Shown: positions 1 through 32,000 of the stretch, in pieces
Position numbering within the stretch: the first letter of the stretch is position 1
How the letters are laid out: the number at the start of each line of letters is the position of its first letter
From: Pseudoalteromonas tetraodonis
Lineage (GTDB): Bacteria > Pseudomonadota > Gammaproteobacteria > Enterobacterales > Alteromonadaceae
Length of the DNA: 32,000 nucleotides
Direction of reading: 5' to 3'
Assembly: GCF_002310835.1 (NCBI RefSeq)
Contig: NZ_CP011041.1
Location: forward strand, 2,010,001 to 2,042,000
The notes under the pieces: generated by a model
What the model was told of the DNA's origin: nothing
The model's input: only the letters and a program-made list of their open reading frames with translations
Databases searched by the model: none
Program-made: the position numbers and the translations under genes

Positions 1-1
1 A

Positions 2-280
2 TGGAATATATACGCAGCACAAGCTTCTGATGGTGATAATTGGGCCGATGACACGCCCCAATGTGGACACATTTTACGTAATAAAATACTTAAAGCTGTT
101 CGCTATTTTGCCTATATAGAAATTACCACACGTGCTCATCAAAGTTTATGGCGCGAGTATCAAAACATTAGTCAAACGAACAGTAATTTTGCCATCCAGC
201 ATATCCAAGGTGTTGAAGATATTTACCCTATATTTAGGGAGCTATTTAAAAAAGGTCGTCAACAGCAAGGGGCTGCATAG
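2..280 (+). CDS. yeaH: C-terminal fragment of a YeaH-like DUF444 protein (5' end lies outside the window)
   Basis: Frame 2 is open from the window edge to TAG at 278-280. The translation ...[53 protein letters not shown]...[20 protein letters not shown] resembles the conserved YeaH C-terminus. It lies 18 nt upstream of a SpoVR/YcgB gene, as in the yeaG-yeaH-ycgB module. Confidence 0.8.
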
Positions 281-298
281 CCAAAGCGAGGTAGCATT

Positions 299-1813
299 AT
301 GAAAGATAATCGAATAAGTGATGGGCCCGATTGGACCTTTGAACTATTGCAACAATACCAAGACGAAATAGCGCGTGTGGCTGAGCACTATAAGCTAGAC
401 ACCTACCCTAACCAAATTGAAGTGATCACCGCAGAACAAATGATGGATGCCTACTCAAGTGTAGGCATGCCCATTGGCTACACTCACTGGTCGTATGGTA
501 AAAAATTTATTCAAACGGAGCAAAATTATAAACGCGGCCAAATGGGACTTGCGTATGAAATTGTGATTAATTCGAACCCCTGTATTGCTTACCTAATGGA
601 AGAAAACACCCTTCCGATGCAGGCACTGGTTATGGCACATGCTTGCTATGGGCATAACTCATTTTTTAAAGGTAATTATTTATTTAAAACTTGGACTGAT
701 GCAGGCTCAATTATTGATTATTTATTGTTTGCTAAAAACTATATTAGCCGCTGTGAAGAAAAATACGGTATTTCCGAAGTAGAAAGCATACTCGACTCAT
801 GTCATGCATTAATGAGTTACGGTGTTGATAGGTACAAACGTCCACAACGAATTTCGTTATTTGAAGAGCAAAAGCGTCAGCAAGAACGGGCTGAGTATTT
901 GCAATCACAAGTTAACGAATTATGGCGTACCATTCCTTCTCAACAGCAAGAGTCAAAAAAACACGAACGCCACTTCCCGCAAGAGCCACAGGAAAATATT
1001 CTGTACTTTATTGAAAAAAATGCTCCTTTACTCGAGTCATGGCAGCGAGAAATCGTCAGGATAGTGCGAAAAATATCACAATACTTTTACCCGCAAAAAC
1101 AAACCCAAGTAATGAATGAAGGTTGGGCCACTTTTTGGCACTACACTATTTTGAACCATTTATATGATGAGGGAAAACTAACCGACTCATTTATGTTGGA
1201 GTTTTTACAAAGCCATACTAATGTTGTGTACCAACCTCCATACAATAGCGATTATTACTCAGGTATTAACCCCTATGCACTGGGCTTTAATATGATGGTT
1301 GATATACGTCGTATTTGTGAAAACCCAACAGAAGAAGATAAACGCTGGTTCCCTGAGCATGCGGGCAGTGACTGGCTCGAGACACTGCACTTTGCAATGC
1401 AAAATTTCAAAGATGAGAGTTTTATTAGCCAATTTTTATCCCCTAAGCTGATTCGGGATTTTAAATTATTCACCATAGTCGACCATGCTAGTAACCCACA
1501 TTTAGAAATAGGCGCTATTCACGACGATAATGGCTACAAAGCGGTTAGAGAAGCACTTTCTGCACAATATAACCTTAGTAATCATGAGCCTAACATACAA
1601 GTTTACGATGTTGACTTACGCGGCGACCGCTCTTTAACCCTACGATATGTACCTCATAATGCCGTTCCACTGGCTAACTCCCATGGGGAAGTATTAAAAC
1701 ACCTTTACAGACTATGGGGCTTTAAGGTAAAACTGGAACAGGAGTCAAATTCTGGTGAGATTTCAACCATTGGTCAATGTCCAATTGATGATTCACGCCA
1801 TACAACAGAGTAA
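299..1813 (+). CDS. ycgB: SpoVR family / YcgB-like stress protein
   Basis: 504-aa ORF with a GAGG Shine-Dalgarno upstream. It has long colinear similarity to enterobacterial YcgB (…YPNQIEVITAEQMMDAYSSVGMPIGYTHWSYGK…MNEGWATFWHY…) and follows yeaH. Confidence 0.9.
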   Translation: MKDNRISDGPDWTFELLQQYQDEIARVAEHYKLDTYPNQIEVITAEQMMDAYSSVGMPIGYTHWSYGKKFIQTEQNYKRGQMGLAYEIVINSNPCIAYLMEENTLPMQALVMAHACYGHNSFFKGNYLFKTWTDAGSIIDYLLFAKNYISRCEEKYGISEVESILDSCHALMSYGVDRYKRPQRISLFEEQKRQQERAEYLQSQVNELWRTIPSQQQESKKHERHFPQEPQENILYFIEKNAPLLESWQREIVRIVRKISQYFYPQKQTQVMNEGWATFWHYTILNHLYDEGKLTDSFMLEFLQSHTNVVYQPPYNSDYYSGINPYALGFNMMVDIRRICENPTEEDKRWFPEHAGSDWLETLHFAMQNFKDESFISQFLSPKLIRDFKLFTIVDHASNPHLEIGAIHDDNGYKAVREALSAQYNLSNHEPNIQVYDVDLRGDRSLTLRYVPHNAVPLANSHGEVLKHLYRLWGFKVKLEQESNSGEISTIGQCPIDDSRHTTE

Positions 1814-1818
1814 AAATA

Positions 1819-2700
1819 ATGGACAAAAAAAAGCTTCTTGTACTGATTGATTCGGTTGAATTTGCAAAAACGTCATTGAAGCATGCTAAACAAAAAGCGC
1901 TGCAAGGGAATAAACATATTGATATTGTTGCATTTAGCTTTGAAGAAACCGGCAATATTTTATTTTCTCTGTCGCCAGAACAACTACTTGCGCTGCAAGA
2001 TAAATGCCTTTCATCATTAAGGGCACAGTTGGAGCCACTGATTAGCGCAGAACTGGAGGGTTGCAGTTATACCTTTCAAACCGCATGGCATGAAGCCCCC
2101 GAGCAGTGGCTTAACGAAGATATTAATACTGATGACTACGAAATGGTGATAAAAACACGCCATATCGACAGCGACAGCCAATTTAGTGAACTTGATTGGC
2201 AACTTATCCGCTTTACGCCCATCGCTTTGTATTTAGCGGCAGATAACAAATGGCGCAAGCATACCAACATACTCGCCGCACTTGATTTAGCCAGCGAAAA
2301 AACCGCAAAACATAAGCTTAATCAGTCAATTATTAAATATGGCCTAGCATACGCACAGCGAACAGACTGTGAATTTTATGCCGGCTACACAGTGTATATT
2401 TCTCCAATATTAAGAGATTTAGGCTTAGTATTTTCAGAAGAGCAACTAGTCAATGCCTTTGAGAAATTACCTCAATCACAGCAACAACTCATTATTGATA
2501 ATAACTTACGCGACAAACTTTATATTAAAGCGGGTTTACCTGAGCAGGTGATCCCAAGCTTAGCGGCCAAGCTCAATGCTGATTTAGTGATTATAGGATC
2601 TGTTGGGAATGTAGGAATTAAAGCAAAACTCATTGGTAATACTGCAGAAAAAATAATGCGCTTACTTAAAACTGACTTGCTTATTTTACCCCCCAATTAA
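1819..2700 (+). CDS. Universal stress protein, tandem-USP (UspE-like)
   Basis: 293-aa ORF starting 5 nt after the ycgB stop. It has two USP-like halves, and the C-terminus DLVIIGSVGNVGIKAKLIGNTAEKIMRLLKTDLLILPP matches the USP G-x2-G-x9-G-(S/T)-type end. Confidence 0.7.
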   Translation: MDKKKLLVLIDSVEFAKTSLKHAKQKALQGNKHIDIVAFSFEETGNILFSLSPEQLLALQDKCLSSLRAQLEPLISAELEGCSYTFQTAWHEAPEQWLNEDINTDDYEMVIKTRHIDSDSQFSELDWQLIRFTPIALYLAADNKWRKHTNILAALDLASEKTAKHKLNQSIIKYGLAYAQRTDCEFYAGYTVYISPILRDLGLVFSEEQLVNAFEKLPQSQQQLIIDNNLRDKLYIKAGLPEQVIPSLAAKLNADLVIIGSVGNVGIKAKLIGNTAEKIMRLLKTDLLILPPN

Positions 2701-2727
2701 AAAATGATGCCTAAGCATCATTTTTTA
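2697..2727. terminator. Bidirectional intrinsic terminator shared by the convergent uspE-like and GGDEF genes
   Basis: AAAAAATGATGC-ctaa-GCATCATTTTTT forms an 11-12 bp stem flanked by an A-run and a T-run. The hairpin overlaps both stop codons (TAA 2698-2700 on +, TAG 2711-2713 on -). Confidence 0.75.
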
Positions 2728-3682
2728 TATCAGCGTATACCGACACTTTATTTCGACCTGTTTCTTTTGAATGATAAAGCGCTTTATCGGCAGCTTCAAT
2801 CCAGCGTTCGTGATCTTTAAACTGATCATCAAAACACGCAATACCCACACTAATGGCCATATGCACCGTGTGCTCATTGTATTTCGCCGGAGAGGTTTCA
2901 ATTAATTGGCGTAAACGTTCAGCAAATACAATCGCCCCTTGTTTATCGGTATCTAATAAAGTAACAACAAACTCTTCACCGCCGTATCGCCCAGCAATGT
3001 CTGTTTCACGCAATGCAGTTTTCAGTAAACTCGCTATATGACGAAGTGCTTCATCTCCAGCACTGTGTCCAAAATCATCATTTACCTTTTTAAAGTGGTC
3101 AATATCAAAAATTAATAACGAGCAACAACCTTCGTTTCGCTTCGTTCGTAAAAATTCTTGGTGCAGTAAGTGCTCCCAATGCCCTCTATTGGCAAGCTGG
3201 GTTAAACTATCTGTTTGGCTTACTTGTTCTAGTTTTTTATTTAACTCTTCTAGTTCTTTTTTGTTAACCGCAATATCTGTCACATCGTAAATAATAATAC
3301 AAATATGCTCGACTTCGCCTCGCACATTGGTAAGTGGAATAAACGTGGCATTTTGATACATATAGTCCGCTTTACCGGTAATTGGTCGGTAGTTTTTAAA
3401 ACGAAAAATATACGGCTGCTGCTCCCAAATAGTAAATGAACGATTCTTTAATACAAACACTGACTCAGATTTACTTCTAAACCATTTTTCATCAATGGCC
3501 GGAAATAAATCAAATAAGTCTTTGTCTTTCACAGCGCTCGGTAACAAACCAGAATGATTTTCCATAAAACCATTCCATACATGCACTTTGTATTCTCGAT
3601 CGAGTACAACAAGACCGACATCAACCGTATTAAACATATCCATTAACCAATGGATTTCATTCAAATCTAAATCAGCTGGCAT
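2711..3682 (-). CDS. PAS-GGDEF diguanylate cyclase (GGEEF active site, RxxD I-site)
   Basis: 323-aa ORF with an N-terminal PAS-like region, a coiled linker (NKKELEELNKKLEQ) and a GGDEF domain. The domain carries RYGGEEF, with RETD exactly 5 residues upstream. Its start is 6 nt after the stop of the upstream response regulator. Confidence 0.85.
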   Translation of the reverse strand: MPADLDLNEIHWLMDMFNTVDVGLVVLDREYKVHVWNGFMENHSGLLPSAVKDKDLFDLFPAIDEKWFRSKSESVFVLKNRSFTIWEQQPYIFRFKNYRPITGKADYMYQNATFIPLTNVRGEVEHICIIIYDVTDIAVNKKELEELNKKLEQVSQTDSLTQLANRGHWEHLLHQEFLRTKRNEGCCSLLIFDIDHFKKVNDDFGHSAGDEALRHIASLLKTALRETDIAGRYGGEEFVVTLLDTDKQGAIVFAERLRQLIETSPAKYNEHTVHMAISVGIACFDDQFKDHERWIEAADKALYHSKETGRNKVSVYADIKNDA

Positions 3683-3688
3683 AAATAT

Positions 3689-4693
3689 TTAATCTTCTAG
3701 TAGATAAGCAACTTTGTATTTCAAAGTTTTCAGTGAATCTTCAGTAAAGAGCAACATTAAATCACAACTAATATCATGATTTTCAATACCGTAACTTATT
3801 TCTATGGCTAGAGTCCGTTGCCAGCGCGACTTATTCGACTGAACAAGTTCAGAAACGTCCCGATGCTGCCCCAAAACTATTGGATGCCCTTGGCTAAAGG
3901 TCATGTCGAGCTGTTTTGACAAGCCGGTTAAAATAGCGCCAATTAAAATGTTACTTACATCCATTAGCAACTCTAACTCAACCTTGTCGTTTAGTTCACC
4001 TTCGTAATTCATCAGTGAGGCTATTTCTTTAAAACTAGAGTCATTTAAAAGTAATAATGCCTCGCCAGATACCCCGCCACCTATAAAGCCTTGGCAAATA
4101 CCCGATGTAGTATCATTGGTATCAACAGAGCTTAACGCCATGTTGAGCTCACTGACTTCTAAAACATTAACATTAGGAATGGGTAACTTAACAAATACAT
4201 TAAGCAGTCTTGCAAGTAAATCTCCCGCTTGACCCATGGCAACATTAGTCAGCTCTTGATATATATCACGAACATCAGGGTCAACTTGTTCACCTAACGA
4301 GTGAGACATGCGTTCACGCAGTGCTCTATCTCTAATACCATGATGTTCAATAATGGCAGCAAGCTTTTCGGGGGAACACGGTTTTTGAATAAAATCTATG
4401 GCGCCAAGCTCAAGCACACGTTGATGCGCACTCGGTTGAATATCGCCTGATACCACAACAGTGAGAACGTCGAGTCCTTGCTCTTTCATTGCAGCAAGCA
4501 CGCCATAGCCGTCCATTTCTGGCATATTTAAATCAAGGAAAAGAATTTCAGGCTGGGCTTTAGTTATTTGTTTTATGCAGTCTACACCGTCACATGCAAA
4601 TTCAACTTTAATATCCCAATCATCGGGTAAAGAGCGAGCTAATTGACGTCTAGCTAGTTTTGAATCATCACAAATTAAAACCGATGTTGACAT
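3689..4693 (-). CDS. Response regulator: CheY-like receiver fused to a CheC/CheX-like phosphatase-type domain
   Basis: 334-aa ORF. REC signature residues are DD9-10, D54 in LFLDLNMP, S82 and K104. The C-terminal half contains D-IYQ-E-LT-N-x22-P, which matches the CheC-family D/S-x3-E-x2-N-x22-P motif. A second, degenerate copy is E-LLM-D-VS-N-x22-P. Confidence 0.8.
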   Translation of the reverse strand: MSTSVLICDDSKLARRQLARSLPDDWDIKVEFACDGVDCIKQITKAQPEILFLDLNMPEMDGYGVLAAMKEQGLDVLTVVVSGDIQPSAHQRVLELGAIDFIQKPCSPEKLAAIIEHHGIRDRALRERMSHSLGEQVDPDVRDIYQELTNVAMGQAGDLLARLLNVFVKLPIPNVNVLEVSELNMALSSVDTNDTTSGICQGFIGGGVSGEALLLLNDSSFKEIASLMNYEGELNDKVELELLMDVSNILIGAILTGLSKQLDMTFSQGHPIVLGQHRDVSELVQSNKSRWQRTLAIEISYGIENHDISCDLMLLFTEDSLKTLKYKVAYLLED

Positions 4694-4914
4694 ATTATCT
4701 CTCTATTTTAAAACTTGTTGTACGCTGACACCGCAAAAAATAAAGGCACGGATATTATTAATTAATACCTATTTCTTATATATACATAGTAATCAAAGTA
4801 TTGCTTATTTACAATTTTAGGGAAAAATAAACGCGTCAATTATTCTGCTTGGTAACTCCATCACAGTATAATACACTCACCACTATTACGTTAATTCTTA
4901 AAAGGAAAAAATCC

Positions 4915-5496
4915 ATGCGTCGTTCATTAGCCTTTGCATTGAGCCTATTTTGTTGCACTAGTTTTGCATCAGAGTTACCTGAAAACACCTTAGATGCAGG
5001 AAAAGTAACAGCGCAAGGTAAACCTGTTACGTTACTAGGCCAAGGCCTCAAAGTCGGTGCTGATGCGCCAAATTTTAAAGTGGTCGACGACAGCTTTACT
5101 GCCATTACATTAGAAAATTACCAAGGGCAAGCTGTATTAATCAGCGTAGTACCAAGCTTAGATACTGGCATTTGTAGCCTACAAACAAAGCATTTTAATG
5201 AAAAAGTAGCGCAACAGTTTCCTGGCGTGGCCATGTTGACGATTAGTGCCGACCTACCTTTTGCACAAAAACGTTTTTGCAAAGCAGAAAATATCGATAA
5301 AGTTACGACACTGTCTGATTCTGTATGGCGTGATTTTGGCCAAAAGTATGGGTTAATAATTAAAGATATGGGGTTACTTACTCGCGCTGTTTTTATTCTC
5401 GATAAAAGCCATAAAGTTATATATAAACAATTAGTTAGTAGCTTATCAACCGAGCCTGAATACGATAGCGTTATTGAAAAGCTTAAAACGCTTTAA
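4915..5496 (+). CDS. tpx: Thiol peroxidase (Tpx, atypical 2-Cys peroxiredoxin) with an N-terminal signal-like peptide
   Basis: The Tpx core includes …VPSLDTGICSLQTKHFN… and …FCKAENI… . I place the start at ATG 4915, preceded by AAAGGAAAAAA, rather than at the ORF-track start 4849. A TATAAT lies at 4867-4872 upstream. The N-terminus is MRRSLAFALSLFCCTSFA. Confidence 0.85.
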   Translation: MRRSLAFALSLFCCTSFASELPENTLDAGKVTAQGKPVTLLGQGLKVGADAPNFKVVDDSFTAITLENYQGQAVLISVVPSLDTGICSLQTKHFNEKVAQQFPGVAMLTISADLPFAQKRFCKAENIDKVTTLSDSVWRDFGQKYGLIIKDMGLLTRAVFILDKSHKVIYKQLVSSLSTEPEYDSVIEKLKTL

Positions 5497-5514
5497 AGGT
5501 CGAATTTCAGATAA

Positions 5515-5545
5515 TAAAAAACCGCTATGAAGCGGTTTTTTTTTA
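5515..5545. terminator. Bidirectional intrinsic terminator between convergent tpx and adk
   Basis: AAAAAACCGCT-atga-AGCGGTTTTTTTTT is a GC stem flanked by an A-run and a T-run. Confidence 0.85.
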
Positions 5546-5571
5546 ATTATGCTTTTAATTTTAGATAAAAA

Positions 5572-6240
<669 letters not shown>

Positions 6241-6527
6241 TTATTTTTAAAGTCTGAATTCTTCCACAAGCGCCGCAGATACTCAAGTAACTTATACTAA
6301 TTGTCTAGAGTCTGTTGGCCTTTGCGGATTAATATTTGTGCAAACCAGGGGGAGTTTAATCGCGGCGCAAGGTTTGCAACTTAGTAGGCTGAGTAAAAAT
6401 CGAGCAAAGCTTCTGCGTCCTGCTCACGCCATTTGCCACCATCCATGTAGGCAGACAGACCCCTTCGGTCAGCGTATATGCAGCAAATTTAACCTTTAAA
6501 AATCAATAAACTCTATGCTCCAGCGCA

Positions 6528-6557
6528 TAAAAAAAGGGAACAAACGTTCCCTTTTTA
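6528..6557 (-). terminator. Intrinsic terminator downstream of htpG
   Basis: Minus strand reads AGGGAAC-gttt-GTTCCCT followed by TTTTTTTATG. It sits 23 nt after the htpG stop. Confidence 0.8.
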
Positions 6558-6579
6558 CTCAATCATTGATTTTTAATAC

Positions 6580-8493
6580 TTATTTACTTAAATCAAGCAT
6601 AAGTTTATTTAAGCGAGTGACAAATCCAGTTGGATCTTTAAGCGTACCGCGCTCAGCTAGTAATGCTTGATCTAGCAATACATGTGACCACTGCGCAAAT
6701 TTATCTTCGTCTTGCTCATCATTTAAATGCTTAACAATCTGGTGCTCAGGGTTTAGCTCAAACACAGGTTTAGCTTCTGGCACTGCTTGACCTACTGACT
6801 CCATCAGCTTTTGCATTTGCGAGCTCATATCATTGTCATCGCTCACCACACAGGCTGGCGAATCGGTTAAACGATGTGTAAAGCGTACTTCTTTAACATC
6901 ATCACCTAATGCGGTTTTAATACGCTCAATAAGGCCTGCAACTTCTTTTTCAGACTCTTCTTGTGCTTTTTTAGTTTCTTCGTCGTCTAAGTCACCTAAA
7001 TCTAAATCACCGCGAGTAATTGATTGAAATTGCTTGTCTGCAAATTCAGTTAAGTGGCTCATCATCCACTCATCAACACGGTCACTTAGTAGTAAAACTT
7101 CAATGCCTTTTTTGCGGAAGATCTCTAAATGCGGTGAGTTTTTAGCTGCAATAAATGAGTCAGCAACAACATAGTAAATTTTATCTTGGCTGTCTTTCAT
7201 ACGCTCAATGTATTGTTCAAGCGATACATCTTGAGTGTCTGAATCGGTATGCGTTGAAGCAAAACGTAATAGCTTAGCAATGCTCTCTTTGTTAGCCGCA
7301 TCTTCTGCTGGACCTTCTTTCATTACTTGACCAAATTCATTCCAAAACGTTTGGTAATCATCGGCTTTGTTTTTCGCCATACGCTCAAGCATTTTAATAA
7401 TACGCGACGTACACCCCTTACGGATAGCTTGGGTCACTTTGTTATCTTGAAGTATTTCACGCGATACGTTTAGTGGTAAATCATTTGAATCTAATAGACC
7501 TTTAACGAAACGCAGGTAGCTTGGCATAAACTGCTCAGCATCATCCATAATGAATACACGTTGCACGTATAATTTTAAGCCACTTTGGCGCTCGCGGTTC
7601 CATAAATCAAACGGCGCTTTTTTCGGAATGTATAACAAACTGGTGTATTCAGTTTTACCTTCAACTTTGTTATGTCCCCAACTAAGTGGATCTTCCCAGT
7701 CATGGCTTACATGCTTGTAAAATTCTTTGTATTCATCTTCAGAGATTTCAGACTTATCACGCGTCCACAATGCCGTAGCACGGTTAATGCTTTCCCACTC
7801 ACCAGGAACTGCTGGAATTTTCTCACCGTCTTCGCCTTCAGACTCTGGTACTTCTGCTTTGTACATTTGTACTGGTGTAGAAATATGATCAGAGTATTTA
7901 GTCACGATACTACGAAGGCGCCATTCGTCTGCGTACTCTTTTTCTTCTTCACGTAGGTGTAGAATAATGTCTGTACCGCGGCCTTCTTTTTCAATTTCTT
8001 GCAGCGTGTATTCACCTTCACCTTTTGATTGCCACTCTACAGCTGTTGTCTCGCCTGCTTTACGGGTACGCACTGTCACTTCATCAGCAACAATAAACGC
8101 TGAGTAAAAGCCCACACCAAATTGACCAATAAGTTGTGAATCTTTGCTTTGGTCGCCCGTTAAGTTTTTGAAAAACTCTGCGGTACCCGACTTTGCAATT
8201 GTACCTAAAGAGCTGATCACTTCATCACGTGTCATACCAATACCATTATCAGAAATGGTTATCGTATTGGCTTCTTTATCAGCACTAATACGTACACGTA
8301 AATCAGCATCACCTTGATATAGGTCGCCGTTTGATAACGCTAAAAAGCGTAATTTATCGGCTGCATCAGATGCGTTTGATACAAGCTCACGTAAAAATAT
8401 TTCTTTATTAGAATAAAGCGAGTGAATCATTAAGTTTAGTAATTGTTTTACTTCTGTTTGAAAGCCTAATGTTTCTTTTTGTGCTGCAGTCAT
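6580..8493 (-). CDS. htpG: Molecular chaperone HtpG (Hsp90)
   Basis: 637 aa. The N-terminus carries the canonical Hsp90 block …[42 protein letters not shown]…. Confidence 0.97.
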
Positions 8494-8535
8494 TTATGTA
8501 TCTCCAATTTGCAAAGTGTCTGCGTTATGCACTTA

Positions 8536-8565
8536 ATATGGGGGGAGGTGTCAGAACTTCAAGGG
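8536..8565 (-). promoter_or_regulatory. Sigma-32 (RpoH) heat-shock promoter of htpG
   Basis: Minus strand reads CCCTTGAA (8565-8558), a 14-nt spacer, then CCCCATAT (8543-8536). This matches the sigma-32 consensus CTTGAA-N13-15-CCCCATnT and lies about 43 nt upstream of the htpG ATG. Confidence 0.8.
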
Positions 8566-8623
8566 AAAAAAGTAAAAAAAGCTGCCAGCAAAAAACAACA
8601 ATATTATAAAAAGCAATAACTGT

Positions 8624-9367
8624 TCAAAATGGGCTAGCACAGTGTAAATGCATCGGCTTTTGAGTGCTTGGATGATGAAAGTATATATCGCTGGCATGTA
8701 ACTGCAAACGCGACGCCATCTGCTCACTCTGTTCACTTTTATACAAATCGCAGCCTAAAATAGGATGCCCAATTGCATGACTATGAATACGTAATTGATG
8801 CGTTCGACCAGTAACGGGGGTAAATTGCACTAACGTCTTGATTGGTTGTATAAAACGCTTAAGTACTGTGTAGTGTGTTAAGGCCGCTTTGCCTGTGGTG
8901 TTACATAACTTAACACGAGGAAAATAGAGTTTGTCTTTAGCAATCGGGTAATTTATTTGTCCGTGGTTATCGCACACTTTTCCTTGCAACATAGCGACAT
9001 AGCGTTTGCTTATGGTGTGACTTTGAAATTGTTGATTGAGGTTTTTTGCCGACTCACTATTGAGTGCCACCAGCATGATCCCTGAGGTTCCAAAATCTAA
9101 TCGATGAGGTAACTTTGCTTCTGCAAAGGCGGCTGTTTTACCCTGTTGACCATTGACTAAACGATAATGAACGGAATCCCAATTTAGTGGGTTTTTACCC
9201 GACAAACTCAATAAACCGCTAGGTTTATTGATCACTAAAAGCGCCTCATCTTGATAAATAATTTTTATGTGTTCATGGCAAACAGGTGCGATAAAGTCAT
9301 CAACAATCACATTAGCACTTTGGGTTATTGCAGCCATACCATCCTTAAACTTTTGTTTATATTGCAA
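8624..9367 (-). CDS. RluA-family pseudouridine synthase
   Basis: Has the catalytic motif HRLDFGTSGIMLVA, plus KPSGLLS and THQLRIH blocks. The ORF-track start is TTG at 9367. An ATG at 9337 preceded by AAGGA is an equally plausible start. Confidence 0.85.
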   Translation of the reverse strand: MQYKQKFKDGMAAITQSANVIVDDFIAPVCHEHIKIIYQDEALLVINKPSGLLSLSGKNPLNWDSVHYRLVNGQQGKTAAFAEAKLPHRLDFGTSGIMLVALNSESAKNLNQQFQSHTISKRYVAMLQGKVCDNHGQINYPIAKDKLYFPRVKLCNTTGKAALTHYTVLKRFIQPIKTLVQFTPVTGRTHQLRIHSHAIGHPILGCDLYKSEQSEQMASRLQLHASDIYFHHPSTQKPMHLHCASPF

Positions 9368-9442
9368 TTAAAGCCAACAAAAAAGCCTACAGCATGTATG
9401 TAGGCTTTTAAAGTAAGTTCAAATAGTTAAGCTTAAAATAAA

Positions 9443-10051
9443 CTATTCATGGCTGACTAATCGCCTACCGCTAAATGCATGCATAAGCGTCATTCCATCG
9501 ACTAAATCAAGCTCACCACCAACAGGAATACCATGAGCAATACGCGATGCACCCACATTGTTTTTGTGGCAAAGCTGAGCAATATAATGCGCCGTTGTTT
9601 CGCCTTCAACCGAAGGATTTGTGGCTAAAATGACTTCATTAATACCGCCTTGCGCAAGCTTTTGCTCGAGTACATCAAGGCCAATTTCTTTAGGCCCTAT
9701 GCCATCAATCGGTGATAAATGCCCCATTAATACAAAGTAAAGCCCTTTGTATTGACCTGTTTGCTCAATGGCGAGTACATCCGTTGGCGATTCAACAACA
9801 CATAAAATACCACTGTCTTGGCGTTTAGTGCTTAAGCAAATATCACACTGCGCCTGCTCGGTAAATGTGCGGCACGATTGGCAATGACCTACAGCGCTCA
9901 TTGCTTTAGTCAAGGCATTACCAAGTTGAGCACCGCCTTTACGGTCGCGCTCTAACAAATGAAACGCAATACGCTGGGCAGACTTCGGGCCAATACCTGG
10001 CTGACAACGAAGTGCCTCTATCAGCGATGTTAAACTATCTGAAAGTTGCAT
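9443..10051 (-). CDS. recR: Recombination protein RecR
   Basis: 202 aa with an HhH N-terminus, a C4 zinc finger ([16 protein letters not shown]) and a Toprim domain. It follows ybaB as in E. coli. Confidence 0.95.
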
Positions 10052-10057
10052 AGTTGC

Positions 10058-10384
10058 TTAGAACGGCATTTTCATACCAGGCGGTAATTGCATACCGCCT
10101 GTCACTTTGCCCATACGCTCTTGCGTTTCTTCAGCAACGCGGCGAACAGCATCATTACACGCTGCTGCAAGTAAATCTTCAATCATGTCTTTGTCGTCTT
10201 CCATTAAGCTCTCATCAAGCTCAACACGGCGCACGTTGTGGTTACCAAGCATGGTTACTTTAACTAAACCGGCACCAGCTTCACCAACGACTTCCATTGT
10301 TGCGATTTCTTCTTGGGCTTTTTGCATGCGCTCTTGCATTTGCTGCGCTTGCTTCATCATGTTACCCATTCCACCTTTAAACAT
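10058..10384 (-). CDS. ybaB: Nucleoid-associated protein YbaB/EbfC
   Basis: 108 aa, starting [26 protein letters not shown]… . It sits between dnaX and recR. Confidence 0.93.
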
Positions 10385-10444
10385 AATCGTCTCTCTTTCT
10401 TTTAATACATTAACTGAAGTATAAATAAGGGCACTGATAGTTAA

Positions 10445-12778
10445 TTACAATGCCTGAATACTGTTTTCGTCAATTTCAGCGCTAAATAACTGTTGAAATT
10501 GTACTATATTTTCATCACTTGTGATCACATCAATCGCTTGCTGATGACGACCTGCATCAATTTTTTGTTGAATTAGATAAGGCGAGTCAATCACCCCACT
10601 GGCAAAGTCGATATTTAGCTCAACGTTATGCCCATAAATAGTCGATAACGCCACATTTAACTTTTGGCGCAGCATAGGCGTATCTAAATGCTTTTGCGAT
10701 TCATCGACTTCAATATGAAAATGATTGTCTTGCTTGGTAAAAATTGAATGCAAGGCAAACTGGCGCATGCGCCCGCCAAGCCCCATTCGCTTAATTAAAT
10801 AAGCCCATTCATCTTGTTGATGGGCAAATCTAATTTCACTGATGGGGCTTTGAAAATCATCCGGCACCGGAATACTTGGTGCTTGTTCAACAACAGGAGC
10901 CGGTTTTTGCGGATTAATTTGCTCTAATAGCTCAGGTGCAAGATTTTCGGTAATTGTTTGGTGCTTCGCTTTAAAGTCAACTTTATTTGCAGGTTTAGTG
11001 CTTACCTGTGGCTTGCTCCCTGACATGGGGAGCGCTGGCTTTTTTGGTAACTCATCACCCGTCTCACTATCCCATGGAGGCGGCTCCTGCGCTACAGCTT
11101 GAGGTGTATTGCTAATAGGTTTATCGACGGGCCTAGCAGGGGTCGATTTTGGCACAACAGGTTTTTCGGTTGCTGCGCTTGACAGTTTGCCCGCACCGGA
11201 AATATTTCTGTCACGTAAAATACGCGCTATTGCAGACTGTGCACGTGCTTCTTGCTCGCCCATTGTTGGCGCTGAATGCTCAGTGCTACTAGGTACGTTT
11301 GATAGCTCAGGATTAAATCCTTGGTCAACCGCGCTACTCATTACATCATCGTATTGCGCTGCAATGGTTTGTTCTACATCGCTGTGCTGCATGTAGGCAT
11401 CATCTTCGCTTTGACGCTGCGCTTGTTCATCGCTCATTGGCGTTGTATCAGACACGTTTGGCTGACTTTGCGTTGACTCTTGCTCAATGTGAGTCCGGCT
11501 ATTATCAGAGCGCGAAACCTCAGGCCCAGCAGCCTCTATTGGCTGTGGATTATGTATTGATGGCTGACTTTCAGTGCTATTGCTCTGCGCTGGTTTATTT
11601 TTATTTAAAATATCACGCAATGCATTGGTACGCCCTGTGGCATTTTGCTCTGGCGCGGGTTGCGAGCTAGGTGCTGAATGCGTCGTTTGTGAGTGCTCAG
11701 GTTGAAATGCTAACAATCGTAGCATAATCATCTCAAACCCTAAGCGTGGTTCAGGCGCCCACTGTAAATCTTTTTTGCCATTCAGTAATAACTGATAATA
11801 CACTTGAATTTGCTGAGCATGAGTGTGCGCTGCAACATGCTTAATGTAGTCAGCATTATTGCTATCAAGTGCTGCCGCTTCAGGCACTAATTGGCTTAAT
11901 TGAATAATATGAGTAAGTGCAATTAAGTCATCAAGTAGTGCAATGTAATTAGGATTTCTGCTCGCGACTTGGGCAACTTCAGCCATTAAGGCTGCGCCAT
12001 CCTGCGCGAGTAATGCAGCGAGTAAACTCTGACTATAATGGGTATCCATTAAACCAAGCATGGCTTGAACAGCTTGATTATTAATATCGCCATTTGTTTG
12101 GGCAATAGCCTGATCGGTCAGGCTCAGCGCATCTCGCATACTGCCATCGGCTGCTTTAGCAATAATACTTAGGGCATCATTATCAAAATTGAGATGCTCT
12201 TGTGTAAGAACATGCTCAAGCTGTTGCTTAATTTCAGCTTGCGACAAGGCATTTAAATTAAACTGTAAGCAGCGCGATAAAATAGTTACCGGTAATTTTT
12301 GTGGATCGGTGGTCGCCAGTAAAAACTTTACATGCTCAGGTGGCTCTTCGAGCGTTTTTAATAAGGCATTAAAGCTGTGCTTTGACAACATGTGTACTTC
12401 ATCAATTAAGTACACTTTATAGCGTCCGCGGGTTGGCGCATATTGAACGTTATCGAGTATTTCGCGAGTATCTTCAACTTTTGTGCGTGAGGCCGCATCT
12501 ATTTCGAGTAAATCAATGTAGCGCCCTGCTTCTATATCAACACAGCTACTACATTGACCACATGGTGTGGCAGAAATGCCCTCATCACAATTTAAGCTTT
12601 TAGCAAAAATACGCGCAATGGTCGTTTTACCAACACCACGGGTTCCAGTGAATAAATAAGCGTGATGCAGTCTATTTTGACTCAGCGCATTAACCAGCGC
12701 TTGTTTAACATGAGACTGCCCAACCAATTCATGAAAGGTTTGAGGACGCCATTTTCTCGCTAGAACCTGATAACTCAT
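10445..12778 (-). CDS. dnaX: DNA polymerase III subunit tau (and probably gamma)
   Basis: 777 aa with Walker A GTRGVGKTT, a zinc module CGQCSSC, Walker B DEVHML and sensor SRC. A long low-complexity P/Q/S-rich linker precedes the C-terminal tau domain. Confidence 0.96.
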   Translation of the reverse strand: MSYQVLARKWRPQTFHELVGQSHVKQALVNALSQNRLHHAYLFTGTRGVGKTTIARIFAKSLNCDEGISATPCGQCSSCVDIEAGRYIDLLEIDAASRTKVEDTREILDNVQYAPTRGRYKVYLIDEVHMLSKHSFNALLKTLEEPPEHVKFLLATTDPQKLPVTILSRCLQFNLNALSQAEIKQQLEHVLTQEHLNFDNDALSIIAKAADGSMRDALSLTDQAIAQTNGDINNQAVQAMLGLMDTHYSQSLLAALLAQDGAALMAEVAQVASRNPNYIALLDDLIALTHIIQLSQLVPEAAALDSNNADYIKHVAAHTHAQQIQVYYQLLLNGKKDLQWAPEPRLGFEMIMLRLLAFQPEHSQTTHSAPSSQPAPEQNATGRTNALRDILNKNKPAQSNSTESQPSIHNPQPIEAAGPEVSRSDNSRTHIEQESTQSQPNVSDTTPMSDEQAQRQSEDDAYMQHSDVEQTIAAQYDDVMSSAVDQGFNPELSNVPSSTEHSAPTMGEQEARAQSAIARILRDRNISGAGKLSSAATEKPVVPKSTPARPVDKPISNTPQAVAQEPPPWDSETGDELPKKPALPMSGSKPQVSTKPANKVDFKAKHQTITENLAPELLEQINPQKPAPVVEQAPSIPVPDDFQSPISEIRFAHQQDEWAYLIKRMGLGGRMRQFALHSIFTKQDNHFHIEVDESQKHLDTPMLRQKLNVALSTIYGHNVELNIDFASGVIDSPYLIQQKIDAGRHQQAIDVITSDENIVQFQQLFSAEIDENSIQAL
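11015..11060 (-). promoter_or_regulatory. Candidate programmed -1 ribosomal frameshift cassette in dnaX
   Basis: Minus strand reads GGGTGAT (SD-like, 11060-11054), 8 nt, then A AAA AAG in the X XXY YYZ phase (11045-11039, codons CCA AAA AAG = P578 K579 K580). After 5 nt comes the hairpin GCTCCC-catgtca-GGGAGC (11033-11015). The -1 frame reads ASAPHVREQATGKH then TAA. Confidence 0.55.
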
Positions 12779-12781
12779 CGA

Positions 12782-13327
12782 TTATTCGCCTTCGAATTCA
12801 ACCAATTTTAGGATTTTAATACCCATTTTTTCAACACGCTGCTCCCCACCTAGTTCAGGTAACGATACGACGAATGCTGCATCTGTGGCGTTGCCGCCTA
12901 ATTTTGCAACCAACTTGGCTGTTGCTTCAATTGTACCACCGGTCGCCAACAAGTCGTCAACTAGCAATACTTTGTCACCGGCTACAATCGCATCAGTATG
13001 AAGCTCTAATGTATCTTCACCATATTCGAGTTGGTAATCTTGGCGAATAACTTCGCGCGGTAATTTACCAGGTTTGCGAACAGGGATAAAAGGAATTCCC
13101 AAGGCATAAGATAGCGGTGCACCAAAAATAAAGCCACGCGATTCTGTGCCAATAATTTTAGTAAAACCTTGATCTTTATAGGCGTTAATAAATGCATCTA
13201 TGGTTGCTTTAAACGCTTCAGGGTTTGCCATTAGGGTTGTTACATCGCGAAACATAATGCCCGCTTTAGGGTAATCAGCAATTGTAGTAATGCTGTTTTT
13301 GATAATTGCTGGTGTTACTTGAGTCAT
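12782..13327 (-). CDS. apt: Adenine phosphoribosyltransferase
   Basis: 181 aa with the PRPP-binding motif [13 protein letters not shown]. It lies immediately upstream of dnaX as in E. coli. Confidence 0.96.
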
Positions 13328-13435
13328 AATTTTAACTGCTCAATGGTTCATATTACAAAGCAGGTGATTATAACCTTAAGTGAGCGTAAATTGCGAGTTT
13401 GCGGTAGTTATAAAAATTCAGGAAGGGTAAACAAG

Positions 13436-13473
13436 ATAAAAAAATATAAGGCTGATGAAAACAACAGCCTTAT
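13436..13473 (-). terminator. Intrinsic terminator ending the MNIO operon
   Basis: Minus strand reads ATAAGGCTG-ttgttttcat-CAGCCTTAT followed by ATTTTTTTAT. The stem is 9 bp. It starts 16 nt after the stop of the 40-aa ORF. Confidence 0.85.
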
Positions 13474-13488
13474 GAAATAAAGCAAAAA

Positions 13489-13611
13489 TTACGTCAAGCT
13501 GGTGATCCAACCTAAAATAGCATTTAAACACCCTATTCCAGCAAACACGGCTAAAAATGCAAAAAAGTAAGCCGCATTAAACGGGTCTTTAAACTCTTTA
13601 TCATCTGACAT
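13489..13611 (-). CDS. Unannotated 40-aa single-TM small protein, last gene of the MNIO operon
   Basis: Hand translation gives MSDDKEFKDPFNAAYFFAFLAVFAGIGCLNAILGWITSLT*. This is an acidic N-terminus followed by roughly 25 hydrophobic residues. A weak AAGG lies about 10 nt upstream. It sits 72 nt downstream of the DUF2063 gene and directly before the operon terminator. It falls below the ORF-track length cutoff. Confidence 0.4.
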   Translation of the reverse strand: MSDDKEFKDPFNAAYFFAFLAVFAGIGCLNAILGWITSLT

Positions 13612-13683
13612 CGGTACAACCTTTTATTAAGCACAACAAATAAAGGCGTTATAATAGACGATGTGAAATAATCTATAAAGAGC

Positions 13684-14436
13684 TTAATCTTGATTTTTTG
13701 TCACTATAATTTGACGCTGTGCCATAGCTGTTAAGGTACTCAGTGCCCCTTGAGTTATTTGCTCAAGGCTAAATTGAGGTGCATTTTCACTGACTTGCTG
13801 GCAAACATGCGCAAATGTGCTTCCTGCGTTATTGTCAATAATAGACAAAAGCATGGCGGTCATCGCATTAGTTGCTAAAAATTGTACTTCATCGTCTTTA
13901 TCTCTGTACACCACAAAATAATGTGGCTGCTCAGAGGGCTGTTGCGGTTGAAACGCTTCGCTAATATGTTGTACGGGGAATTCATAGCTTAAGTTACGTG
14001 CCGTTTTAGATAAATATAAAGGGCTTTGGGTTAATTGATTCGTTACCAGTTCGCTCTCATCCAAGTCAGCCTGAGTTACCGATACATCAAGCTCAATCCA
14101 TTCATAATGCGCCAGCGCTAGCATAAACACAGGGTCGCACTCTTTGGGCACATAACTTGTCATTAAATACGTTATAAACTCTTCAGCAATATCTAAAAAG
14201 TAAGGCGACTGACAATCATGTTCACTAAAAAATTCACGAACACGTAACTGCCATTGTTGCTCAGTGTAAAGTGTTTTTAATACCGGAAATGCTGATGAAA
14301 CAAACCCATTGATGTTATTAAAAAAAAGCTCCCGATAAATAGCCATACGTCTGTCTTCAACATCTGCTGGGCAAGGGTTCGTTTTGGGCTGGCGAATATG
14401 AGCCATAAACTCATTTTGAATATCGATAAAACTCAT
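13684..14436 (-). CDS. DUF2063-family protein (partner/substrate-recruiting subunit of MNIO enzymes; HvfC/BufC-like)
   Basis: 250 aa. The N-terminal pattern IQNEFMAHIRQP…RRMAIYRELFFNNINGFVSSAFPVL is typical of DUF2063. It lies 54 nt downstream of a DUF692 gene, which is the canonical pairing. Confidence 0.8.
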   Translation of the reverse strand: MSFIDIQNEFMAHIRQPKTNPCPADVEDRRMAIYRELFFNNINGFVSSAFPVLKTLYTEQQWQLRVREFFSEHDCQSPYFLDIAEEFITYLMTSYVPKECDPVFMLALAHYEWIELDVSVTQADLDESELVTNQLTQSPLYLSKTARNLSYEFPVQHISEAFQPQQPSEQPHYFVVYRDKDDEVQFLATNAMTAMLLSIIDNNAGSTFAHVCQQVSENAPQFSLEQITQGALSTLTAMAQRQIIVTKNQD

Positions 14437-14490
14437 AGTTAATACTCTTTTAAAACCATGCTGTTATTATTACAAGCTGCATAGGACTGT

Positions 14491-15348
14491 TTAAGCACTT
14501 TGCTCAGTGGATAACCGCTGCAGGTGCTTTGCTTGTAATTGATGAATTATATCCAGCTCTTTGGTTAACACGTTAATAGGTGGAATATTAAAGTCCCGCT
14601 CTAACAGCGTCGGAAATACACCATGTGTTTCATAAGCGCTATCGAGCAACTGCCATACGGGATCAATAACATCGGCGCCATGAGTATCTATAATCAAGTC
14701 CTCGGCTTCGTTGTAATGCCCTGCAACATGGGCATAAGCAATTCGGTTAGTTGGCAATGCAGCTAAAAAGGCATGTGCATCGTAGCCATGATTAACTGAA
14801 TTAACATAAATATTATTTACATCTAGTAGTAACTGGCAATCAGCCTGTTCTAAAATAGCGTTTGTAAATTCAAGCTCAGTTAACTGTTGTCCAGGCGCGC
14901 CATAATAAGACACATTTTCCAGCGCAAGTGGGCGTTCTAAAATATCTTGTACCTGTTTAACCCGAGAAACAACATGGTTAACCGCCTCCTCAGTGAAAGG
15001 GATCGGCATTAAGTCATACATGTGTCCTTTTCCTGAACAATAACTTAAATGCTCGCTGTATACTTTAATATTATGAGTATCAAAAAACGGTTTTAACGAC
15101 TTTACAAATTCAAGGTCTAATGGCTCAGGCGAGCCAATGGAAAGTGACAAACCATGGCAAACAAAATGATTAGTATTGGTTAACTGTTTGAACTGCTTTT
15201 CAAAGCGTCCACCTAACTTTAACCAGTTTTCTGGGGCCACTTCCATAAACTCAATTTGTTTTGGTACAGCACCGTCTAGCTCATCTAGCATTTCCCTGCG
15301 TAGGCCTAAGCCAACCATGCCAAAGTTAGGCGTTTGAATGTGAGCCAT
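14491..15348 (-). CDS. DUF692 / MNIO (multinuclear non-haem iron oxidase; MbnB/BufB/HvfB-like)
   Basis: 285 aa with family signature blocks in the usual order: VGLGLRRE, FMEVAPENW, CHGLSLSIG, YSEHLSY, ALENVSYY, LLLDVNNIYVN, AHVAGH, IIDTHG, LLERD. The His/Glu/Asp/Asn residues are consistent with the iron ligands of this TIM-barrel family. Confidence 0.9.
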   Translation of the reverse strand: MAHIQTPNFGMVGLGLRREMLDELDGAVPKQIEFMEVAPENWLKLGGRFEKQFKQLTNTNHFVCHGLSLSIGSPEPLDLEFVKSLKPFFDTHNIKVYSEHLSYCSGKGHMYDLMPIPFTEEAVNHVVSRVKQVQDILERPLALENVSYYGAPGQQLTELEFTNAILEQADCQLLLDVNNIYVNSVNHGYDAHAFLAALPTNRIAYAHVAGHYNEAEDLIIDTHGADVIDPVWQLLDSAYETHGVFPTLLERDFNIPPINVLTKELDIIHQLQAKHLQRLSTEQSA

Positions 15349-15363
15349 AATAAAACCTCATAT

Positions 15364-15389
15364 TAAATAAAAAGGGCCTAATAGGCCCT
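15364..15389 (-). terminator. Intrinsic terminator/attenuator between the precursor gene and the MNIO gene
   Basis: Minus strand reads AGGGCCT-att-AGGCCCT followed by TTTTATTTAATA. It starts 27 nt after the precursor stop and ends 15 nt before the MNIO ATG. Confidence 0.75.
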
Positions 15390-15416
15390 ATAGCTTAACG
15401 TATTTAAAAGAAAAGT

Positions 15417-15884
15417 TTAGTGACCACCGCATTTACCTTCGCCACATTTACCTTCTTTTTTGGTTTTAGCTTCACCGCATTTACCTTCGCCACACTTGCC
15501 TTCTTTTTTGGCCTTAGCTTCACCGCATTTACCTTCGCCGCACTTGCCTTCTTTTTTGGCTTTAGCTTCACCGCATTTACCTTCGCCGCACTTACCTTCT
15601 TTTTTGGCCTTAGCTTCACCGCATTTGCCTTCGCCGCACTTACCTTCTTTTTTGGCCTTCGCTTCGCCGCATTTACCTTCGCCGCACTTTCCTTCTTTTT
15701 TGGTTTTAGCTTCACCGCATTTACCTTCGCCGCACTTGCCTTCACCTGCGTCTAACTGGTAACCAGCAACCATTTGCTGAAATTCAAATGGGTTAGCTTG
15801 TACATCTGCACTGGCCATACTTGCACTACCAACAACCACTGCGCCGAGTGTTAATGCAATTGAATTTTTCTTTATTGTATTCAT
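15417..15884 (-). CDS. Secreted tandem-repeat cysteine protein (14 x GKCGE): predicted MNIO substrate/precursor (HvfA-like)
   Basis: 155 aa. AGAAGG Shine-Dalgarno 9 nt upstream of the ATG. Sec signal MNTIKKNSIALTLGAVVVGSASMASA|DV, then a unique segment NPFEFQQMVAGYQLDA, then (EGKCGEGKCGEAK[A/T]KK)x6 + EGKCGEGKCGGH. Differences between repeat units are almost all synonymous in this frame only. Confidence 0.85.
   Translation of the reverse strand: MNTIKKNSIALTLGAVVVGSASMASADVQANPFEFQQMVAGYQLDAGEGKCGEGKCGEAKTKKEGKCGEGKCGEAKAKKEGKCGEGKCGEAKAKKEGKCGEGKCGEAKAKKEGKCGEGKCGEAKAKKEGKCGEGKCGEAKTKKEGKCGEGKCGGH
15426..15745 (-). repeat. 48-bp tandem repeat, 6 complete units plus a partial seventh, inside the precursor CDS
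   Basis: Unit boundaries on the plus strand are 15426, 15474, 15522, 15570, 15618, 15666 and 15714. The unit consensus is ACCGCATTTACCTTCGCCGCACTTRCCTTCTTTTTTGGYYTTAGCTTC. No stop codons occur in 4 of the 6 frames. Confidence 0.95.
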
Positions 15885-15915
15885 TTTTTATTACCTTCTA
15901 AACTTGTTGAACATC

Positions 15916-15944
15916 ATTATACAAGTAGACCTGCATAAAACTAA
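15916..15944 (-). promoter_or_regulatory. Candidate sigma-70 promoter of the precursor/MNIO operon
   Basis: Minus strand has a perfect TATAAT (15921-15916) and a weak -35 TTAGTT (15944-15939) with a 17-nt spacer. It lies about 30 nt upstream of the precursor ATG. The dyad ACTTGT-N13-ACAAGT (15902-15926) overlaps the -10. Confidence 0.4.
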
Positions 15945-16072
15945 AAACTTTCACATTATCTATTTTTTCAAAAATAACTTAGTAAACTAACTATGAACCC
16001 TAATAAGCGTTTTATCAATTTATGATTTACAGGTAAACTGGCGCTCTTTTTCAGTAATAAATTAATCACACT

Positions 16073-17053
16073 ATGAAACTTGTTTTAGCACCTATGGAAG
16101 GTGTCGTTGACTTTAAAATGCGCCAACTACTCACCGACATAGGTGGCTTTGATCTTTGTGTGACTGAATTTATCCGCGTTGTAGATACTTGCTTGCCTGA
16201 TAAAGTATTCCATCGTTATTGCCCTGAACTAAAAAATGCAGGGCTAACTCGATGTGGCACGCCAGTTAGAATTCAGTTATTGGGCCAAGTGGCTGACGTC
16301 CTAGCTGAAAATGCAGTAAAAGCGGTTAGTTTGGGCTCTCATGGTGTTGACTTAAACTTTGGCTGCCCGGCAAAAACGGTGAATAAAAGCAAAGGGGGCG
16401 CTGTTTTACTCAAAGACCCTGAACATATGTATTCAATAATTAAAACTGTAAGGGATGCCGTAGACGCTGAACACGAGGTAAGTGCAAAAATTCGCTTAGG
16501 TTTTGATGATGATAGTAATAGCCAAGAGATTGTCGATGCCGTTGTCAGTGCAGGTGCGAGCAGTATCGCCATTCATGCGCGAACTAAACGCGATGGCTAT
16601 AACCCGCCTGCCTATTGGGAAAAAATCCCTCCTTTAGTTAAAGATAAACAAATTGCGGTGGTCGCCAATGGGGAGATTTGGCAGGTAGAAGATGCCCTTT
16701 TATGCCAAAAGCGCAGCGGTTGCACTGACTTAATGATTGGCCGTGGCGCCCTTTCACATCCTGATTTAGCTCGTAAAATTAAAGCTCATATTAATAATGA
16801 AGATTATAGTGAGTTAACGTGGGAAAATATTTTACACCATATTATTTACTCATCCATGCACCAAACCGCCAGTAAAGATACCAAGTACTTTGCCTCACGC
16901 ACAAAACAATGGCTTGGTTATTTAAAACGTCAGTACCCACAAGCAGGACTATTATTTGACGAAATACGTCGTTTAAAAGCCAAAGATGAAGTGGCAGAGG
17001 TATTAAAAAAATATGCGAAAGCGCCACAATTTGATACAAATCATAACATCTAA
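16073..17053 (+). CDS. dusC: tRNA-dihydrouridine(16) synthase DusC
   Basis: 326 aa. MKLVLAPMEGVVDFKMRQLLTD…DLCVTEFIRVV…VDLNFGCPAKTVNKSKGGAVLLKDPE… is colinear with E. coli DusC. Confidence 0.9.
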   Translation: MKLVLAPMEGVVDFKMRQLLTDIGGFDLCVTEFIRVVDTCLPDKVFHRYCPELKNAGLTRCGTPVRIQLLGQVADVLAENAVKAVSLGSHGVDLNFGCPAKTVNKSKGGAVLLKDPEHMYSIIKTVRDAVDAEHEVSAKIRLGFDDDSNSQEIVDAVVSAGASSIAIHARTKRDGYNPPAYWEKIPPLVKDKQIAVVANGEIWQVEDALLCQKRSGCTDLMIGRGALSHPDLARKIKAHINNEDYSELTWENILHHIIYSSMHQTASKDTKYFASRTKQWLGYLKRQYPQAGLLFDEIRRLKAKDEVAEVLKKYAKAPQFDTNHNI

Positions 17054-17112
17054 GATAATCTAACTAGATAATAGCAGTATCACTGAGGACTAATTTAAGG
17101 GTTATACTGCTA

Positions 17113-17439
17113 ATGCATCATCAGCAACGACTAAACGATGAAATTGAAAGTGTTAAAGCGACTATATTAGGCTTGCTATCACAATCTACACACCCTACAC
17201 ATCAAAATTTGCTTTGTATACTAACCCGTACCTCAAATGAAGAGTGGCTTGATATAGCAGCTCAGCAATTAGGCACCGAGTATAATCCCTTGATTGAGCG
17301 TATGAATAAGCTTGAAGCGGCAATAAGCCAAATTGACATTGGCCAGTATGGTTACTGTTGTGACTGTGAGGAAAAAATATCAGCGCAGCGCTTAGAGCAA
17401 GACCCTGCAGCGCAGCGATGTGATCAGTGCGCTAGTTAA
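17113..17439 (+). CDS. DksA/TraR-family C4 zinc-finger protein
   Basis: 108 aa. The C-terminal C-x2-C-x17-C-x2-C (CCDCEEKISAQRLEQDPAAQRCDQC) is typical of the TraR/DksA/YbiI family. Confidence 0.75.
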   Translation: MHHQQRLNDEIESVKATILGLLSQSTHPTHQNLLCILTRTSNEEWLDIAAQQLGTEYNPLIERMNKLEAAISQIDIGQYGYCCDCEEKISAQRLEQDPAAQRCDQCAS

Positions 17440-17453
17440 TAGCGCACTAAAGT

Positions 17454-18497
17454 TTAATTAAGTAGTTGTGGAGCAAAACTAAACGCTTGCCCTGGATAAA
17501 AAAGAATATCTTCAACTAATAAAGTCGCTTCCTCTTCACTTATGTTTAATCGTTTAAGTAAATTTAAGCGTGCTTGTGACAATGTCCAAGCGTGATAATG
17601 CACCCCTAGATCAGTCTCCATCATAGCCATATAGAGCAGTTCATCGGCTGGTTCTAATTGTGAAGCGTTAGCCCTCAGAGGTAATAGCGTATAACCCGTT
17701 AACCAGTCTAAACCCGCTATTTTCGAATCAGTTAAAAGTAATGTGGTAAGCTGTGAGGCATTTGAGGCTTCTACCGTTGTTTGCTGTTTTTGACTCTGCA
17801 TTGATTTGAATTTGCTATCAATACGACTTAGCCACTCAAGCGGTGAGAGCACAGCATTTGCAAAATAATTTAATTTACTTTGATACCACTGACTGCCATT
17901 AGCAAGGCCTGATAAACCAATGCTGCCTCTTGGCTTATAGTGCGCCAAATAATTGTTTAACTCACTCAACGCTGCATTAAGTTCAACCGGTGTGTTAGTG
18001 CGATTTATGGCTTGTTGCACGTACTTTTTTAAATAACTATGTTCAACTTTATTTAGCTTTAAATTACTTTGCTCGGCAGCTTCTAGCTGAGATTTTACAA
18101 ACCTTAACCATTGCTCAATATTTTTATACTGGGCATCATTTTTCGCCATAGTGAGCATATTAGCCAAAACATTTGTTTGTACAGGCCATGCAAAATAGCG
18201 CTCTGGGAATCGCTCAGCAATAACTAAATAATTAACCTGATTGGTTTGCTCTGCTGATAACTGCATTTGCATTAGCTGATGATAAATAGCGTGGCGACGC
18301 TTTAAATAATCATCTGTAAAAGGGAGCTGCTCATTACTGAGCTGTGTAACCTGTGAATTCGGTTGCGCACTTAAAGCCGTATTAAGTGATATTAACGCGC
18401 TTTGCGCTTCTTCATAAGATGAAAATATATCTGTAGGCTTAGAGCAAGACGTTAACAGCAAACAAAATAGCAGTGAAATAATAGGCGTTTTTTTCAT
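17454..18497 (-). CDS. Hypothetical lipoprotein (helical; possibly a DUF885-like fragment)
   Basis: 347 aa with signal peptide and lipobox MKKTPIISLLFCLLLTS|C. I cannot recognise a confident family. The C-terminal …YPGQAFSF… is reminiscent of DUF885. Confidence 0.6.
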   Translation of the reverse strand: MKKTPIISLLFCLLLTSCSKPTDIFSSYEEAQSALISLNTALSAQPNSQVTQLSNEQLPFTDDYLKRRHAIYHQLMQMQLSAEQTNQVNYLVIAERFPERYFAWPVQTNVLANMLTMAKNDAQYKNIEQWLRFVKSQLEAAEQSNLKLNKVEHSYLKKYVQQAINRTNTPVELNAALSELNNYLAHYKPRGSIGLSGLANGSQWYQSKLNYFANAVLSPLEWLSRIDSKFKSMQSQKQQTTVEASNASQLTTLLLTDSKIAGLDWLTGYTLLPLRANASQLEPADELLYMAMMETDLGVHYHAWTLSQARLNLLKRLNISEEEATLLVEDILFYPGQAFSFAPQLLN

Positions 18498-18508
18498 GTC
18501 AATTCCAA

Positions 18509-18535
18509 TAAAAAAAGCCCCAATGGGGCTTTTTA
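18509..18535 (-). terminator. Intrinsic terminator downstream of the TonB2-type operon
   Basis: AAAAAAAGCCCC-aat-GGGGCTTTTT, 24 nt after the stop of the TPR gene. Confidence 0.85.
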
Positions 18536-18558
18536 AAAATACTAGAGTACATTAAATA

Positions 18559-19818
18559 CTAAATTTTAACACCGTTGCGAGCGGCTTTATCTTTAATATA
18601 TGTAGCCCAACCTTTAGCAAACCTACGTGTGCTTGGGTCGTCCATGGCTTTAGTAATAGCAGCATAAGCTTGCTTATACTTACCTTGGTAGTAAAACGCT
18701 TCAGCTAAATCTGAATAAATAGTGCCTTTTTTATCAGAGCCAAGCTCTAATGCTTTGTTCAAACGAACAACAGCAGCGCTGAATTTTTCAGATTGTAAAA
18801 GTAATGAACCTGCTTTGCGGTAGAGCTCAGCGTCGTCATCAAATTTAGCAGCTTCTTCGTAATACTTAGCAGCTTTCTCTATATCTTTCGAACGATGGTA
18901 GTTACTAGCAATCGCGCTAATATTTTGCTTAGTGCGTTTTACTTTCTCTTCTTTAACAGCCTTTTCAAGCGTTACTGCTGCTTTGTAAGGAATTTCGTTT
19001 AAAGAATAAAAGTTAGCCAGTACTTTGTATTCAACTTCGTTTTCGAAGTAACCATTCTTGTATGCAACTTCCATAGTTGCTAGACCTTTTTGGTAGTCTT
19101 CGGTTTGTAAATAATACTTACCTAAACCTACCCAAGACTTTTTGTCTTCAGGCCATACACGAACAATTTCTTCTGCAACTTTAACCATATCTTGATATTG
19201 CTTTTTCTCAAAATAGGCAGCTAATTTAAGTTGATAAGGAGCTTTATTTGGCTCTTCAGCTAACTTAATTGCTTTATTTGCCGGTTCAAGAACCTGATCA
19301 AATTGTTTAAGCTCATAGCTTGCTTGCGCAATACGAGTGTAAACTTTCGGGTCCTCTTCACCTGTGAAGTCCATCCAATCAGAATATGCTTGCTTGGCAG
19401 CACTGTATTGTTCAGTACCCGCATACATATCGCCCAAAGTTTTTAAACCTTGAGCCTGATCAGCAAAGTTCAATACATCCGGTGCAATCGCTGCTTTCAT
19501 ATACTTAATTGCAACTTTGTATTGCTCTTTTTGAGCGTACATGCTGCCTAAGTAACGATTAACAGTTGCTTTATCAAAGTCATTAGACGGATCTAACTCT
19601 TTCAATAACGCTATTGCACCATCAACATCATCTTCGTTATACAAATCAAACGCTTTAATTACTTTTTTACCAGTACGTTCGCCCATGATTTTAGTTTTTG
19701 CTTTCTTACGCTCTTCAATTTTCGCGTAATCTGGCGCCGCTAAAACAGGTGCAGTTAATGATGCACCTGACACAGACATAAGAATTGCAAGTGCAGTTAC
19801 TTTAGAAAAATTTCTCAT
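18559..19818 (-). CDS. Periplasmic TPR-repeat protein (TtpD-like, TonB2 system)
   Basis: 419 aa with a signal peptide (…LTAPVLAA|PD). Repeated TPR-like A-x-Y/F helices run throughout. It is the last gene of the TonB2-type cluster. Confidence 0.75.
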   Translation of the reverse strand: MRNFSKVTALAILMSVSGASLTAPVLAAPDYAKIEERKKAKTKIMGERTGKKVIKAFDLYNEDDVDGAIALLKELDPSNDFDKATVNRYLGSMYAQKEQYKVAIKYMKAAIAPDVLNFADQAQGLKTLGDMYAGTEQYSAAKQAYSDWMDFTGEEDPKVYTRIAQASYELKQFDQVLEPANKAIKLAEEPNKAPYQLKLAAYFEKKQYQDMVKVAEEIVRVWPEDKKSWVGLGKYYLQTEDYQKGLATMEVAYKNGYFENEVEYKVLANFYSLNEIPYKAAVTLEKAVKEEKVKRTKQNISAIASNYHRSKDIEKAAKYYEEAAKFDDDAELYRKAGSLLLQSEKFSAAVVRLNKALELGSDKKGTIYSDLAEAFYYQGKYKQAYAAITKAMDDPSTRRFAKGWATYIKDKAARNGVKI

Positions 19819-19829
19819 TACTCGCCTCC

Positions 19830-20447
19830 TTAGTTGCCTTGGTTAAGTTTAAAGTCTAGTTGAACTTGTAAACCAACTTGCTTTTGTGGTTTCCCGTCAA
19901 TGATCTTAGGACGGTATTTCCACTTACGCAATGCACGTTTAGCTTCACGGTCAAAGATACGTTTTGGATCTGCGTCGATAACATCAACGTCAATCACGCC
20001 ACCTAACTCATCAATTGTGAACGAAAGTTGAACCCAACCTTCTTTACCATCACGTGCTGCTTGTGTTGGATATTTTGGTTCAATACGAACGATAGGTGTC
20101 GCATCACCATCTCGTCCAAATGCACCTGGACCACTTAGTCCACCGGCCGTGCTTCCCACATCGATACTTGGCATATTAAATGACAAGCCACCAGTATTTG
20201 GGTTGCTATTTTCCGGCTGTGGCGGCTGCGGTTTAGGCGGCTGCTTTGGCGGTGGCGGAGGCGGAGGCGGTACACGCTTCCTCTCCTGCACCTTAGATTC
20301 AGGCGGATTCGTCATAATTTCGACTATGATCTGCTCTTTTTGTTCCGTATTACGGTCAGCCCCACCAGAGATGAGGTATGCCATGAAGTAGAACAAGCCG
20401 AAAGTAACTGCCCCACCTGCAATCAGTGAAAACAGAAAACGAATCAT
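19830..20447 (-). CDS. tonB: Energy transducer TonB
   Basis: 205 aa with an N-terminal TM anchor, a Pro-rich spacer PPPPPPPPKQPPKPQPPQPE and a C-terminal TonB domain (…PKYPTQAARDGKEGWVQLSFTIDELGGV…). Its ATG overlaps the exbD stop by 1 nt. Confidence 0.9.
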   Translation of the reverse strand: MIRFLFSLIAGGAVTFGLFYFMAYLISGGADRNTEQKEQIIVEIMTNPPESKVQERKRVPPPPPPPPKQPPKPQPPQPENSNPNTGGLSFNMPSIDVGSTAGGLSGPGAFGRDGDATPIVRIEPKYPTQAARDGKEGWVQLSFTIDELGGVIDVDVIDADPKRIFDREAKRALRKWKYRPKIIDGKPQKQVGLQVQLDFKLNQGN

Positions 20448-20851
20448 TACTGATCTCCAGCTATTGAAATTCTCAGGTTATCACCCGTCGCTTTAATCTG
20501 GTCCATCACTTTAACCACTGTGCCGTGTTTTGCTTCTTTATCAGCTTGCAAAATTACAACATCAGTAGGTTGTTCTGCTAATAAACTTTCGATTTTTGCT
20601 GAAACACGTTCAACATCAACCTGCTGTTTATCAATCCAGATTGCACCGTCACTGCGAATTGCAATAAAAATGTTAGCATTTTTTTGCTTCGTAGCTTGGG
20701 CAGCTTTTGGTTTATTGACCTCGATACCAGCCTCTTTAACGAACGATGTAGTTACGATAAAGAAAATAAGCATGATAAATACGATGTCAAGCATTGGCGT
20801 CATATCTACCGCTGCTTCTTCTTCTTCACGAAAACGTTGTTTACGTGCCAT
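20447..20851 (-). CDS. exbD: Biopolymer transporter ExbD
   Basis: 134 aa. …VDMTPMLDIVFIMLIFFIVT… is the typical ExbD/TolR TM region carrying the conserved Asp. Confidence 0.9.
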   Translation of the reverse strand: MARKQRFREEEEAAVDMTPMLDIVFIMLIFFIVTTSFVKEAGIEVNKPKAAQATKQKNANIFIAIRSDGAIWIDKQQVDVERVSAKIESLLAEQPTDVVILQADKEAKHGTVVKVMDQIKATGDNLRISIAGDQ

Positions 20852-20865
20852 ATTTAATTCTCTCT

Positions 20866-21390
20866 CTAGTGATGAGGCATACTATCTACAAGCTTGGCTT
20901 TCACCATTCTCGCTCTTGCCTCAAGGCGTGAGCTAAAGAATACCCCAGATAGTGCCGCAACCATTCCAGCCATTGTTGGGATTGTTGCCATTGATATGCC
21001 TGATGCCATTAAACGTGCATTACCTGTACCTTGGGTTGCCATGGTTTCAAAAACCGCGATCATACCCGTAACAGTACCAAGTAAGCCTATTAAAGGACAT
21101 ATAGCTACTAATGTTTTAATCAACAACATACGCTGATCTAATTTTTCAGACGCTTCAGAAATCCATGCTTCACGGATTCTGTGTGCGTACCAAGACGTAG
21201 TGTCTTGGCGGGCATCCCACTTAGCTACAATTTCCTTCGTTAAAAGAGGAAACTCAGCAAGTAAGAACCAATAGCGCTCAATCATTAAAACCCACATAAG
21301 AAAGAGTGCTATCGCGACCACGTATAAAACCTGGCCGCCTGTGCCAACAAAATCCCTGATAGATTCCCAGATCTCCATCAGGACTAGCAT
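20866..21390 (-). CDS. exbB: MotA/TolQ/ExbB proton-channel protein (ExbB)
   Basis: 174 aa with three TM segments and the conserved block …LIGLLGTVTGMI..F… . Its ATG overlaps the upstream stop (TAATG). Confidence 0.88.
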   Translation of the reverse strand: MLVLMEIWESIRDFVGTGGQVLYVVAIALFLMWVLMIERYWFLLAEFPLLTKEIVAKWDARQDTTSWYAHRIREAWISEASEKLDQRMLLIKTLVAICPLIGLLGTVTGMIAVFETMATQGTGNARLMASGISMATIPTMAGMVAALSGVFFSSRLEARARMVKAKLVDSMPHH

Positions 21391-22754
21391 TAGGCTTTCT
21401 CCTTCTCCGCGTGAGTCGCGATGATACCCGCGCTTTGCTCATCAAGGATATGTAGTACCGACTTACTACGACCTGCAACAATTGAATGAAGTAGGATAAG
21501 TGGTAGTGCTGCAATTAGACCTAGCGCTGTAGTTACAAGTGCTAGAGAGATGTTACCAGCCATGATCTTCGGATCGCCCGTACCGAACAATGTGATTGTT
21601 TGGAACGTTAGGATCATACCGATTACCGTACCTAGTAGACCTAGTAATGGTGCGATAGCAGCAAGGATCTTGATGATGTTAATACCCGCTTCGATGCGTG
21701 GCGTTTCACGTAGAATCGCTTCATCAAGTTTAAGCTCAAGGTTTTCAACATCTTGATTTTTGTTGTCAGAGTACACTTTAAGAATACGACCCAATGGGTT
21801 GTTTGTATTCGGTGTAGACAAGTTCTTAAGCTGAGCTTTGATCTTAGAAGTAGTAAGCGCTAAATCAACGAAACGTACTAAGAAGATTAAAAGACCTACA
21901 GCAAGCAATACGGTGATGATGTAACCAACTTCAGCACCTTGCTCGTAGTACTCCATAAGAGACTTCTTCTGCGTGTTGATACGTAAGATTGCACCACGTG
22001 TAGGATCCACGTATACGCCAGCGTAATTATCAGCTGAAGTACCTTCTAGATCAGAAATACCTTTTAAGATATAGCTGTCAGGTTGCTTACCTAGAGGCTG
22101 TATAGACTTAGTCTCTGGTGAGTAGATTAAGTAGCCATCGTCTGTAACTAAGTTGAAGTTACCGATACGTGTTACTTTTTTCATTGACGGGTTACCGTCA
22201 AGACCTGCAACTTCAGTTTCAAACGTTGAAACTTTAGCTGACTCAGTCATTTCTGTTTGAAGTGAAATCCAAAGTTCTTCTAACTCACGAACTGTTGGAA
22301 GTTCTTTAGCCGCAGCTAATGAACGAAGTACTTCAGCACGTCCTGGTTTTTCAGCACTTACTAAAGATGCTTCAATTGAACCAATCGCGTCAGCTGCTGC
22401 ACGACGAACAACACCAAACATTTCACCTAACGTACCTTGCGCGTTTTGAAGAGCTTGCTCTTTTTCCGCTAAAGTATTTTCGTTTTGTGCATATTCTTTG
22501 CTAAGACGATCACCACGTGCTTTTTCAGCAGCTAATTGGCTTTTCGCTTTGTTAAGTAACGCTTGCTTATCAGCACGATCTGATAAGAACTCTTGTTCAC
22601 GTTGCTTATTGATTTTCCCTTCAGAAATACGCTCTTGCTTTACTTGCTCAAGAATTTTATCTAAAGCATCAGTATTTGCATGTGCATTAAGCGCGGTACC
22701 GGCAGAAACAGACAGTACTGCTGCAACAGCAAAACCTTTAAATAGTTTCTTCAT
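21390..22754 (-). CDS. Large MotA/TolQ/ExbB-family protein with an N-terminal periplasmic coiled-coil domain (TtpC-like)
   Basis: 454 aa with a signal peptide and a long coiled-coil/periplasmic region. The C-terminal ExbB-like channel block reads …APLLGLLGTVIGMILTFQ… . Confidence 0.85.
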   Translation of the reverse strand: MKKLFKGFAVAAVLSVSAGTALNAHANTDALDKILEQVKQERISEGKINKQREQEFLSDRADKQALLNKAKSQLAAEKARGDRLSKEYAQNENTLAEKEQALQNAQGTLGEMFGVVRRAAADAIGSIEASLVSAEKPGRAEVLRSLAAAKELPTVRELEELWISLQTEMTESAKVSTFETEVAGLDGNPSMKKVTRIGNFNLVTDDGYLIYSPETKSIQPLGKQPDSYILKGISDLEGTSADNYAGVYVDPTRGAILRINTQKKSLMEYYEQGAEVGYIITVLLAVGLLIFLVRFVDLALTTSKIKAQLKNLSTPNTNNPLGRILKVYSDNKNQDVENLELKLDEAILRETPRIEAGINIIKILAAIAPLLGLLGTVIGMILTFQTITLFGTGDPKIMAGNISLALVTTALGLIAALPLILLHSIVAGRSKSVLHILDEQSAGIIATHAEKEKA

Positions 22755-22760
22755 TATTGA

Positions 22761-23540
22761 TTACTCCGCGCCAAAAATTGGTAGTTTAACAAGTTCTAGT
22801 GTGGCTTGCTTACGCGCCATACGGATCACTTCTTTAACAGGTTTTAGGTATTCTTCACCTAATTCTTTCCACTGTTTAGTGTTGTTATCCCACACCCAAG
22901 CGTGTTTTAGATCGAATGATTGCGCTACATAAGTGATACGACCTAAACGACCGATATCAACGTTAATGCTACGACCATCAACATCTAAAGTACCTTGAGA
23001 AGCAGTTACAGCTGAACTGTATGCTGTTTCAACAGTGTACGCTTCAAGTACCTGACGGAACTTCTCAGACGTTGTTACAGATGCAGATGCCATGATCTCA
23101 CGTAATCTTTCAACACGTCCAAGACGAGTTTCAAGGTTAAATGGAACGTCCGCTTTGATGAATTGCTCAAGCGTATCGATCATGCGATACATCAAAGGCA
23201 CAACGTTTTGTTTAGTGTTATCGATAGTCGCGATTTGACGATCGAACGATGCGATAGACGCATTTTGGTCAGCGACCAAACGTGCTACGTGATCGTTGTA
23301 CACTTTCATAAGTTCAGTCTCATCAACGATGCTACGGTACTCAGCGATTAGCTCCTGAGTTTGACCATATACATTGTCAATTTTAGTTTGAGACTTAACC
23401 GCAGCCTTTTGAATTGTTTGACCTGCTTTTTGCACGTCATTCAAAGGATCTGCAATCACATTGCTGCTTGCAAATGCAAAAGCGCCAACCAACGCAGTTG
23501 CTACAAGACTCTTTCTGATTTTAACAGACATAGTTCCCAA
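22761..23540 (-). CDS. DUF3450-like periplasmic coiled-coil protein (TtpB-like)
   Basis: 259 aa from the TTG start at 23540. ATG at 23531 (MSVKIRK…) is the more likely start. It has a signal peptide …AFAFASSNVIA|DP and is the first gene of the TonB2-type cluster. Confidence 0.75.
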   Translation of the reverse strand: MGTMSVKIRKSLVATALVGAFAFASSNVIADPLNDVQKAGQTIQKAAVKSQTKIDNVYGQTQELIAEYRSIVDETELMKVYNDHVARLVADQNASIASFDRQIATIDNTKQNVVPLMYRMIDTLEQFIKADVPFNLETRLGRVERLREIMASASVTTSEKFRQVLEAYTVETAYSSAVTASQGTLDVDGRSINVDIGRLGRITYVAQSFDLKHAWVWDNNTKQWKELGEEYLKPVKEVIRMARKQATLELVKLPIFGAE

Positions 23541-24334
23541 CCAATTAAGTAATGTTACTTTTATAATTTAATTATCAACCCGCAAGGGGAAGACAACCCT
23601 GATATCTTTTAATAGATATCAACTTACCAATAATGCTAAATGCATTAAGTCATGTCAACTTCATGTTTCGCATAACCTATAAATAAATCAGCTTGTTTGT
23701 AAGATATTTAAAGGGCTCACACAAAAAAATTAACATTATCGTAACTAACGTGACAAATGCAATTTCAGCAAAGCCAGATATAGTAAGAATACTGATAAAC
23801 AACCTAGTTAAAGTAAACAAAAATATAACATTTAAAATTAACTTAATCGTGGCTGAAAAAAAATTAAAAATAAGCTTATTTTCTGTCCCGAATATTCTTT
23901 TTTAGTGGTTTTTGAGACTTTTTAAGCTAAAAATACAGCTAATCGTTATTATTCGCGCATTCGTCGCATAGTAATAAGGACGTGCCGATTATCTAAAAAG
24001 CAATACAAAGGAGGGGAAATAGATTACAAAGAATCATTTTTATTAACACCTGTGTTTTTTGTTTCTACTGATCATTAATATCCTGCCGATTTTTTATATT
24101 ATTCCATGGAGAAATATCAATCTTACGCACTTTTATGAACTCAATATAATTAAACTCACATCAAGCAGTAGACTAAATTTAAATCGCTAGGCGATCATTG
24201 GGCAACAACGGACTCGCGCATAAAGGTTTACGTTTAATTTGGTATATCGGAGTTAAAAATATGAATAACGGATATCAGAAATGAAAGGCAATACAGAGAG
24301 ATTAAAAATAGAGTTGATAATTATTTAAGAATTA

Positions 24335-24360
24335 TGGTGAAACAGGTTAGTGTTTCACCA
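24335..24360 (-). terminator. Hairpin/terminator downstream of the cold-shock gene
   Basis: TGGTGAAACA-ggttag-TGTTTCACCA has a 10-bp stem and sits 27 nt after the csp stop. The trailing T-tract is poor (ATAATTCTT). Confidence 0.6.
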
Positions 24361-24386
24361 CGATGAACTTAGGTTCACATAATAAA

Positions 24387-24590
24387 TTATGCTACTTCTA
24401 CGTTCTCAGCTTCAGGGCCTTTTTGACCTTGCTTGATGCTGAAAGTCACTGCTTGACCTTCGCTAAGAGTGCGAAAACCAGAACCAGTGATTGCGCTGAA
24501 ATGTACAAACACGTCAGGACCATTTTCTTGTTCAATGAAACCAAAGCCTTTAGCTTCGTTGAAAAATTTTACTTTACCAGTAACCGACAT
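24387..24590 (-). CDS. Cold-shock protein, CspA family
   Basis: 67 aa with RNP1 KGFGFI and RNP2 VFVHF, and an AGGAAA Shine-Dalgarno. A long upstream untranslated region is typical of csp genes. Confidence 0.95.
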
Positions 24591-24952
24591 ACTAAATTTT
24601 CCTGTAAGTCAATAATTAAAATTCAGCCATATAATTATGGCAATATCCTCCCTGAGTCAATGCCCAAAAAACTGGAGGTGATAGTACAGGAAGAAGTAAT
24701 AACCAAACCGGTAACCTTAAACGCAGCACAATACCGTAATTCAATACGCAAAAACTCAAAGCCAATTAAGATTAACACATTAAAATTTTTTTAGCTCTAT
24801 TAATTAGGATTTATTTTTGAAGTTTCATTGTTTTACTAACGACGGTGTAACCTTTTAATTTTTATAGAAAATAACAAGCAAAATATTGTATTTTTTATAA
24901 ACAGATTACAATTGCTTTAAAATAGTTTTTATCAGTATGTTTTTTAGCCACT

Positions 24953-24986
24953 TAAAATAAAAAACCACCTTGAATTTAAGGTGGTT
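24953..24986 (-). terminator. Intrinsic terminator downstream of pyrC
   Basis: Minus strand reads AACCACCTT-aaattc-AAGGTGGTT followed by TTTTATTTT. Confidence 0.85.
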
Positions 24987-25010
24987 TAAAGTTTAGTGTT
25001 TAAATATTAA

Positions 25011-26051
25011 CTATTTAACTTGCCAGTCGATAACGCTCTCGGCTTTGATTGGTACTACTTCAGAGTCACCTAGCGAGTAGCTTGCCGGCACTGTCCAAGG
25101 CGATTTTTCTAAGGTAATAGTGTCGGTGTTACGCGCTAAGCCATAAAAATCTGGACCAAAATGGCTTGCAAAGCCCTCTAACTTATCAAGCGCACCAGCC
25201 TCTTCAAAAGCTTCTGCATAAAGTTCAATAGCAGCATGTGCAGTGTAAGCACCTGCACAACCGCATGCAGCTTCTTTTTTATCTTTATAATGTGGCGCTG
25301 AATCAGTGCCTAAAAAGAATTTTTTATTGCCACTCGTTGCTGCCGCCATAAGTGCTTGCTGATGAATGTTTCGCTTTAATATAGGTAAACAATAATAATG
25401 TGGGCGAATGCCCCCTGCTAACATATGGTTACGGTTGTATAGCAAATGATGCGCAGTAATTGTAGCTGCTACGTTATCAGAGGCACTTTCTACAAACTCG
25501 ACTGCATCTTTCGTTGTTATGTGTTCAAGAACAATTTTAAGCTCAGGGAAGTCAACGACAACATCGCCTAGAATAGTCTCTAAAAACACTTTTTCACGAT
25601 CAAATATATCAATAGACGAGTCGGTTACTTCACCGTGGACGAGTAACAGCATGCCAACTTCTTGCATTGCTTTTAACACCGGATAAATATTTTTAACCGA
25701 TGTTACGCCAGAATCTGAATTTGTGGTTGCACCCGCTGGGTACAATTTAGCTGCAAATATTTTACCCGTTGCTTTTGCCTTTTTTATCTCTTCTGGTGTC
25801 GTTTTATCAGTAAGATAAAGTACCATTAGTGGCTCAAACTGCCCTTGAGGTTTCGCTGCCATAATGCGCTCTCGGTACGATAATGCGGTTTCAGTACACG
25901 TGGCTGGCGGTACTAGGTTTGGCATAATGATCGCGCGGCCCATATAACGACTGATATCACGTACTGTATCTTTTAGCTGATCCCCGTCGCGTAAATGTAC
26001 ATGCCAATCATCGGGCCTAGTAATCGTTAGAGTTGTCATTTTGCTCGTCAT
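25011..26051 (-). CDS. pyrC: Dihydroorotase (class II)
   Basis: 346 aa. …[13 protein letters not shown]…[10 protein letters not shown]…[13 protein letters not shown]…LLVHGEV…FLGTDSAPH… is colinear with E. coli PyrC. Confidence 0.96.
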
Positions 26052-26251
26052 CGTAAAATCCTAATGCTTAAGTTAACTGATCATAGGCATATGGGGTTTT
26101 CGAGTAAAGACCTTATTAAAAATAATCCTTAGATACTATATATAAAGTAAACTTTACACTTCACGCTTCTCATTTATCGTTTTATTTTGTAGAAAGGTTA
26201 ATATTAGGTTAACGTATGTACCTTTAATAATAATTATAAGGCCTACCTTCG

Positions 26252-28627
26252 TTGCCTATGTCGAACACTATCGATACTACTAAAGCGCTCGAAACTAAAA
26301 CGGATCAATTGAGTATAATCAATCAGTTCTCCTCTAGTTTATTGCAACTGAATACGTTAGAAGCGCTCTTTAGTTATGTCACCACACAAGTTGTTAATCG
26401 ACTTGGATTTGTCGACTGCGTGATTTATTTAGCCGATGACAGCCAATCTACGCTAAATCAAGTGGCGTCTATGGGTATTGAAAGCGAACACACTAGTTAT
26501 CAGTCAGAACGAAAGTTAATCCGCTTTAATGAGGGGATAACGGGCTATGCTGCATCAACTGGGCAAGCTTTAATAATAGGCGATGTAACTAAAGACAGCC
26601 GCTACATTGCTGATGAGCGCCCTGCGCAATCAGAGCTGTGTGTGCCTCTAATATATAAAGATAAAGTACTCGGCGTAATTGACTGTGAACACCCAATAAA
26701 AAATTACTTTACCAGTTCACATTTAGAAATTTTAACTACCGTTGCCCACTTACTAAGCGCAAAAATAAATCAAGTGAATACCGTCAACAGCTTGCAAGAT
26801 ACCGTTCGGCAACTTAATAATGCGCAAAAATTAGAAAGTAGCCTACTGCAAATAGCTAACTTAACCTATAAAGCACAAAATTTAGATACCTTTTTTAAAT
26901 CGCTGCATGTGATTATTGATAGCCTCCTTAATGCAAGTAACTTTTTTATTGCTTTGTATGATAAAAAAGAAGATGTTCTAGATTTTGTCTATACCGTTGA
27001 AGGCGGTGTACAAACAAACACGCATAAAATTATTTCAAAAGATCAGTTAAAAGAAACAGCCTCTTACTATTTATTAATTAACGAGCGCCCTTTACTGCTT
27101 AATAAAGAGCAATACCGACACTATATTGAGCAAGGCCACTTTAAATTGGTCGGTGAACTAGCAGACTCTTGGCTTGGTGTGCCATATAAAGTTAATGAGC
27201 GCATGAGTGGCGTTATTGTCGTACAAAGCTATGACAAGCAACATTACTACAACGAACATGATAGCTCGCTGTTGACGTATGTGAGCCGACAAATAAGTAT
27301 GGTTATAGACAGGCATTTAGCTCGCCAAGAACTCGAGCACAAAGCACTGCATGATGAACTAACAGGGCTTGCCAATCGTTCGTTACTAATAGAAAGAATG
27401 AAGCATGCAATTTTACGCTTGAATCGCGCTAAAAAAGGTACTTTTCATGCTCTGCTCTACCTTGATTTTGATCGCTTCAAAAGTATTAATGATTCGTTAG
27501 GCCATGAAGTAGGTGACCATTTTTTAATTGCTATTTGTAAATTGATTACTCAAACCGTTCGCAATACTGATACCTTTTCTCGCTTAGGTGGCGATGAGTT
27601 TGCTATTTTTATGGAAAATCTCAGTCATCGTGACCAAGTAAACGATGCCCTCGCTCGAATAAAAACCGCCCTGTCAGATCCCATTGATATTGATGGTCAT
27701 TTACTGCAACCCTCTACCAGTATTGGCGTTGCATTTAGCGATAATGTAAACGATGAAGCATTTGTTTTATTACAGCAATCAGACGCGGCTATGTACGAAG
27801 CAAAATCATCAGGGCGTGGCCAAGTTAAGTTTTTTAATAATGTCATGCGTAACAAGTTAAAAACACACGCCGACCTTGAAAATGATTTACAACACGGTAT
27901 TGAGCATGATGAGTTTGAACTGTATTTTCAGCCTATTTTTAACATTACTAGCAGTGACGTTATGGGGTTTGAAGCTTTAGTACGTTGGCATCACCCACGA
28001 AAAGGGTTTGTATCGCCAGGTGACTTTATCCCCATTGCAGAAAAAACGGGGCAGATTATCAATTTAGATTTGCATTTGCTCGACCTTGCAGCACAGCATA
28101 TCGCTTTATGGCAACAACAAGGGCATCGTTTTTTACGCGTTACGGTTAATGTTTCATCTCGCCACTTCGCAAGTTTAGAGTTTGTGGATCAGCTTCATGC
28201 AATCTACAAAAAACATCAACTACCTTTAGGCTCATTATGTCTAGAAATAACCGAATCGGGATTGATTGAAAATTTAGAGTTAGCAACACAAATTATTCAA
28301 GGATTATCGCCTTTAAAAGTATTGCTCTGTTTAGATGACTTTGGCACCGGTTACTCTGCCCTTGGTTACTTGCATCAACTGCCTATTCATGTCCTTAAAA
28401 TTGATAAAAGCTTTATCGATAATTTAAAAACCACAGTCAATCCATTGATTGATGCTATTTTAACCTTAGCCATTTCATTAGATCTTATTGTTATAGCAGA
28501 AGGGATAGAAAGCCCTGAACAACTCGCTATTTTGCAAAAAACCCAATGTGATTATGGCCAAGGCTTTTTAAAGTCTAAACCTGTTACAGCAAAAGAAGCT
28601 ATTTTACTAATACATAGCCCTCTTTAA
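26252..28627 (+). CDS. GAF-GAF-GGDEF-EAL c-di-GMP signalling protein
   Basis: 791 aa with two N-terminal GAF-like regions. The GGDEF domain has intact LGGDEF, with RNTD 5 residues upstream. The EAL domain carries FEALVRW, DDFGTGYS, KIDKSF, AEGIE and QGF. The start may be TTG 26252 (SD spacing 10 nt) or ATG 26258. Confidence 0.9.
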   Translation: MPMSNTIDTTKALETKTDQLSIINQFSSSLLQLNTLEALFSYVTTQVVNRLGFVDCVIYLADDSQSTLNQVASMGIESEHTSYQSERKLIRFNEGITGYAASTGQALIIGDVTKDSRYIADERPAQSELCVPLIYKDKVLGVIDCEHPIKNYFTSSHLEILTTVAHLLSAKINQVNTVNSLQDTVRQLNNAQKLESSLLQIANLTYKAQNLDTFFKSLHVIIDSLLNASNFFIALYDKKEDVLDFVYTVEGGVQTNTHKIISKDQLKETASYYLLINERPLLLNKEQYRHYIEQGHFKLVGELADSWLGVPYKVNERMSGVIVVQSYDKQHYYNEHDSSLLTYVSRQISMVIDRHLARQELEHKALHDELTGLANRSLLIERMKHAILRLNRAKKGTFHALLYLDFDRFKSINDSLGHEVGDHFLIAICKLITQTVRNTDTFSRLGGDEFAIFMENLSHRDQVNDALARIKTALSDPIDIDGHLLQPSTSIGVAFSDNVNDEAFVLLQQSDAAMYEAKSSGRGQVKFFNNVMRNKLKTHADLENDLQHGIEHDEFELYFQPIFNITSSDVMGFEALVRWHHPRKGFVSPGDFIPIAEKTGQIINLDLHLLDLAAQHIALWQQQGHRFLRVTVNVSSRHFASLEFVDQLHAIYKKHQLPLGSLCLEITESGLIENLELATQIIQGLSPLKVLLCLDDFGTGYSALGYLHQLPIHVLKIDKSFIDNLKTTVNPLIDAILTLAISLDLIVIAEGIESPEQLAILQKTQCDYGQGFLKSKPVTAKEAILLIHSPL

Positions 28628-28632
28628 TTAAT

Positions 28633-28653
28633 AAGCCAGGGTTGCTGGCTTTT
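28633..28653 (+). terminator. Intrinsic terminator after the GGDEF-EAL gene
   Basis: AAGCCAG-ggttg-CTGGCTT followed by TTAAAAA, 6 nt after the stop. Confidence 0.6.
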
Positions 28654-29386
28654 AAAAATCACAGTAATTTCTTACACGCTTTTGCCAGCCCATTAGCTGG
28701 CTGTTCTATTGAATGCTATATGACTTATTTTGCCAACACTAACTCATGCAACGTCACTCTATAGCTTTTTGCAACCTGCTTAGAACTGCTTACTTAAGTA
28801 AGGGTCTATTTAACCAGTAGAAAACCTTATAATTAGTTTTATGTCACATTGTTCTTAATAAAAATCTTTAACCCCGTTAGCGAATGCTTTAATACATTAC
28901 ATTATTTAAAGGCGTATACGAATTGGTATTAATGTATGCCAATGAGTAGCCCCTAATCATTCAATCCTTGCATTCGCTGCTTTTTTCAATCGTATATCCT
29001 TTACACCTCAGTTGCGTTTACTGAGCTTTTGCCTGCCAAACCCTTCGCCGTAAATTTTAATTCGCATTTTAACCTCGCTATGAAACATCTAAATATTAAT
29101 GTCGCGCTATAACCTACTTATTTTAGAGAGTTACATGACAATAAAGTTATCTGTTACCAGAACAATAATCATTAATAAAAAACCCAAACAAACATGAGAT
29201 AAATTCAACAACAAATAAAAAACTAAACACTGTTTGACTCAACAAAGTTAAAAAACTTAATGTTCGCAGTAAAAAACACACTAAAGTGCAATTTTATAGC
29301 CATCCAGACGTTGAAACGGTTTTTGTAAAGGCGTAGTATGTAATGAATCTGAGCTATACTCACCATATCCATGAGATTTATTAAAG

Positions 29387-30274
29387 ATGATTGACATTAA
29401 ACACTTAAAAACAATTGCTACCCTTAAAGAAACGGGTTCTCTCGTCAATACAGCCCGCGAACTATTTTTAACTCAGTCAGCTTTATCACATCAAATCAAA
29501 GATTTAGAAAACAAATTAGACTGCCAGTTGTTTGAGCGTAAAACTCAACCAGTCCGATTTACACCTCAAGGTATGTTATTACTTGAATTAGCACACGAAA
29601 TATTACCTAAATTAGAAGCCACCAAGTGCCGACTCAAAGAAAGCCTAAACCAGCCTATTTCGCAGCTGCGTTTAAGCGTTGAATGTCACGCCTGTTTTCA
29701 TTGGTTATTGCCTACTATCAAAGAATTTAATAACTTTTGGCCTGATATAAAAATTGATTACGAGCGTGGCTTTAGTTACGACGCTATCCCAGACTTATTA
29801 AATGATGAATTAGATCTCGTGCTTACATCAGATATTCGCGACCCTGACAAACTCGAATACGCCCATTTGTTTGACTTTAAGCTGAAACTGATTGTGGCAC
29901 CAGATCACGACTTAGCGAAAAAAGCCTATGTAACTGCGCTTGATTTGAAAAGCGAAACTATTATTTCTTACCCTATTCCGCGTGAGCGCCAGGATATATT
30001 TAAGCATTTCATCCAAAATGCGCGTTTTGACGGCACGCTAAAAACGGTTGATCAAGGTTTACTTATATTTCAATTAGTCAGTGCAGGTATGGGTGTGGCC
30101 GCCTTACCCGATTGGTTAGTAACCCCGTATGAAAGCCAAGGGTTAATTAAGTCAATTCCACTGGGCGCGCTTGGTTTAACGCGTCCAATGTACTTAGCGA
30201 TGAAAAAAGATATGAAAGACAATCCAGTTTATCGTCACTTTTTAAACACCTGTAAATTAAATAACGGTCGATAA
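29387..30274 (+). CDS. metR: LysR-family methionine regulon activator MetR
   Basis: 295 aa. MIDIKHLKTIATLKETGSLVNTARELFLTQSALSHQIKDLENKL…RFTPQG… closely parallels the N-terminus of E. coli MetR. Confidence 0.85.
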   Translation: MIDIKHLKTIATLKETGSLVNTARELFLTQSALSHQIKDLENKLDCQLFERKTQPVRFTPQGMLLLELAHEILPKLEATKCRLKESLNQPISQLRLSVECHACFHWLLPTIKEFNNFWPDIKIDYERGFSYDAIPDLLNDELDLVLTSDIRDPDKLEYAHLFDFKLKLIVAPDHDLAKKAYVTALDLKSETIISYPIPRERQDIFKHFIQNARFDGTLKTVDQGLLIFQLVSAGMGVAALPDWLVTPYESQGLIKSIPLGALGLTRPMYLAMKKDMKDNPVYRHFLNTCKLNNGR

Positions 30275-30316
30275 ACCTTAAACTTATGAGTAACATGCTA
30301 ATAAATATACTTAACC

Positions 30317-31093
30317 ATGTTGCTCATTATGTTTGAACTAAAAAAAATACTGGGCGGCTTGCTCATGCCGTTACCTTTGTTGGGTTTAGTAAGCCTAATA
30401 TTACTTATTTTTGCGCTCAAACAACGAAAGGTCACAATCGCTTTATCTTTAATGAGCCTTGTAACTTTGCTACTTGCCAGCACCCCTTTGGTGGCCAACT
30501 TACTGATTAAAAATAGCCAACCAACCTCATTGGCATTTAATTATCTTAAACACCCCAATTTAGATAAAATTGTGGTGCTTGGCTGTGACATAAACCCCAA
30601 CCCTGCATTGAGTGCTAACAGCCAGTTAGGTAATTGTGCGTTAACCCGTTTGGTAGAAGGAATAAGACTTGCTAACATTTACCCTCATGCGCAACTGATT
30701 GTTTCAGGTGGGGGGTATGAAAAAGTCACCAACAGTGCGTTAATGTATAAAACCGCGATTAGCTTGGGTATTAATAAAAATCGTATTGTGCAAAATCCAA
30801 ACGCAATGGATACCGCCCAAGAGGCAAAACTTTTAGCCTCGAAACTCGTTGATTACAAGGTCGCTTTAGTCACCTCAGTAAGCCATATGCCCAGAGCAAA
30901 GAATTTATTTAATGCGCAAGGCATTAACGTTATCCCTGCCGCAACCGACTATCACAACTTTGCCGCTTTCCCTTGGTATAAACAACTCATACCCAATGCA
31001 AAAGCATTACTAGTAGTTACCCAGTATGCTCATGAAGTTATTGGCAATGCGTGGATAAATGTACGCCGTACAATTAACCCTGAAGCACTTTAA
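30317..31093 (+). CDS. elyC: DUF218 envelope-biogenesis factor ElyC/YcbC-like
   Basis: 258 aa. MFELKKILGGLLMPLPLL… followed by DUF218 blocks (…IVVLG…RLVEGIRL…LIVSGG…DT.QEA…LVTS.SHMPRA…) is colinear with E. coli ElyC. ATG 30329 is an alternative start. Confidence 0.8.
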   Translation: MLLIMFELKKILGGLLMPLPLLGLVSLILLIFALKQRKVTIALSLMSLVTLLLASTPLVANLLIKNSQPTSLAFNYLKHPNLDKIVVLGCDINPNPALSANSQLGNCALTRLVEGIRLANIYPHAQLIVSGGGYEKVTNSALMYKTAISLGINKNRIVQNPNAMDTAQEAKLLASKLVDYKVALVTSVSHMPRAKNLFNAQGINVIPAATDYHNFAAFPWYKQLIPNAKALLVVTQYAHEVIGNAWINVRRTINPEAL

Positions 31094-31124
31094 TTAAATT
31101 AACGCTTATTACGCTGGGTAAATT

Positions 31125-31165
31125 CCCCCTGTAAAACTGCGATTATTTGCGTTTTACACAGGGGG
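31125..31165. terminator. Long imperfect hairpin between convergent elyC and the DedA-family gene
   Basis: CCCCCTGTAAAAC…GTTTTACA(ca)GGGGG has a 13-bp outer stem with a 2-nt bulge and an inner GC pairing. The flanking T/A tracts are weak. Confidence 0.5.
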
Positions 31166-31245
31166 TTATTAAAAAATAAAAACTGAATATTCGTTTGTTT
31201 GGCTAAAATAACATCTTTAACTAAAAAATAGCGTTGGCTGTTTTG

Positions 31246-31821
31246 TTATTCTTGGTGAGCTTTAACCTCAGCTGTTTTATTCCAAAGCCGATACAGTGTT
31301 ACTAAAAATACGCAAAGAAATAATAGACTTAGTGCTGTTAAATTCTCAACACCTAAAGCATCAAAAGTAGCACCGAAAATGTAGCCTCCACCGACTAAAA
31401 CAATAACCCATAGCAGTGCAGAGCATCCATTTAACACACTAAAACGGCGCCAACTAATTGCTGTAAGCCCTACGGGAAGGGCACCAATCGTGCGTAATCC
31501 TTTAGGATAACGATATAAAAAAATGTAGGCTGTGCCATGGCGTTCAGCAAGCTCACTGGCTGTTTTGAATAATCGACCAAGGCGGCCTGGTTTTTCAAGC
31601 CATGCCGCGCCATACGCTCTTGCTAAAGCAAAACGTAATTCATCGCCCAAGTAGCCACCCATAAAAGCAGCCAAAGCAACAAAACCAACATCTAGTGCGC
31701 CAGTATGTGCAGCATAGCCTGCGAACAAAGGTAGCCATCCACTTTTTAACGCACAATAACCAAAAAGTAACAGATAAACCAACAACCCGTACTGCTCAAT
31801 TAAAGCTAATACCCCTTCCAT
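31246..31821 (-). CDS. DedA-family (VTT domain) inner-membrane protein
   Basis: 191 aa and polytopic. The motif …GGYLGDELRFALARAYG… is typical of DedA/SNARE-associated proteins. Confidence 0.8.
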   Translation of the reverse strand: MEGVLALIEQYGLLVYLLLFGYCALKSGWLPLFAGYAAHTGALDVGFVALAAFMGGYLGDELRFALARAYGAAWLEKPGRLGRLFKTASELAERHGTAYIFLYRYPKGLRTIGALPVGLTAISWRRFSVLNGCSALLWVIVLVGGGYIFGATFDALGVENLTALSLLFLCVFLVTLYRLWNKTAEVKAHQE

Positions 31822-32000
31822 TTCATTCCTTTAAAGTAACTACCTTAGTAGCAAGCAAAGTAACATTGTAATTTAAACGAGGTAAGTACAGCGAAAGATC
31901 TGTGTTTTTTGCAATATAAGAATGGATGTAATTATGATTTTAAGCGTAGGTTTATATCTATTACGTTTATTAAATTTTTGGGATGCATAAACCAAAAATA

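Follow-up and report, generated by a model that had tools for sequence, protein, structure and literature searches.

The hvfABC cluster of Pseudoalteromonas tetraodonis: a cysteine-repeat precursor with its MNIO and partner protein

Background

A 14-cysteine repeat protein encoded beside a predicted iron-dependent oxidative enzyme in Pseudoalteromonas tetraodonis raises the question of what such a locus makes and whether it represents a new kind of system. The locus lies in a 32,000-nucleotide stretch of DNA that was analyzed as a whole (the window), and a sequence-only reading had proposed a Hvf/bufferin-type, MNIO-dependent RiPP pathway that modifies Cys residues. All four minus-strand ORFs on which that proposal was built were recovered at their positions (Table 1), and the proposal is upheld by HvfA, HvfB and HvfC models scoring above cut-off, by conserved iron ligands and by the literature (PMC11252979, PMC12452194, PMC12668002). 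Judged by homology, the locus is very probably an hvfABC ("oxazolin", Buf_EGKCG or "captophorin") biosynthetic cluster of the Pseudoalteromonas core chromosome, the Cys residues of HvfA being modified and the product binding Cu(I). It is an ordinary, previously catalogued class of cluster, not a new one.

Table 1. Features of the hvf locus (positions within the window)
Feature	Position	Strand	Description	Basis
TTGATA-17-CATAGT	15990..16018	-	promoter-like site, dusC-hvfA intergenic region	consensus scan
TATAAT hexamer	15916..15921	-	31 nt 5' of the hvfA ATG	sequence
hvfA	15417..15884	-	155-aa precursor	ORF call, NCBIfam, motif counts
48-nt tandem DNA repeat	15425..15743	-	encodes 16-aa unit EGKCGEGKCGEAK(A/T)KK	TRF
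Hairpin and T-run, hvfA-hvfB gap	15363..15389	-	GC-rich stem AGGGCC-TAT-TAGGCCCT, then TTTTTATTT	terminator scan
hvfB	14491..15348	-	285-aa multinuclear non-haem iron oxidative enzyme (MNIO, formerly DUF692)	
hvfC	13684..14436	-	250-aa DUF2063/NGO1945-type partner with RiPP recognition element	
micro-ORF	13489..13611	-	40-aa membrane protein: N-terminal FKDPFN, one TM helix, invariant Trp	
Intrinsic terminator	13436..13473	-	9-bp stem with extension, then T7 run; between micro-ORF and apt	

Results

The first three genes are identified as hvfA, hvfB and hvfC because their products all exceed the cut-offs of the curated NCBIfam models bearing these names: NF003818 for HvfB (441.8 bits, cut-off 360), NF050145 for HvfC (304.1 bits, cut-off 142) and, for HvfA, the domain model NF050137 (147.1 bits in 6 stretches, cut-off 19.5) together with the equivalog NF050188, which is passed marginally (95.9 bits, cut-off 95). 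The KCGExKCG_twice family of NCBIfam matches HvfA far above chance (E = 7e-44). The expected Pfam assignments were also obtained, the 285-aa ORF falling in PF05114 (MNIO/DUF692; 3e-105) and the 250-aa ORF in PF09836 (DUF2063; 7.6e-27), with a further match of the latter to PF22106 (4.3e-26). A KCG-repeat precursor adjoins hvfB-hvfC in 72 of 80 related loci. For HvfB and HvfC, identical sequences are on public record from Pseudoalteromonas tetraodonis GFC, and sibling members of their 90% clusters already carry "HvfB/HvfC family" names.

The precursor starts with a Sec-type signal peptide (approximately residues 1-30, ending SADVQA before NPF), followed by a conserved NPFxFxxMxxGYQL segment and seven EGKCGEGKCG double motifs with six EAK(A/T)KK spacers between them. 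Every one of the 14 Cys residues sits inside an EGKCG motif, and all 14 motifs conform to x-G-K-C-G, with Lys before and Gly after the Cys, no Pro, and a paired arrangement. The earlier description of 14 GKCGE copies with intervening spacers was correct in the number of Cys motifs and in the presence of spacers, but 13 copies are GKCGE and the terminal one is GKCGG, and a spacer follows only every second motif instead of every one. At the DNA level the repeat has a period of 48, 6.6 copies, 93% matches and a score of 533 (TRF). Three further ORFs across it, at 15404-15745 (-), 15420-15755 (+) and 15460-15762 (+), were rejected as frame artefacts of the repeat. Nor is the number of sites unusually large, as had been suggested: 14 Cys falls inside the range found in relatives (2-24, median 11), and the repeat number varies across the family, reaching 58 Cys in Pseudoalteromonas piscicida (PMC12452194).

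The DUF692 signature blocks quoted in the sequence-only reading are all present in HvfB, which aligns with the close HvfB homologue 3BWW in the PDB at E = 2.5e-75 but is without some 12-20 residues that 3BWW has before the DTHG block. Its nine predicted iron-ligand positions (H65, H100, E144, D176, N179, H207, D221, H223 and E250) are all kept in alignments with MbnB and 3BWW. Among these nine are the site-3 residues equivalent to N175, D242 and H244 of HvfB, reported to be essential (bioRxiv 10.64898/2026.07.17.739211). HvfC is similar to PDB entry 3DEE (1.9e-8).

Of the transcription signals, the TATAAT proposed as a promoter is indeed a perfect hexamer, but it has no recognizable -35 element, failing the two-hexamer scan, and apart from the window it occurs in just the closest strains (L085 and L087), being absent from other Pseudoalteromonas. 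The TTGATA-17-CATAGT site lies beside a block, AGTTTACCTGTAAATCA..ATTGATAAA (approximately 16039-16011), that holds the dyad TTTAC-CT-GTAAA and is invariant or nearly so in 10 Pseudoalteromonas intergenic regions; it is a candidate promoter/operator for hvfA, and could instead serve the divergent dusC. A terminator-like hairpin directly 3' of hvfA (15389-15373) had been overlooked. Hairpin and T-run recur at the same position, with different stem sequences, in most Alteromonadales loci; the stem, at 7 bp, is short, and folding energy alone does not set the complete 62-nt spacer apart (z = -1.3). The element probably acts as a partial terminator or attenuator, which would keep precursor mRNA above enzyme mRNA. 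The previously reported terminator at the end of the gene array is well supported, with a predicted RNA fold of -13.9 kcal/mol (z = -5.4) that none of 200 shuffles equalled in stability.

The micro-ORF had been taken as the closing member of the operon. It is conserved in 57 of the 80 loci and belongs to a family of 271 database clusters, all titled "hypothetical", with no family match in Pfam or NCBIfam. Its position directly 3' of hvfC and in the same direction, the lack of a terminator in the intervening gap and the strong one that follows, its persistence beside hvfC in two loci from which apt has been rearranged away (L010 and L012), and the finding that loci with the micro-ORF are without DoxX, whereas the micro-ORF-less loci checked carry it, would all fit a genuine fourth hvf component of the Alteromonadales, replacing DoxX/HvfX as a membrane tether or as an export or copper-handling partner. 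We consider this distinctly unlikely. The complementary distribution of micro-ORF and DoxX is confounded by phylogeny, and Vibrio spp., V. harveyi and Grimontia celer carry an FK[DE]P[FY]N-plus-TM micro-ORF 15-46 nt ahead of DUF454(ybaN)-apt-dnaX, where no hvf gene occurs within 5 kb. Furthermore, the order in Shewanella is hvfC-micro-DUF454-apt, and the gaps of 66-258 nt after hvfC, together with a promoter-like site at 13679-13651, are compatible with an independent gene. The micro-ORF is a real, conserved gene of a separate family, an ancestral neighbor of ybaN/apt and not an hvf component.

Whether the cluster itself is a recently acquired, insert-like module, as its unrelated housekeeping flanks had suggested, can be judged from its distribution. 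Conserved synteny extends over many genera of the Alteromonadales: Pseudoalteromonas, Shewanella and Ferrimonas have the full arrangement dusC / hvfA-hvfB-hvfC-micro / (ybaN) apt, and its hvfABC-micro-apt side recurs in Rheinheimera, Paraglaciecola and Lacimicrobium, with no dusC match beside hvfA. The identities of the hvf proteins track those of the flanking genes, the GC content of the cluster (0.38-0.42) is indistinguishable from that of its flanks, and integrase, transposase and tRNA genes are missing, as are flanking repeats. The micro-ORF/ybaN/apt neighborhood of Vibrionaceae is without hvfABC and therefore implies gain or loss at some ancient point; recent insertion is hardly credible and, as far as sequence can show, refuted.

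Discussion

The Hvf family is a characterized one (oxazolin, fontiphorin, gonophorin), in which Cys is converted to 5-thiooxazole and Cu(I) is bound. The HvfA described here belongs to exactly the class of Buf_EGKCG/oxazolin precursors, family type 1 (Leprevost et al. 2025, PMC12452194), mostly from Pseudomonadota, which combine a signal peptide with a variable number of ~17-residue repeats of two EGKCG each and whose clusters comprise precursor, MNIO, DUF2063 and sometimes DoxX (PMC12452194). The repeat unit of 16 residues (EAKAKK spacer), compared with 17 (GDAKAKK) in the closest strains, is a trivial variation. The oxazolin system of nontypeable Haemophilus influenzae (HvfA/B/C/X) shares the Sec-signal precursor with (A)EGKCGEGKCG, the MNIO, the DUF2063/RRE partner and the A-B-C order (PMC11252979), but its HvfA has three double motifs (6 Cys) rather than seven (14 Cys) and an N-terminal, disulfide-forming extra Cys pair that is missing here, and its operon includes a DoxX/HvfX gene. 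A "virulence factor" role is inapplicable here, the host being a free-living marine bacterium. The bufferins (BufA1/BufA2 with BufB/BufC, in Caulobacter, Bordetella and others) are alike in Sec export of the precursor, an MNIO with a DUF2063 partner, 5-thiooxazoles and periplasmic copper sequestration, and the MNIOs share one large sequence cluster (PMC12452194). The present precursor, however, is neither DUF2282 nor Buf_6/12Cys, HvfB reaches 266 bits on the BufB model, where the cut-off is 310, and sigma/anti-sigma (NrsF) and DoxX genes are missing. More distant is methanobactin (MbnA/B/C), which has in common the MNIO fold, the iron-ligand set and the conversion of ribosomal-peptide Cys to a copper-binding heterocycle, but uses MbnC in place of DUF2063 and a leader peptide in place of a Sec signal, has 2 sites, yields oxazolone/thioamide and is accompanied by dedicated export and uptake genes.

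The chemistry is best considered in light of the captophorins FonABC (fontiphorin, Fontimonas thermophila) and NgoABC (gonophorin, Neisseria gonorrhoeae), in which EGKCG-repeat precursors are converted by an MNIO and a PME1/DUF2063 partner to Cu(I)-binding products with 5-thiooxazoles (PMC12668002). Turnover requires double repeats, and Gly (or Ala) is obligatory after the Cys (PMC12668002). All 14 motifs here fit the FonBC substrate rules (PMC12668002), with Gly after and Lys before the Cys, no Pro and a double arrangement; spacers and repeat number differ (7 sites in FonA), and the Pseudoalteromonas product is a prediction. In H. influenzae HvfA all six Cys in AEGKCGEGKCG motifs are modified (PMC11252979), and the original NMR/MS assignment was oxazolone/thioamide (PMC11252979), wording that persists in the NCBIfam model names ("oxazolone/thioamide-modified"). 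Such methanobactin-like pairs are highly improbable here, since the original authors have reassigned the modification to 5-thiooxazole (bioRxiv 10.64898/2026.06.05.730506; 10.64898/2026.07.17.739211), an independent group reached the same structure via alkylation-assisted HMBC (PMC12668002), and HvfB is only a distant relative of MbnB (37.6 bits on TIGR04159, cut-off 325).

By homology to HvfABC, FonABC and NgoABC, HvfA would be synthesized in the cytoplasm and keep its Sec signal at that stage, and HvfC would bind both HvfA and HvfB and shift the iron cluster of HvfB to its active, mixed-valent Fe(II)/Fe(III) form. With O2, HvfB would then oxidize each EGKCG Cys by four electrons (-4 Da) to 5-thiooxazole, proceeding iteratively along the seven double motifs at up to 14 sites. 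The hairpin after hvfA would probably hold the read-through hvfBC transcript below that of the precursor. Modified HvfA would be exported via Sec, with cleavage probably after VQA30, and, either in the periplasm or extracellularly, would bind approximately one Cu(I) per heterocycle pair (~7 Cu). What the sequences show directly is which genes are present, their motifs and conserved ligands, the synteny and the constant position of the hairpin; attenuation and physiological role are predictions, and for Pseudoalteromonas, modification, site number, export and metal specificity are extrapolated from proteins that are only distantly related at the precursor level.

Cu(I) binding and sequestration have support in related systems, although detoxification versus acquisition is unsettled even for the model ones (PMC11252979, PMC12668002). 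The same biosynthesis could instead yield a secreted, methanobactin-like chalkophore recovered by TonB-dependent uptake, with no periplasmic copper sink; Manley et al. list copper scavenging among the possibilities (PMC11252979), and energy-transduction genes (TonB-ExbD-ExbB-ExbB-DUF3450) are clustered at 17454-23540, a distance of 1.5-7.5 kb. We regard this as unlikely: the TonB cluster is a general, widely conserved one, and three unrelated genes stand between it and hvfA; the hvf cluster is not adjoined by a TonB-dependent receptor, an MbnT/MbnE-like uptake gene or an exporter; and the Sec signal delivers HvfA to the periplasm. Moreover, excess metal and stress induce related 5-thiooxazole systems, whose products form aggregates with Cu, in keeping with sequestration (PMC12668002; bufferins, PMC12452194).

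The canonical fourth gene, DoxX/HvfX, was not found in the whole 32-kb window; the operon of H. influenzae and relatives outside the Alteromonadales do have a DoxX-like HvfX gene. Should function depend on HvfX, the HvfX-less system described here may behave differently. Its product would most likely serve to sequester or buffer copper when the cell is under metal or oxidative stress.

Identity of the hvf gene cluster

The four co-directional minus-strand ORFs proposed in a sequence-only reading of this DNA lie exactly where that reading had placed them (see the table), and its core interpretation, a cysteine-modifying cluster of the Hvf/bufferin type with a DUF692 (MNIO) enzyme and a DUF2063 partner, is supported, the models for HvfA, HvfB and HvfC being passed and that for BufB not. 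HvfB matches Pfam PF05114 (MbnB_TglH_ChrH; 351.7 bits, E = 3e-105) and the NCBIfam model NF003818 (441.8 bits against a cut-off of 360), its nearest solved structure being that of the Histophilus somni HvfB homologue (PDB 3BWW, E = 2.5e-75). HvfC contains the DUF2063 N-terminal domain (PF09836, 93.8 bits) and the NGO1945 C-terminal domain (PF22106, 91.6 bits), exceeds the threshold of NCBIfam NF050145 (304.1 bits against 142) and is nearest in structure to Neisseria gonorrhoeae NGO1945 (PDB 3DEE, 1.9e-8). The genes hvfA, hvfB and hvfC are contiguous, with the precursor gene adjoined by those of the MNIO and the DUF2063 protein. HvfB (ATD03465.1), HvfC (ATD03464.1) and the micro-ORF product (ATD03463.1) have been deposited in identical form under Pseudoalteromonas tetraodonis GFC, and siblings in the 90% clusters are already labelled "HvfB family MNIO-type RiPP peptide maturase" and "HvfC family RiPP maturation protein". 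Together, the curated models and the published work settle the identity of the hvfABC cluster.

Other MNIO classes were rejected. A bufferin (BufABC) assignment is opposed by the score of HvfB with the BufB model (NF050167, 266 bits where 310 are required) and by a precursor without a DUF2282 match in Pfam; a methanobactin (MbnABC) assignment by 37.6 bits with MbnB (TIGR04159) against a cut-off of 325, by a partner that is DUF2063 and not MbnC, and by the Sec signal of the precursor. The NCBIfam models for ChrH and ApyH score far below their cut-offs.

HMMER alignments of HvfB to 3BWW and to MbnB (7TCR/7DZ9) show all iron-ligand columns kept (H65, H100, E144, D176, N179, H207, D221, H223, E250), with the ligands of three iron sites conserved (His/His/Glu; Asp/His/Glu; Asn/Asp/His), the sites being assigned by the MbnB ligand numbering of the MbnBC structure papers. 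The Asn/Asp/His set of site 3, N175/D242/H244 in the HvfB numbering of that study, is reported to be essential (bioRxiv 10.64898/2026.07.17.739211).

Features of the hvf locus and its surroundings (coordinates within the window unless stated otherwise)
Feature	Position	Strand	Remarks
hvfA	15884-15417	-	155-aa ORF
hvfB	15348-14491	-	285-aa ORF
hvfC	14436-13684	-	250-aa ORF
micro-ORF	13611-13489	-	40-aa ORF; one TM helix
micro-ORF in Vibrionaceae loci L081-L084, L089, L090	5001-5132		within those loci
Hairpin	15389-15363	-	7-bp GC-rich stem, then TTTTTATTT; directly after hvfA (terminator scan)
Terminator	13473-13436	-	-13.9 kcal/mol, z = -5.4
TATAAT hexamer	15921-15916	-	confined to nearest strains
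Promoter-like site TTGATA-17-CATAGT	16018-15990	-	conserved; dusC-hvfA spacer
29-bp block AGTTTACCTGTAAATCAtAaATTGATAAA (AGTTTACCTGTAAATCA..ATTGATAAA)	~16039-16011		dusC-hvfA spacer; nearly invariant; contains dyad TTTAC-CT-GTAAA
ORF across hvfA repeat	15404-15745	-
ORF across hvfA repeat	15420-15755	+
ORF across hvfA repeat	15460-15762	+
TonB2-type energy-transduction cluster	17454-23540	-	DUF3450, long MotA/ExbB (454 aa), ExbB, ExbD, TonB, TPR protein, DUF885-like protein
143-aa ORF	24363-24794	+	no Pfam match at E <= 1e-5

The precursor and its repeat

By inspection, HvfA appears to carry at its N-terminus not a classical RiPP leader but a Sec signal peptide, made up of an n-region (MNTIKKN), an h-region (SIALTLGAVVVG) and a c-region (SASMASADVQA/NPF, the slash marking the junction); the xQA/NPF junction is kept in HvfA orthologues. 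The segment NPFEFQQMVAGYQLDA precedes the repeat region, in which, as had been read from the sequence alone, 14 cysteines recur in a regular array: every one lies inside EGKCG, in seven EGKCGEGKCG double motifs with EAK(A/T)KK spacers (motif count). The underlying DNA is a 48-nt tandem repeat of 6.6 copies with 93% matches (TRF score 533). The NCBIfam model of the HvfA repeat domain (NF050137, KCGExKCG_twice) is matched over six stretches with 147.1 bits against a cut-off of 19.5 (E = 7.4e-44), and the full-length HvfA equivalog NF050188 is passed marginally (95.9 bits against 95). Three other ORFs of 100–113 aa lie across the repeat, in different frames or on the opposite strand; they are frame artefacts of the periodic sequence that could be mis-called as genes.

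HvfB was scanned against one genome per species, which returned 80 loci, the nearest from Pseudoalteromonas (77–81% identity), followed by Shewanella, Rheinheimera, Paraglaciecola, Lacimicrobium, Ferrimonas and assorted Gammaproteobacteria. The expected association of a cysteine-repeat ORF with the enzyme pair was recovered, a KCG-repeat ORF lying directly upstream of hvfB at 72 of the 80 loci; the other eight comprise one EGSCG variant, two contigs that end too early and five loci without such an ORF. The variant is found in Neiella marina (L049:4415-4852), where the precursor beside hvfB has 11 cysteines in EGSCG/EASCG motifs and reads as a natural position-3 variant of EGKCG, with Ser for the usual Lys before Cys. 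At the five loci without the repeat ORF (L061, L063, L064, L074, L079) hvfB-hvfC is present, the upstream gene is nth-like and no KCG-repeat ORF of at least 40 aa was found; of those examined for DoxX, three carry it. The precursors of these five loci could be very short, could belong to a different type or could be encoded at some other place.

The 61 precursors that are complete contain between 2 and 24 KCG motifs (median 11, mode 12; at least 14 in seven), with 10–24 in the fifteen from Pseudoalteromonas, and the longest published precursor has 58 cysteines. Fourteen sites are therefore ordinary, not exceptional as had been supposed.

Four strains with DNA 95–97% identical to the window (L085-L088; hvfA at ~3760-4200) have hvfA genes with 6, 10, 12 and 12 cysteines (3, 5, 6 and 6 double motifs, where the window has 7) and a repeat unit of 17 residues (GDAKAKK) against 16 (EAKAKK). 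These differences suggest copy-number polymorphism, although collapse of the repeat in short-read assembly may account for them instead, given the contig breaks described below. The 48–51-nt repeat may act as a fast-evolving dial of strain-level copper-buffering capacity, the double motifs numbering 3, 5, 6, 6 and 7 among strains that differ by 3–5% in DNA; joined to the idea that the FKDPFN micro-protein was recruited as a membrane partner in Alteromonadales lacking DoxX/HvfX, this picture strikes us as improbable. The contig ends inside the repeat array at 11 of the 80 loci (L002, L003, L011, L019, L021, L030, L035, L060, L068, L073, L078) and just upstream of hvfB at two more (L057, L077). 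The tandem repeat routinely breaks draft assemblies, and hvfA is probably under-annotated as a result; the exact 155-aa HvfA of the window was not found in the protein collection.

Genomic context and the micro-ORF

The gene order dusC (divergent), hvfA-hvfB-hvfC-micro-ORF, (ybaN) apt-dnaX recurs across the Alteromonadales genera compared, and GC content is level across the locus. On this shared synteny and flat composition the insertion proposed earlier is rejected, and the hvf module is instead a long-standing resident.

The micro-ORF is a genuine gene. Its orthologues, of 38–44 aa, have in common the pattern M..(D/E)..F-K-(D/E)-P-(F/Y)-N, a single TM helix and an invariant Trp. They fall into 271 database clusters, every one of them labelled hypothetical, and belong to no family in Pfam or NCBIfam. 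A hit to the NCBIfam "NGO_0222 family membrane protein" is attributed to chance (E = 0.093, one of 28 orthologues, TM residues only). An orthologue directly follows hvfC at 57 of the 80 loci (among L001-L060), which favours a fourth hvf gene, as the four-gene operon of the earlier reading had it. Against this, the micro-ORF is not specific to hvf clusters: in a Vibrio sp., V. harveyi and Grimontia celer it precedes DUF454 (ybaN)-apt-dnaX-ybaB-recR by 15–46 nt, and hvf genes are missing within 5 kb. Membership of the hvf operon was rejected as the main reading. In Shewanella the order is hvfC-micro-DUF454-apt, and in Alteromonadales the micro-ORF sits between hvfC and (ybaN-)apt; YbaN was not found in the window. 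The simplest reading of these arrangements is an ancestral micro-ORF/ybaN/apt neighbourhood, beside which hvfABC lies in Alteromonadales.

The fourth gene product of the Haemophilus influenzae hvf operon, the DoxX-like HvfX, is absent: a tblastn search of all 32 kb of the window with two HvfX-like DoxX queries gave nothing significant (best E = 0.036), and the cluster accordingly departs from the canonical hvfA-B-C-X set. HvfX follows hvfC in relatives outside Alteromonadales, and DoxX lies after hvfC in L022, L059, L064, L072 and L076; DoxX is described as a frequent, not obligatory, component of such clusters (PMC12452194). Co-option of the micro-protein in DoxX-less clusters has a slight residual chance; at two loci (L010 and L012) the micro-ORF stays with hvfC though apt has moved away, in favour of this idea.

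Candidate regulatory elements

A hairpin directly after hvfA had escaped the sequence-only reading. A GC-rich hairpin with a T-run occupies the hvfA-hvfB spacer in most Alteromonadales loci (L001-L055), across Pseudoalteromonas, Shewanella, Lacimicrobium, Rheinheimera and Ferrimonas. Its conserved position with differing stem sequences supports an attenuator or partial terminator, which would likely raise the precursor:enzyme ratio. The terminator proposed for the cluster is present, as is the TATAAT hexamer taken for its promoter, but the latter is restricted to the nearest strains. In an alignment of ten orthologous Pseudoalteromonas dusC-hvfA spacers, otherwise divergent, the 29-bp block stands out; it overlaps the promoter-like site and is a candidate operator/promoter for hvfA or the divergent dusC. 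Its dyad showed no evident match to the consensuses of Fur, CueR and similar regulators. No Rfam family matched anywhere in the window at gathering thresholds, so the region preceding hvfA holds neither a known riboswitch nor a known sRNA.

Proposed mechanism and significance

The HvfA of nontypeable H. influenzae, a Sec-signal protein, has six cysteines in three AEGKCGEGKCG motifs; HvfB and HvfC modify every one of them with a loss of 4 Da, which yields the Cu(I)-binding product oxazolin (PMC11252979). The modification, first assigned as oxazolone/thioamide (PMC11252979), is now given as 5-thiooxazole by the original laboratory (bioRxiv 10.64898/2026.06.05.730506, 10.64898/2026.07.17.739211) and by an independent group, which describes fontiphorin (7 sites) and gonophorin and proposes the name captophorins (PMC12668002). 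The -4 Da shift per motif Cys, a chromophore at ~302–305 nm and Cu(I) binding are known only for HvfA, FonA and NgoA (PMC11252979, PMC12668002). According to the literature, a mixed-valent diiron cluster serves as the active cofactor, and its formation depends on HvfC. FonBC acts only where two motifs stand in tandem and Cys is followed by a small residue, and Pro is not tolerated (PMC12668002); these rules are satisfied by 14/14 motifs of the HvfA described here. Leprevost et al. catalogued ~2,000 "Buf_EGKCG/oxazolin" precursors of 31–506 residues, with a variable number of ~17-residue units and two EGKCG motifs per unit, the 58-Cys example being from Pseudoalteromonas piscicida; their gene clusters hold precursor, MNIO, DUF2063 and DoxX "in various combinations" (PMC12452194). 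With this catalogue and the H. influenzae, Fon and Ngo work, the family, its chemistry and its expansion in Pseudoalteromonas are already published, and the earlier suggestion of novelty falls.

The gene content is seen directly; the mechanism we infer by homology. The HvfBC complex would engage HvfA in the cytoplasm and, with O2 as oxidant, turn each motif Cys into a 5-thiooxazole; it would act processively along the double motifs, on as many as 14 sites. The modified protein would then be exported by Sec and cleaved, and the product would bind Cu(I), about one Cu per heterocycle pair. Under stress the product would most likely serve as a copper sink. A role in copper acquisition is less likely: the nearby TonB/ExbBD genes are in keeping with it, but no uptake or receptor gene lies near the locus. 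The TonB2-type cluster lies 1.5 kb past dusC, and the strains nearest to the window (L085-L088) also have it beside the locus; no functional link between it and hvf is evident. The 143-aa ORF lies among well-annotated housekeeping and signalling genes (GGDEF/EAL, LysR, amidohydrolase).

The hvfABC cluster is one more orthologue of an already known RiPP class, named in the curated NCBI HMMs. Publications from 2024 onwards describe the enzymology of this class, its 5-thiooxazole product, its binding of copper, its distribution among genomes and the variability of its repeat number, and the finding as such matters little. The 40-aa membrane family linked to ybaN-apt, the conserved attenuator-like hairpin and the strain-level repeat polymorphism are modest leads, not discoveries. 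The cluster is nevertheless a clean marine, non-pathogen example of an hvfABC set that lacks DoxX and has 14 predicted sites, and its HvfA could serve the study of processive action by an MNIO and its partner along a long repeat protein.

Follow-up and report, generated by a model that had tools for sequence, protein, structure and literature searches.

The repeat-built gene of a Pseudoalteromonas tetraodonis locus as the very probable hvfA precursor gene of an oxazolin-type hvfABC operon

The hvfABC locus and its repeat-encoded precursor

The window that was analysed here is a stretch of 32,000 nucleotides from Pseudoalteromonas tetraodonis (GCF_002310835.1 NZ_CP011041.1:2010001-2042000), and near its middle it contains an operon that reads hvfA, hvfB and hvfC in this order on the minus strand. 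Downstream, the operon is flanked by the housekeeping genes apt, dnaX, ybaB and recR, with apt lying directly beyond hvfC, and upstream it is bordered by the divergent gene dusC. The features of the locus are compiled in Table 1.

Table 1. Genes, precursor segments and putative control elements of the locus; positions are counted from the first nucleotide of the window
Feature	Position	Strand	Basis or remark
hvfC, DUF2063/NGO1945_C partner with RRE	13684..14436	-	NCBIfam, Pfam
hvfB, MNIO (DUF692) iron-dependent oxidase, predicted to convert Cys to 5-thiooxazole (activity from homologues)	14491..15348	-	Pfam, NCBIfam
Terminator-like hairpin AGGGCCT-ATT-AGGCCCT, then TTTTATTT	15363..15389	-	Between hvfA stop and hvfB start
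hvfA, 155-aa ATG-initiated precursor, HvfA/oxazolin (Buf_EGKCG, 'captophorin') RiPP metallophore, 14 EGKCG motifs	15417..15884	-	ORF, NCBIfam
Core: six 48-bp units (EGKCGEGKCGEAKxKK) and a partial seventh (EGKCGEGKCG)	15426..15743	-	Tandem Repeats Finder, unit parsing, dN/dS
Post-signal leader, residues 27-47, NPF-x8-GY motif; candidate HvfC (RRE) docking segment	15744..15806	-	Conservation
Predicted Sec signal peptide, residues 1-26 (MNTIKKNSIALTLGAVVVGSASMASA, then DVQ)	15807..15884	-	Rule-based
Bipartite motif GAAAGTTTT-N12-GGTCTA, candidate ECF-sigma (RpoE2/SigE-type) promoter	15926..15952	-	68 nt upstream of hvfA ATG
Sigma-70-like promoter TTGATA-17-CATAGT	15990..16018	-	Consensus match only; conserved within Pseudoalteromonas
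Palindrome TTTACCTGTAAA	16026..16037		Conserved within Pseudoalteromonas (upstream alignment)

The product of hvfA matched the NCBIfam model NF050137 (KCGExKCG_twice, HvfA family RiPP metallophore) in six stretches, with an E-value of 7.4e-44 and 147 bits at a cutoff of 19.5. The match to the HvfA equivalog NF050188 passed marginally, and being only just over the cutoff (95.9 versus 95 bits) it counts against the identity. More than 5500 homologues were found in a protein search; NCBI names several of them HvfA, and many others carry the label 'low-complexity protein'. A Pfam match of the precursor to Fibrinogen_BP was rejected as a spurious low-complexity hit (13.8 bits, cutoff 50).

The predicted signal peptide has an n-region with KK, a hydrophobic core at residues 8-19 (Kyte-Doolittle 11-mer maximum 2.44) and A-S-A at positions -3 to -1 (residues 24-26) followed by D, and this N-terminus is conserved among orthologues. 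For the adjoining leader, an alignment of 21 orthologues, drawn from many genera, shows no variation at F33 and Y42 and at least 90% conservation of P32 and G41, and published data on HvfC and its RRE make this segment a candidate for the site at which HvfC docks. AlphaFold2, run with a 30-sequence alignment, gave an essentially disordered protein (mean pLDDT 44, pTM 0.11), in which a low-confidence helix at residues 31-39 is the sole secondary-structure element; the published beta-helix model was not reproduced for the HvfA of the window in this run.

The core comprises 108 residues in which seven EGKCGEGKCG double motifs are separated by EAK(A/T)KK spacers, so that the 14 EGKCG motifs of the ORF are arranged in seven pairs. 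Tandem Repeats Finder detected a single array at 15425-15743 with a period of 48, 6.6 copies, 93% matches, no indels and a score of 533. In the coding register, six full units EGKCGEGKCGEAK(A/T)KK occupy 15743..15456 and are followed by the partial seventh unit EGKCGEGKCG at 15455..15426 and then GGH-stop, whereas in the register that starts with EAKxKK the six units span 15426-15713. The latter is the parsing that the preliminary description of this DNA had given, and it is confirmed. The same holds for its statement that the units differ almost only synonymously: eight columns vary between units, seven of them at codon position 3 (GGC/GGT/GGA, AAG/AAA, TGC/TGT, GCT/GCG; binomial probability of at least 7 of 8 at one given codon position, 0.0026), and the remaining one is a first codon position, ACC/GCC, which exchanges Thr and Ala in the first and last spacers. 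The composition of the core (K32 G29 E20 C14 A10 T2 H1) is as extreme as described, and a between-unit dS of 0.36 in the EGKCG frame (Nei-Gojobori) supports the view that the units are not a very recent product of slippage.

Directly after the precursor gene, hvfB encodes a protein with a strong match to PF05114 (MbnB_TglH_ChrH; E=3e-105), to the NCBIfam HvfB family NF003818 (441.8 bits, cutoff 360) and to PDB entry 3bww (E=2.5e-75); its ATG is preceded by a GAGG ribosome-binding site at a distance of 7 nt, and its sequence is identical to that of ATD03465.1 of P. tetraodonis GFC. The hvfC product matched NF050145 (HvfC, 304 bits, cutoff 142), PF09836 (DUF2063), PF22106 (NGO1945_C) and PDB entry 3dee (E=1.9e-8). 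Both protein sequences are exactly those of P. tetraodonis GFC and its relatives. When eighty genome loci were retrieved through HvfB for an analysis of synteny, about 66 of them had an hvfA-like ORF upstream of hvfB, with a signal peptide, the NPF-x8-GY motif and EGKCG repeats containing 2-24 Cys. A DoxX gene (hvfX) was found neither in the operon nor among the 18 ORFs of the window that were scanned with Pfam. Its lack is not disqualifying for an oxazolin-type cluster, as DoxX is frequent in such clusters but not universal, and clusters with and without it have been described (PMC12452194).

Reading frame, unit number and modification state

Four frames are open across the array, on the strands that had been noted before, and the real gene, or a gene overlapping it, could in principle be encoded by the same-strand +1 frame (KASAAKVNA) or by one of the opposite-strand frames FTFA... 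and PHLPS..., all of which are free of stops across the array of the window. The comparison of the units favours the EGKCG frame, for which the between-unit dN/dS is 0.039 (Nei-Gojobori), in agreement with the purifying selection that had been postulated for it. It had also been claimed that the same changes would be non-synonymous in the three other frames. This applies to two of them, as the same-strand +1 frame and the in-phase antisense frame both have a dN/dS of about 1.5, but not to the antisense PHLPS frame, in which dN/dS is 0.19 and 24 of the 42 codon differences between unit pairs leave the amino acid unchanged. The argument from synonymous changes alone would not exclude the PHLPS frame, in which the low dN/dS and partial synonymy arise from third positions shared with the gene. 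A low dN/dS between copies of a repeat is hence insufficient to identify a coding frame, as an antisense frame that shares third positions can mimic the signal. The orthologues add to the decision. The EGKCG frame is open in all 39 complete orthologues, so that the interruption that would have spoken against it was not encountered in this set, while the same-strand +1 frame is open in 23 and interrupted in 16. The two antisense frames are open in 38 and 37 of the 39, but this openness follows from the composition of the core, which has none of the Leu, Ser, Tyr, His and Gln codons that would produce stops when read on the complementary strand. The openness of the three extra frames is a by-product of composition and has no coding significance. 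They also have no family match, no conserved N-terminus and no conserved start, whereas a conserved signal peptide and NPF..GY leader, a strong HMM match and experimentally characterised homologues all speak for the EGKCG frame. On the basis of unit comparison, orthologue openness and dN/dS, coding by another frame was rejected, and we regard its probability as negligible.

The number of units deserves a similar scrutiny, as stretches of up to 41 nt recur exactly within the array, which might be longer or shorter in the genome than in the assembly. It had been anticipated that unit number varies between strains and that short-read assemblies may collapse such a region, and both expectations were borne out. 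We compared six loci (L086-L091) on contigs that encode the HvfC of the window unchanged together with hvfA alleles of different length. Two NCBI assemblies (L090 and L091), in which hvfBC differs from the window by 10-11 mismatches in 1665 nt, encode an HvfA of 158 residues with seven units, namely three 17-residue units with GGDAKAKK, three 16-residue units with GEAKxKK and the partial last one. Two JGI contigs (L088 and L089) encode 128 residues with five units, all of the 17-residue type. Two Logan short-read assemblies of near-identical strains encode 75 residues with two units, which correspond to unit 1 of the window and the tail (L086), and 108 residues with four units, which correspond to units 1, 5 and 6 of L090 and the tail (L087). 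As both Logan arrays are exact subsets of seven-unit arrays, they are collapses. In a metagenome scan, unit 2 of the window gave no match as an exact 48-mer, and the junction of leader and first unit gave a single contig. This independent contig (L096) carries the allele type of the window, with units 1, 2, 4, 5 and 6 and the tail collinear and 0-1 mismatch in each, and lacks unit 3, resulting in six units and an HvfA of 139 residues. The seven, six and five units of related alleles support the view that related strains gain, lose and convert units. The 48-bp DNA repeat is the way in which a core with multiple sites is encoded, and it evolves by these processes.

There are further signs of difficult assembly. 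In 12 of the 80 genome loci the contig breaks off at most about 400 nt upstream from hvfB, in 8 of these 12 inside the EGKCG array, and in 9 of 15 Logan loci it breaks off at or in the array; frameshifted or garbled versions of the precursor are present in databases (P0126, P0043). In addition, the exact 155-residue protein is absent from a collection of 15 billion proteins in which HvfB and HvfC are present, which would be explained by an allele that is rare, by a gene that was not called, or by a combination of the two. All this would be compatible with an artefactual unit number also in the window. Against this stand the facts that any two units of the window can be distinguished by 1-6 substitutions, that the independent metagenome contig is collinear unit for unit with exactly one unit different, and that the closest reliable assemblies, the two NCBI assemblies, likewise have seven units each. 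Moreover, a collapse shortens an array and does not lengthen it, and seven is thus a lower bound at worst. An artefact is in our view unlikely. In general, hvfA is easily missed or mis-assembled, and counts of modifiable Cys from draft genomes are unreliable.

It remains to be considered whether the ORF encodes a secreted but unmodified Cys/Lys-rich protein, i.e. a metal-binding or structural low-complexity protein of a metallothionein- or copper-storage-like type, next to hvfBC genes that are non-functional in this organism. Homologues are labelled 'uncharacterized low-complexity protein' in many databases, the beta-helix that Antoine et al. modelled with AlphaFold2 resembles copper storage proteins, and some precursor genes have no adjacent MNIO gene (PMC12452194). 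However, very few genomes have a precursor without MNIO and partner genes (PMC12452194), the arrangement of precursor and hvfBC is conserved across genera, and in the window hvfB and hvfC are intact, score highly and follow directly on the same strand. The Cys of EGKCG was modified in every tested homologue when the B and C proteins were present. An unmodified product is on these grounds very unlikely. The preferred reading remains a precursor of repeated units in which an enzyme modifies the Cys residues, as had been suggested before any family was named, and the HvfA-family match together with the adjoining HvfB and HvfC argues for it by analogy with these homologues.

Predicted maturation pathway and operon control

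Taken together, we consider it highly probable that the region represents the known hvfA of an hvfABC oxazolin-type ('captophorin') RiPP metallophore operon, and this includes the following pathway. The 155-residue HvfA would consist of the Sec signal peptide (about residues 1-26), the NPF..GY leader and the 108-residue core. In the cytoplasm, HvfC, a DUF2063 protein with an RRE, would hold the precursor and activate HvfB, a multinuclear non-haem iron oxidase, which would then turn all 14 Cys into 5-thiooxazoles by four-electron oxidations, with a mass change of -4 Da each. The modified product would be exported via Sec, the signal peptide would be removed, and its thiooxazoles, in the periplasm or extracellularly, would bind Cu(I) in pairs, nominally about seven Cu per molecule, so that the product could serve as a copper buffer or sequestrant. 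For the product of the window we thus predict that it carries 14 thiooxazoles and that these nominally form seven sites for Cu(I). The stoichiometry may, however, be stochastic and accompanied by aggregation, and not one Cu per pair.

Modification, export and copper binding of this product are extrapolated from homologues, and it is the literature on these homologues that provides the chemistry, the copper binding and the need for both HvfB and HvfC. The HvfA of Haemophilus influenzae has 95 residues and three AEGKCGEGKCG motifs, and its signal peptide of 24 residues is removed in Escherichia coli; it undergoes six changes of -4 Da on the motif Cys, and only with both HvfB and HvfC, passes through observable partially modified intermediates, and takes up roughly one Cu(I) for every two modified Cys (PMC11252979). 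An N-terminal Cys pair, C38/C43, aids its processing, and that the window precursor has no such pair and its operon no hvfX speaks against our reading. HvfB is a mixed-valent diiron enzyme that reaches this state only with HvfC. The modification was first called oxazolone/thioamide and has since been reassigned by two groups to 5-thiooxazole, which in homologues is recognised by the -4 Da change and an absorbance at about 302-305 nm; the class has been named captophorins, and the NCBIfam label 'oxazolone/thioamide-modified' is chemically outdated. As to the substrate, the FonBC enzymes require a double EGKCG repeat as minimal substrate, with an essential Cys and a small next residue, Pro not being tolerated and most other positions being permissive. 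This mapping is the experimental counterpart of the earlier idea that the Lys/Glu-rich surroundings of each Cys form a repeated recognition frame. As to the physiological role, detoxification, acquisition and defence against oxidative stress are all under discussion in the literature.

Between hvfA and hvfB, a hairpin with a G+C-rich stem of 7 bp (15389..15373) folds with -16.4 kcal/mol, and a hairpin with a T-run is found at the same position in 28 of 39 orthologous loci, compared to 1.8 +/- 1.4 in shuffles. An Rfam scan of 15300-16100 revealed nothing credible, the best match being the aspC motif with 23 bits at a gathering score of 100 (E=0.54). We propose that the hairpin may act as a partial terminator that attenuates read-through, by which the precursor would be made in excess over the enzymes. 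An excess of precursor over enzymes by way of a partial terminator is a common arrangement in RiPP operons.

Upstream of hvfA, the bipartite motif of Table 1 is matched nowhere else in the 32-kb window, and 44 of 57 loci have it ahead of their hvfA gene, compared to 1.06 +/- 1.0 in shuffles, including 14 of 15 loci in Pseudoalteromonas, 13 of 19 in Shewanella, 8 of 9 in Rheinheimera, and others. In its geometry and its -10 half it agrees with the consensus for sigmaE of Neisseria, GTMAGBWTT-N12-13-CGTCTAAH, whereas the -35 half, GAAAK, differs from the GTAAG of Neisseria. It was from the region preceding NMB2140 that this consensus was derived; NMB2140 opens the sigmaE-controlled operon NMB2140-NMB2145, which contains a cluster for a DoxX-family protein and three hypothetical proteins. 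The hvf cluster is the equivalent of this cluster in H. influenzae, where its four genes are all RpoE2-dependent and induced by HOCl. From these similarities we infer that hvfA transcription probably starts at a conserved promoter of the ECF-sigma type, as in the homologous RpoE2/SigE-dependent, oxidant-induced operon of Neisseria and Haemophilus. No ECF sigma factor gene is present in the window.

The promoter-like and terminator-like elements are possibly unreported, as is possibly the lack of DoxX from this operon, and the conservation of the two elements makes them testable leads on how the operon is controlled outside pathogens. A more far-reaching idea, which we put forward tentatively and would ourselves rather doubt than expect to hold as a whole, is that the hvfA arrays of Alteromonadales may be fast-evolving, recombination-driven 'capacity dials', in which the number of units and their type (16 or 17 residues) turn over between strains with identical maturases, and that the operon may be wired through the ECF promoter and the hvfA-proximal attenuating terminator. 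If true, this wiring (GAAAK-N~17-GGTCTA promoter and attenuator) would tie the peptides to a ZAS-sensed oxidant/thiol-stress regulon and not to a copper sensor, and this link to such a regulon would span free-living marine bacteria as well as Neisseria and Haemophilus.

Relation to known systems

The closest well-characterised point of comparison is the oxazolin system HvfA/HvfB/HvfC/HvfX of nontypeable H. influenzae (Manley et al. 2024, PMC11252979; structure revised 2026). Both systems have a precursor with a Sec signal and repeated EGKCGEGKCG motifs, an adjacent MNIO HvfB and a DUF2063/RRE protein HvfC, and all three proteins of the window score over the cutoffs of the respective NCBIfam models. 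The differences are that the window precursor has seven double motifs, 14 Cys and 155 residues versus three double motifs, six Cys and 95 residues, that it has no N-terminal disulfide Cys pair (C38/C43), that its spacers are regular six-residue EAKxKK segments encoded in a near-perfect 48-bp DNA repeat, that DoxX/hvfX is not part of the operon, and that the host is a free-living marine bacterium and not a pathogen.

Within the roughly 2000 Buf_EGKCG/oxazolin proteins surveyed by Antoine et al. in 2025, which range from 31 to 506 residues with variable repeat number (PMC12452194), the members from Pseudoalteromonas byunsanensis and P. piscicida share genus and architecture with the window protein. 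The latter differs in a unit of 16 residues (GEAKxKK) versus 17 (GGDAKxKK), close relatives of the window locus carrying mixtures of both, and in the beta-helix that AlphaFold2 did not give for it. The bulbicupramide cluster mmrABC of Microbulbifer is likewise a three-gene A-B-C cluster without DoxX (PMC12538549, PMC13097082), and the number of EGKCG units varies between Microbulbifer strains (5-8 Cys) as it does here. With bulbicupramide, and with the captophorins fontiphorin and gonophorin (PMC12538549, PMC13097082), the system described here would share the 5-thiooxazole chemistry and the copper binding, if the predictions made above are correct. The precursors of bulbicupramide, fontiphorin and gonophorin have fewer motifs than that of the window, and their spacer and leader sequences are different.

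Two more distant systems can be set apart. In methanobactin biosynthesis (MbnA/MbnB/MbnC), an MNIO and its partner also oxidise Cys of a ribosomal peptide to a copper-binding heterocycle, but the chemistry is of the oxazolone/thioamide type, the partner is MbnC and not a DUF2063 protein, and the short leader-cleaved precursor has no Sec signal, whereas such a signal is predicted here. A membership was rejected, as the MbnB model TIGR04159 gave only 37.6 bits at a cutoff of 325 and the precursor of the window, with its predicted Sec signal, has no relationship to MbnA. The bufferins (Buf1 with DUF2282, or Buf2 with 6/12 Cys, with BufB) were rejected as well, the precursor having no DUF2282 match in Pfam and the MNIO_BufB model remaining with 266 bits below its cutoff of 310; they are a sister group to the system of the window. 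The operon is thus an unremarkable representative of a family that has a name and a biochemical characterisation, is not new and includes Pseudoalteromonas members that have already been described, and its departures from the type system, i.e. seven versus three double motifs, the 16-residue unit, and the lack of the disulfide pair and of DoxX, are matters of degree.

Variation at the dusC-hvfA-hvfB locus

Two NCBI assemblies of close relatives (L090 and L091) differ from the window by only 0-0.5% across about 7.7 kb, outside one patch in which the divergence reaches 12-15% in dusC and a moderate level in hvfA and at the start of hvfB. The recombination mosaic recognizable in this comparison extends from ~15230 to 17020 and covers dusC, hvfA and the 5' end of hvfB. 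In case of the JGI contig L088, the divergence from the window is confined to hvfB (94 mismatches), and hvfC is identical. Homologous exchange seems to be particularly frequent at the dusC-hvfA-hvfB locus, which would make it a recombination hotspot.

The repeat arrays themselves vary as well. Both 16-aa units (GEAKxKK) and 17-aa units (GGDAKAKK) occur in the species group: the allele of the window (15417-15884, minus strand) consists of 16-aa units only, that of L088 of 17-aa units only, and L090 and L091 contain half of each. This coexistence of two unit types suggests that conversion or homogenization takes place within hvfA arrays.

The array in assemblies and databases

In short-read assemblies, the array is either collapsed to exact subsets of its units, or the contig ends inside the array (L081-L085, L086, L087, L092-L095, L002, L003, L011, L019, L021, L030, L060 and L078). 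The database also contains frameshifted or garbled versions of the protein (P0126 and P0043), in which the sequence enters the open +1 frame after an A-run. The NCBIfam models NF050137 and NF050188, which match the precursor, have a curated product name that includes ‘oxazolone/thioamide-modified’, and this wording is outdated, as two 2026 reports reassigned the modification to 5-thiooxazole.

Elements surrounding the hvf genes

Features near the hvf operon
Feature	Position	Strand	Location
Terminator-like hairpin with T-run	15363-15389	-	between precursor gene and maturase genes
Bipartite motif GAAAGTTTT-N12-GGTCTA	15926-15952	-	68 nt upstream of hvfA
Perfect 5-2-5 palindrome TTTACAGGTAAA (TTTACCTGTAAA read on the hvfA strand)	16026-16037		hvfA-dusC intergenic region
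Cluster: TPR protein, TonB (TonB_C), ExbD, two MotA/ExbB-family proteins, DUF3450	18559-23540	-	

The cluster, ~3 kb away from the hvf operon, looks like a TonB2-type energy-transduction system; no evidence was found that ties it to the metallophore.

The hairpin and its T-run are kept in position in 28 of 39 orthologous loci (1.8 +/- 1.4 in shuffles), and it is possible that they act as an attenuator that fixes the precursor:enzyme ratio. The palindrome, which is conserved in Pseudoalteromonas species and is located immediately upstream of a sigma-70-like TTGATA-17-CATAGT, may serve as operator for some regulator.

The bipartite motif occurs once in the window and is kept upstream of hvfA in 44 of 57 loci from Alteromonadales and some other gammaproteobacteria, compared to 1.06 +/- 1.0 in shuffles. 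It resembles the promoter consensus by which the homologous operon is driven in Neisseria, that of the ZAS-regulated ECF sigma factor sigmaE.
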